A stretch of 64,000 nt of DNA from Octopus sinensis (lineage: Eukaryota), in contig NC_043000.1 in the NCBI RefSeq assembly GCF_006345805.1, positions 23,126,001 to 23,190,000 of the forward strand, in the 5' to 3' direction. A model generated the notes under the pieces. It did no database searches and was not told the origin of the DNA. It saw only the letters and a list, made by a program, of their open reading frames with translations. Of this stretch, positions 1-64,000 are shown in pieces; the stretch's first letter is position 1; the number at the start of each line of letters is the position of its first letter. Both the position numbers and the translations under genes were made by a program.

Positions 1-369
1 ACTACATGACAGATATTTTATTTTATCAACCCTGACAGAATGTCAGGTGATGTTGACTTTTGTAGGATTTGAACTCAGAGCATAAATATAAAGTTTTAGA
101 TGCTTGACCTTATCTGTCACCCAGTTTAGCACCACCATCTGGCTCTGGTTCTCTGGTGGGAGTGCACTTATTTGCAAGCATTGAGACCAGGTCTGTAGTC
201 TGAGGCTAACTGCCTCCCACTGTTTGTGGTGTTTTTAGATACTAGCTTTATTCCTCTGACTGAGTTCATAGCAAAAATAAAACTGCTAAAAATGTAATTA
301 TGAAATAAAGAGGGAATTTACCGGAATCTGAAGCAAGTGGACTAAGTACAAAAGTGAAAGAGGGAAAGA

Positions 370-660
370 GAGCTATAGCAAAGTTTATTCAAGACAACAA
401 AGTCAAATTCGATAGATACAGTTTCGATTTAAGAGGAATCAGATTAGTATACAAGAAGGAATACTGCACAGGTATGAACCTGTGATGCATATGAAGGATG
501 AGAGGTTGGTAAGGAACTGCCAGGTGATCCATGTGGATGGAGAATGCAAAAGCGGAAGGTAAGAGATACCGAGCTCTGATACTAGAATATTGGACTTTAC
601 AAAGGAGATAATAAGGTACTGCAACATGTGGCAGAAAGGTGTGTTGTAGTTGGCCAACTC
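370..660 (+). mobile_element. Decayed RTE LINE 3' fragment
   Basis: Similar to 44390-44620 (aagaggaatca..., gtgatg..tatgaa..ga..., gtggatgg). Confidence 0.5.
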
Positions 661-835
661 TGGCTTTTAAAGTCAATTGTTGAACAGTTCTTGTAGGCTA
701 TGGTGTTTTTATCATGTTTTTATTTAACTTTTATTTCTCATTTTCCCCTTCCCCTATTTTCTTCTAATCTCATATTTTTTTCTTTCTGATACTCACTCAC
801 TCACACACACAAAACACACACACCACACACACACA

Positions 836-845
836 CTCTCACTCA

Positions 846-883
<38 letters not shown>

Positions 884-912
884 CTCTCCTCTCTCCTCTC
901 TCTCTCTCTCTC

Positions 913-995
<83 letters not shown>

Positions 996-997
996 TC

Positions 998-1031
<34 letters not shown>

Positions 1032-1032
1032 A
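836..1032. repeat. (CT)n microsatellite
   Basis: Read directly. Confidence 0.95.
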
Positions 1033-1106
1033 TACCTTGATAAACCAATGTGTGGCATTATCTTTCTTTTATGACAAATTTCAAAAATATGTTGTTTTCT
1101 AATCAG

Positions 1107-1206
1107 AGATTATCTGGAAACCGACCGACAGCTAAGTGAGATGCATGAAGAAACCAAAAGCCTTACTGAAAATATCCAGGAATTAAATAGCTGCTTAACA
1201 AACCCT
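1107..1206 (+). CDS. Internal coding exon of an unidentified coiled-coil-rich protein gene (gene starts upstream of the window)
   Basis: ttttctaatcag|A GAT TAT...AAC CCT|gtaagt. Open frame DYLETDRQLSEMHEETKSLTENIQELNSCLTNP; phase 2 in, phase 0 out. Confidence 0.75.
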
Positions 1207-1769
1207 GTAAGTATATTTCTCAATTAATCCATACATTATACCTGAAAAATTAATCCACACTATAGGCACAGACATGGCTGTGTTGTTAAGAGGCTTGCTT
1301 CCTAACCATATGGTCTCAGGTTCAGTCCTACAGTGTGGCACCTTGTGAATGTGTCTTCCATTACAGCCCCAAGTTAATCAAACTCTTGTGACTGAATTTG
1401 GTTGACTGCGACTGGAACAAGCTTGTGTGAGTGTGTCTGTACCCTGTTCATTTGAGGGGTCTTAACTTGCAAGTACTTAGCGATCTCACTGGTGCTGGTA
1501 CCATGTAAAAAGCACTCAGTACACTCTGATTGTGTCAGGAAGGACATCCAGCTGCAGGAACCATACTACAGCAGATATAGAATCTGGCATGGGTTGGACA
1601 GTTTGACAGGAGCTGGCCAGGTAGAAGACTACACCAAGCTACTGTGTCTGTTTTGGCATGGGTTTTACCATTGGATGCCCTTCCTAATACAAACCACCCC
1701 ATAGCGTGGACTATATATACATATATATATATAGATAGATAGATACTCACACACACACATATATATGTG

Positions 1770-1935
1770 ACCGCGTGTGTATCATTGGCAATTTTTTTTT
1801 CTCCGTCTTCCCTTCCTTGGATCTTTCCTTTTCCTATGTTTCTGACGTAGAGCTCCGCTCAAAACATTAAATCCTCCTTCTTTCTTTCCTTTCCTGAGCG
1901 TCCAATAACACTATACTTGTTCCACGTCCCCTGTG
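1770..1935 (+). mobile_element. Related (TA)n-embedded remnant with a degenerate hammerhead-like motif (1842-1868)
   Basis: CTGACGTAGAGC-TCC-GCTCAAAACATT, flanked by AT/GT microsatellites. Confidence 0.45.
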
Positions 1936-3197
1936 TTATATATATATATATATATACACATATATATATATATATAAAACACACATATATATATACATAT
2001 AGATACACCCAGTTTCCATCTACCAAATTCAATCACAAGACATTGATTGATCCAGGGGTTTGACAGAAGACACTTGCCCAAGATGTTGCAGAGTAGGATT
2101 GAACCTGAAACCACATAGCTGCAAAGCAAGCTAAATCTACAATGTCAGCGATCATAGTGATGTATCTTCATGGATTTGTAATATTTCAGTTCATGTCTCT
2201 TAGGTTTGTTTTCCTTTTCTCTTACAGAAACCAGTTAAAAACTAAACGAGGTGATGTATCATCTGTTAAATTAGATTAGACTTGTCGCTTGTCTGTCTTA
2301 AATATTATTATTTATTATGTAAAGCATCCACAGCTGAATTTATTTGTCAAAGATATTTTGTCTGCTTCATTTTGTTGACACAGTTATTCACTTTCTAACA
2401 ATGTGTAACAGCTTTCTATATAAAATATCAAAATTATAGAATTGCATCTGTGTGGTAAGTAGCTTGCTTACCAACCACATGGTTCCAGGTTCAGTCCCAC
2501 TGCATGGCTCCTTGGGCAAGTGTCTTCTACTATAGCCTCAGGCTGACCAAAGCCTTGTGAGTGGATTTGGTAGATGGAAACTGAAAGAAACCCCTCATGT
2601 ATATATGTATATATATGTGTGTGTGCGGGTGTGTGTGTGCGGATGTGTGTGTGCTTGTCCCCCCACTCACAAGGCTGTGGTCAGCCTGGGACTGCAGTAG
2701 AAGATACTTGCTCAAGGTGCCATGCAGTGGGACTGAACTCCAAATCATGTGGCTAGGAAGCTGACTGCTCTACCACACAGCTACGCCTGTGATTGCTAAA
2801 AATAGGCTTAGAATTAGAAGTGAATTAAGTGAGAAATAATAACAGTGAACTAATTGCATACAGTGCTCAGGTGCACTGGAACTCCTCAGAAAAAGTAGGC
2901 AAAAGTGCATGACCAGTACATAGAATAATACACTGGAAGTGGACAGTGAAAAAGAAAAGGTGGAGGGCATCAGGTACACTGTTGGTGAATTTCAGGAAAC
3001 ATGAAAGATTTGAAGGATGTAGTGTCTTGACAGCTAACAACTGATGCAGGTAGTTTATTCCATGCTTCAGCAGTTCTGAGCATGGAAAAATGTTTCAGAA
3101 AGTCATGGGTGCTGTGTTGTTTTCTGATTTTGTAAGCATGTCCACAGGTACATTATTTACATTTGACGGATATTTGTCCTCATCTTGTTTGTTGTTA

Positions 3198-3241
3198 ACA
3201 CAACATTTCGGCTGATATACTTTCCAGCCTTCATCAGGTGT
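3198..3241 (-). ncRNA. Minimal type-I hammerhead ribozyme-like motif (Penelope type)
   Basis: ACAC-CUGAUGA-A-GGCUG-loop-CAGCC-GAAAUGUU-GUGU. Stems I and II pair; there is a C>T change in the stem III palindrome. Activity not shown. Confidence 0.6.
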
Positions 3242-3561
3242 CTTGGGGAAATTTTGAACCTGGGTTCTCATTCCTAAGATATTTTTTGATGATGATGATG
3301 TTGTTGTTGTTGTTGTTGTTGCTGCTGCTGCTGCTGTTGTTGTTGTTGTTGTTGTTGTTATTATTCCAGTCACTGCCTGGAATCGAACTTGGAACTTTGA
3401 GGTTAGTAGCCCATGCTCATAACCACTACTCCATATGCCCATGGGTAGTGGTTAAGAGCATGGGCTACTAACCGAATTCGATTCCAGGCAGTGACCTAAA
3501 TAATAACAACAACAACGAAAAATACCTAAGAATGAGAACCCGGGTTCAAAATTTCCCCAAG

Positions 3562-3605
3562 GCACCTGATGACGGCTGGAGGGTATATCAGCTGAAATGT
3601 TGTGT
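3562..3605 (+). ncRNA. Hammerhead-like motif, second arm
   Basis: GCAC-CUGAUGA-C-GGCUG-GAGGGUAUAU-CAGCU-GAAAUGUU-GUGU. Confidence 0.55.
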
Positions 3606-4533
3606 TAACAACAATCAAGATGAAGGCAAATATTCGTCAAATGTAAATGATGTACATAATTCCTCATCTCTTAAATATAGAACTGTATGTCCACAGGTGT
3701 TAGACATATGGAATTAAAAAAGGTGCCCAAGGTTGTTGTTGGAAACATGGTGGATAATCTTGTGGGTATACACCAGAGTTCTGTTCAGCACCCGCTTCTC
3801 TTCGTAGTCATACTAGTTCAGCCACAAGAGAATTCAGAACTGTGTGTCCTTGGAAATGTTTGTATACTGATAAGCTAATAGCAGAAATAGTTGAAATTTC
3901 ATAGATTAAAGTTTGCTTCTTGAAATAATTAGCTTTAGTCCAGAAACCTAAATGTTAGCTAAAAGTAGTGCTAGACATGAAGGTCTGGTTGTATCACTGA
4001 AGTAGTCTGTTGTATGTGTACGAATGGCTGTGCAGTGGGTAGTGGGAAAACTGACAAGAAACTGAAATTTTATATACATTAACCCTTTAGCATTCAGATT
4101 TCTCTCTCTAATGTAATGTTTATTTATTCACAAGTACATCAACATCAAAATAAATATCAAATGGAAATTGTAGTTGTGATACATGTGCCGGTGGCATGTA
4201 AAAAGCACCATCCGAACATGGCCGATGCCAGCGCCACCGTGACTGGCTTCTGTGCTGGTGGCACATGACCAGCACGGGTACCAGTCAGGGGGTACTGGCA
4301 TCAGTCACATTCGAATGGTGCTTTTTACATGTCACTGGCATGGGTGCCAGTCGGGTGGCACTGGCATCGGCCATGACTACCATTTCACAACAGGTCTTTA
4401 CAAGCACGGCATATTACCTGACGATTGACAGGTGCTTTTAAATGGGCCAGTTATACGACACTGGCATTGGCCGCAGCTACAATCTCACTTGACTTGCCAG
4501 GTCTTCTCAAGCACAGCATATCTCCGATGATGA

Positions 4534-4573
<40 letters not shown>

Positions 4574-4575
<2 letters not shown>

Positions 4576-4870
4576 CGGGAAGCTTTATGAAAATAGACAA
4601 AAGACGAAGGCAGGTTTACGGAAATAAACAAAGACGAAGGCAGGTGGAATACAAACAAACAATTGTATTAGTATGGCGCTCAGGAAATATAAATAAAACA
4701 AGTCTTTAACGTTTCGAGCCTACGCTCTTCAACAGAAAGATACACAGAGAAAAAACACAGAAAGAAGGAGAGAAAAAAAATATGCGTGCAGAGGCTAGCG
4801 AATCAACATGGCGATCTGATTTCGGCCAGAAGTCAAAGATCAAACGTGAGATGCAAGAGCGAAATTAGGG
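4574..4870 (-). mobile_element. (TA)n-embedded Penelope-like terminal remnant with hammerhead-like motif (4703-4740)
   Basis: UCUUU-CUGUUGA-A-GAGC-GUAG-GCUC-GAAACGUU-AAAGA. Related sequences lie at ~1770-1935 (+) and ~63476-63625. Confidence 0.55.
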
Positions 4871-5433
4871 GAGATAATAGGTTTAAATGACCTCACTCCA
4901 ACATAAGAGTGTGTGTGTGTATGAGAAGAGTGTGTGTGTGTGTATGAGAGAGTATTAGTGCGTATGAGAGGTCTGGACGTGTGTATGTATATATGATGTG
5001 ATGTGTAAAGTCGTTATGGTGTAGTGTAGAGAGAGGAGATGAGGGAAGAGGGGGGGTAAGGTGGGGGAGGAGGGAGAAGGAAAGGGGAGAAGAGGAGGGG
5101 AAGGGGAGAAGAAGGAGAGGAGAAGAGAAGGGAGAGAAGGAAGGAGGAGGGAGGATAGAGGGAGAGGGGGATATGTATATGTATATGAGTGGACAAACAA
5201 AAAGTGGCACTCAACACATTTGGTAGGTTCAAATAATGTCAAGATTGGCTTTGCCTGTCATCCTTTCAGGGTCAATAAAATAAGTACCAGTTGAGTACTG
5301 GGGTCAATGTAATAGACTTACACTCTCTACCAAAATTGCTGGCCTTGTGTCAGAATTTGAAACCAAGATTATAGTTCTCATAACATTTTAGATAACCATT
5401 GTAATATTCCTTTGTTGTTTTTCCTTCCAACAG

Positions 5434-5466
5434 TTCATGCGGGGCTACACAAATACGGAGTCCCAG
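5434..5466 (+). CDS. 33-nt coding exon of the same gene (FMRGYTNTESQ)
   Basis: Strong acceptor tttttccttccaacag and donor CAG|gtaaga. Phase 0/0, continues the frame of exon 1107-1206. Confidence 0.7.
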
Positions 5467-6479
5467 GTAAGATATAAACTGATGTACTAGATTGTCTTTT
5501 ATTAAAAATATTTCTCTCAGTTTCAATACTTACTGGAAATGTATGATTTTGAGGAATGCTAATTTATTATCTAACACCTCTTTTGGACAATGGTCACCAC
5601 TACGTTCTGCAACTAATATATGTCAAAGTGCAATTAATGTGTAGAGTATAATCAGAACAAGTTCTTGGTTTTAGTCCCTGTTTGTATCTCTTAGAGTTTC
5701 ATTGGTAAGGTGTGTGTTGTGATTATTGAAGACCTGTAACAACTACTGCAGATCATTCTACAGTGAACTGAGTTTTGGTTTATATTAATTATCATCTTCA
5801 TTCTAATGTTCACTTGTCCATGCTCACATAGGTTGGATGGAATTCATTGAAGAGACTTTCTATGGCCTGATGCCCTTCGTGTCATCAACTCTCACTTCTT
5901 TCCAAGCAATGTAATATTTCCCCATGGCCGGACATATTTTTCACAGAAGACTGGAAACTAATAATATCGTTTGTATGATGATGATGCTTGTTTACAACCA
6001 TCATATGATGTCAAGAGAAATGTACACACTCACACACACACACCATCATCATCATCATCAAACATTCACTTTCCATGCTGGCATAGGCTGGACGGTTTGA
6101 CTGGGGACTGACAAGCCAGGCTCCAATCTTATCTGGCAATATTTCTTTGGTCAAACATATTTTTACAGAAGACTAGAAATGAGGACTACTGCTTGCGTAA
6201 TGGTGATGCTCATTTGCAATTATCACATGATCTCAAGACAAGGAAACTGACACATATACACACGACTGGCTTCTTTCAGTTTCCATCTACCAAATCCACT
6301 CACATGGCTCTGGCCAGCCTAGGGCTATAGCAGAAGACACTTGCCCATGGTGCCCAATTGCTATGTAGCTATGTGCCAGTACAACAATACTAGTATAACT
6401 CTACAGCTACACTGCAAAAGTTGTTTGATTATTTGATTACTCAATTTTATCAGGGCAATAATTTTATCCCTTTTCTTTG

Positions 6480-6900
6480 CCCATTGTCCCTGAGAGAGTC
6501 ATGGGAGGAGAGTGCCTGAGTGCCATCTCCATAGGATCCCATCAGAAGCAACCATCATTACACCTTCTGGTTGGCTTGCCAAGTGTGACCAATTGAGGCT
6601 ATGGATGTTAACTTAACCATCTCGTTCTTGGTCTACCCCTACAGCTCCTACTCATAAGCTCAGCTTGAAAAATATGTCTTGTGATTCATTCCTGCAACAT
6701 TCTAATCACATGTCCAGAATACCAGAGCTGTGACATCTCAATGCAGAGAAGCAGTAGCTCAACCTGGAGAGTGGAGAGACTCGTTGATCTCCAAGCTATG
6801 CATCCTGTCAAATAATGTTACTTCAGAAATTGCATTCATACTCTTTTAGTCATTCATGACCACCGGTGAGGATAGGCATAAAAGCCAAATTGGAAAATAG
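6480..6900 (-). mobile_element. Decayed RTE-like fragment
   Basis: Minus strand resembles the ...ghvirm... RTE C-terminal region; many stops. Confidence 0.35.
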
Positions 6901-7463
6901 CGCTGTTTGGGTTTTTTACCAACCTTTTCTCTTCTAAGGATCAAATGCTTTACAACTTAATGGTTATAGAATTATATATGATAACATATGACTAGACTCC
7001 ATCAGTCACAAATGATCATGGGTGCACCTAAGAGGTTCCCTTCCGGGTTACAAGTCTAGGCAAAAAGACACATCACTGGCGAACACACAACCTAGGGTTG
7101 TTTTTATGGAAGACCAGTTGTCGCCCATGCATACCAACCTCCCCTCTCTATGCTACAAATGTTATCCAAGGGAAAGGCAAAGGTCGATACAGCTTGGCAC
7201 CTGTGACATCGCAACTCATTTCTACAGCTGAGTGAACTGGAGCAACGTGAAATAAAGTGTCTTACTTAAGAACACAACACTCAGCCCGGTCTGGGAATTG
7301 AATTCACAACCTTACAATCATAAGCCCGACGCTCTAACCACTGAGTCATGTGCCTTCACTTGTGATAGCATAACTATGTAACTATTATTAGATCATAACT
7401 GTTTGCTGACATAGATATTACAGTTACATAACATTTTGTGTCTAGGGAGAGTCATGACAATTA

Positions 7464-7855
7464 TCTCTCTCTATATAAAGCTGAAGTTGTCTGTGTATGG
7501 CAGGCTTGCTAGCCTTCAACTAACACTATCTCCTCCGAGACCCTGCGGTGCAAGTTGACCAAAATTGAGAGTATGATAGAAGAATGCTTGCTCTTCCTTC
7601 CGTAGAAGAAAAAATTCTAATCGGACCATGTTAACACCAGAAATTATTTACATCAAAATGGTGCTTTTTTTCTATAAAAATCCCTATTTTTTACGATTTT
7701 TTGACTGCTGTGTTGCCATTTTTCAGTGTATTTCAACCAGAAAAATGTTCACTTAAAGAGAATAACAAGCTACATAATGCAAAATTTTTACTTTTAAAAA
7801 ATTCCAATTCTAAAGGGTTGAAACAAACCCGAGCAATGCCGGGCGATACTGCTAG
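7464..7855 (+). mobile_element. Non-autonomous Helitron
   Basis: A|TCTCTCTCTATATAAAG 5' end, subterminal hairpin CCCGAGCAATGCCGGG (7828-7843) and CTAG|T 3' end. Inserted between A and T with no TSD. Confidence 0.85.
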
Positions 7856-9212
7856 TTTGAGATAAATATATTACTTTTGTTGTTCTGCTTTATCTTTTTC
7901 TTATGTTAAGCTTGTTATTATAGTTTTTGATGTTATGCTTTTCTGAAATTGTTCTTTCCCAACTGAACTTCCTCTGTAGTAAGCTGGTATTTTGTCTACA
8001 AATGAGTACCAAGTCTGTTTTGGTTCCATTTTTGAAACAGGATCTTATGGCTCCAAATATGAAATCTTCCCTTTCCTTCTTTGGTTTGTCACTGATATTT
8101 CACAACTAATTAGTTATAGCAACCTTATTGAGTAACTATTAAACTAAAACAATATACATGAAAGGGTACTAACAATATGTAAATAATTTAATCAATAAAT
8201 GATAAAATATAGGTGTAGGTGTGGCTGTGTGGTTGAGAAGTTTGCTTCCCCCTCTCTTTCTCTCTTTCTCTCTCTCTCTCTCTGTGAGTATATTTCTCTT
8301 TGTGGAGGTGCGTGGCTTAGTGGTTAGGGTGTCAGCACCATGATCGTAAGATTGTGGTTTCAAATCCTGGACCAGACAACACATGTTCTTGAGCAAAACA
8401 CTTCATTTCACGTTGCTCCAGTCCACTCAGCTGGCAAAAATGAGTAACACTGCAATAGACTGGCATTCCGTCCAGCTGGAGAACACATCTGCCATAGAAA
8501 CCGGGCCCATGAGCCTGGCTAGGCTTTAAAAGGTCACATTTATTTATTTATTTATTTATATTTCTCTTTATGTGTATGAAGAGAGGGGAAGTGTTTTTGT
8601 CAATCATTTTCAATTAATAAATTGTAATCTTTTTCTCTCCCTCTCTCTCCTTCCCTCTTTCTTTCTCTCCATTCCTCTTTCTCCCTCTCTCTCTTTTTAT
8701 ATGTGAACAGCTAGTTTGTGTACTTAATATCTATCTATCTATCTTTCTCAGTATCTGTGTGTGTGTGTGTGTTTGCCCACAGTGCCAAAAAATACTTCTA
8801 TCAAAACAAGCTGAATGTCCGGTCAGTCAGACCAGATCAGCAGAATCCAAACAGCTCCCTCCAGTCATCACATTCTAACTAGTTGCAGTCACTGTATTGA
8901 ATTCTTTACTTGTCCAGCAACAGGTTCCACACGGTCTTTAAAGTTGTACAGTAAATGGTAAAAAAACACATTTTTATTACTTCAAACATATGCAAATGTC
9001 CTCATTTTCAAAGACCATTCCATATATGTTAGCTTGGAGAAATGGTTTAGAAATAATGAAATCAAAAGTATAAAAAACACTAGACTAAGGCCTTGGTACA
9101 AATTAGTTGTAAAAATGAAAACTAAAAACAAAAAACTATATATCAATGTCTATAAACAGCCATTCTCTTTTTGCTTTATTTAATTTATTCTCTCTTCTTT
9201 TTTTCTCTTCAG

Positions 9213-9256
9213 AAACATGCGAAAAAGGAGGAAAAAAGAAAAAAAATCTTGAAAGC
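9213..9256 (+). CDS. 44-nt coding exon of the same gene (KHAKKEEKRKKILK-A)
   Basis: Long polypyrimidine tract ...ttttctcttcag and donor GC|gtaatt. Phase 0 in, phase 2 out, matching exon 23064. Confidence 0.65.
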
Positions 9257-9314
9257 GTAATTAATCTTTATTTATTTCTTGCATGTTTCATTGATAGTAA
9301 ATTACAACTGTGAT

Positions 9315-9355
9315 GGTAGTGGTGGTATCAGTGGTGGCAGCGGTGACAGTAGTGA

Positions 9356-9406
<51 letters not shown>

Positions 9407-9420
9407 TGGTAGTGGTGGTG

Positions 9421-9456
<36 letters not shown>

Positions 9457-9515
9457 GCAGCAGCAGCAGTAGCAGTAGTAGTAGCAGCAGTAGTAGCAGC
9501 AGCAGTAGTAGTAGT
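9315..9515. repeat. Compound (AGT)/(GGT)/(AGC)n microsatellite
   Basis: Read directly; source of the poly-S/T/V/L ORFs. Confidence 0.95.
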
Positions 9516-10475
9516 ATGGTGGGGATAATTGTCATATACAAATGAGCTCTGAACAAGGGTGTAGTTAAACCGACGTTGAATCACAATCGGTAAGCGCAAT
9601 ATATTCCACTTGGGCCCAGCGACCCATTAAATCAACCCTGGAAATCATGACAGAATTTTTCAACCACTATGCAAGCTGTGGTTGTGTATATAGTGACCCC
9701 ATGGCATTGTTCTACCCAGGGGACTATGATAATGTTGTCAAAAAAACCCTGATAATTGTGTGTCATGAGTTTTTGTAGCAAATCAAAAGAATGTCAGAAT
9801 ATTTAGAAAACTTGAATGCATTTGATGCACTACAACAACAATGTACGTGTGTTCCTTCGTGACAAAGGATAATACATCTGCTCATCTCTGTTTTAGAAGA
9901 ATAAAAATAGCCCGCGTAGACTTTAGTAAGACTGTAGAAGGATAAGGTAAAAAATAACGATGCTCTTACGTCAAGACAAACTCAAAGCAGAGTACATTAC
10001 CCCAACCTCTAGCCAAAAACTATTTTCCCTCACAGATCCCTTCCACACGTTTATTCCCATTGATGTGCTGATGAAGAAAGAGGCTGTTCAAATGTCCAAC
10101 TTTTTGACATGACAATTTCTCCACTTCCAGTCTTGAGAGCTCTCTTCACTTCTCCACAAAGATTTCAGTTTAGAATTCAGTAAGCTACCATATAAACCAA
10201 ACCAAAAAGTGATTAGTTTACTCTATATATCTCTTCTACTTGTAATATTCCAAATATATAAGTTATGTAAAATTTGTTCGTGAAGAGCCATAGGCAAAAC
10301 AAATTATAGTTTGTCAGGCTGACAATAATGGTTTAAAATGATATTATAAAGGGAGATAATTTCTTCGTCAGGTTCGATAATTTGTAATTTGGTGCATTAG
10401 AGCAGAGTTAACATAAACGGTTCTTTTGTTTATTTTTTCTTTAGTGAAACTGGTTGGTTTCTATATACAGGTGAG

Positions 10476-10522
<47 letters not shown>

Positions 10523-11239
10523 AAGAAAGAGACAGAGAGAAATTTGATATGAAGTGACAAAAGGTTTTAAGGTGTTATAGTTGAGTGTTGTGGGAAATAT
10601 TGTAGAATTTTTAATAAAGTTATAATGTAGTATTTCTGTGAAGTTACTAAGAGAAATGAAATGTAATACAGACGACAATGTATAGTGTTAGCATTTGCAC
10701 ATGTTATGCAGAAACAATCTTTTGGTGAAGTTTGCATCCTTACAAAGTAACCAAAAATTTAAAATGCTGAATTTTACCTCCTTCAAGCTTAATCTATTGG
10801 GAATAGCTTCTGACATTTTATATAACAAATATTGTTCGTGATAATATATTATTCTCACAGCTTAAATGACGTGACCACCATACTTCATAAGGGAGCCTCA
10901 ATGAACTATCAAGGAAGCTGTTATATAGTCAGTCTACCAAAAATAGCAGCCAAATCTCCTTTATTTCACAATCAACAATTTTAAATAAAAAAAACACAGA
11001 TTATGTAATTTTACATGCTCCTACAGAGATGAGGTAGCCATGCTTGGACTACCTTTGATCACAGGTCTGTTCAGTTAGGCTTGGCTTAGAGCTAAACATC
11101 AATAACTTATTAGATAGAGAGCCAGTGAGGCTGATAGACTTTATCACTGAAGTAGTCTTGTGGGGATTTGAATTAAGGATGCAAAATCTGAAACAGACAT
11201 TGCAAGACATCCAGTCTGGTATTATTACAGTTTTAACCA

Positions 11240-11444
11240 TACTCTGAGTTCAAATCCTACCAAAATTGATCTTGCTTTTCACCCTTTTGGAGTCAATACA
11301 AGAATAGGGAGATCATTATCATCATCATCACGGACGCTAAACGATGATGATGATGAAGATGATGATGATGATCTCCCTATTCTTGTATTGACTCCAAAAG
11401 GGTGAAAAGCAAGATCAATTTTGGTAGGATTTGAACTCAGAGTA
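11240..11444. repeat. Perfect 77-bp inverted repeat (foldback) around an (ATC)n/(GAT)n spacer
   Basis: 11240-11316 is the exact reverse complement of 11368-11444. Confidence 0.95.
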
Positions 11445-11562
11445 CAAAAAGTTAGAACAAATACCACAAGGCATTTTAGCTAACACTTTAATGTTTGCCA
11501 ATTTGCTATCTCAAATCCCTCCCTAACATCTTAAAAAAGGAAAGACACATTAGATAATGTAG

Positions 11563-11724
11563 TTGCTGTGTGGTAAGTAGCTTGTTTACCAACCACATGG
11601 TTCCGGGTTCAATCCCATTGCGTGGCACTTTGGGCAAGTGTCTTCTACTATAGCCTCGGGTTGACCAAAGCTGTGAGTGGATTTGGTAGAAACTGAAAGA
11701 AGCCCATCATATATACATGTATGT

Positions 11725-11769
<45 letters not shown>

Positions 11770-11986
11770 TGTGTGTGTATGTTTGTGTGTCTGTGTTTGA
11801 CCCTCCAACATCGCTTGACAACCGATGATGATGTGTTTACATCACCATAACTTAGCGGTTCAGTAAAAGAGACCGATAGAATAAGTACTAAGCTTACAAA
11901 GAATAAGTCCTAGGGTCGATTTGCTCAATTAAAGGTGGTGCTCCAGCATGGCCACAGTCAAATGACTGAAACAAGTAAAAGAGTAA
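11563..11986 (+). mobile_element. SINE family A (tRNA-like head, internal (TA)n/(TG)n, AAAAGAGT tail). Representative; about 20 full or partial copies in the window
   Basis: gctgtgtggtaag...ggttcaatcccat head. Near-identical copies at 32156-32531, 55219-55670 and 62675-63066 (+); 19975-20300 and 50405-50812 (-); partials at 1270, 2448, 12450, 14035, 16010, 16310, 28105, 59703, 63120 and 63630. Confidence 0.85.
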
Positions 11987-12653
11987 TGGTTGAAATGCTT
12001 TTGATCATAGGTTTCATGGATCAAGTTTGACCTGGGGTTAAACAATGACTAAAAAAATATTTTAGGAAGATGGACTTTTTTTTTACTTTTATTTCCAAGA
12101 ATTAATAACTTCTGTGAGGAACGTATAACTGTAGATGAGTAGAGACAGATGGAGGTTTGTGGCTTGTTGGAAGATAATCAGATCAGATTAATTAGTGGCT
12201 TTGGTGATGTCAAGGGCAACAACTTTGATTTTGCTCTCGTAGTATAGATATAAGGGGTGAGGTTGTGGAAGTCAAAGTGAAGGAAGTAGTATGTAAGTGA
12301 AGTACCATAGAAGTCACTGCTGAATAGTTTCAGCTGTGCTTGAGCAAACAGATGGTTTTGTGAAGTCACACGGTGAATTTATAAGACTAATGCACAGATT
12401 TAACACATTGATTTTATTGTACTTTAGTTTCTTCTCCCAAGGCACATTACTCTTTTACTTGTTTCAGTCATTTGACTGTGGCCATGCTGGAGCACCACCT
12501 TTAGTCGAGCAAATCGACCCCAGGACTTATTCTTTGTAAGCTTAGTACTTATTCTATTGGTCTCTTTTGCCGAACAGCTAAGTTACGGTCACGTAAACAC
12601 ACTAGTATTGGTTGTCAAGTGATGTTGGGGGGGGACAAACATATAGGCACAAG

Positions 12654-12760
12654 GCTTAATGATAACTAAGTTATTTTACTAAATTCTTTGTTATGTTGAA
12701 AATTAATTGAAAGAAACACAGAGCATCTCAAAAAAAAAGATACAGTAATGAAAGGGTTAA
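12654..12760. mobile_element. Right half of a second TTAA MITE family
   Basis: Ends GTAATGAAAGGGTTAA; begins with the 16-mer GCTTAATGATAACTAA shared with 14015-14030. Confidence 0.7.
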
Positions 12761-13256
12761 ACTGTTGCAAATAAACAACTGCAGTGTTGTATTATTGATG
12801 GAGGTAATAATGCTTTCTGTTATAGGCTCAAGGCCTGGAATTTGGGGAAAGGGACAGTCGATTACATCAACCCCAGCACTTATCTGGTACTTGATTTATT
12901 GATCCTGAAATGATGAAAAGCAAAGTTGACTTCAGTGGAATTTGAACTCAGAATGAAAAGACAGACAAAATACCACTAAGCATTTTGTTCGGCATGCTAA
13001 CAATTCTGCCAGCTCACCGCCTTAATCATAATAATAGTAATAATGGTTTCAAATTTTGCCACAAGGGCAGCAGTTTTAGGGGAGGGGATGAGTCAATTAC
13101 ATCAACCCCTGCATTCACCTGGTACTTATTTTATCGACCCTGAAAAGATGAAAGGCAAATTCAACCTTGGCAGAATTTGAATTCAGAATGTAGTGGCACA
13201 TGAAATACCACCAAGCATTTTGCCCAGTGTGCTAACAATTCTGCCAGTTTGCCACC

Positions 13257-13257
<1 letters not shown>

Positions 13258-13292
<35 letters not shown>

Positions 13293-13410
13293 TAATATGA
13301 TAATAATAATAATAATGATAATATGATAATAATAATAATAATGATAATATGATAATAATAATAATAATAATAATATGATGATGATAATAATAATAATAAT
13401 AATAATAATC
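13258..13410. repeat. (AAT)n microsatellite with ATGAT variants
   Basis: Read directly. Confidence 0.95.
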
Positions 13411-13888
13411 ATTTCTGCTACAGGTACAAGGCCTAAAGTTTGGGGGGAAGGGTTATATACATCAACCCCAGTACTATACATCATCATCATCATCATTATT
13501 TAACGTCTGCTTTCCATGCTGGCATGGGTTGGACGGTTAAATTGAAAACTGGTAAGCCGGGATCTGCACCAGGTTCCGATCTGATTTGGCAAGGTTTTTA
13601 CAGCTGGATGCTTTTCCTAATGCCAACCACTCCAAGAGTGCAGTGGGTACTTTCTATGTGCCACCAGCACAGGTGCCAATAACCTGACACTGGCATCAGC
13701 CATGACTACAGTCTTATGTTATTTTATCAACCGCCAGGAGGATGAAAGGCAAAGTTTACCTCAACAGCATTTGAATTCAAAACATAAAGAAAGGCAAAAT
13801 GCCACTGAGCATTTTGCCCGGCATGCTAATGATTCTGCCAGCTCAATGCCTCCACAGTTTCAACATAATAGAGTATCTCAGTACATTC

Positions 13889-14030
13889 TTAACCCTTTCG
13901 TTACCAACCTGGCTGCAACCACTTCTGGCTCTTTAGTATAAATGTCTTGTTTTCATAAGTTTTGAATTAAAATCTTCCACCAAACCTTAGTCACAATTTA
14001 TATTCCTAACACTAGCTTAATGATAACTAA
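13889..14030. mobile_element. Left half of the second TTAA MITE family
   Basis: Starts TTAACCCTTTCGTTAC (15/16 inverted match to 12745-12760); ends at the shared 16-mer. Confidence 0.7.
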
Positions 14031-14264
14031 CTTACTTTACTCTTTTACTTGTTTCAGTCATTTGACTGTGGCCATGCTGGAGCACCACCTTTAGTCATGC
14101 AAATCGACCCCAGGACTTATTCTTTGTAAGCCTAGTACTTATTCTATTGGTCTCTTTTGCAGAATCGCTGAGTTACGGAGACGTAAACACACCCCCATCA
14201 GTTGTCAAACGATGTTAGGGGGACAAACACAGGCACACAAACATATACACACACATACATACAT

Positions 14265-14338
<74 letters not shown>

Positions 14339-17214
14339 TACAATGAGCTTCTTTCACTTTCTGTATCTTAGCAATTCAGCAATACGCACCAATGAAATAA
14401 GTCCTGGGGTTGATTTATTCGACTAAAAATTCTTCAAGGTGGTGCCCCAGCATGGCTGCAGTTTAATGACTGAAACAAGAAACAGATAAAAGATAATGAA
14501 AAGCAAAATGCTGCCAGTCAAAATCATGTATGACCTAGCAGCTTGTATCATTCTTTCACTTGTCTGTTTAGATGCCTTTGTAGTTGTGAGTAGACATAGA
14601 TAGACTCTTGGCATGCCACCCTTGATTCAGCTGAACATCAAGGATGTGATGCCTGGAAGAAGAGAGAGACAGCTGCAGTTGAGTTCTGGTGAATAATGTG
14701 GAAAGAAGTTCCTTGCTCAATGGTACAATGGTGATGGTGGCAAGCTGGCAGAAACATTAGCACGCCAGGCAAAATATGTAGTGGTATTTCATCTGTCTTT
14801 ATGTTCTGAGTTCAAATTCCACCGAGGTCGACTTTGCCTTTCATCCTTTTGGGAGTCAATTAAATAAGTACCAGTTACGCACTGGGGTCAATGTAATCGA
14901 CTTAATCCCTTTGTCCTTGTTTGTCCCCTCTTTGTTTAATCTCCTTTGGGCAATAAAGAAATAAATGTGAATGAATGAATAAATAAATAAATGGTACAAT
15001 TTGCTGCTCAGGAATTGAACCAATAACCTTATAATCATGAGGCTAATATCCTAACCATTTGGTCATGTACCTAGTGGTTAGGTTAAGTATATTCTTACTC
15101 CTCTTACTAAGAGTATTCCCACCAATGCTATTTAGATCACCTTGGGTAACAGAAGTTGTGCACTCCTTTTTCAAAGTTATTTGGGCATTTAAGAGAATCT
15201 ATTTCACATATAATTGGTCATACTGCTTACTGCATTGTGTATCTGCTACTTTAGAGACTATGTTTTCTGTCACCCTTTCTTTGATTCCACTACACCTTTG
15301 ATGTGCCCACAGTTTACACTGGCCATGCCATATACAATTCCTAACTATATTTTTTCATCATCATCATCATTTTAAAATCTACTTTTCCATGCTTGCATGA
15401 GCCAGATAGAATTTGTTCAGGCAGATTTTCTACAGTTGGATGCCCTTCCTGTCATCAACACTCATCTGTTTCCAAGCAAGGTAATATTTCCCCATGGCCA
15501 GACATATTTTTCACAGAAGACTGGAAACTAATAATATCGTTTGCATGACGATGATGCTCGTTTACAACCATCACACGATGTCAAGAGAAATGTACACACT
15601 GACACACACACACACATATCATCATCATCATCATTTAACATCCACTTTCCATGCTGGCATGGATTGGATGGTTTGACTGGAGACTGGCAAGCCAGGAGAC
15701 TGCACCAGGCTCCAATCTGATCAGGCCAAGTTTCTACAGCTGGAAGCCCTTCCTAATGCCAACCACTCCAAGAGTGTAGTGTGTGCTTTTTATATGTCAC
15801 TGGCATGAGAGCCAGCCAGGGGGCACTGCCATCAATCACGTTCGGATGATACTTTTTACGTGCCACCAGCATGGGAGCCATTCAGGAGGCACTGGCATCG
15901 ACAACATTCGGATGGTGCCTTTTATGTACCACCGGCATGGGAGCTAGTAAGGGGGCACCGGCATCAACCACTTTCAGATGATACTTTTTACATGCCACTG
16001 GCATGGGGGCTTCATTCAGTTTCCATTTACCAGATTCACTCATAAGGCTTTGGACAGTCTGGAGCTATAGTAGAAGTAACTTGCCCAAGGTGCCATGCAG
16101 TGGAACTGAACCTAAGAATACATGGTTGGAAAGCCAGCTTCATACCCACACATCTGTGCCAGCACCTCATTATTTAGCATGTTAAGCAGATGACAGGGCA
16201 TAATAAAAGTTGCAAAGTCCTTTTTTCCTTCTTAATCAATCTCATGTCAATGTTCTGCACAATAATACTCCATAATATTGGATATGGATAATAATTTACT
16301 GCATATTGGCTGTGGCTGTGTGGTAAGAGGTTTGCATCCCAACCACATGGTTTTAGGTTCAATCCCACCTTGGGCAAATGTATTCTACTGCAGCCCTGGG
16401 TTGAACAAAGCCTTGTGAGTAGATTTGGTAGATGGATACTGAAAGAAGCCTATAGTGTGTGTGTGTTACTGTCTCATTATCCTGATATTATGTGGTAATT
16501 ATAAATTAGTGTAATCAGCATACAAATGGTGTCCTTCATTTCTAGTGTTCTGAGAAAATACGTCTGGTCTCTGGTCATGGGGAAAATATTTCCTTACTTG
16601 GAAACAAGTTGGGGTTAGCAACAGGAATGATATCCACCCATAGAAAATCTGCCTTAACAAATTGTGTTTGAACCATGCGAATATGGGAAAATAAAAATAT
16701 ACATTAAACAACGATGATGATGGTGGTGGCGGTGGCGACAGCAGTGATGATGATGATGATGATGATATTATTATTATTATTACCCACAATTGACTAATTT
16801 GTGAAAGGAATTATTTTGTAGGTTACCAAAAGTCAAAAGCAAGAAAATCCATAAACATTTAAAAGCTAAATTCTATGAAGACAGGTTTGAATATTATCAT
16901 ACACGTTCATGCTCACTGACCTCTCTCTATTATATGGAGACATCTTTTAATTAATGCTGTTATGTATGGTCAATTATCGTCATTCAGTAATTCTTTGGTA
17001 TGTCTAAAGAGTCATTGAATACAGATGATGCCATACATAGTCGTGGGCAATGCCTAATACAGCTCCAAACGGTTTTGTTAATACTGTCAATAACTAATAT
17101 GCTGATCGGTTTGTTGCTAACACTGATGTGAATATCACAGTTGGTTATTAAAGTTACTATGTGTGTGTGTGTGTGTGTGGTCACTGTTAGTGTTATTGGT
17201 ATAATGTAACCCAG

Positions 17215-17431
17215 AAGGGCGGCGAGCTGGCAGAATCGTTAGCACGTCAGGCGAAATGCTTACCAGTATTTCATCTGCCGCTACGTTCTGAGTTCAAATT
17301 ACCTTTCAGCCTTTCGGGGTTGATTAAATAAGTACCAGTTACGCACTGGGGTCGATATAATCAGCTTAATCCGTTTGTCTGTCCTTGTTTTTCCTCTCTG
17401 TGTTTAGCCCCTTGTGGGTAATAAAGAAATA
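17215..17431 (+). mobile_element. SINE family E (tRNA-like head; central gcctttcatcctttcggggtcgataaa..agtaccagt domain resembling the Deu/Nin-type SINE core)
   Basis: 17-bp TSD GGTATAATGTAACCCAG (17198-17214 / 17432-17448). Further copies near 5220, 12860(-), 13085(-), 13720(-), 14735, 29657, 46200 and 54638. Confidence 0.85.
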
Positions 17432-19585
17432 GGTATAATGTAACCCAGTACAAACTTTTGCATGATTGGGCTGTCAAAGACTAAACCAATCCTCCTTGAT
17501 AAGGAGGAAGATTTTCATTGGATATGCTGCAGGATGAAAGGAAAAATCTGTCAAAGGACAGGTGAACTCAGTAAAGAATGCAGCTATCCAACAGCTGAGA
17601 GTGAGAGGCCCCTAGTCTTTGTTTAGACTTCTCTCTAGGAGAAAGGATTTCTGAGATAAACCTTCCTCCTGCCTCATTTTGAAACCAGAGATCTTGCTCT
17701 GGCTTGTTTCTGGATGATTTGGTTTTGAATGTGAGTCTTATCAATATTATGCAAGCTGTTATTGGTTTTGTGGAGGTGCATGGCTTAGTGGTTAGGGTGT
17801 CAGAGTCATGATCGTAAGATTGTGGTTTCGATTCCTGGACCGGGCGACGCATTGTGTGCTTGAGCAAAACACTTCATTTCACATTGCTCCAGTCCACTCA
17901 GCTGGCAAAAATGAGTAACACTGCGATGGACTGGCATCCCGTCCAGCTGGGGAACACATACGCCATTGAAACTGGGGAAACCAGGCCCATAAGCCTGGCT
18001 AGGCTTTAAAAGCGAGCATTTATTTTTTTTTTTGTTATTGGTTTTAAATTTCAGCATAAGCATTGCTGACAGCCATTGTCTTTAACATCTACGAAAAGAT
18101 AATATGTCAGTGATGATCATACTTGTCTACAAGTTGACAACCAATATGTGTGTGTGTATGATTCATTGCTCAAGTTTCCTATATAAGATATAACTAACAG
18201 CCACTGGCATAAATGGTCAACGTCAACAGGCTTTCAATGTTACGCTTAAAGTTTCCAGATGTTTCAGAAACTATAAATGCAGCGTAATCAAATTTACATA
18301 ATAACATTTGAGAATCTAATCTCAATATTATTCTACAGCAGAACTAAATGTGGCTCAATAATACATTATTTTTTTTTTTTTCAAGAAGCATTGGAGGCAA
18401 CTCTGAACATATTTCTGCCTTATTAAGACCTTATCAGTAAAGGATAGTCTTTTCTGTATTTGTCAGACTAATGAGGAAGGAATCTGCCAGTGGCATGTAA
18501 AAAGCACCTACCAATCATGGCTGTTGCCAGCCTCCTCTGGCTCCTGTGCCAGTGGCACATAAAAAGCACCCACTACACTCATGAAGTGGTTGGCGTTAGG
18601 AAGTGCATCCAGATGTAGAAACACTGCCAGATCAGACTGGAGCCGGGTGCAGCCTCCTGGCTTCCCAGACACGGTTGAACCATCCAACCCATGCTAGCAT
18701 GGAAAACAGAAGTTTAAACAATGATGATGATGACAAGGTGTGTGTGTGTGTATTCTATATATATATCATCATCATCATCATCATCGTTTAACGTCCGCTT
18801 TCCATGCTAGCATGGGTTGGACGGTTCAACTGGGGTCTGGGGAGCCCAAAGGCTGCACCAGGCCAGTCAGATCTGGCAGTGTTTCTACAGCTGGATGCAC
18901 TTCCTAACGCCAACCACTTCATGAGTGTAGTGGGTGCTTTTTATGTGCCACTGGCACAGGAGCCAGAGGAGGCTGGCAACACTCCGAGAGTGTGTATATA
19001 TATATATATATATATATACAAATAAGACCAATACCTTGTACATACACTTAGTGATTTTTTGATCATCAGCAAGTATGGTGAAATCTGTTCTTTGATGATG
19101 AGGCCATAATAAGATCAAAATATGTCTGTAGTTGTCTCTTTTATTGTGGCTAATATAAAAATATTTTTGTCATTTGCTAATATATTTTTACCCTCTCTTT
19201 ATAAATAATTCTGTTTTGCTTTGCAATGCTTTCTACATTAAATAATGTAACACTAATTCAAATATAGGTTTAAACGTATCGATATATTTTAAATACGTAC
19301 AGCCCTTCCCCTCTGTTGTTGCAAGGCACCTGCTTCTATCCTTCTGTCTCTTTGTCACACTCTAACCTTTCTTCCTCTGACACAAGTTCCCCCTCCTCAG
19401 ATGCCCTGCCCCTCTCATAATTCCTTGTCTTGTGAATTACTTGGTTACCCTGCCAGTGCTGGTGCCACGTTAAAAGTATCCAATCCACACTGTAATGTGG
19501 CTGGTGTTTTGAAGGGCATCCAGCTGTAAAAATCATGTCAAAACTAACTTCACGTGTGCTGGTGCCACCTTAGAAGCACTGAGTT

Positions 19586-19746
19586 AATCATGCATTATCT
19601 CGTATCTTCAAGAGCTTGATGGTGTAATTTCTTAATGTAGAATAACATTGTAGGGTAGGTGTGAGAGCCTGGATCTGGTCAGTTTGAACATAAAACAGAT
19701 TAACTATTTTGGCTGGATATGGCTGGTTTAAATACTAAAGGGTTAA
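19586..19746. mobile_element. Right-hand part of the same TTAA MITE family
   Basis: Near-identical to ~54150-54293; ends AATACTAAAGGGTTAA. Confidence 0.8.
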
Positions 19747-21066
19747 AGCAAAAAGGGAGGATAAATTATATGAGTGATTTTTAGGTACGAAATGTGAAGA
19801 TCCCAATGTACTGGACATTCATTGAATAAATACAATATTTATTTCTGGGGTGAGGGTCTTCATGATGTATCTCTGTTAAAAGTTGCCCTCAAACACTTGA
19901 CTAAGACTACCACAAACCATATTATGCTTCATATCAGTGATTAGCACCTTAGGTATTTCACTTTTCTTGTTGCTTTTATTTTACTGTGGCCATGCTGGAG
20001 CACTGCTTTTAGTCGTGCAAGTCAACCCCAGGACTTATTCTTTGTAAGCCCAGTACTTATTCTATCGGTCTCTTTTGCTGAACCCCTAAGTTATGGGGAT
20101 GTAAACACACCACCATCGGTTGTCAAGCGATGTTGGGGGGACAAACACAGACACACATACATATATATACGACGGCTTCTCTCAGTTTCTGTCTACCAAA
20201 TCCAATCACAAGGCTTTGGTCAGCCCAAGGTGCCACGCAGTGGGACTGAACCCAGAACCATGTGGTTGGTAAGCAGGCTACTTACCACACAGCCACTCCT
20301 ACTTTTCTTGTTGCTTTTATATTGTATTACTTTTTTAGTTCATGAAGGCACATGGCTCAGTGGGCTGACAATCATGAGGTTGTGAGTTCAATTCTTAGAT
20401 CAGGCTGTGTGTTGTATTCTTGAACAAGACACTTTATTTCATGTTGCACCAGTTCACTCATCTGTAGAAATGAGTTGCGAAATCACTGGTGCCAAGCTGT
20501 ATCGGCCTTTGAGTTTCCCTTCGTTAACATCAGAGGCATGGAGTGGGGAAGATGGTATGCATGGGCAACTTTGCCCAGACTTGTGCCTCAGAGGGGAACT
20601 TTCTAGGTGCAATCCCATGGTCATTCACAACCAAAGGGAGCCTTTACCCATTACTCATTTTTTTTTACCTATGGACTCCTTTGATTAGCATTTTATTCTA
20701 ATGAACTCCCATAGCTCTTCAATGATTTAAAACTAGTTTGATAGATACTTCTTTCAAAATTCTTATTTCATTTTTCATCCATTCACTTGTAATGGTTTGC
20801 AATAGTATTCTCTGAGAAAACATGTTTCAGTTGCCAGAAACCTGTTAAACTATGACAAACATTAGAGAAAGAAACCTGACTGTTTCTTGCAATAAATACA
20901 TCAAAAGCAAAATTCCCTTTTCATGGACCCTTAAAATACTCCTGTCAATCCTCAATTTACTATTTTGCTTGTGCAGACCCCCAAAAGTTTTATATAGACC
21001 CCAGTTGAGCACTACTAGTCTAACCTGTGCCATCATTGATGACATATGTTAACTGTTGGAGATAAT

Positions 21067-21510
21067 CAGTGGCGGACTGGGTCTAAAAATATTGGTTGCC
21101 TGGAGACTAAGGGGGTTCGCCTGCAACTACAAAGGGGCCCACCCGCAATTACAAGAGGGCCCGCCTGTAACCACAAGGGGGCTCACCCGCAACTACAAGG
21201 GGGCCCACCCGCAACTACAAGGGGGCCCGCCCACAACTACAAGGGGGGCCCTCCCACAACTACGAGGGGACCTACCCGCAACTACAATGCTATCGTTTAA
21301 TTTTTAATTTTTTTTTGTTAAAAGTATTTCCAACTATCTACAAGCACAGCTACACTGAAATAATGCATTCTTCCTGGAGTGAATAAAAAATTCCCAAACT
21401 TGAGGAGATGGGCCCCTTAGATACTAACACGGGCCCCTGTATATGGATTCTAATGGTGCAGGGGCCCACTTACCATCAGGCAAGCTGGCAACCTGGCCAG
21501 TCCACCACTG
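21067..21510. mobile_element. hAT-type MITE with internal 22-bp tandem array
   Basis: TIRs CAGTGGCGGACTGG / CCAGTCCACCACTG (13/14). 8-bp TSD gagataat / gtgataat (7/8). Confidence 0.85.
21112..21287. repeat. GC-rich minisatellite, 8 copies of ~22 bp (GGGGGCCCACCCGCAACTACAA)
   Basis: Direct tandem units without spacers inside the hAT MITE. Confidence 0.9.
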
Positions 21511-23063
21511 GTGATAATGATGATATTTTTGCTGTCTTTAAATATATTTTAACCTCCCAAAAAATAATAATAATACATTTATGCTGCTTTCATCTGCTTC
21601 GATGTTTTACTAAGTCTCTTTGTTGTTACTAATAAGGTATTGGGAAAAAAATGCTTTTAACATTGTGGCTCTGTATTTGCTGTTGTTGTATTTGATAATT
21701 TCAGAATGAGCTGATTGGACACAGCTGTTCAGATGCTGGTGGTTTGGCATGACTTACTGGACATTCAGTCTCTTTATGCACAGGAACCAAATACACACAC
21801 ACACATGCATATAAACAGAAAGAGAGTGTGAGATAGGGAGATAACAAGAGGAACATTAAAACCAAACACACACACACGAGAAGCAAAACAAGAGAAGCAT
21901 TAAAACATTTGATGTCAAATGGGTCAGTGTCAAATCAGCGACTCCAGATAGGCAGCGCCAAAGAGGCAATGCCGAAATGTATTAAACCCTGAAATTTTAC
22001 CCATAGGAGATGCAACATTGTGGATCAACATCATCATCCTTGTCATCATTTTAGCGTCCACTTTTCCATACTTTCAGAGGTTAAGCAGAATTTATTGAAG
22101 CAGATTTTCTATGGACAGATGCCCTTCCTGTCAACTTTCACCTGTTTCGAAGTAAAGTTAATATATTTCTGCTTGTATGAAGGTGATACTCACAACCATC
22201 ACAAGATATCAAGACAAGAAGACACAAATACACACACATAGACATATACATATGTTTTGATGAATTAATTCTCATATGCAGTGAGAAAGATCACTTGCAC
22301 TGTGCATAGAACTAAATCAATAATTGCTGACATGTTAATGAGCATGATGCAAGATTGGTTAAAATGTGATTTGGCGAAACAATTGTAAATAATGCATTAA
22401 AAGAATATTGCTAACTCCATTCTGTGGCTAATTTGTGGATTTTCTGTTTATTGAAGATGTAGCTTCATGAAACTTCCACCTTTCTAATAGTTGCTACCTA
22501 TAGAAGTGTTTCATGCGGTAAATGCTTGGATTATATGTCCCAACTTACCTGCAACAGATATATTTAAACACACACACACACACATTCTTTCAGTTTCCAC
22601 CTATCAGATCCGCTCACAAGGCTTTAGTTGGTCCTTGACTATAGTAGAAGACAGTTGTCCAGGGTCCCTTACAGTAGGATTGAACCTGAGACCATGACGT
22701 TCTGAAGCAAATGACACAGCCACTTCTGCACCTTTGTAATATGCAATAAATTCTGATTCCATTTCTAGTGGAGCTACTTTCATTTTTTCTTATTCCATGC
22801 ACTTCTGACTATGTCCACTTTGGGTTAACAGCCTTGAAAGAATTGACTTTTTCTTGATATACTACAATGAGATGAAACCTTTAAAAATGACCCATTGACC
22901 CGCTAATGGTTAGGTGGACCATTTCCAATATACGGTTATATTTGTATGTGTAAATATAGATATTGCGTGTTTTTTTATAGATTTCCTGATGTGTGTTGTT
23001 GTCGTTGTTCTATACTTTTTCTGTTTTTTTCAAAAATTGTTTAATTTTTCATACATATTTCAG

Positions 23064-23135
23064 CTTAGAAGAAATTCAACATGATGAGGTTGATTCAGAA
23101 CAGCTAAAAGAGGAAGCTGATGAAATTAGTGAAAG
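23064..23135 (+). CDS. 72-nt acidic coding exon of the same gene (LEEIQHDEVDSEQLKEEADEISE-R)
   Basis: catatttcag acceptor and AAG|gtttgt donor. Phase 2/2, open helical-looking frame. Confidence 0.75.
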
Positions 23136-23430
23136 GTTTGTTGTAATTTTTTTGTCTTAAAAAATGGTTATAATTAACTGACACACACTTACAATGATGG
23201 GAATTCCAGTTGATCCGATCAATAAGAACAGCCTGCTCCTGAAATTAACATGCAAATAGCTAAGCATTCCACAGATATGTGTACCTTTAGCATAGTCCTC
23301 AGAGAGATTCAGCATGACATAGAATATAACAAGGCTGGCCCTTTGAATTATGGGCATAACCCATTTTTGCCAGCTGAGTAGGCTGGAGCAACATGAAATA
23401 AAGTGTCTTGCTCAAGCACACAATGTGTCA

Positions 23431-23717
23431 GGAGAATTCATCTACGAAGCGATTGCCCCAGCTCCCCTTTAGGGTTGGCGAAAGCGATGTGGTGGACAAC
23501 GAAAGACCTGACTGATGACAGTCAAGGCTGATCTGGAACCCAACCTAGGCCCCCATATCTACGGCGTTCGCCGCTGGAATAAGAAGCGGTTGGAGATCAC
23601 GTGGTCATTAGACTCAAATCACCAGGTCTGATCGGCGTTTGTGAGAGATGCAGCATTGAGGATGAATGAAACCAGCTCAACCCACCCCGGGTGAATGCTG
23701 TCTCAAGACAAGACAAA
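23431..23717 (+). mobile_element. 5'-truncated RTE-clade LINE 3' end inserted into a SINE
   Basis: 13-bp TSD ACACAATGTGTCA (23418-23430 / 23718-23730) and (AAGAC)n tail. Translates GWRKRCGGQRKT*LMTVKADLEPNLGPHIYGVRRWN, an RTE-like C-terminus. CpG-rich, so probably young. Confidence 0.75.
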
Positions 23718-24118
23718 ACACAATGTGTCACTGGATATCAAACTCACAACCTTATGATTATGGTCCAAATACCCCAACCCCTAAGCCATATGCTCTCACT
23801 GATGTTATTGACACCATAAATCTGATAGACGAGCCTTCAGCCACCAACACTTTACAACTCTTGGCTCACTGTATTTTCTCTTTACATCTTCTAACACTGT
23901 CACAACAGTCTCTATATTTCCTCCTGACATCACTCAGTTCATTAATTTCTCTCTTCCTCACCCTCAGATGAGTCCGGGTATGGCTGTCTGCTTAAGAAGC
24001 TCACTTCACAACAACATAAATTTCATTGGTCCAGTGCAATCCTTGAGTTTTTATCCAGTCTTTTTCTTCTAGAATCACACCTCCATGAAATTTCACTCTC
24101 TACCCATGTTTTTCCTAG

Positions 24119-25608
24119 TGACTGGAAACTGATTGGCTTGGCTTCTTTGTCATGTCCTGCCACTCCAGACCTGTCAACTTCATCATCGTATCCTGTTTTA
24201 TCAAATTTACAGTCATCATGTCCTATCACTCTGGCTCCGTTAACTTTGTCATTGTGTCCTGTTTTGTCGAATTTACAGTCATCACACCAAGCTACACAAG
24301 GCTCCACCACCTCACCAGTTGTTTCTTCCAGTCTGGATGATGACTCAGAGAGTGAGTATTTTCCTAGTTCAGACTCAGCGATGATGATATTCCAGTTAAT
24401 CAAAGGTACAGGCAGGCAGCAGTGAATGGTCCTGGACAACAGAATACCATGCGGTGACTGAGAGATAATTTTGTCGGATGGCATGGGTTTACTGGTATGC
24501 TTGGCATAAAGGCAAACCTTGAACATGGAAGCTCACCATTGGAAATCTTCCATGAGTTTTTAATGGATGAAATATTCCAGTATATAGCGGACGAAACAAA
24601 TGACTATGTTGGAAACCATCCCCAGCATGTCATACCTGGGCATGGTGGTGATTAGTTTCCAACCACAAGGGACGAAATCAAAGTTGTGCTTGCCCTGCTG
24701 ATTCTGATGGGCATTGTGAAGAAACTGACCCTGGTATCATATTGGAATTAGGATCCAGCCACATTGACACCTTTATTTCCAGAAACAATGCCACATGATC
24801 AATTTTTGGCACTTCTTTGAAATCTATATTTCAACTCAAGCAAACCAGGATGACACACTGCACAAAATAATCTTATCATTGACAAAGTGGCTGAAAATTT
24901 CAGAACAGTGTATGTCCCCACACAGGACATTTGCATGGATGAGAATTTGTGGAAATTCAAGGAAAAGCTCCGATTCAAACAATACAACATGACTAAGCAT
25001 GCCCACTTTGAAGTCAAGATTTATAGAGTATGCCAATCAACTGGCAGAGCCTGTGGGTACACATGGAATTACAAATTCTACACTGGTCAGGACAGACTGG
25101 AGCTTCCAGCATCTACTCTAGCATCAACTGATGTATTGTCGCTGAATGAAAACTGGTTTGACAAAGGCTACAATATTTATACGGACAACTGGTTTTCCAG
25201 TCCAGACCTCTTCTTGCAACTGCAGGCGAGGAGGAATAATGCCTGTGGGACTGTGAGGACACAGGAAAAACATGCTACCCAATCATCTCAAAATAAAACT
25301 TTGAAAGGAGGAAACAGTATACTGATGCACGATAGTAGCATTCTCACTCTAGTGTGGCATGACAAGAAAAACATCTGCATATTATCCACAATGCATTGTC
25401 AGTCTCTCTCCTTACTGCATGTTGAAGGGATATGGACATTTCCCATAACTGTTTCCCACCACCACCAAGAAGACAAATGCTTCAAAGAGATGCACAGTAT
25501 GTAAAGTAAAGGAAAATGTAAGAAACCAGATACCATTGTTCACGATGTGATATGCCACTGAGTGTTGTACCTTCTTTTGATCTCTACCACACTGAAGTCA
25601 ATTTTTGA
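24119..25608 (+). pseudogene. Decayed piggyBac (PGBD4-like, DDE_Tnp_1_7) transposase in the host gene's last intron
   Basis: ORF 24887-25504 has DICMDENLWKFK, FKQY...K...VKIY and YTDNWFSS, GTVR, WHDKK motifs. Upstream frames give EIKVVLALLILMGIVKK; the C-terminal Cys-rich remnant reads TRYHCSRCDMPLSVVPSFDLYHT. There are stops and frameshifts, the third catalytic Asp region is missing, and no clear TIRs were found. Confidence 0.9.
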
Positions 25609-26599
25609 ATTCACATGATTGTAAATGCATGAAGTTGATCTGACTTGTGCTGTCAAGTGATCTTATTCAGGAATGATATTGCATGAGTGTCCTGCATGGG
25701 GATACAGTTTAGGTAAATAAACAGTACTTGCACCAAAGCGGTTGACATAAATATGTGCCAAACATTATCTCACATTGAGTGCTGACCTTAATCAGCGCGA
25801 TTGCCGTTGTCATGTGCAGGCAACTGAATGAATCACTGCCATAAACTGGTTAATAAAGCGTTCCATCAACAATCTGAATTCACAACTTCCTGTAGACCTA
25901 GATTTTGATAAAAACATCCATTGCCACACCCATCTTTATTTTGATTAATTCTATTATACCTAGAGAGCTTTATAGTGTTAACATATCAATACAATTATCT
26001 ATTTTGCAATTATTATTTTATTTTTGCTTCTTGCTCCATAAACCACTCCTATTTCTCCTTACATTTTCCAAACCAAACCAAGTCTCACTATTTCTCCTTA
26101 CATTCTCTGAACCAAACTAAGTCCCACCATTTCCCACACTTCTATCCTCAACTCTACTGTCTGCACTCTTTCACACTCCCATGAGCCTACATTACCCACC
26201 CTGCCACCCTTGGTTCTCTTGCTCTACCCCCACCCACATCATCATCATCATCATCATCATCATTCAACATCCATTTTCCATGCTGACACAAGTTGGACAG
26301 TTTGACAGGAGCTGGGAAGCCAGAGAGCTGCACCAGGCTTCAGTTGTTAGTTTTGGCATGTTTTCTACAGTTGGATGCCCTTCCTAGCACTAACCACTTT
26401 CCAGAGTATATTGGGTGCTTTTTACGTGGCACCAGCACAGGTGCTTTTTATATGACACCGACACAGGTGATTTTTACATAGCACTGGTACGCACTAAAAC
26501 AACTGACAAATCCCAGATAATCCCTTTTTACTCATTATCATGTTATTTTGTTATATTAGATGTGCTATAACATATTTTATTATATTATGTTATTATATT

Positions 26600-26905
26600 G
26601 GAGGCACAATGGCCCAGTGGTTAGGGCAGCGGACTCGCGGTCGGAGGATCGCGGTTTCGATTCTGAGACCGGGCATTGTATGTGTTATTGTGCGAAAACA
26701 CATAAAGCTCCACAAGGCTCCAGCAGGGGGTGGTGGCGACACCTGTTGTACTCTTTCACACCAACTTTTTCTCACTCTTTCTTCCTGTTTCTTGAGTAAC
26801 GCTGCGATGGACTGGCGTTCTGTCCAGCTGGGGGGAACACATACGCCACAGAAACCAGGAAACTGGGCCCATGAGCCTGGCTAGAATTGAAAAGGGCACA
26901 TAAAA
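26600..26905 (+). mobile_element. SINE family B (GGAGGCGCAATGGCCCAGTGGTTAG tRNA-like head). Representative
   Basis: A/B-box-like head. Related copies at 8304-8545, 17772-18020, 55780-55975 and 58858-59170 (+); 7022-7360, 23190-23790 and 31676-32056 (-). Confidence 0.8.
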
Positions 26906-27065
26906 AAATAATGTTATTATATTATTATTATTATATTATATCATGTTATTATATTATTATATCATGTTATTTTGTTATATTAGATGTGTTATACTATATA
27001 CTCTCTTCCCCACTGAAGAAAGTGGTCTTTGAATTTTACATCAAGTATCCAATTTTATATTTCAG

Positions 27066-27138
27066 ATTTGCTACACTGAAATTTCCAGCACCATACATTC
27101 CTGAAGCAGTTGTTTCCGATTCTGAAATAATTAATTAG
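27066..27138 (+). CDS. Probable terminal coding exon (FATLKFPAPYIPEAVVSDSEIIN*)
   Basis: aattttatatttcag acceptor in phase 2 continues the frame to TAG at 27136-27138. Followed by ~0.9 kb of repeat-free, UTR-like sequence with AATAAA near 28010 and 28028. Confidence 0.6.
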
Positions 27139-28794
27139 CTGGGAAACCTTTATTCTGTCCAAATCTTAGTTTCAAAAAATATATCATTTAAGTGCAACTC
27201 TCATTTTGGAACTGATTGTCTGCCAAAATATTAAGATTGTGGTTATTCCTACTAAACTGTCATCTTCACAATGTTTCATTATTACTAATTCCATTATTAT
27301 CTTGTGAAATAGACTGGCTGTTTATAATTATATGCTATGGTACCCTATACATTGGACCACAATAATTAACCATGATATTAGATCTGGTTCTTTCTCAAAT
27401 TATGCCTTTGCAATGATATGGATTTTTCCACCATGACTGGGATTTCCGTTATGAGCAAATGTGCCTTAATGTAAATTTTGTCAACTGTATCACAATTATC
27501 AAAAATAACGGAATAGAAGTCTCTGAATTTAATCAGAGACTTTCTATTACTGCAGCGACAGAACCAAGCATCTGTTACACACCTGAAGAAATAGCTCTGA
27601 AGAGAAGGTAACTTAATGGATTATGATAAATTATTTAAAGCAGGAACCAGGTAATACCCTTCCAGTTTTAACATCACAATCATCTTAGAAAAGTGACTGA
27701 TGATCTTGAAATTTCTTTGGGTACAAGTTATAAAACAGATAGCATGACCTTCATAAATTGCAAAATAAACATCCTCACTCTTACCCTTTCTCTGAAAATA
27801 TTCTGTAATGCAAGATGTCAAAGTAGTATTTAGTATTTTATTGTCACACTTCATCTTAGGATCATTGCTGGTTTCGTTTGTATCCGAGAGATTTGGTGAG
27901 ATGTTTCAAACTGGCTCATCTATGCAGTTAATGATAACAGGAACCCAAGTACAAGGTGCTTAGCTATCAAAGTATGGCTTAGGAATGGCCAGCCAGTAAA
28001 ATTACTATGAATAAAACAGTATAAGCAAATAAAGTTGCTCCTATTTTGTAAAAAAAAAGTCTTCTTTCTCCTTTCAATTTTTTCTTATAATTTATGTGTC
28101 TCTGCAGACGTGGCTGTGTGGTTAAGAAGTTTTCTTTTGAATCACATGATTTGGGGTTCAGTCCTACTGTGTGTCTCTTTAGGTAAGCATCTTTCTCTAG
28201 CCCCAGAATGGACATGGCAAGCAGAAACTGAAAGAAGCCCATTGTATATGTGTATGTGTGTCCTTGTCTTGATATCATGACATTTGTAAATGAGTGTCAC
28301 TGTCAAACAAGCAGTGTCATTCATTTCCAGTATTCTGTGGAAGCATGTCTGGCCATGGGAAAATATTGCCTTGCTTGAAAAAAGATGGACATTGAAACAG
28401 GAAGGGCATCCAGCCACAGACAATCTACCTCAGTAAATTCTATTCAACCCATACAAAAATAGAAGACATTAAAATGATGATGATGCTGGTGGTGATGGTG
28501 CTGATGATGATCATCATCATCCTCAGTACTTAACAGGTACTTTATTTTATCAACTGCCAAAGTGACACAGTTGACCGTGACAGTATTTGAACTCAGAACA
28601 GAAAGAGTTAAAAGAAATGCCAGTAAGCATTTTCTGCCTCATGCTAACAATTTTGCCAGCTTGACAGCTTATTATTAATAATAATAATAATAAAAAATAA
28701 TAATTTCTTACTGAGGCACAGCAACAAATGTTAAGAGAGGAGAGCTGTTGATTTAATGAAACTCAGGACTTGACTGATATTTTGTTTTAATGGT

Positions 28795-29420
28795 ATATAT
28801 CATCATCATCATCATCATCGTTTAATGTCCGCTTTCCATGCTGGCATGAGTTGGACAATTTGACTGAGGACTGGTGAAACAGAAGGCTGCTCCAGGCTCC
28901 AATCTCATCTGGCAGAGTTTCTACAGCTGGATGCCCTTCCTAATGCCAACCACTCCCAAGAGTGTAGTGGGTGCTTTTATGTTCCACCAGCGGTACTGGC
29001 AATGGCCACACTCAAATGGTGTTTTTTACATGCCTCCTGCACAGGAGCCAGTCCAGCGGGCAACGACCTCACTCAAATGGTTTTTTCACATGCCACCGGC
29101 ACAAGTGCCAGTAAGGCAACGCTGGTAATGATCACGCTCGAATGGTGCTTTTTATGTGCCACCGGCACAGAAGCCAGTTTGCTGCTCTGGCAATGCTCAC
29201 GCTCGAATGGTGCTTTTTGCGTGCCACCAGCAGTTTGCTGCTCTGGCAATGATCATGCTTGGATGGTGCCCTTAGCACTCCACTAGCACGGATCCAGTCA
29301 TCGAATTTGATTTTGATTTCACTTGCCTCAACAGGTCTTCACAAGCAGAGCTTAGTGTCCAATGAAGGAAAGATATGCATAAGTGGGCTGGTTACACCCC
29401 TGGCATAGGCCACGAGGATG
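28795..29420 (-). mobile_element. Family D (GAT)n-tailed retroposon with internal tandem ...aaaagcaccat... subrepeats. Representative; at least 12 copies
   Basis: catcatcgtttaacgtccgctttccatgct... copies at ~13480, 15615, 18765, 51625, 52145 and 58020 (-); ~4130, 18490, 30385, 50088, 53740 and 56765 (+). Confidence 0.8.
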
Positions 29421-29656
29421 TATAAGGGTTTGTGTCAGAGTGTCTGTATTTCCCCTCATGTTCATATGTGTTCACTGGATGTAAATAAAAACCCGTTCAT
29501 GCAGATAGTGTCATATTCCTGTTTATGTGTCTGGACATATTTTTTGTGATCTTTGTAAACAAAAAGCTCATTCAGATACTGTAAGTTGTTTCCAGCTCTC
29601 TATGTAACCGTGTCTGAGTTGTTCATTGTTCAGTACATTAGGAGGTATTATTTGAA

Positions 29657-29886
29657 GGCGATGAGCTGGCAGAATCATTAGCATGCTGGGAAAAATGCTT
29701 AGTGGTATTTCGTCTTCCCTTACGTTCTGAGTTCAAATTCCGCCAAGGTCGACTTTGCCTTTCATCTTTCCGGGGTCAATTAAATGAGTACCAGTTACAC
29801 ACTGGGCTTGATATAATCGACTTAATCCGTTTATCTGTCCTTGTTTGTCCTCTCTGTGTTTAGCCCCTTGTGGGTAGTAAAGAAAT
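29657..29886 (+). mobile_element. SINE family E
   Basis: 14-bp TSD AGGTATTATTTGAA (29643-29656 / 29887-29900). Confidence 0.85.
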
Positions 29887-30107
29887 AGGTATTATTTGAA
29901 AACAATTGAATGTTGGTGTCTGGAAGGGCATCCAGCTGTAGAAAACTCAGCCCCTTATGTAGTATTATCTGACTAAGGCAAACATGGAAGAATAGACATT
30001 GAAATGGTCATTTCAAAAGGGTGAAAGACAAAGTCGACTTAGCAGGATTTCAACTCAGAATATAAAGTGACCGGGTATCACAATTACAATTCCATTTGAT
30101 TTTTATC

Positions 30108-30380
30108 AACTCACAACAGATGACTCACAACAGAGGACTAACAACAACAGGGGACTCACAACAGATGACTCACAACAGAAGACTTCCAACAGATGACTAT
30201 TCACAAAAGATGACTACTCACAACAGTTGACTCACAACAGATGACTACTCACAACAGATGATTACTTACAACAGATGACTACTCACAACAGAACTACTCA
30301 CAACAGATGACTCACAACAGATGACTACTCACAACAGATGACTCACAACAGATGACTCACAGCAGATGACTCACAACAAG
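30108..30380. repeat. Minisatellite of 14/17-bp units (ATGACTCACAACAG / ATGACTACTCACAACAG)
   Basis: About 18 tandem units read directly. Confidence 0.9.
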
Positions 30381-31071
30381 TAAGCACTGCAGATCGTGGG
30401 ATGACCTGCTGTGCTTGAGGAGACCTATTGAGTCAAGTACATCAACATCAAATAAATATCAAATGGAAATTGTAGTTGTGATACCTGTGCCAGTGGCACG
30501 TAAAAAGCACCATCTGAATGTGGCCGATGCCAGCGCTGCCTTGTCTGGCTTCTGTGCTGGTGGCACGTAAATAGCACCAACCAATCGTGACCGCTGCCAG
30601 CCTCTCCTGGCATGTAAAAAGCACCCACTACACTCACGGAGTGGTTGGCGTTGGGAAGTGCATCCAGCTGTAGAAACACTGCCATATCAGACTGGAGTCT
30701 GGTGCAGTCTCCTGGCTTCCCAGACCCCAGTTGAACCATCCAACCCGTGCCAGCATGGAAAACGTACGTTAAACGATAATGATGATGATGATTAAGATAC
30801 TTATTTTGACTATTTGCCCTCCCTATTCCCCCATCCCATCCACCACCATCCAGCCAATCATAACATCAACAATGATTTCTAATATGACCAAGCTGTCACA
30901 TATTTGGGTAGAGTATATAAACTCCAATACTTTACTGGTATTTCATTTTGAATGATCTCCAAAATGGATGCAAAGTAAAGGCTGGTGAGATTTGAACTCA
31001 GAACCCAAAATGACATTATGACATACCAGAAGGTATAATGCAGTATTCTGTGTTCTATCACAACCTCCACT

Positions 31072-31299
31072 TTAACCCTTTAGTGTTTAAACCGGCCATA
31101 TCTGGCCCAGATATTCTGCGTGTTTTACATTCAAACGGGTGATATCTAGCCTCTCACACCTAACCTACATTGATATTCTAAAAACAAACAATCACATCAT
31201 TGAAACCTCAAAGCTATAAGATAATGTATGATTAATTCAAAACAATTTGAGTGAAAAATTATTACATTTAACAGAGTAATCTGAACACTAAAGGGTTAA
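31072..31299. mobile_element. piggyBac-type TTAA MITE, complete
   Basis: TTAACCCTTTAGTGTT ... AACACTAAAGGGTTAA, a perfect 16-bp terminal inverted match including TTAA. Confidence 0.9.
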
Positions 31300-31675
31300 G
31301 TTGGCAATCAAGATTATCTTTTTGGCATTAATATTGCTTCTCTTGCTATTAATTATCTTTTAATATGCCCACTGGCTATTTGCAACACCAGTGCCTGAAT
31401 AGAAACTGAGATTTTATAAATCACTGATAGAAGATTCAGCTGTTATGACGCTGCTGGACATCTGCCACTGAGGAACCCATAGCAGGTTGAAATCATATGA
31501 TCGTCAGTTCTGGCAGCCATAGCAGATTATTATTATCTGTCAACTACATAAGATTGCCTTTATGTACCACAAGTCCTTAGAAGAGATTTTCTCAAGCTAA
31601 ATGATGCAGTATTCTGTGTTTTAACACAACTTCAACATTCAGTTGGAGATCAAGGTTACGTTTTAGTATTAGGAG

Positions 31676-32056
31676 GAAGCACTCCGTCGGTTACGACGAC
31701 GAGGGTTCCGGTTGATCCGAATCAACGGAACAGCCTGCTCGTGAAATTAACGTGTAAGTGGCTGAGCACTCCACAGACACGTGTACCCTTAACGTAGTTC
31801 TCGGGGATATTCAGCGTGACACAGAGAGTGACAAGGCCGGCCCTTTGAAATACAGGTACAACAGAAACAGGAAGTAAGAGTGAGAGAAAGTTGTGGTGAA
31901 AGAGTACAGCAGGGATCACCACCATCCCCTGCCGGAGCCTTGTAGAGCTTAGGTGTTTTCGCCCAATAAACACTCACAACGCCCAGTCTGGGAATCGAAA
32001 CCGCGATCCTATGACCGCGAGTCCGCTGCCCTAACCACTAGGCCATTGCGCCTCCT
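31676..32056 (-). mobile_element. SINE family B, CpG-rich (probably young) copy
   Basis: Reverse complement of the family B head and body. Confidence 0.8.
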
Positions 32057-32155
32057 ACGTTTTGGTATTAATACTGCTTTTGTCTCTATTAGTTATACCA
32101 GGAGGTATTTTGTCTACCAGTCTCCCAATTCTCCACCATCAATGAACAATTGGTG

Positions 32156-32760
32156 CAGGAGTGGCTGTGTGGTAGGTAGCTTGCTTACCAACCACATGGT
32201 TCCAGGTTCAGTCCCACTACATGGCACCTTGGGCAAGTGTCTTCTACTATAGCCCCAGGCCGACCAAAGCCTTGTGAGTGGATTTGGTAGACGGAAACTG
32301 AAAGAAGTCCATCATATATATATATATATTTGTGTGTCTGTGTTTGTCCCCCCAACATCGCTTGACAACCGATGGTGGTGTGTTTACGTCCCCATAACTT
32401 AGCGGTTCGGCAAAAGAGACCAATAGAATAAGTACTAGGCTTACCAAGAATAAGTCCTGGGGTCGATTTGCTCGACTAAAGGCGGTGCTCCAGCATGGCC
32501 ACAGTCAAATGACTGAAACAAGTAAAAGAGTATATATATGTCTGTGTGTCTGTGTTTACGTCCCTGTAACTTAGCGGTTCAGCAAAAGAGATCATTCATC
32601 ATCATCATTTTCATTTAGCGTCCGCTTTCCATGCTAGCATGGGTTGATAGAATAAATACTAGGCTTACAAAGAATGAGTCCTGGGGTTGATTTGCTCGAC
32701 TAAAGGTGATGCTCCAGTATGGCCGCAGTCAAATGACTGAAACAAGTAAAAGAGTAAAGA
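32156..32760 (+). mobile_element. SINE family A full copy plus partial tandem 3' duplicate
   Basis: Head-to-tail match to 11563-11986; second 3' half at ~32535-32760. Confidence 0.85.
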
Positions 32761-35409
32761 GATATGTGAGATTCCACCAGTTGTTGCAAGTTTTACATTG
32801 AGAGTTCAACATTAAACACAAAGTAACCACACAGCTTTCTAATATTTTTTTCTCATGCACAAGAATATTTTATTATTAGAAGGTCAAACAGCCTATTAAT
32901 GGAAACAATATATTACTGTGACTAATACTAAATTATACTACTCTAGTTTCACTGATAAAAAATAAGGTTGATATCAGAAGAATTTAAACTCAAATCATAA
33001 AGGAATGAAACTTACTTAGAATAATGATGATTAGAACAAAGTCACAAATAATGAGAAAAATTTAATCAGGCTAATTAAATTTTATTGACTCCAGGTGGAT
33101 GAAAGAGAAAAATCAACCTCAGTAGAATTTGAAATCATACTCTAAATATCTAGATATGGCAAGATTTTTGCCTAGTGCCCTACAGATTTTGCCTATCCCC
33201 TTAGCTTGTTTTCACTTTTTACACAGCACAAATACAATTTTAGAAAGTTAATTCTTCAAGCTTTTCTAAAGAATTTGCAATTTGATACATCTGTATATAA
33301 TTAAATCTAACTTAATGTAGCCAGTGCAGAAAACTTTTTCAATTAATTGAAATTTCACTCGTGATGATGAGGAGAAAAGATATTACCGTTAATGACAATT
33401 CTTGATAATGAATGCAAGGGAGAGGACTTCATATTAAATAGAGTATGCAGTGTAAAGTGATTATGATCTTTGGTAGTTATGGAAACAACTCTAGCCACCG
33501 TAACTACCAAAGAATATTGGTCTTAGATCTTCTTAGTAAAACTGTCTAACGCATAACTGCTAGGCTGTAGATCGACTTTTAGCTTTTTCGTAAAAATGAT
33601 TCACTGATGATGCAATTTAGCGTCTATAACCGGTTATCTCGAAACTAGAGTCACGAGAACAAAAATAGATTTTTAGATCAAATGAATTCTTTATATTCGA
33701 TATCTAATTTGGGTCTGAGGGAAACGCTATAGGCAAGGGATATGTTTTAATATAAGCAGATGTTGTATTGCTGGATCGGCTCTTTGTTCTGAAGATACCT
33801 TCGAGAAGGGTATAGGCGCCATAGTTTCGCATTTTCTCAAACTAATTTTTTGTCTTTTCTCGATAAACATCAGTATATCTAAATTGAACTTGAGTATCAA
33901 CCACAATTGACTAAAGTAAACAATGTTTAATACTTCAACAATACTGAAGTATTTGATAACAAAAAGTGGAGCTTCTCTTTTTATGTTATAAAAGGGGGTA
34001 CAAGCGATATCTCAAACGCTGCTACATCCCCCACTCCTCGCCCCTATACTTTTAACTAGTTCTACTTTTTAACCTTGTTTTCATGTCAGATAGACGCATT
34101 CCTGCATAACAAAGTAGTGAGTCATAATGACAGTTAGTACAATGAATATAACATAGGGGATTTATATTCCTTTCATTTAATCAACTCGTTCCCTGCTCTA
34201 CTTATACGTGTATTTAACTATAATCTTGTATATCCAAGAAAATGGATAAAAAGAAAGAAAATTATCGTTAGTATTTGTTTAACCTCACTCCACAACTCAC
34301 TCGCAGGCATTATACGAGATTTGTTATTTACTGCTACTCAGATTTTGCTTTCGTTTTTGATATTCTTTATAATTTGATAGAGCTTATGAAATAAACATGG
34401 CTGCCAAGACATTGTTACAAAGTAATTCCATTTTTTGCCTTCTTTGACCTTGTTGGTCTTAATGTCACAACATCCCGTTTGATTTCCCATACAAATATGA
34501 AACATTGTACCTGAGTAAGAAATCAATATAACGACGAACACCATGAAGCAGAGGCAAGCTTCCAACAAACCAAATCTGTAATCTCGTTCTTATTGCCAAT
34601 TGTAGCAATTTAACTTCTCTTTCATCTATAATATCTTTGAGAAAAGTATGAATGCCAAACCATCTCATTTACCTTTTCCTTGTAAAGCTTCATTCACATG
34701 TAATAAATCAATATTATAGAGTCAGCGCTTTACAAGCCCACGACCTACTTTCTACTCCGCGTACGGCCATTTCGTATCACTACATCGTTTATATCATGAC
34801 ATGCATAAATATCCAAATTGTTCTTTTCCTTCCCTATGAAATCGTCAGTTTCATACCGTTCCAGGAAACAAATATTAAAAACATCTCTTAGAAAAATATT
34901 TGCTATGTTCAAATATGCTGAGGTAGCCATTAAAAAAAAAGGGGGGGTAGCTAGGTTCAAGAATATGATTCCGAACTGAGTTCTTGTCTTTAAAAGAAAA
35001 TAAGCTTCTAGCAAAATCAAACAATAGACACGAAATATTACTCTTTCTTTCCCTGTAACTAATGCAAAATTACATGTTTTGGGTTGTAATAAAACATTCA
35101 AATGGCAATCTATTTTGTTATTAAAAATTTATCTTCAACACTTCCTTTCATACATTTTCGTTTATTCTCTGTGTATTTCAGAAAATGCCAAAGACGATAA
35201 CCATTTGGCATTTAAAATAATGGTGAATGTTACTAATGTAAATACAGAAAAAATAATTGATGGTATCTGACTATTGAAAAGAATCTGTAGATGGTGTGTT
35301 CCAAAGATGGAACGAAGAGATAAATAGAAAGATGGAATGAAAAAGAAATAGTATTTGATAACGATATAGTGCGGAAGAAGAGAAGAAGTGGGAGGGAATT
35401 GAAAACTAT

Positions 35410-35505
35410 GGTAGGCATGCGCTCACTGCCATACTATTAGCATTGTTAACGTTGCCATGGTTACAGTAAATTAGATAGCAATAGCTTGCAAATATTATGG
35501 CGGCA
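35410..35505. promoter_or_regulatory. Candidate promoter motif cluster: RFX X-box-like, NRF1-like and YY1-like
   Basis: GTTGCCATGGTTAC (35451-35464), GCATGCGC (~35415) and ATGGCGGC (~35497) inside a transposon-poor, CpG-retaining block. Confidence 0.4.
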
Positions 35506-38500
35506 ATGGTAGTAGTGATAGAGTGAATAGAGAATCAATAGATTAGTACGTGTTTCTAGAAACGGTATATTGTTTCTGGCATAGACAAGCACTTAGAATC
35601 GGCTATGCTGAAGGGGGAGTAATAGGAGGCAAAACAGAGTATAAATAGAAACCAAGCAGTAAATAAATAAATATAATAGTACTGCTCTTAAGTGAAAACG
35701 ACTGAGTGTAGCATGAGATGAAAGACGAGGAAGAGAAAGCAAAGACAATATAAAACAAGTGGTAAAAAAAGAAGGGAAATGATCTTTCGTACCGACTAAA
35801 GAGAGACGATTAGTATAGGAAGTTGAATGCGTTTAAGTGAAACAGTTCTGAAGTAGATAGTATAGAATAGTATATGAAATCGTTTCTATTGATTTCCTTT
35901 GAAACCACGAACAATATTTAAATATTTATTTACTTGCTCAGGGAATTAATTCAAAGACCAATATTTCAGATGAATGTCAGACAATTTAGAGCGTTGACAT
36001 GACAACCTTAAAGACCGCGTATTTTCGTTTGATCGAGAGCATTTATAATTTAATGGAACCAAGTGTAAGAAAATTTTGAAGCATTGCTATTGTCTAACTC
36101 TTTATCATCATCCAGCAAGTTTAGATTCCAAAATCTTTTCACCATACGATATCAAGAGATGATCTATAAATCTTGTGTATGCAAATTAGATATATCGTCT
36201 GTTCCGCTTTAATGGCGCTGCACAAATTTTCTAGTTAATACTCAATATAAAGCTTCTCGTGTTTACTTGATTTATTATCTCGAATTAAATATAATCGAGA
36301 TATTTATTGGTAATGTAATGCTTTCTTGGTTATAAGCCAAACGTAATGAATCTTTTCTGGACTAGATCTCATCCCTATTTAAGAAATATTCACTAGAGTA
36401 TTAGCGCGTCTGTTATGAATGAATGAATAAATAAAAATACGGATTCATAGATACAAATTTACTGATAGGCAATCCTCCACTTCATCAGCACACCACAACT
36501 AATAGACAATCAACGTTATACCCTACTTCTATGTCTTTTAACACTAAGCTTTATTATAATGGTCTGTTCGCTTCTGAACTAGCCAACTGTGAACCACATT
36601 CGTCCATGACCGTTCGATACCAAAATCATTGCTTGTCCACAGTGCCCCTGCGATCGATCAGCAGCTGTTCAAACTGCTTATTAACCATATCGACCATGCG
36701 AACCGGAGTGCCTACAGGCGATTTCTCTCTTCCATTGATAAAAATAAGTCATTGACCCATTCTATACCAGACAAGTTTGGACTCAGAAAACATCAAAGTA
36801 CTCCGATTATCTGATCAACCAAAATCGCAGCAAAAGGAAATGCAGTATTATTCGTATATTAAATTTAATCGATACTTTTACCCTTAAAAAAAAAAAAAGA
36901 CGGTGGACTAATTCAATATTTCGTTCTAATTATTTTCGCAAATACAATTTACATGCTTGTAATAATTTATAATGATATAAAATAAATACCCGTCTAGTAC
37001 TGAATCGATCGACTAAAATTCTTCCCACCAAAACTGCGACCTTGTGTTTTAGTTAGAAATATTACAGTAATATAGAACTACGACAGCAATGCAATGATTT
37101 AAAAGAAAGCAAAAACATAATAAAAGAACGTTGAGTTCGAATATTTAACATTCATAGTTCTTAGTTGCAAAATTCAAGTACTATCTCTGTTAAAACATGT
37201 ATCTCTATGTTGTACCAATCTTTCGTTGAATTACATTAGTTAGACTAACCTTGAAAGGAAATAGAATAAAAATAAAATTAACTGAAACATTGACAAGAAA
37301 AGATGGAAAAAACATTTTTTTAAAAAGAACATTTTAAAAATAATTATTTCCTGCAAATGATTGCAGCAGGAACAAATGCAAAAATAACATGATTTGTTTA
37401 ATTTTACATATTTTCGTTCCATAAATCTTGGGTTACAGCTCTCAGAAAAAAAAATTGATTAGATGAACAATTTATGCAACTCTTTTTAGAGCCATTTCCC
37501 TGTGAATGTTTATATTTTGTGGGTTTTGTGTGTGGATTTTTTTCTAGCCGGACAAATACATAAATTAATCTTCGCATTTTATTTTCAACGGCCATTGCTT
37601 GCTTTGGCGGTTAGAGAACAAATGAGGTCAATGCTATTTTATCGGAATCTCCTGCTGTCACAATCCTTCACAGTATCACAATTCCAATTTTACTCCCTGC
37701 AAACCTATTATAAATGTATTTCTGCAACATATTTAATACGGTTGGTAAGAATTATGTTAGCCAGATCAAGTAATATTATCACTAAGTCAAAACCATTTAT
37801 TTGTCAGATCCATCACATTACCAAATTTAGTTATTAATAAATTCTCCATATTGTATTATACTCTACTTGATATTTCTTGTATAAAATGATTTGATTATTT
37901 GTTGTCAATCTCCAAATTGTTGAGAACATCTAAGAATAAATATTTTAACCATATTCTAAATTAAAATTTTTTTCTAGTGAGGTTCATGGTGATAGCTGGA
38001 ATCGTATAATTGTCAGAGCGCCAGACATTGTTATCTGTACCCAACAGTATTTAGTTACGTCTTTTTGTGTACTCAGTTTAAAATCCTACCGAAATCAATG
38101 TTTTTTCATCTAGGTTTGATAAAGTAAAATTCTGGGGTTGATTTATATTTCTATTGTGCATCTATGTGCATTCTATGTGAATAGAAGAGCTTTCCATGAC
38201 GTCTGCATTAAGCTAACTTAATTATCATATTTTGAATACGTAAGACAGACAATTTATGAATGAAAGGGAGGGGTAACTATAGCACAGTCCTAACTATGAA
38301 TACTATATATGGAGATAGCGGTATAGATAACATTACATAACCAAATAGATTGATATACCTGGATGTTCGTACAGATAACAATGAAAACCGCTTATTATAA
38401 TCACAATTTTATCAACCCGTTATTAGTGTGAAGTTTCTAATATATATTAGAAGCAAAACAATTGATGTGTCTCAAATTCAAACTCTTTATTTGATTAATG

Positions 38501-41054
38501 TTATCAGTTGGATATTGTTATTGAAAAAAGCTTAATCCCGACTGAACACAATAAGTGGCCGCCAATATGTGTAAGTGTGCCAACACACACAAATACACGC
38601 ACCTCCCATACATACACATTAAATATATATATACAGAGAGACAGACAGATAGAGACCTAAATTTAATCGCACACTGTATTTCTATATTCTTTATGCAATC
38701 TTTAACCTAAAAATTAAGCCATTTGCTGCAATATCCCCTTTCCGGTAATGTCGTAATATTAGGAGCCTAAAATCAGGGGGAGGTAATAACAATACTCGAA
38801 ATTAAGAAATTAGAACAGGTAATAATGAAACGTAATAATTAATTTCAAGTTAGTTACTTGCCAAACAAATACATGTCTGTGAATTACTTTCAGTACGATG
38901 AATTTGAATTTAGTTTTAAAATACGAATATTGTTAGTGATTGTATGAAGGTTATTGACCCATTCACGGATGTTCGCACCAATGTGATTTGAAAACGCTTG
39001 GAGAAACTGCGTGGCATTCAATTTTACAAAAATGATGCTTGGATCAATATTTATTCATGCAAAACCGTCACTCGCAAGCTAATCTGACTCGATTGCGTGT
39101 ACTATGCTTTCGCTAATTGTAGTCAGATCAAATAGTTGTGAGAACTATACTGCACATCTGCTCTCTAAGATCCTACAGTCTTTTGGGGACTGTTAGTAAC
39201 CACTTGAATACCTGTTTGATTTAATTTCACTGCACAAATTGTGTGTGTGTGACCATCACTTTTACACTTGCTTTCCATACTCGTCATGGTTGGACAAGTA
39301 AGTCGTTCTTGCTCTTATTCATGGGTAAAAGTTTGCATTTAGCGTGTGTTTCGAGGGAAAAAAATCAAATTTTACACAGCCATTGAAAAGTAGTTACTGC
39401 AAATAATAATGGTGGTGGTGATGTTCCCTGTGCTACTGAACTGAACGTACTACTCCGACATAAAATACTCTAAAAATATGACTTAATCGTCACACTTGTA
39501 TACTATGAGTCAGACTGAATATTTGGTGGGAAAAAACACCTGACCAAACTGACTGTATCACAGTCTTCTTAAAATCATTGACATCATTAGAGAGTGATAG
39601 AGAGATGCATGTATTTTGCTGGATATTACTGGAAAATTGAACAAGAATTCATTACGAATACATTTCTATGGATTGGTCGTCCTGGGCATGAAATGTTGCC
39701 CCACACTTAATCTTTCAAATGTTACACAGTATCGTGATGGGGTTGGACAAATCTGTATAAACTTGACTGGATAAATCATTGCTTTTAAATGTGCATTATT
39801 AGATTTGAAAGCAAATTACAAATTATATCATGATACTGCAAGACTAGAATTGCTTGCTCATCCTCCTTTCCTAATTATCGTCCTTCATTCTTCTGCCTCA
39901 GATCATCACATACCCTCTCTTTTATTTCTCCACCCCACTTCTAGGGGCAACTTAAGATCCTTGGCTTTGCGATTTACGAGGTCATTATCAGAAGTGCTGC
40001 TGATACAGAAAAATCATAGAAAAATCATCCAATACACTGTAAAGTAATTGGCGTTAGGAAGGGCATCCAGACATTCAAACAATGTCACGGAAGACATTGG
40101 TATTATGACGCAGTTCTTTAAATCGTTAGACCCTGTCAAATCGTCCAACCCACGCCAGCACGGAAGCCCAACGTTAAATGATGATGATGATGATAGGGAG
40201 GAGGGGGGTTATTCGTCAAAGAGAATAAGTAGTGTCGTTTGGTGGCCATTTCTCAGTTTCCCTTATACTCAGAATGCCTAGATGAGTCAATAAAGGAACC
40301 TTTGCTAGAAATAAGAACCAAATCCCTCTCTCAAATCACATCCTACTCTCATAGAAACGAAAAAGACATGTTACTCCTATATAATCTTTAAAAAAAAATT
40401 GGTATGGAGCCTTGAAATCATTAATCTCTTGAGACAGGCATGCAATATTTTTTTTTCCCACCGCCTGTTTCCTATTATATTCTCAAGCAAATTCTGTCCA
40501 TGACCCAGTCTTAGTTTCCACTAGAAACCAATTCACTTCAAGCATACAGCTAATGATCTTGAGAATAACCTTAAGCGTCACAATTTCCTACTTGCCCCTC
40601 TGATAAATTTGAGGTTTTCATCCTCTGTGAGAAATCACTACATTAGAAAGAAAAAGAAAAAAAAAACGAAAATAAAAAAGAATGAGCAAAAGAACTAAAA
40701 GACTGCATTAAATAAGTGATAATAAGAACATGTAAACTAAGTAGTGTTGGTGAGTTGCCAACAAGTTGAATAAGTGAATGGTTAGTAACAATGGCGAGAG
40801 AAAGAGAGGTGTGGGGGGACGGGGGTAAGATAGCAACAGGCAAGAAACAAGCAGACGAAAACCTGATAAATCAGCAATAAGCTAGTGACTGACTATTGAT
40901 TGTGCTAGTCAGACACACAGCAAATAAGCGCTCCAACAAAACAGTTAACAACAGATTGTCAACGGACAAGAAAGAAAGGCAGTTAGCAATAGGCATTAAT
41001 GGAAATAAGTGGAACAATACAAGCTTAATTACTTGTAAACAATTCCTGCAGTTA

Positions 41055-41087
<33 letters not shown>

Positions 41088-42199
41088 TAATAATAATAAT
41101 AATAATGGTGATGTTTTCTTTATTTTATTTAAATATTTTTTAAAAGAATTTGAAGAACAGAAAACAATAAAATATGTTGCTAGCTTGTAAGTCACAAGTA
41201 AACAGCTTTTTTTTTTTAAAAAAAAGTAATAATTTAAAATTAAACAGTGTAAAACAAAGAATTGTCCTGGAAATATGGATTGGCATGAGTGTAAACAAAG
41301 AGAAGTATTAGGAGATAATGTCAATGACCTGAGAGAAAGCTGTTTGCCAGTCGGTTTATGAAATGTGATGGTGATAATACAAGATGACTTTTAACAGGAT
41401 CGTCGGCATCATCATAACCAACATTATCACCACCATAATCATCATCGCTATCACCTTCATCATCATTTGTTATCAGTAACAGCAGCAATTAGTTTTTGAT
41501 TGTTGTGTAATATTTGATATTCTCTTGTTTTTGTTTTGCTTTTTTTTCCTTCCGGCGGGAGCAAGGTTTACTGACGAGATTGAGAGAAGAGAATGGAAAG
41601 AAGGTAGATGCGAGAAGTAATGAGTAAAACAGGAATGTAGAAAGAAAATGGTGAAAAAGAGTGAATATTTGGATAATGAAATCAATGGCTATGAAACAGG
41701 ATTTATCAGAGAAATTAGTGCAAAGAACTACGAAACTGTAAAAGTTATATCTGAGAAGGAAAACGTCTAATGGAGTGGCGTGTATGTGTATGTGAAAGAT
41801 GAAAGGAAAAGTGAAGTAAGGAGAAAGCAAATATATTTTAGAGGACGTTTATTTTGTCTTTGGGAAACAAAAATGTCAATAAGTATTAAGTTTAAAGTTG
41901 ATATTAGATTACAAGGGATGAAAAAAGAATATTGTATTGTTTTTCATTTGGGTATAAAATCTTTTGAAGGGAAACTGATAAGTGTGTCGCTGGTGCCATA
42001 ATTTGATAGGGCACAGGGTGGATGGAAGGATAACAGGAAGACAACAGAAGTTAGAATTGATTCATAAGCAGCATTCTACTAACACACATCATGTGTGCAA
42101 TTAATGAGATTCATTGAAAATTCATCAAGTGGAATTGATTTTCTTCATAATAAATCTGTTTTTGTCTGGTCTTGTCTATTCTCATTCTCAATCCTGAGA

Positions 42200-42860
42200 A
42201 TCATGAACCATGGACACATGTATCATTTCTATTTCGATTCCTGGCTTTAGACATGATTGTGCATTAAGCCAGAAGTCTTTTGGTCCATTCTCTGATGTCG
42301 TCCAGCCAACATCTTCTCAGTCATCCTCTTCTTCATTTTTCCATTGAACTCTTCCCTCTAGGATGTGGGTGCTGAGTTTCTGGGCTCTGATGACACCTCC
42401 CAAAACTCCAACTTTCTCTTCCTGACAGTTGTCAAAAATTCTCTTTATGCTCCCATTTCCTCCAGTACTCTTGGATAGCATGCTATTTCAAAGGCTTTGA
42501 GTTTGGTAGCATCATTTGCTCTTTGGGTCCTGCTTTCACAATCCATATCGTACAATAGTGTCTTCAGGAGTTTTAATCTGATATTCTTGATTAGGATTCT
42601 GTCTTTCCAAATTATATTGCTGCTCAAACTCACACTCATATTTCATGGTCCCTACTTCTGATTGTTCTATGATAGCATCCATTCTGACCTTTTCTAAGAT
42701 AACTCTTTACCATTAGATGTTGAGTTATTCATGTGCTGTTGCTACTGTTATAATGTTTGTCGTTTTTGCATTGATTTCCAGCTTGTATTCACTCAATGCT
42801 CTTTGTACCTTGTCCAGTAATCTCTGTAACACTTCTGGTGATGTTGCAGTTGGGACTATA
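42200..42860 (-). mobile_element. Decayed RTE LINE fragment
   Basis: IRLKLLKTLL..DCES..QRANDATKLKAFE remnant. Confidence 0.55.
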
Positions 42861-43789
42861 TCAGGTTGATAGTTTATATTTTTTCTACTGATGGTGATTC
42901 TTATCTAAGTTTGTCATAATTTGTTTTCAAATTAAAAAGCATAAATAGAGTGAACTAGTTTCAACTTGGAATATGTCTAGTCTCAGGATTAATGGAGCTG
43001 TTGGTGCTGGTGCCACATAAAAAAAAGCATCAATGCTGGTGCCATGTAAAAAGTACTGGTGCCAGTGCCACATAAAAAGTCCCCAGTACACTCTGTAAAG
43101 TAGCTGGTATTAGGAAGGGCATCCAAATGTAGAAACCATGCTAAAACAAATAATGGAACCTGATATGGTTCCTCCATGACAGCTATGTCAAACCATCCAA
43201 CCTATGCCTGCATAGAAAATAGATGTTAAATGATGACGATGATGATGATGATGACAAGGATGACAGTGATATACTCTATGGTTCTTGCCCAAACTGACTT
43301 GATTAGCATCTACACCATATTGACGTTGTTCCATCTATTCTAGATAGGGCATGCAGTATGCTCATGAGATTATTAGCTGGGTTATGTAGAAGTAGTCTTG
43401 TAGCAGCCAGAAGATATTTAAAGATACACTTAAAAAAACACCCTTAAAATTTTTCGCCATAGTTCCAGTTGACATGGTTAAGTCAAACGATGCATTCAAA
43501 GTCTCCAAGCTTTGTAAGGCCAACAGGATTATTGTAGCAGAGCAAAGAAGTATTTAAATTCAGAAACCTATGGTACTGTTCAGAGTTGTTACAGTGATGC
43601 CTAAGATCAAATTAATTTCCCCTCATCCCAAGGGAGTGGGGAAATAAATAATGTTTTCAATTATTTGAGATTTGGAGTTGTTTTCCCTCTCTATCTTGGG
43701 CAGATTTAAGCCTTGCTTTAATGTTAACCATTCTTCAACTTAAGTTACTACAAGAGACCTAGGTTAGCTTAGGAGACTGATAAAGATAA

Positions 43790-45850
43790 TCAAAGCTAAC
43801 CTAACTAAGACCAAAGTTGTTTGTAAGAAAGAAGATAAAACTCTCTTTCCATCAGGTAAATGGCCCTCCTTAGTATGTAGGAAAGGAGTTGGAAGAAATT
43901 CCATTCACTGCAATCAGTGTAAACTATGGACACGTAAGAGGTGCAGTGGAATCACAGGTAGCTGAACAAATAAAGTAGTCTTTGTATGCGGCAGATGTGC
44001 AGGAACAAGAAGCACTAAGAGCACGTAGGATATAGATTCTCCCAAATGCCCAGGAGGCTCTCTTGAGGTTGTTGATAGTTTCTGTTAACTAGGCGACCAA
44101 ATTAATAATGATGGAGGATGCTCTGAAAGTATTATTTCTAGAATAAGAATTGGGTGGAGGAAATTCAGAGAGCTATTACCTCTGTTGGCAGCAAAAGGAC
44201 TCTCTCTCTCAGAGTGAAAGGTAGACTATATGATGCTTGTGTGCAAACAGCTATACTCCATGGTAGTGAGACATGGGCTCTGAATGCAGAAGACTTGTGT
44301 AGACTGGAGAGAAATGAAGGTAGTATGCTCCATTGGATGTGTAACATCAGTGTGCACTTACAATAAAGTGCAAATGTATTGAGAGAAAAGTTGGTTATAA
44401 GAGGAATCAAATGCAGCATGCAAGAGAGAAGACTATGTTTTGGACATGTGATGTGTATGAATGAGGACAGCTGCATAAAGAAGTACCGATCACTGAAAGT
44501 GGATGGTACCCACAGAAGAGGGAGACCCAGGAAAATGTGAACTAAGTGGTAAGGACTGATCTCCGGATGTTGCGCCTCACGGAGTAAATGACAATAGATC
44601 AAGATGTCTGGCAATACGAAGTTCTAGAGATGATCCACCCACATCAGCGAAACTGAGTTCTAGAAGTGCTGTGTGTCTCACCCACAAGAAAACTTCTCAC
44701 ACACTACCACAACAAACCAAACTACCCTTCTACATCTCTTCCTCACATTTCTGCTTCATGCATTATGCTTACCTCCCACTCCCCAATCTTGTCATCATTG
44801 CTCTCTGCTAACCCCCAATCTATGTGTTCCACCCACACACTCTGCCTCACTGTATTATTGCTACCTGCTAACCTCCAACCTGTGTGCTCTGCCCACACAT
44901 GACAAGAAAACTTTGCACTCACCCTACCCCAACAGACCAATCTGCATCTCCACATCTCTTCTCTTCTTTACATTTCCTCTTTCATACACTATGCTTTGCT
45001 CTCACGGCCCTGTTCCTCTGTATCATTGCTATTCGGTAGCCCCCCACCCCGATTCTATATATACCCAGGTTTTTACCACTTGCTCCCCGCTCTACACTCT
45101 TCCATCTCACTTCCTTTGCAATATCTTGCCACTTTGGCATTTGACCCTTAGGGATATGCCCTGGCACTTGCCACCATCTATATCTCTCTCTTCTTTTGCT
45201 CAACCATCCCATTTATATCCTTATCCCTGTCCCTTGTGAGTATGCCCAGCACTTTGCTACCATCTCTATCCTGCTGTCTCCCACTCTCTCTCTCCCCTTC
45301 TCCTGCATTTCTCTCAGGTTGGATAACCATGTATTTCCTTTGTGGTAGCGCACCTGTTTCTGTCTTCATTCCTGATCTCTCTCTCTCTTCCTACCACACC
45401 CCGGTCGGGTAACCTTGTACTTCCTCTACAGCAAGACACCAGTTTCTGTCTCTTTGTCTCATCATCCGACACAAGATTGCTTCCTCCAATGCCCCCTCCC
45501 CCTCTTGAAAGTAGTTTTTTTTTGTTTGTTTTGCAAGTACTTGGTGACCCTGCCAGTGCAGGTGTCAGTTAAAAGCACCCAGTCCACATTGTAAAGTGGT
45601 TGGTGTTCGGAAGGACACCCAGCAGTAAAAACCTTGCGAAAACCGACTTCGCCCGTGCTTGTGCAACGTAATAAGCACTAAGTCCACTCTGTTGGGTGGT
45701 TGGTGTTAGGAAGGGCATCTAGCTGTAAAAATCCTGACAAAACAGTCGCAGAAGTCTGGTGCAGGCTTCTGCCTGGCTGGCTCTTGTGAAACTGTCCCAC
45801 CCATGCTAGCATGGAAGGCGGACGTTAAACGACGACAATGATGATCATGA
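43790..45850 (+). mobile_element. 5'-truncated RTE-like LINE: RT C-terminal region, long 3' UTR and (GAT)n tail
   Basis: Broken frames GKWPSLVCRKGVGRNSIHCNQC, GWRKFRELLPLL, KGRLYDACVQTAILHGSETW and FGHVMCM...RGRP. The 3' end matches the abundant family D retroposon. Confidence 0.75.
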
Positions 45851-47369
45851 GAGGAATTGAAGAATTATAAAAAATGTGTTGAGACGAGGATAAAAAAAAA
45901 ACCTCTATGTGATCGTTTAACCTGTTAGAAATAGCTTTAAATCTTCAAATTAAACTTTACCGTCCAACACTATACATTGTATAATGTACACCTTAGGACG
46001 TGTTGAAAAAAATAAGACGAGACGACCGTAGTTGGTTAGAACGTCTCTGATCATAAGTCTCCATAATCAGAGCTGGCCGGGGGTTAAACTACTATTATTG
46101 ATCACTGACTATTGATCACATGTTCTATGAGGTTATGCAATTTTTCTTGTACGCTAATTGTCGAATCTACACCATTAGGTAATTATATTCTGGAGTAAAG
46201 GGGAGAGCTGGTACAATGGTTATAGTGTGTCTGACAAAATGTTTAGTGCTGAAGCCAACTTAGCGTTACATCCCTTCGAGATCGATAAAATAAGTACCAG
46301 TTCGAGTACAGGAATCGATGTAACCAAGTTCCTTCTCCCCTTATAAAAATTGTTGGTTTTGTGCCAAAACTAAAGAAACATTGTATTCTAGCATCAAGAT
46401 ATTGAGGCGCGGGTCTAACTATGCCGCAGTAAATGAAACCTTATTAGGTCAAAACCACGTTCTTTCCATTCTCGTATCTTCTTTCTCGGTGTTTTAGAGT
46501 CATGCAATAAATAATATTCTTATATAGAATTAATTGATCCGCATACTTTAATGTTACGTAATCTCACTGGCTATCAATGTACATGTGAAACATTATTCCC
46601 AAGCATGCACGTAAAGAAAAATGTCTTTATATGTGTACAAAATAACCATCAAAGATGCATATAAAAGTTAGCCTTATACACACGTGTGCATGCAAAATAA
46701 ATACGTATCCAAAACAATTTTCATCTGTTCACATAAAAGACTTTTTAAAGATGTGTCTCAAATAGCTTTCAACATATATTAAGTCAACTGGAGAACCTTT
46801 AGGTAGTCATCCGGCCTGTTAGAAACAGCACCCATATCTTCCTCATATCACTCCCTACCGCCTTAAATAAGAAAGGAACATATTAGGTAATGAGCCGTGT
46901 GTATATATTATTAAAAAGACGAGATGGTCACGAGTGGAAGGTCTTTGAAATAAGGTCTGTTCGATCAGAGTTGACTCGTGGTTAAACAACAACAAATCAA
47001 TGTTCATATCTGTGTATCCAATAACACAATCAGACCCAGATTGCTTTTGATCAATTTGCTTTCATAAGTGAAAGGTGAAACATCAGTCTGTAAAAGTGTT
47101 TCGATGGATTTATTTATCCCCCTATCCTTCGGTTATCTTACACACAGACACTATTGCACGCACACAGAGCTATTCTTACGCACAGTAGACAGATCAATTA
47201 CATCGTACATTACACAAACATATACCATCATACGTGTTCACATATCAGACACATACATAAAACCTCATCGTTTTAAATTGATCAGCGAAAATCCCCAAAG
47301 AGACAGAGATAAAAGAAAAGCCAGCGATATTGAGGTTGTGGTTCATAGACAGGGAATTTACATAAAGGA

Positions 47370-48130
47370 GCGGAGAGAGGGAGAGGAAATAGGGAAAGGA
47401 AGAGAAGACAAGACTGATGAGAGTGGAAAGAGCAGTAAAATCAAAGGAAAACGTACGAAAAAAGGAAGGGATGGAGAGAATTAAAAGGGGAAAGTGAGAG
47501 GAGAATAGAAAGAGGGAGTGGGAGCATAGTAAAATATATTAAAAGCCAGAGCTGAGTAGGGAAAAAGAAAAGAAAAGATTATAAGAGAAGAGGGAAAGAG
47601 ACAAAAGATGTGGGGGCTGCTGAGTGAGGGAAGACAATGTACAGGCAAAGAATGAGAAAAGGTAGCAGGAAAGTAAAAGAGAAGATGAATAAATATGGCA
47701 GGAATGAGAGACTGAAGAAGAACGAAAGACAAGAAAAGTGATGAATTAAGAAAAGAAAGGATGAAGGAGAAATAGGGGCAGAATCGGTGGGGTGGGGAGA
47801 GAGAAAAAATCAAATATAGGGAGAGTAAGAGAGGAATATATAAAAGAAAAAAAGACAGTTAAGTGGGAATGTTAGAGTGCGTGTGTAGAGAGGGTGGAGT
47901 GGCATAGAAAAGGCGGCGGGGGGGGGGGGGTAGAATGATTGACAAAAGATGAAAGAGAGGAAAGAGGAGTATTAAGAGAAAGAAAGGAAACAGGAGAATA
48001 AAAGGAGGAGAAGAAAGAGATGCGATGAGGTGGGGGGGGAGAAGAAAGGGTAAAGGAAGTTAAGCGATGGAGGAAGATGCTACAGAAGGGGGAAAGGTGG
48101 GAAATAAGAGAAGCAGTAATGAAATAGAGA
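47370..48130. repeat. Long low-complexity purine-rich (GA) tract on the + strand
   Basis: Strong strand asymmetry read directly. A shorter one lies at 5030-5170. Confidence 0.85.
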
Positions 48131-48203
48131 CAGATTAAAAATAAAAGAAAATAAATAAACAATAATTGGTAGAGAAAGCGAAGCCGAAATAATAGAGAGT
48201 CAC

Positions 48204-48930
48204 CATCAATAGATCGATGATCTTTTTGTTGCAAGCCGGTTGGGTGGTTCGTTTCCTATGGCTACATTGCATGTTTACGACATGTCTGCTACATGTCTGC
48301 ACTGAAAAGGAATTGATCAACCCTGTGCTCCCCGAGCCAGTGTGTTTTTCTCTCTCATTCATTGAACAGCTGGCAACGAATGAATGAATGAATGAACGAA
48401 GCATCAACACGAATGAAAATTGCTCTACAGCTGTGTGCGTGTGTGCGTCTTTCCCTGTGAAGGAGTCTCGCAGTGCGTGGAGACGTGCGTGTGTGCAAAG
48501 AAAGAAGAAAAAAAAAAGAAAAAGAGGCAAACGATTGTGTATGTTGGCTGTATGAATGAATGCAAATACTTTGAGCCTGACTCTCTCTCTCTTGATCTTT
48601 CTCTCCCCCTCTCTCGCTCATGTGTTCTCTTGCCTCTCGCTTTATATATATATTCTCTGTTTATATGTTTTCATTTATGTAAAATACTTTCTAGTTATCT
48701 TATTATTTTGTTTCTAACAGTAGTAATAACACACATGCATCGTATGTATGTGTATGTATATATAAATGGATCTATCTTTTTCTCTCTCTCTACACACACA
48801 CGCACGCACATGTATGTAATGCTCATCTATACTTTGACAACTCGGAAGATGAAACTTCGTTGTTTTCCTTTTTCACGTGCGTTCTCGTTGTCTTTCTCAT
48901 CACATGCACGCGCGCATAACTGCTTCGCGG
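48204..48930 (-). promoter_or_regulatory. CpG-island-like region with a candidate minus-strand first exon
   Basis: High CpG at 48400-49200; donor TGATG|GTGACT at 48204/48203, followed by ~800 bp of pyrimidine-rich minus-strand sequence. Confidence 0.35.
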
Positions 48931-49200
48931 TACTACTAGCGAACAGTGGACCCCGTGCGCGCACACGCGTAGTCGCGCATCCGCGCTAGCTAGTCTCAAG
49001 TAGTCGATCCTACAACGACTGACTAGCAAAGTAAATAAAACACAAAATAAATAATTTTTTTTACACAAAGTAAATAATTTTTGTTAAACAAAGTAAATAA
49101 CACAAAAACACAAAGTAAGGATCGACTAGTCATGACTAGCTTGCGCGGATGCGCGAGTACGCGAGAGCGCGCACCGGGACCACTGTTCTCAAGTAGTGCC
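48929..49200. repeat. CpG-rich inverted repeat, 80-bp core arms, AT-rich spacer
   Basis: 48932-49011 pairs with 49197-49118 at 68 of 80 positions without gaps. Confidence 0.95.
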
Positions 49201-50404
49201 CTGTTTACATAGGAGGAAGGCGTTTACACTCATGAAATTCGCATGCCTTCTAAAAACTGGTGAGTTTGATGCTGTCGTTGTTTATCTTGAACAGCTGTCC
49301 GTCTAAGATCGCAGATGGGGAATTGGAGGTATATAGGCGAGGAGGAAGTTCCAGTGGGACAACGGTTGGGGAAGTAAGAATTAGGTTAATTGTAGGCCTG
49401 GGGGGTAAGGACACACAGCATGGATGGCCGGAAAAGGAGAGAGAAGTATGTCAGGTGGGCTTAAGTGTTGAGTGGTATGCACCAAACCTTGCTTTAAGGA
49501 GTGGAAGCCATTACAGTAACAGTAGAAAAGTGACAAGACAGCATGTCGATGGGTTTGATGTTGACATTTTTAAGTACGGTGCAGGTGTGGCTGTGTGGGG
49601 GAGAAGCTTGCTTCCCAACCATGTGGTCTTGGGTTCACTCCCACTTCACAGCACACTGGTCATGTGTCTTTTCTTATAGGCCTGGATTACAGTACAGGAT
49701 GTTTAAAAAGTCTCTCCGCAGTAAGTATTTAATGGGTTTTGGGTGATTCTTGTACACTGATCCTTTAGTTGCTCCCCAGAAGAAGAAAAAAAGTCTGGCG
49801 GTGTTAAATCAGGTGATCTTGGTGGCCAAAGCCCCTTTGAAATAATCCGTTCACTGAAAAACTCTTGAAGTAGCACCATGGTGATGCGCAGGATGAAAAA
49901 ATTCACTGGGGAGAAACTTTTTGAACACCCTGTAGAAGATGCTTGCCAGAACTTTGTAAGTGGATTTGACAGAAATGGAAACAAGCTTGAGGATTACATA
50001 CATGTGTGTGTATAAGTGTGTGTGTGTGTGAGAAAGAGAGTTTGAGTGTATGTGTGTGTGCATGTGCATGTATATGTACCCTTGAGCCAGTGGCACGTAA
50101 AAAGCACCATCCGAACGTGGCCGATACCAGTGCCACCTTGATGGGCGTCCATGCCGGTGGCATGTAAAAAGCACCAACCAATCGTGGCTGTTGCTAGCCT
50201 CCTCTGGCCCCTGTGCAGGTGGAACGTAAAAAGTACCCACTACACTCACAGAGTGGTTGGCGTTAGGAAGGGCATCCAGCTGTAGAAACATTGCCAGATC
50301 AGACGGAGCCTGATGCAGCCTCCTGGCTTCCCAGACCCCGGTCGAACCGTCCAACCCATGCTAGCATGGAAGATGCTTGCCAGAACACAGGGAAATATTA
50401 CATT

Positions 50405-50812
50405 ACTCTTTACTCTTTTTTACTCTTTTTCTTGTTTCAGTCATTTGACTGCGGCCATGCTGGAGCACCACCTTTAGTCGAGCAAATCGACCCCGGGACT
50501 TATTCTTTGTAAGCCCAGTACTTATTCCATCGGTCTCTTTTGCCGAACCGCTAAGTAACGGGGACGTAAACACAAAAGCATCGGTTGTCAAGCAATGCTA
50601 GGGGGACAAACACACACACATACACACACATATATATATATATATACATATATACGACAGGCTTCTTTCAGTTTCCGTCTACCAAATCCACTCACAAGGC
50701 ATTGGTCGGCCCGGGACTATAGCAGAAGACACTTGCCCAAGATACCACGCAGTGGGACTGAACCTGGAACCATGTGGTTGGTTAGCAAGCTACTTACCAC
50801 ACAGCCACTCCT
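50405..50812 (-). mobile_element. SINE family A
   Basis: Reverse-complement match to the copies above. Confidence 0.85.
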
Positions 50813-52809
50813 TACTTGGAAACAAGTAAGGGTTGGTGACGTGAAGGCCATCAGGCCTTAGAAAAATTGCTTCAACAGATTCCGACTGATCCATGCAAAC
50901 ATGGAAAAACAGAGGTTAAAAGATGTTAAATAACTCCATGTCAGTCAGTCTTCTGTTGCTAGTTTCAATCATTGAGCAACTGCAGTCATTCAAGGGTTTT
51001 GGTTAATCTTATCAACCCTAGTGGTTTCCTTAGTATTGAATGGCTTGATATAAATGGACATAACATTGGTTTCAGATCTTTTCGGTTTTAATGGCAGTTT
51101 TTAACATAATTTCTAGGTAACTAAAAAATTTTAAACTTCGTATACTGGTTGAATGTGTTTATAAAACAACTTTTTCTCTTGGCTTTATTGAGAAAATTCT
51201 ATAGTTTGTAAGATATTTGTTGTGTTTTTTTCTTCAATTTCTGCAATTTCAACCAATGAATGACGCCTAATGAGTTAAAAAACATTCTGTGCCGTATGAA
51301 TGTGCCCCTCGTTTAAGAAACAGATTGGGTTTATTTACATTTGTGAAGAAAAAAAGATACCCTTCCCTCCACCCCTAACCCTAAAACAGATTGAAATGCA
51401 ACAGATCAATACTAGGGTCATAATTATGGGTGACAATTTCATATGACACCGCTAGAAAAAACTGCTGTTCAAACCGAAAAGATCCTTGGTTTGCACTGAT
51501 AAATATAAACACAAACTTTCTCTCTCTCTCTCTCTCACATACACACACACACACATATACACGCACACACACATGCACACACACACATACATGCATGCAT
51601 TCTAGTTGGTCCTAGCAAATACAAAAGTTTTTATCATCATCATCATCATCATCATTTAATGCCTGCTTTCCATACTAGCATGGGTTGGACGATTTGACTG
51701 AGGACTGGCGAACCAGATGGCTGCACCAGGCTCCAATCTTGATCTGGCAGAGTTTCTACAGCTTGATGTCCTTCCTAACACCAACCACTCCGAGGGTGTA
51801 GTGGGTGCTTTTACATGCCACCGGCACAGGGCCAGTCAGGCGGTACTGGCAACGACCTCACTCGAATCTTTTACACATGCCACCGGCACAGGTTTAGTCT
51901 GTAGAAAAGAAGATGAGATCTTGGTGCCACCATGAAAATGATTGATATGCAGAAAAGGAAGCTACAAGCAGTGATGTTTGTATCATTTTCCCTGTTAACA
52001 TATCACCCGCAGGGTTTGTGCTTTCAAAGATGTGTGGAATAAGTATCCCTTACTTAAAGCACAAGTAAGGGTTAGTAACAGGAAGGGTATACTCCTGTAA
52101 AATGATGCATTAATACTATATTCATTTACCCCATGCTGAAAAGCATCATCATCGTTTAACATCCATTTTCCGTGCTAGCACGGGTTGGACAGTTCGACCG
52201 GGGTCTGAGAAGCCAGGAGGCTGCACCAGGCTCCAGTCTGATCTGGCAGTGTTTCTACAGCAGGATGCCCTTCCTAATGCCTAGGAACATCCTTGTTATA
52301 ATGAAGCTAATGCAAGTATTTCTGAATATATATAACCAAAACTCTAAACAAATTTTGGGATAAATTTTAAATAATATTAAAATCTGTAAAAATTCCAATT
52401 TTAATATATTTTAATAAAAATTTGCTCTTATTGTCCATTTTCAGTCCATAAATACAATTTGTTGAAAACGTTTTTGGCTAATATGAGCAATTATATATAG
52501 ACTCTGGTTATATGTGGCTGAGAAGCTGAACAAAAATTGTAAAAAGTGGAATTGTTTTAGTGAAAAGCAACACTACCACCTATGGTACATAGTAATTAGT
52601 GTTAATAAAAATTTTCAGTTTGAACACATCCAATAGTTTTGATTCAACAAAGCCTACTAAATTAATATTTCATATTTTTATGCTATATTGAATCAGAAAA
52701 ACTGAAATTTAAATTTTAAATTCGAGATAAAAATCAATTCAAGTGTATGATATATAATTTGAGATTGTAGCTTTTGTATCTGGCATAGCTGTGTATCAAT
52801 TGGATGTTA

Positions 52810-53350
52810 TCGTTCACAAATTATATTTTTCTTCTTCTTCTTAATCCTTTTTGCCTCTTGTGGAGCATAGGGCCTCAACAGCTGTTTTCCACTTTTGTGG
52901 TCATTGGCGTGTTTCTTGGCTGCTTCCCATGTCAGGCCAGTGGTCCTGAGCTCATCCAAAATGCTCCACTTCCATGTCAGCTTCAGGTGTCCTCACTTCC
53001 TTTTCCCTTGCGGATTCCAGTCAAGTGCTTGTCACGTTGCATTTGAGGGTTCTTTCCGCAGTGTGCGTCTGATCCATCTCCATTTCCTTCATCTAATCTG
53101 AACATGTATGGGCTCCTGGTTGGCCCTTTTCCACAGGTCGGTGTTTGGCGCTCTGTCAAACCACTTCAGATGGAGGATCTGCCGGAAACATTTGTTGATG
53201 AAAGTTTGGATCTTCTTGTAGTTGCTGCAGGTGGCTCTCCATGTTTCAGATCCCCTCAAAAGAACAGATTTTATGTTTGAATTAAATAAGCGGATTTTAG
53301 TTCAAGTTGAGATGGCAGTGGACTCCCTATACTCATAAACCTGTTATAGT
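52810..53350 (-). mobile_element. RTE-clade LINE 3' fragment
   Basis: Minus frame TKIRLFNSNIKSVLLRGSETW...KIQTFINKCFRQILHLKW...RKWRWI...ALDWNPQGKRK, with a (GAA)n tail. Confidence 0.8.
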
Positions 53351-53621
53351 TCATTTAGTGAGTTTGTCTATCTTGGCATCAAGATCAACAAATTATATGG
53401 TAGTCTGTAAATGGATTCATCAGCTGAACTTTTTATATGATCTTCTGGGATGATGAACTCAAATCAGTTTGATGCTGCAATGGAAAAATAAGCTACATTC
53501 CCTGCTTGCCCACCACCAACTATTGCCAAATACTTTAACAATGCACAACCAAGGAACAGGTTCTTAGAAAGCATTTGAAGTAACAAACAATACTCCTGGG
53601 TATTCTAGATTTAATCCCACT

Positions 53622-54088
53622 TTAACCCTCTGGCATTCAAATTACTCTGTTAAATGTATTACTTATTTATTCACACTGATTTTAGTTAATCATACATTAT
53701 CTCATAGCTCTGAGATTTCAATGATGTGATTGTTTGGAGTGCTAACAGCTCCATCCGAGTGGGATCACTGCCAGAGCAGCTGTCTGGCTTCCGTGCCGGT
53801 GGCACGTAAAAAGCACCGTTTGAGTGTGATCGTTACCAGCGTCGCCTTACTGGCACTTGTGCCGGTGACATGTGAACAAAACATTCGAGCGAGGTTGTTG
53901 CCAGTGCTGCCAGACTGACTCCTGTGCAGGCGGCACTTAAAAAACACCATCTTGAGTGTGGCCGTTGCATGGAAAGCGGACGTTAAATGATGATGATGAT
54001 GATGATGATTGTAGGATAGGTGTGAGAGGCTGGATCTGGTCAGCTTGAACATAAAACGGGAAGAACATGTTGGTCTGATATGGCTGGT
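53622..54088. mobile_element. Older copy of the same TTAA MITE, interrupted by a (GAT)n-tailed retroposon (~53740-54010) and abutting the next MITE
   Basis: Starts TTAACCCTCTGGCATTC; resumes gtaggataggtgtgagaggctggatctgg after the insert. Confidence 0.7.
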
Positions 54089-54293
54089 TTAACCCTTTAG
54101 TGTTCTGATTATTCTATCAAACATAATGCTTATTGATTCACATTGATTTGAATTAATCATGCCTTCAAGATCTTGATGGTGTAATTACTTAATGTAGAAT
54201 AACATTGTAGGGTAGGTGTGAGGGCCTGGATCTGGTCAGTTTGAACATGAAACAGATTAAATATTTTGGCCGGTTTAAATACTAAAGGGTTAA
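54089..54293. mobile_element. piggyBac-type TTAA MITE, complete, same family as 31072
   Basis: TTAACCCTTTAGTGTT ... AATACTAAAGGGTTAA. Interior is reverse-similar to 31072-31299. Confidence 0.85.
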
Positions 54294-54637
54294 AGATATA
54301 AAAGAAGTGACCAAACAGATTCATTGCTGTCAAGTGGAACTGGTCAAGAACCACATTTCAACAAATTCTACTTTTATGATACAAACCATGAATTGGCAAA
54401 CTGGGTGTGTCAAATGGGCAAGCCTTTTTTTGTTTCTTTGATATTATTTTGTGCTAAACAAAGCTTGAGACTCATAAAGGGACCATTAAGAAGGAAGAGA
54501 AAGGTGTACAAATTCAAAAGATGTCAATTGACATAAAACTTCAAGGACTGAATACCATACATCCAAGGGAAAACAAGACAGTAGTAGTGAGTTCTTGAGA
54601 GTAGCTGTTTGAGCAAAGAAGCTATTAGAATAGGAAA

Positions 54638-55057
54638 AGGTGGCAAGCTGGCAGAAACGTTAGCAGGCCAGGCAAAATGCTTAGCGGTATTTCGTCTGCT
54701 GTTATGTTCTGAGTTCAAATTCCACCGAGGTCGAATTTGCCTTTCATCCTTTCGGGGTCGATAAATTAAGTACCAGTTACACACTGGGGTCGATGTAATC
54801 AACTTAATCCGTTTGTCTGTCCTTGTTTGTCCCCTCTATGTTTAGCACCTTGTGGGTAGTAAAGAAATAGGTATTTCGTCTGCTGTTACATTCTGAGTTC
54901 AAATTCTGCCGAGGTCGACTTTGCCTTTCATCCTTTCGGGTTGATAGATTAAGTACCAGTTACACACTGGGGTCGATGTAATCGACTTAATCCCTTTGTC
55001 TGTCCTTGTTTGTTCACTCTATATTTAGCGCCTTGTAGGCAATAAAGAAATAAGAAA
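54638..55057 (+). mobile_element. SINE family E partial tandem dimer
   Basis: Second unit restarts at GGTATTTCGTCTG (~54870). CTATTAGAATAG flanks both ends (54622-54633 / 55058-55069). Confidence 0.8.
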
Positions 55058-55218
55058 CTATTAGAATAGAAAGACTTTTGACTAATGGGAACTGGGAACT
55101 CGCTAGAAAAAGGATGTGTCTGGGAAGAGAAGTGGGTGACATGTTTAAAAGTCTTGGGAAGGGGTACTAGACTAGGAAGTTCATCAAAGCAATGACTATG
55201 GAAATACTTATAGAAAGG

Positions 55219-55391
55219 CACAGGAGTGGCTGTGTGGTAAGTAGCTTACTTACCAACCACATGGTTCTGGGTTCAGTCCCACTGCGTGGCACCTTGGTCA
55301 AGTGTCTTCTACTATAGCCTCGGGCCCACCAAAGCCTTGTGAGTGGATATGGTAGACAGAAATTGAAAGAAGCCCGTCGTTTATATGTATA

Positions 55392-55454
<63 letters not shown>

Positions 55455-55670
55455 ATGTGTGTGTCTATGTTTGTGTGTCTGTGTTTGTCCCCCCAACATC
55501 GCTTGACAACCGATACTGTTGTGTTTACGTCCCCGTAACTTAGTGGTTCGGCAAAGGAGACTGATAGGATAAGTACTAGGCTTACAAAGAATAAGTACCG
55601 GTGTCGATTTGCTCGACTAAAGGTGGTACTCCAGCATGGCCACAGTCAAATGACGGAAACAAGTAAAAGA
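55219..55670 (+). mobile_element. SINE family A
   Basis: Full head, microsatellite core and 3' domain. Confidence 0.85.
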
Positions 55671-56135
55671 AAAGGATACAAAAAAGATACATTTCTATGG
55701 CAAGCCAAAACCTCCAATCTACTTACTGGGATACTCCAGGGCATGCATAAATCAGTAGGTGAGTACAACACCAACAGCAGGAAGCGCAATGGCTCAGTGG
55801 TTAGGGCAGAGGACTCACGGTCAGAGGATCGCGGTTTTAATTCCCAGACTGGGCATTGTGTGTGTTTATTGAGCGAAAACACCTAAAGCTCCACCAGGCT
55901 CCGGCAGGGGGTGGTGGCGACCCCTGTTGTACTTTTTCGCCCCAACTTTCTCTCACTCTTTCTTCCTGTTTCTTGTCCCTGACTTCCTATGCAACGACTG
56001 AGCCTGGATGCGCATTCAACCATCCATCGATGCTCTCGGTGTCGGGGGTTGACCTGCTTTCTCTTCTGTGGGTCTTACAAATAGCAAAGGACCACGTTTT
56101 GGACTTCTCCCACTGGGACGAAGACCGCTTCGCTG

Positions 56136-56166
<31 letters not shown>

Positions 56167-56929
56167 CCACAGCAATAGTTTCAAGGCAGCTATTGGGTTT
56201 GCTGCTACTCCAAACATAGATTCTACAAGCAGACAAGTAGTGCATAATGTCATCTACTGACTGCTGCAGAACATACAATTTGTCCATGGCCTCAGGGGTT
56301 GCAACAATCATGCAAGACTGTTGAAAACCTTGATGTTGTGGTCAGATGACATGATGGAGGGTTTCAGAGAAACTGCTAGGCCCACAGATCTTGTGACCCT
56401 CTCCATTAGGTCCTGCTTCTCCCACCCTGACTCTAATAGATCTCTATGGCTATTGGTTCCAGATGCTACAAGATAACTTCATCACAGCCATGAAGAGTCA
56501 GCCCATGATGCAGCAGTATACAGCCAATGTTCAGACCAGTAGAGCAGCCTTCTTTAAGTCTAGAACAACCAATTCACAAAGCAGGTAGACAAATATTAGG
56601 GCTTGTTTGATGCACAAGTTTGAAAGGGGTGGTGTAAATGTTGGTTAAAATATCACTTTGTCACTCGACAGCTTTGGCACTCTCTACTTCTCTCATGAGT
56701 ATTTCTAAAACTCATTGACAGTTGTTAGGCACTATGGCTAGACTGAAAATTTCATCAAATGATTGTTAGGAAGGGTTTGGCATTAGGAAGGGCATCCAGT
56801 TGTAGAAACTCTGCCAAATCAAGACTGGAGCCTTGTGCAGCCATCTGGTTCACCAGCCCTCAGTCAAAATCGTCCAACCCATGCTAGCATGGAAAGCGGA
56901 CGTTAAACGTTGATGATGATCATCATCTT

Positions 56930-57510
56930 TTCATTAGGAATTGCTTCAAATCCTGAAAGAGAGGCCAATCTGTGATGGTGAGTTTTTGAGATTAGATATA
57001 ACGGTACAAGATATGGAGAACATCTGGAAGAGTTGTTGTGTGTCAATGCTGCTGAAGATAAGGCTACTTCGGGTTGCCGCTTTCTCTATTGCAACGTATG
57101 GCTGCGATTCGTGGACAATGTTGAAGGCAGATGAGAAAAGAGGGAGTGCTTTTGAAATGTAGTGTTACCGTGGAATCCTTAGCTTGTCGTGGACGGAGAG
57201 AAGGACGAACAACTGGGTACTAGAAAAGCTCGGTTGCGAGATGACGCTTCGGCGAAACATCATGAAGTGGAAGCTATGGTTCTTTGGCCACATCATGCGC
57301 CGGGATGGACTTGAGCGAACGATCATAACTGGCAAGGTGAACGGCAGATGTAAAAGAGGCAGACCAACCACTTCTTGGCTGAAAGACATCGCAGCCACAG
57401 GATTGTCTTTATTCTCAGCTGTCCATGGGGTAAAGGACAGGAGAAGGTGGTAAGACATCGTGATCACCACAGCATCGCATAGTGCAACACCTGACCAGGA
57501 TGATGATGAT
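56930..57510 (+). mobile_element. RTE/BovB-like LINE 3' fragment
   Basis: IATYGCDSWTMLKADEKR..AFEM and LWFFGHIMRRDGLERTIITGKVNGRCKRGRP, with a (GAT)n tail. Confidence 0.85.
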
Positions 57511-59786
57511 AACAGTTTGTTGAATGATATTTGAGAGGTATTATTTGACAATGTGAATATATCCATTTTGCTACAGTTAATAGGGCAGACTAAGGGAAAT
57601 ATATGTGCATGCTTATACTATCCTGATTATGGAAGTAAATAATGAGCCAAAGACCAAAGGTGTCTGATCAGATCGATGAGGGAACAAATATGAAGCTAAA
57701 TTTCATCACCATTACAAACAACATAGCTGGCTCTAGCTATCCATAGAGTCTCTTTATGGTGGATCATGATCAAAACTGATATGGCATCAAGAAATTCCCC
57801 CAAATTACTTAGAAACAACTTGATAGTAACTGAGAATTCATATCCAAAATACCAACAAAGATTTGCTAAGGCAAAGAAGCTCCACTGATTCAATCAAGTT
57901 AAAGGAAGTCCAGAAAATAGCATGATGCAAAAGGTGGGCTTTGTACCTTACAATTCACTCATCTCTTTGAAGTAAAACATCCATCTTAACTCTAAATTTG
58001 TGCAAAATATCCAGACCATGAAGCACCTCTGTAAATTACACCATCATCATCATCATTATCGTTTAACGTCCGCATTCCATGCTAGCATGGGTTGGACGAT
58101 TTGACTGAGGTCTGGTGAACCAGATGGCTGCACCAGGCTCCAATCTGATCTGGCAGAGTTTCTACAGCTGGATGCTCTTCCTAATGCCAACCACTCCGAG
58201 AGTGTATTGGGTGCTTTTATGTGCCACTGTCACGAGGGCCAGTCAGACGGTACTGGCAACGGCCACGCTTGAATGGTGCTTTTTGTGTGCCACCTGCACA
58301 GAAGCCAGTCCAGCAGCACTGGCAATGACCTTGCTCAAATGTTTCTTCCCGTGCCACCAGCACAAGTGCCAGTAAGGCGACGCAGGTAACAATCACGCTT
58401 GAATGGTGCTTTTTACATGCCAATGGGAATAGCCTGGTCCTGGCTGCTTTCAGAAATTAGCTCAGTTTCAAAGAAAAGGGGCCTAATGAAATCATCATCA
58501 TTTAACAACAGTTGTCCATGCTGGCATAGGTTGGACAGTTTGACCAGGATTGGTAAGCTGAGGGGTCGCACCAGAATCTAGTCTGATTTGGCCTAGTTTC
58601 TCTGGCTGGATGTCCTTCCTGACATCAACCACTCCGTGCGTATAATATTTATAATCCAGGAAAGCAAACCTGGAGTTACTCATCAGAAGAATTACGACGA
58701 GATTGCTTATAATTATGCTTGGTACAACTTAGCTGTAACCTGGAATATACCTGAGAGCTACCACAGTACCTGCCTGGGTACTCTTATCCCTATTACTCCC
58801 ACATTATGTGTGTGTGTGTCTGTCAGTATTTGTTCTCCACTATCACTTGACAACTGTGGAGGCACATGGCCTAGTGGTTAGAGCAGCGGACTCGCGGTCG
58901 AGGGATCGCGGGTTCAAATCTCAGACTGGGTGATGTGTGTGTTTATGAGCAAAATACCTAAGCTCCACACAGCTCTGGCAGAAGGTAATGGCGAATTTCT
59001 GCTGACTCTTTCACCACATCTTTCTCTCACCCTTTCCTCCTGCACCTTGCAGCTCACCTGCGACGGACTGGGGTCCCGTCCAGGTGGGGAACCTATATAC
59101 CAAGGAAACCAGGAAAACCGGCCCTCATGAGCCAGGTGTGGCTCATGAAGGAATAAACAAAAACAAAACAACTTGACAACTGGTGTTGGTTTGTTTACAC
59201 TTCTGTAACTGAGCAGTTTGGCAAAAAATGGTTAATAGAATAAGTACGAGGGTTAAAGAAAAATATATTGGGGTCAATTCATTTGGCTAAAATTCCTCAA
59301 TGTGGTACCACAGCATGGCCACAGTCTAATGACTGAAACAAGAGAAAATAAAAAAGAAAACAATATATACATACATATTCTTAAAATTTAGTTCAATTTA
59401 TTTATAATGCTATTGTACCTAAATGAAAATAAATAATAAAAATAGACGAATCAGGTAATTGAACATGTGATGTGATTCTGTTCTGAGCTTCTGTCATCTC
59501 CACTGACAACAAAGCTAATGCTACTTTAATTGGGAATAAACTTCAATAGCTTCAGCTTGTTGGTCATATCTCCCTTTCTAGGAAGAATTTAAAATGGATG
59601 TAACCTGCCTCTTCAATTTAAAGCAGCAGCCACAATTGACTTTGCTATTCTGAATTTTTCAATTCTTAAACTACCCCTAAAAGATAATTTCAAACTGCCT
59701 GTTTGGGCAAGCCTCAGGACAGCCAAAGCCTTGTGAGTGGATTTAGAAGATGGAAACTGGAAGAAGCCCATTGTATGTGTGTGTGT

Positions 59787-59831
<45 letters not shown>

Positions 59832-60049
59832 GTGAGTATATGTTTGTGTGTCTGTGTTTGTCCCCCCAACATCGCTGGTGTGTTTACATCCCCGTAACTT
59901 AGCGGTTCGGCAAAAGAGAACAATAGAATAAGTACTAGGTTTACAAAGAATAAGCTCTGGGGTTGATTTACTCGCCTAAAGGTGGTGCTCCAGCATGGCT
60001 GTAGTCAAATGACTGAAACAAGTAAAAAAAAAAGTAATGTGTGTGTGTT

Positions 60050-60289
<240 letters not shown>

Positions 60290-60290
<1 letters not shown>

Positions 60291-60925
60291 AGGAAATGAA
60301 GAAAATGCTGACAAAATAATTTAAATAAGGGAGAGTGTATTTAATTAGGTGAAAGTTCTTTTTACCGGTTGCGCATTTGTTATGCTTATCAAAAGATATT
60401 TTTTTAAGAGAGATAGAGTTTCTTTCTGATAGATTTTTTTCTCTTATCTGACTTTATGTTGGGTTTGCTGTCTCTTATATGTGAAAAAAGAGGCTCCAGA
60501 GTTGTTTAAGATTTGCTTGGTCTCGCGCCTAAAATTTCTTGTGGACAATGGTCAATACAATTTTGATTGGTCATTATAAAGGGGTCACATGAATGTTTGA
60601 ATGGAAGTTGGTGTTGGGATAAGAAAATAGGCTCCAGAGATGTTAAAATTTGGCTAGTGCCTAAAATTTCTTATTGGTCATAATAAAGAGGTCACTTGGA
60701 TGTGGTCATAATAGAGAGGTTAGGTGAATGTTTAGAATGAATGTTGGTGTGGGTGGTGTATGGAGTTTTCGAAAATAGCATTGTTGAAAATTCTTATTGT
60801 TCAGGCTGGTCAGTAGATGTCATGTGGATATTTTAAATAGCTTTTTAGCACATAGTTAAGGAGTGTATTTTCCGCTTGACTGAATTTGAGCTGGATAAGT
60901 AAGTTCCTTCAGGACAGGAAGAGCT
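60290..60925 (-). other. Decayed coding-like remnant between microsatellites, possibly Penelope-like, with a diverged ~130-bp tandem duplication (~60490 and ~60628)
   Basis: Repeated aggctccagag...gcctaaaatttctt...attggtcat..aggtcac blocks. Protein similarity is only vague. Confidence 0.25.
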
Positions 60926-61131
60926 ATATGTATGTATGTGTGCGCGTATGTGTGTGTGTGTGTGTGTGTTTATATGTATGTTGGGGCGCACGCGCGTGTA
61001 TATATGTGGGCGTGTGTGGGTACAATTTTCAATATTTATAGTTCTGCTGGCCTTGTGCCTGTATCGGGAAGCAATGTGTTTGTGTGAAGTCAATATTTAC
61101 AGTCATTTCTGTAATGACTTATATATATATA

Positions 61132-61377
61132 TATAAGAAATACAAAATGGGACAAGAACGCACAGCATCCAAATAGGTGATACAAAAAACATGGACAGGT
61201 CATTTGAAGCTTTTAATCTTCAGTCAAGAACCGGATCCTCCTCTTCAAGATTAATCAGCCGAAATTGTGAGGATGATCTGGTTCTTGACGGAAGATTAAA
61301 GGCTTCAAATGACCCGTCAGTGTTTTTTGTATCGTCTATCTGTATGTTTTGCGTTCTTGTCCTATTTTGCTTTTCTT

Positions 61378-61380
<3 letters not shown>
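61132..61380. repeat. 106-bp-arm inverted repeat inserted in (TA)n
   Basis: 61132-61237 versus the reverse complement of 61275-61380 matches at 91/106 without gaps; 37-bp spacer. Confidence 0.9.
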
Positions 61381-61432
<52 letters not shown>

Positions 61433-61502
61433 TGCATATATATATACATGCATACATACATACATACATACATATATATATATATATATGCACACACACA
61501 CA

Positions 61503-61575
<73 letters not shown>

Positions 61576-61993
61576 AAGGAGTTTTGCAGATTTTCCCCCA
61601 ACAAATATTTCATTCACAAGCTTTACAAACCAGAGGATAAACTAGAAGAAGACACATGCTCAAGAGGGTTGTACAATGAGATCAATCTCAGAGCAAAGTA
61701 AGCTTCCTACCCACACAACCTTTACATAACCTACATATAACCTATCCCATAGCATATTTACAATTTAAGGAAAATTTTTGACTATTATCAAAACAGGAGT
61801 GGTGAAAGTCAATACATTAAATGAAAACATCCAACAAAGGTTGCAAAATGCAGATAATTTGTGAAGAACTTAAAGAATTCTAGGAGTGTTCTGAGAAACT
61901 AGATTTTGACATTGTCTTTCAGTTTTACCTTTTCTTTCATCTTTTACTTGTTTCAGTCACTGAAGGGTTTTAGCTAAACAAATTGACCCCAGT

Positions 61994-62281
61994 TCTATAT
62001 TTAAGAGATGAGGAATTATGTACATTAGTTACATTTTTATGCCCACGGGCATATGGCGTAGTGGTTAAGAGTGCGGGCTACTAACCCCAAGATTCCGAGT
62101 TCAATTCCAAGCAGTGACCTAAACAATAACAACAACAACAATAATAACATCAAAAAATACCTTAGGAATGAGAACCCAGTTTCGAAATTTCCCCAAGACA
62201 CCTGATGAAGGCTGGAGAGTATATCAGCCGAAACATGTTAACAACAAACAAGATGAGGACAAATATCCGTCGAATGTAAAT
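61994..62281. mobile_element. Family C element with internal inversion
   Basis: 14-bp TSD AAATTGACCCCAGT (61980-61993 / 62282-62295). Inverted 3' tail at ~61990-62036; head begins at 62047. Confidence 0.8.
62198..62238 (+). ncRNA. Hammerhead-like motif, family C, 3' side damaged
   Basis: ACAC-CUGAUGA-A-GGCUG-GAGAGUAUAU-CAGCC-GAAAC, then a small deletion relative to the 3.2 kb copy. Confidence 0.5.
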
Positions 62282-62674
62282 AAATTGACCCCAGTACATA
62301 TTTTTTTTTCAAGTCTGGTATACATTATATCAATATCTTTTGCTGAACAGGGAAGTAAGCAAGCAAATACCTCTTGTCAAGTGGTGGGGAGACAGTCACA
62401 GACACAAAGGTGCACACACATACACACACACATACGAGGAGGTGGGGCTGGACAGTTGCTGGTTTTGGGCAAAAGAAAATACAAGAGGATCAGTTGATTA
62501 TAAATTTATTCAACATATTCCCCATCAGATCCACACACTTATTGTAGTGGTCCTTCAGTTCTTCTAAGGCCTGTAAAACCACTTGGAAGGTTGGTCCTCC
62601 AACTAGGCCTTTTGCAAGCCCCTTAAAGTCAGTATAAAGATATATATATATATACACACAAAGGAGATGAACGG

Positions 62675-63066
62675 CGCAGAAGTGACTCTGTGGTAAGTAG
62701 CTTACTTACCAACAACATGGTTCCGGGTTCAGTCCCACTGCTTGGCACCTTGGGCAAGTGTCTTCTACTATAGCCTCAGGCTGACCAAAGCCTTGTGAGT
62801 GGATCTGGTAGACGGAAACTGAAAGAAGCCTGTCGTATATATGTATATGTATATATATGTATGTGTGTGTGTGTGTGTTTGTCCCCATAACATCGCTTGA
62901 CAACCGATGGTGGTGTGTTTACATCCCCATAACTTAGCAGTTCAGCAAAAGAGACTGATAGAATAAGTACTAGGCTTCCAAAGAATAAATCCTGGGGTTG
63001 ATTTGCTTGACAAAAGGCAGTGCTCCAGCATGGCCACAGTCAAATGACTGAAACAAGTAAAAGAGA
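62675..63066 (+). mobile_element. SINE family A
   Basis: Full head, microsatellite core and 3' domain. Confidence 0.85.
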
Positions 63067-63340
63067 GAAAAGAGAGTATATACAAATATCTATCTATCTG
63101 TCTATCTTTGCTTTATTCTTTTATTCTTTTACTTGTGTCAGTCATTTGACTGTGGCCATGCTGGAGCACCACTTTAAAGGGTGTTAGTCAAAGAAATTAT
63201 TCTTTGTTAGGCTAATACTTATTCTATTGGTCTCTTTTGCTGAACCACTAAGTTATGGGGGACATAAACATACCAGCATCGTTTGTCAAGCAATGGTGGG
63301 GAGGGGGGACAAACACAGGCACACACACGCACACAAATAT

Positions 63341-63373
<33 letters not shown>

Positions 63374-63390
63374 CATAAATATATATATAC

Positions 63391-63462
<72 letters not shown>

Positions 63463-64000
63463 CATATATATATAGTGAGAATTTACAAAAAAACAAAAGA
63501 TGAAGACAGGTGTGTAAATAACAAACAGATGTATTAGTTTAATGCTCGGGAAGTGAGAAAGTCTTTTACATTTCTTTGACAGAAAGAAACACAGAAATAA
63601 ACAGGGAGAGAAAATAAAAAAGGTTTACATCTACCAAATCCACTCATAAGGCTTTGGTTAGCCTGAGGCTGTAGTAGAAAGCACTTGGTCAAGGTGCCAC
63701 GCAATGGGACTGAACCTGGAACCTCGTGGTTGGGAAGGAAGCTTCTTACCACACAGCCACACCTTATATTTTTTTTAAGTATGGTACTTGTTCTACTGGT
63801 CTCTTTCATTGAACTGCTAAGTTTCAAGAAAGTAAACAAACAAACACTGCTTGTCAATGTGGAGCTAGTAAATGAAGATATATTTCGTTGACTGTGTGAA
63901 TAATAACTGAAGCTCACTTGTAAACACTGAACTGAAATATTTATTGCTGGACATAAAGATATTAGGTGTTAGCTATTTACAATGAACAACATAAATGTTT

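What the first reader, a model, noticed from the sequence alone, without database searches (positions are those of the whole stretch)
48929..49200. CpG-rich inverted repeat whose mismatches are mostly same-base pairs
Seen: 80-bp arms pair gap-free at 68/80. Of the 12 mismatches, 9 are X:X (4 A:A, 2 T:T, 2 G:G, 1 C:C), 1 is C:T and only 2 are transition-type, despite ~15 CpGs per arm. If that class had probability 1/3, 9 or more of 12 has a binomial p of about 0.004 (hand calculation, post hoc). The 61.1 kb inverted repeat in this window shows 1/15 same-base and 10/15 transitions. No TSD was found. The arms contain sub-palindromes (GTGCGCGCAC, CTAGTCATGACTAG) and alternating purine-pyrimidine runs. 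Inference: same-base mismatches destabilise both strands equally and avoid wobble pairs. That points to constraint on a DNA cruciform or paired protein sites, selective correction of other mismatches, or a polishing artefact. It sits at the edge of a promoter-like region.
Basis: partly seen in the sequence, partly recalled or inferred. Interest (0 to 1): 0.7.

Follow-up and report, generated by a model that had tools for sequence, protein, structure and literature searches.

The report
CpG-rich hairpin repeat with same-base mismatches
A single 272-base stretch that can fold back on itself differs between its two halves almost only by A/T and C/G swaps, unlike every other inverted repeat nearby. 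With one copy and no second genome to compare, the cause stays open.

Summary
Nine of 13 mismatches are same-base (4 A:A, 2 T:T, 2 G:G, 1 C:C), meaning A<->T or C<->G differences between the arms.

Other inverted repeats in the window show 12-15% of this class. That gives P about 3e-6 to 5e-6; among 43 comparable repeats the next best P is 0.135. CpG counts are 11 and 10 per arm, not about 15, but this is still the most CpG-dense spot in the window.

I also rejected minute inversions, compensatory flips within an arm, a hidden direct repeat, an RNA family and vector or viral origin.

No other copy, orthologue or independent assembly could be reached. No target-site duplication was found, and no gene or promoter evidence.

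My best reading, at low confidence: a local inverted duplication of a CpG-rich patch in which weak<->strong differences between the arms are filtered out, while same-base mispairs persist. Rivals are chance, hairpin-stall mutagenesis, family-level asymmetry and artefact.

Overall this is an unexplained single-locus outlier of moderate interest.

The parts
48929..49011 (.). Left arm (L) of the inverted repeat: 83 nt, 60% GC, 11 CpG.
49012..49117 (.). Spacer or loop: 106 nt, 21% GC, A-rich on the + strand, not itself palindromic.
49118..49200 (.). Right arm (R): 83 nt, 60% GC, 10 CpG. It pairs gap-free with L at 70/83.
49040..49100 (+). 23-nt tandem repeat in the loop (ACACAAAGTAAATAATTTTTGTT, 2.7 copies, 92% matches). 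It carries four RYAAAYA motifs on the + strand; a fifth, on the - strand, lies at 49202.
48958..48985 (.). Four CGCG blocks at exactly 8-nt spacing (48958, 48966, 48974, 48982). No mismatch falls inside a block; the mismatches 48963, 48965, 48972 and 48987 lie in the spacers between or beside them.
   Evidence: read
49144..49171 (.). Mirror image of the four CGCG blocks in the right arm.
   Evidence: follows from the gap-free pairing
48932..48942 (+). Outer 11-mer of L, ACTACTAGCGA. It is one of four related 11-mers that bound the two arms.
48994..49004 (-). Inner 11-mer of L (TCTCAAGTAGT, which is ACTACTTGAGA on the - strand). It is identical, in direct orientation, to the outer 11-mer of R.
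49124..49134 (+). Inner 11-mer of R, ACTAGTCATGA. It lies inside the perfect 14-nt palindrome 49126-49139 and differs from its partner at 4 clustered sites (48996-49000). This could be one complex event.
49187..49197 (-). Outer 11-mer of R (TCTCAAGTAGT). On the - strand the end reads CACTACTTGAGAA.
48860..48928 (.). CpG-rich left flank outside the repeat (7 CpG in 69 nt, observed/expected 1.92). The right flank 49201-49300 is CpG-poor (0.69). L is therefore continuous with a CpG-rich patch and R is not.

Best explanation
What it is: a solitary 272-bp imperfect palindrome in unique, transposon-surrounded intergenic or intronic DNA of an octopus-like genome. It most likely arose as a local inverted duplication of the right-hand 83 bp of a small CpG-rich, apparently unmethylated patch. 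L is continuous with that patch and R is not. Either strand can fold into one long, very stable hairpin.

How the mismatch pattern arose (inferred): a filter acts on differences between the arms. A difference that swaps a weak (A/T) for a strong (G/C) base gives a G.T, A.C, A.G or C.T mispair when the arms pair. Pairing could occur in a hairpin on single-stranded DNA, in a cruciform, or in an arm-to-arm heteroduplex. Such mispairs are recognised and removed. Known glycosylase-type short-patch repair handles G.T and A.G, and every weak<->strong difference shows one of these two on one of the two strands. A<->T and C<->G differences give only A:A/T:T or G:G/C:C, for which no such enzyme is known, so they persist. 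Selection on the weak/strong pattern would have the same effect.

Shown: the repeat, its folding potential, the mismatch classes and their rarity elsewhere in the window. Inferred: the origin, the pairing in vivo and the filter.
For: - The repeat and its mismatch classes are as described.
- Both strands fold as one hairpin: -83.1 and -80.5 kcal/mol, z -13.6 and -12.0.
- Relative to the average divergence of 17 other inverted repeats in the window, A<->T differences are 7.2 times and C<->G differences 5.1 times more frequent per site, while weak<->strong differences are 0.4 times as frequent. Two chemically unrelated classes are raised by a similar factor and all four other classes are lowered together. 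A filter on weak<->strong changes predicts this; a single polymerase error signature does not.
- The weak/strong pattern is kept at 79 of 83 columns.
- There are no indels in 83 nt, and no CpG-to-TpG/CpA difference despite 21 CpGs.
- The outlier status is strong: P about 3e-6 to 5e-6, with the next repeat at 0.135.
- In the human germline, variants at inverted repeats tend to extend or perfect the repeat. The authors attribute this to mismatch repair or template switching in hairpins (bioRxiv 10.1101/2022.02.08.479604).
- Arm-to-arm GC-biased correction is established for large palindromes (PMC3723533, abstract seen).
Against: - Twelve other close inverted repeats in the same window (loop up to 300 nt, some with 52-57% GC) have an ordinary spectrum: 45 transitions, 8 complement-type, 13 other. 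No general hairpin-linked filter is visible, so this one would need a special reason, such as arm GC content, an unmethylated state or age.
- CpG richness extends 60-70 bp beyond the left arm, so it is not a product of arm pairing.
- Four of 13 mismatches are of the class the filter should remove. On the other strand, three of them would be G.T or A.G.
- If time alone produced 9 complement-type differences, the arms would be about six times older than typical repeats here. Roughly 50 substitutions and several indels would then have been erased, which is a strong claim for an 83-bp repeat with a 106-nt spacer.
- General mismatch repair, as I recall it, handles A:A and G:G well.
- There is only one locus, 13 events, a pattern defined after looking, and no orthologue or read data.
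Confidence: 0.3

Rival explanations
1. Chance. This is an ordinary young inverted duplication or transposon remnant whose 13 arm differences happen to be mostly A<->T and C<->G. The pattern was noticed after the fact.
For: - There are only 13 events, possibly about 10 independent ones, because 48996-49000 looks like a single complex change.
- The hypothesis was formed on the same data, and the number of windows and patterns the scan looked at is unknown.
- Under a uniform 1/3 null, P is only 0.009.
- No second feature sets the element apart: no TSD, no relatives, no RNA family, no thermodynamic signature.
Against: - Against the spectrum actually seen in this window, P is 3e-6 to 5e-6.
- The element is the lone outlier among 43 repeats.
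- The same element is independently the most CpG-dense spot of the window.
Confidence: 0.25
2. Structure-induced mutagenesis. Replication stalls at this very stable GC-rich hairpin and error-prone polymerases (Pol zeta/Rev1-like) take over. They make C:C and G:G misinsertions and short complex changes, so the bias is in the input of mutations and not in their removal.
For: - In yeast, GC->CG transversions and complex mutations within 6 nt are the Pol zeta/Rev1 signature and map to the bases of GC-rich hairpins (PMC3874155).
- Purified Pol zeta has unusually high C-dCMP and G-dGMP error rates (PMC1635245).
- The element has 3 C<->G differences and one 4-site cluster within 5 nt.
- 48954 and 48965 directly flank the 10-nt palindrome 48955-48964.
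- No great age and no erased indels need to be assumed.
Against: - Six of the nine same-base mismatches are A<->T, which that signature does not predict.
- Pol zeta's commonest error is A-dCMP, a transition, yet transitions are depleted here.
- Other close repeats show no such bias.
- In the human germline, variants at inverted repeats concentrate in spacers, and Z-DNA motifs show no excess.
Confidence: 0.13
3. Functional constraint. The arms are a working element, such as paired protein sites, a CpG platform or a cruciform. Its function depends on the CGCG blocks and on the weak/strong pattern (minor-groove or shape readout, local melting), so only A<->T and C<->G swaps are tolerated.
For: - CGCG blocks at exact 8-nt spacing carry no mismatch.
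- 10 of 11 CpGs are kept between the arms and the weak/strong pattern is kept at 79/83.
- 4-nt palindromes are enriched about twofold over dinucleotide shuffles (P 0.008 and 0.002).
- The loop and right flank hold five RYAAAYA motifs against 0.5 expected.
- From established knowledge: A:T and T:A, and G:C and C:G, look alike in the minor groove.
Against: - Sequence-specific protein sites do not normally tolerate A<->T swaps, and no known reader needs a weak/strong pattern kept base by base over 83 bp.
- There is no thermodynamic signature for a cruciform.
- The 106-nt spacer is unfavourable for extrusion.
- No gene, promoter or RNA evidence was found nearby.
- Conservation could not be checked.
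Confidence: 0.12
4. Transposon end structure. The element is a non-autonomous DNA transposon (MITE or foldback, possibly CACTA-like). Its left and right terminal repeats differ at fixed positions in the whole family, so the mismatches were inherited and not made in place.
For: - The size, the long terminal inverted repeats and the AT-rich interior are MITE-like.
- Four related 11-mers bound the arms in alternating orientation.
- The right end reads CACTACTTGAGAA on the - strand. That matches 10 of 13 positions of the En/Spm terminus as I recall it.
- The window is rich in transposons.
Against: - No target-site duplication exists at any boundary.
- The left end reads TACTAC, not CACTAC.
- There is no second copy in 64 kb, even with a profile search.
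- CpG richness continues into the left flank, which fits a local duplication better than an insertion.
- Family-level asymmetry would still not explain why the differences are of the complement type.
Confidence: 0.12
5. Assembly or polishing artefact in a GC-rich, hairpin-forming stretch that is hard to sequence.
For: - Strong hairpins and GC-rich DNA cause recurrent sequencing errors (discussed in bioRxiv 10.1101/2022.02.08.479604).
- No reads were available to check.
Against: - The arms are gap-free over 83 nt, whereas long-read consensus errors are mostly indels.
- Mis-mapping of reads between arms would make the arms more alike, not different.
- I know of no pipeline error that yields complement substitutions. 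Strand-specific base-calling errors would hit both arms symmetrically (inference).
Confidence: 0.07

Closest known systems
Imperfect (quasi-)palindromes shaped by hairpin-templated correction or short template switching
   Same: It is a closely spaced inverted repeat with nested sub-palindromes. At several mismatch sites one arm carries a perfect sub-palindrome where the other does not: GTGCGCGCAC, ACGCGT and CTAGCTAG in L, and CTAGTCATGACTAG in R.
   Different: Template switching makes arms more alike and has no preference for base class. Here the standing differences are strongly of one class. Intra-arm compensation was tested and not found.
Large palindromes kept alike by GC-biased arm-to-arm gene conversion (human Y palindrome P6, PMC3723533)
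   Same: The two arms stay similar, and weak<->strong differences are the ones a GC-biased process acts on.
   Different: Those arms are kilobases long and more than 99.9% identical, and conversion tracts remove all kinds of difference. This repeat is 83 bp, 84% identical, and keeps one class of difference.
MITEs and foldback elements, including CACTA/En-Spm-like ends
   Same: About 270 bp, long terminal inverted repeats, AT-rich middle, no coding capacity, one end reading CACTAC.
   Different: No target-site duplication, no other copy in the window, unusually CpG-rich arms in a CpG-poor genome, and CpG richness that continues outside the left arm.
Hairpins of CNG triplet repeats
   Same: Stems with regularly placed same-base mispairs (A:A, T:T, G:G, C:C) between C:G pairs.
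   Different: In triplet repeats the same-base mispairs follow from a direct repeat of an odd palindromic unit. Here the mismatch sites are not centres of local odd palindromes, and L and R share no direct-repeat relation beyond one 11-mer.
Pol zeta/Rev1 mutagenesis at hairpin bases in yeast (PMC3874155)
   Same: GC->CG changes and clustered multi-base changes next to GC-rich hairpin-forming sequence.
   Different: Most differences here are A<->T, and the expected A->G transitions are rare. The effect has been shown in yeast replication mutants, not in an animal germline.

Membership tests
DNA transposon / MITE (generic) | Terminal inverted repeats and small size without coding capacity | tested here: met
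   83-nt arms, 272 bp in total, only short spurious ORFs
DNA transposon / MITE (generic) | Target-site duplication flanking the ends | tested here: not met
   No 3-10 nt direct repeat at any boundary within +/-15 nt. The best match is a 4-mer at off-end positions.
DNA transposon / MITE (generic) | Multiple dispersed copies in the genome | tested here: inconclusive
   No second copy in the 64-kb window by blastn or nhmmer. The source genome is not searchable with these tools.
CACTA / En-Spm superfamily | Both termini 5'-CACTA...; 3-bp (or 2-bp) target-site duplication | tested here: not met
   The right end reads CACTAC on the - strand and the left end reads TACTAC. The flanks CGG and CCC do not match. 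The consensus terminus is recalled from memory.
Foldback element | Long inverted termini built of tandem subrepeats | tested here: inconclusive
   Four CGCG blocks lie at 8-nt spacing, but Tandem Repeats Finder reports no array in the arms.
CpG island (length >=200, GC >=50%, observed/expected >=0.6) | All three thresholds met together | tested here: not met
   48860-49200 is 341 bp with observed/expected 1.72, but GC is 45% because of the AT-rich loop. The arms alone are 60% GC but only 83 bp.
Known structured RNA / miRNA or hairpin-RNA precursor (Rfam) | Score at or above the family's gathering threshold | tested here: not met
   No hit at gathering thresholds. The best relaxed hit is MIR841 at 33.7 bits against 200 required.
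Cruciform-forming inverted repeat | Stable intrastrand stems on both strands | tested here: met
   -83.1 and -80.5 kcal/mol, z -13.6 and -12.0
Cruciform-forming inverted repeat | Extrusion in supercoiled DNA or in vivo (favoured by a short spacer) | not testable with these tools
   The spacer is 106 nt, which is long, but it is 21% GC and so easily melted. Nuclease or 2D-gel assays are needed.
Minute inversions at small hairpins | Each complement-type change sits at the centre of a local palindrome | tested here: not met
   Flanking palindrome half-lengths at the nine sites are 0, 2, 1, 0, 0, 1, 0, 0, 1.

The most novel reading that the evidence does not exclude
The arms of a hairpin-forming, unmethylated CpG-rich palindrome are proofread against each other in the germline. 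The proofreading pathway sees only weak:strong mispairs (G.T, A.C, A.G, C.T) and is blind to same-base mispairs. The element then keeps its GC and CpG content and its weak/strong pattern for a very long time while A<->T and C<->G swaps accumulate. That would be a genomic footprint of intrastrand pairing in vivo and of the blind spots of short-patch repair.
Probability: 0.15. Interest if true: 0.75.

Novelty: new variant of a known kind. Interest (0 to 1): 0.4.

Why it matters
Whether inverted repeats actually pair within a strand in animal germlines is usually argued from instability or from experiments in microbes, and so is what repair then does to them. A standing mismatch spectrum that keeps the weak/strong pattern but not base identity would be a passive record of such pairing and of which mispairs escape correction. 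It could also explain how a small CpG-rich palindrome survives in a CpG-poor genome. If the pattern is chance or a family feature, this is an ordinary orphan foldback. The useful lesson would then be that 13 sites at one locus cannot carry a mechanism.

Tried and rejected
1. Minute inversions or odd-palindrome centres as the source of complement-type changes. The nine sites are not palindrome centres.
2. Base-pair flips that preserve helices inside an arm. Only one candidate pair was found (48938/48987, a 6-bp helix), and this is expected by chance (P=0.48).
3. A hidden direct-repeat relation between L and R, as in triplet-repeat hairpins. Only the 11-mer TCTCAAGTAGT is shared, and its score lies within the shuffle range.
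4. Selection for equal or special hairpin destabilisation. No signature was found.
5. A general hairpin-linked bias in this genome region. Twelve other close repeats are ordinary.
6. A known RNA family or tRNA-derived element. None was found.
7. Foreign, viral, plasmid or vector origin:
   - No hit in viral contigs, plasmids or phages.
   - The metagenome hit L001 is a bare 21-33-nt match in 64% GC DNA, which I read as chance.
   - The prokaryote hit L002 is a 21-mer in an acidobacterial (Granulicella) contig. It was not examined further because the script failed on it, but it is probably the same kind of chance hit.
8. Relatives or independent assemblies through spurious ORFs:
   - Four exact look-ups found nothing.
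   - Two homology searches found nothing.
9. A host gene in the window that could lead to orthologous loci. Pfam finds only a piggyBac transposase fragment and nothing in the other ORFs of 75 aa or more.
10. Target-site duplications for hAT, Tc1/mariner, CACTA, piggyBac and similar families. None was found.

Full report
**The object.** Positions 48929-49011 and 49118-49200 form a gap-free inverted repeat of 83 nt at 84% complementarity, with 106 nt between the arms. The arms are 60% GC with 11 and 10 CpGs. The spacer is 21% GC and A-rich on the + strand. It holds 2.7 copies of a 23-nt tandem unit. Extension beyond either end fails at once.

Both DNA strands fold as a single long hairpin: -83.1 and -80.5 kcal/mol, against about -35 for shuffles, z -13.6 and -12.0. 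The RNA version does the same.

**The observation.** I count 13 mismatches:
- Nine same-base: A:A at 48938, 48950, 48963 and 48965; C:C at 48954; G:G at 48972 and 49000; T:T at 48987 and 48996.
- One C:T at 48940.
- C:A at 48997 and A:C at 48998.
- T:G at 48931.

The only correction is the CpG count, which is 11 and 10 rather than about 15. CpG observed/expected is still 1.3-1.5 against 0.42 for the window, and 48860-49200 is the most CpG-dense place in the 64 kb.

**Is it more than chance?** A same-base mismatch means the arms differ by A<->T or C<->G.
- In 17 other inverted repeats of the window this class makes up 41 of 291 differences, or 14%.
- In my own scan of 65 repeats it is 77 of 523, or 15%.
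- After allowing for the arms' base composition the expectation is 12.5%.
- The probability of 9 or more of 13 is then 3e-6 to 9e-6.
- Among 43 repeats with at least five mismatches, this one has P=4.7e-6 and the next has 0.135.
- Under a flat one-third null, P is 0.009.

The pattern was defined after looking and rests on 13 events. The four sites at 48996-49000 may be a single event. I do not know how many windows the scan read. Within this window the outlier is clear, but across a whole genome a few such cases could arise by chance.

**Another way to state the pattern.** The weak/strong (A,T / G,C) pattern is kept at 79 of 83 columns. Compared with the average divergence of the control repeats, A<->T differences are 7.2-fold and C<->G 5.1-fold more frequent per site, and weak<->strong differences are 0.4-fold. 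There are no indels, and no CpG-to-TpG or CpA difference. The four CGCG blocks sit at exactly 8-nt spacing (48958, 48966, 48974, 48982) and carry no mismatch.

**Ideas tested and dropped.**
- Same-base sites are not centres of small palindromes, so minute inversions do not explain them.
- Flips of base pairs inside intra-arm helices would give pairs of complement-type differences. Only one such pair exists (48938/48987), as expected by chance.
- L and R have no direct-repeat relation beyond the 11-mer TCTCAAGTAGT, at 48994-49004 and 49187-49197.
Random mismatch identities at the same sites give the same total stability and the same strand difference.
- Twelve other close repeats (loop up to 300 nt, arms up to 57% GC) have an ordinary spectrum of 45/8/13. 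Whatever acts here is not a general property of hairpin-capable repeats in this region.

**Identity.**
- There is no second copy in the window, by blastn or by a profile of the two arms.
- No Rfam family reaches threshold; the best hit is 33.7 bits against 200. There is no tRNA.
- Nothing matches in viral contigs, plasmids or phages.
- The metagenome hit is a bare 21-33-nt match in 64% GC DNA. The prokaryote hit is a 21-mer in a Granulicella contig that I did not examine further. I read both as chance.
- ORFs over the element have no exact or related entries in the protein collections. I therefore could not reach an independent assembly, a paralogue or an orthologue.
- The surrounding 47000-49577 is unique in the window, and dispersed repeats start at 49578.
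- The window is transposon-rich. It holds a piggyBac transposase fragment and no recognisable host exon. I found nothing to support a promoter.
- The left arm is continuous with 60-70 bp of further CpG-rich DNA (observed/expected 1.92), while the outer flank of the right arm is CpG-poor at 0.69. This asymmetry fits an inverted duplication of part of an existing CpG-rich patch better than the insertion of a transposon with two ends.
- The - strand of the right end reads CACTACTTGAGAA, which resembles a CACTA terminus as I recall it. However, the left end reads TACTAC and there is no duplication of the target, so I do not file the element there.

**Mechanism.** Three kinds of cause could give the pattern.
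- *A filter.* It removes weak<->strong differences when the arms pair, because each such difference shows a G.T or A.G mispair on one strand. Short-patch glycosylase repair is known for these mispairs (established knowledge). A:A, T:T, G:G and C:C have no such enzyme. This explains why two chemically unrelated classes rise together and the other four fall together, and why there are no indels. It needs a long history and a reason why neighbouring repeats are not affected. I rank it first at 0.3.
- *A biased input.* In yeast, Pol zeta and Rev1 make GC->CG changes and short complex mutations at the bases of GC-rich hairpins (PMC3874155). Pol zeta has high C-dCMP and G-dGMP error rates (PMC1635245). 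This fits three sites and the cluster. It does not fit the six A<->T sites or the lack of transitions.
- *Selection on the weak/strong pattern or on paired sites.* This fits the untouched CGCG blocks and the twofold excess of 4-nt palindromes. It lacks any known reader of such a pattern.

Human germline data show that inverted repeats mutate mainly in the spacer and tend to become more perfect, with no class bias reported. I therefore found no precedent for the pattern. Chance (0.25), family-level asymmetry of a transposon (0.12) and artefact (0.07) remain.

**Verdict.** The cruciform-stability rationale is not supported. Selective correction is possible but unproven. This is an unexplained, statistically strong but single-locus outlier. 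Read pile-ups, a genome BLAST and orthologous sites would settle most of it, and none of these was within reach here.

Noticed in passing
window 24854-25501 (+): Fragment of a piggyBac-type transposase (Pfam DDE_Tnp_1_7, E=3.6e-27, profile positions 108-284 of 349). It is truncated and not an intact gene.
   Followed up: partly
window 49706-49993 (-): An ORF piece containing ...FSERIISKGLWPPRSPDLTPPDFF..., which I recognise from memory as the C-terminal part of a Tc1/mariner-like transposase. Pfam gave no hit. It lies 500 bp from the inverted repeat, and no matching terminal repeat was found.
   Followed up: partly
window 53092-53301 (-), 56938-57159 (+), 57163-57450 (+): ORF pieces that look like tails of LINE-type reverse transcriptase proteins. 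There was only a sub-threshold Pfam hit (DUF6451, 26.7 bits against 28) for the first.
   Followed up: partly
window 11240-11330 / 11354-11444 and 18522-18640 / 18863-18981: Two nearly perfect close inverted repeats (91 nt and 119 nt, 98% complementary, loops of 23 and 222 nt). They are probably young foldbacks or head-to-head repeat insertions.
   Followed up: no
   Followed up: yes
window 49031-49099 and 49202-49208: Four RYAAAYA motifs (GTAAATA, ATAAATA; forkhead-like consensus as I recall it) on the + strand of the loop and one TGTTTAC just right of the repeat. That is five against 0.5 expected from shuffles, but four of them are copies within the tandem repeat.
   Followed up: partly
window 48994-49004 and 49187-49197: Identical 11-mer TCTCAAGTAGT at the inner end of the left arm and the outer end of the right arm, in direct orientation. 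With 48932-48942 and 49124-49134, each arm is bounded by an inverted pair of related 11-mers.
   Followed up: partly
window 48929-49011 and 49118-49200: The arms are enriched about twofold in 4-nt palindromes (GTAC, CTAG, GCGC, CGCG, CCGG, CATG, TCGA, GATC) over dinucleotide shuffles (P 0.008 and 0.002). At 9 of 13 mismatch sites only one arm's variant lies in such a palindrome.
   Followed up: partly
window 47300-48230, including a G13 run at 47918-47930: Long purine-rich (AG) low-complexity tract just upstream of the element. GC skew is +0.23 and AT skew +0.22 for 46-48 kb.
   Followed up: no
window 48901-48918 and 48955-48971: Two alternating purine-pyrimidine runs of 17-18 nt with CG content (Z-DNA-prone on paper). 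The run in the left arm is broken in the right arm by the two A<->T differences at 48963 and 48965.
   Followed up: no
window 49578-49682 and 50083-50909: Dispersed repeats present in 4 and 15-19 copies within the window (SINE-like; translated pieces such as LPNHVVLGSLPLH recur). They give most of the window's other inverted repeats.
   Followed up: partly
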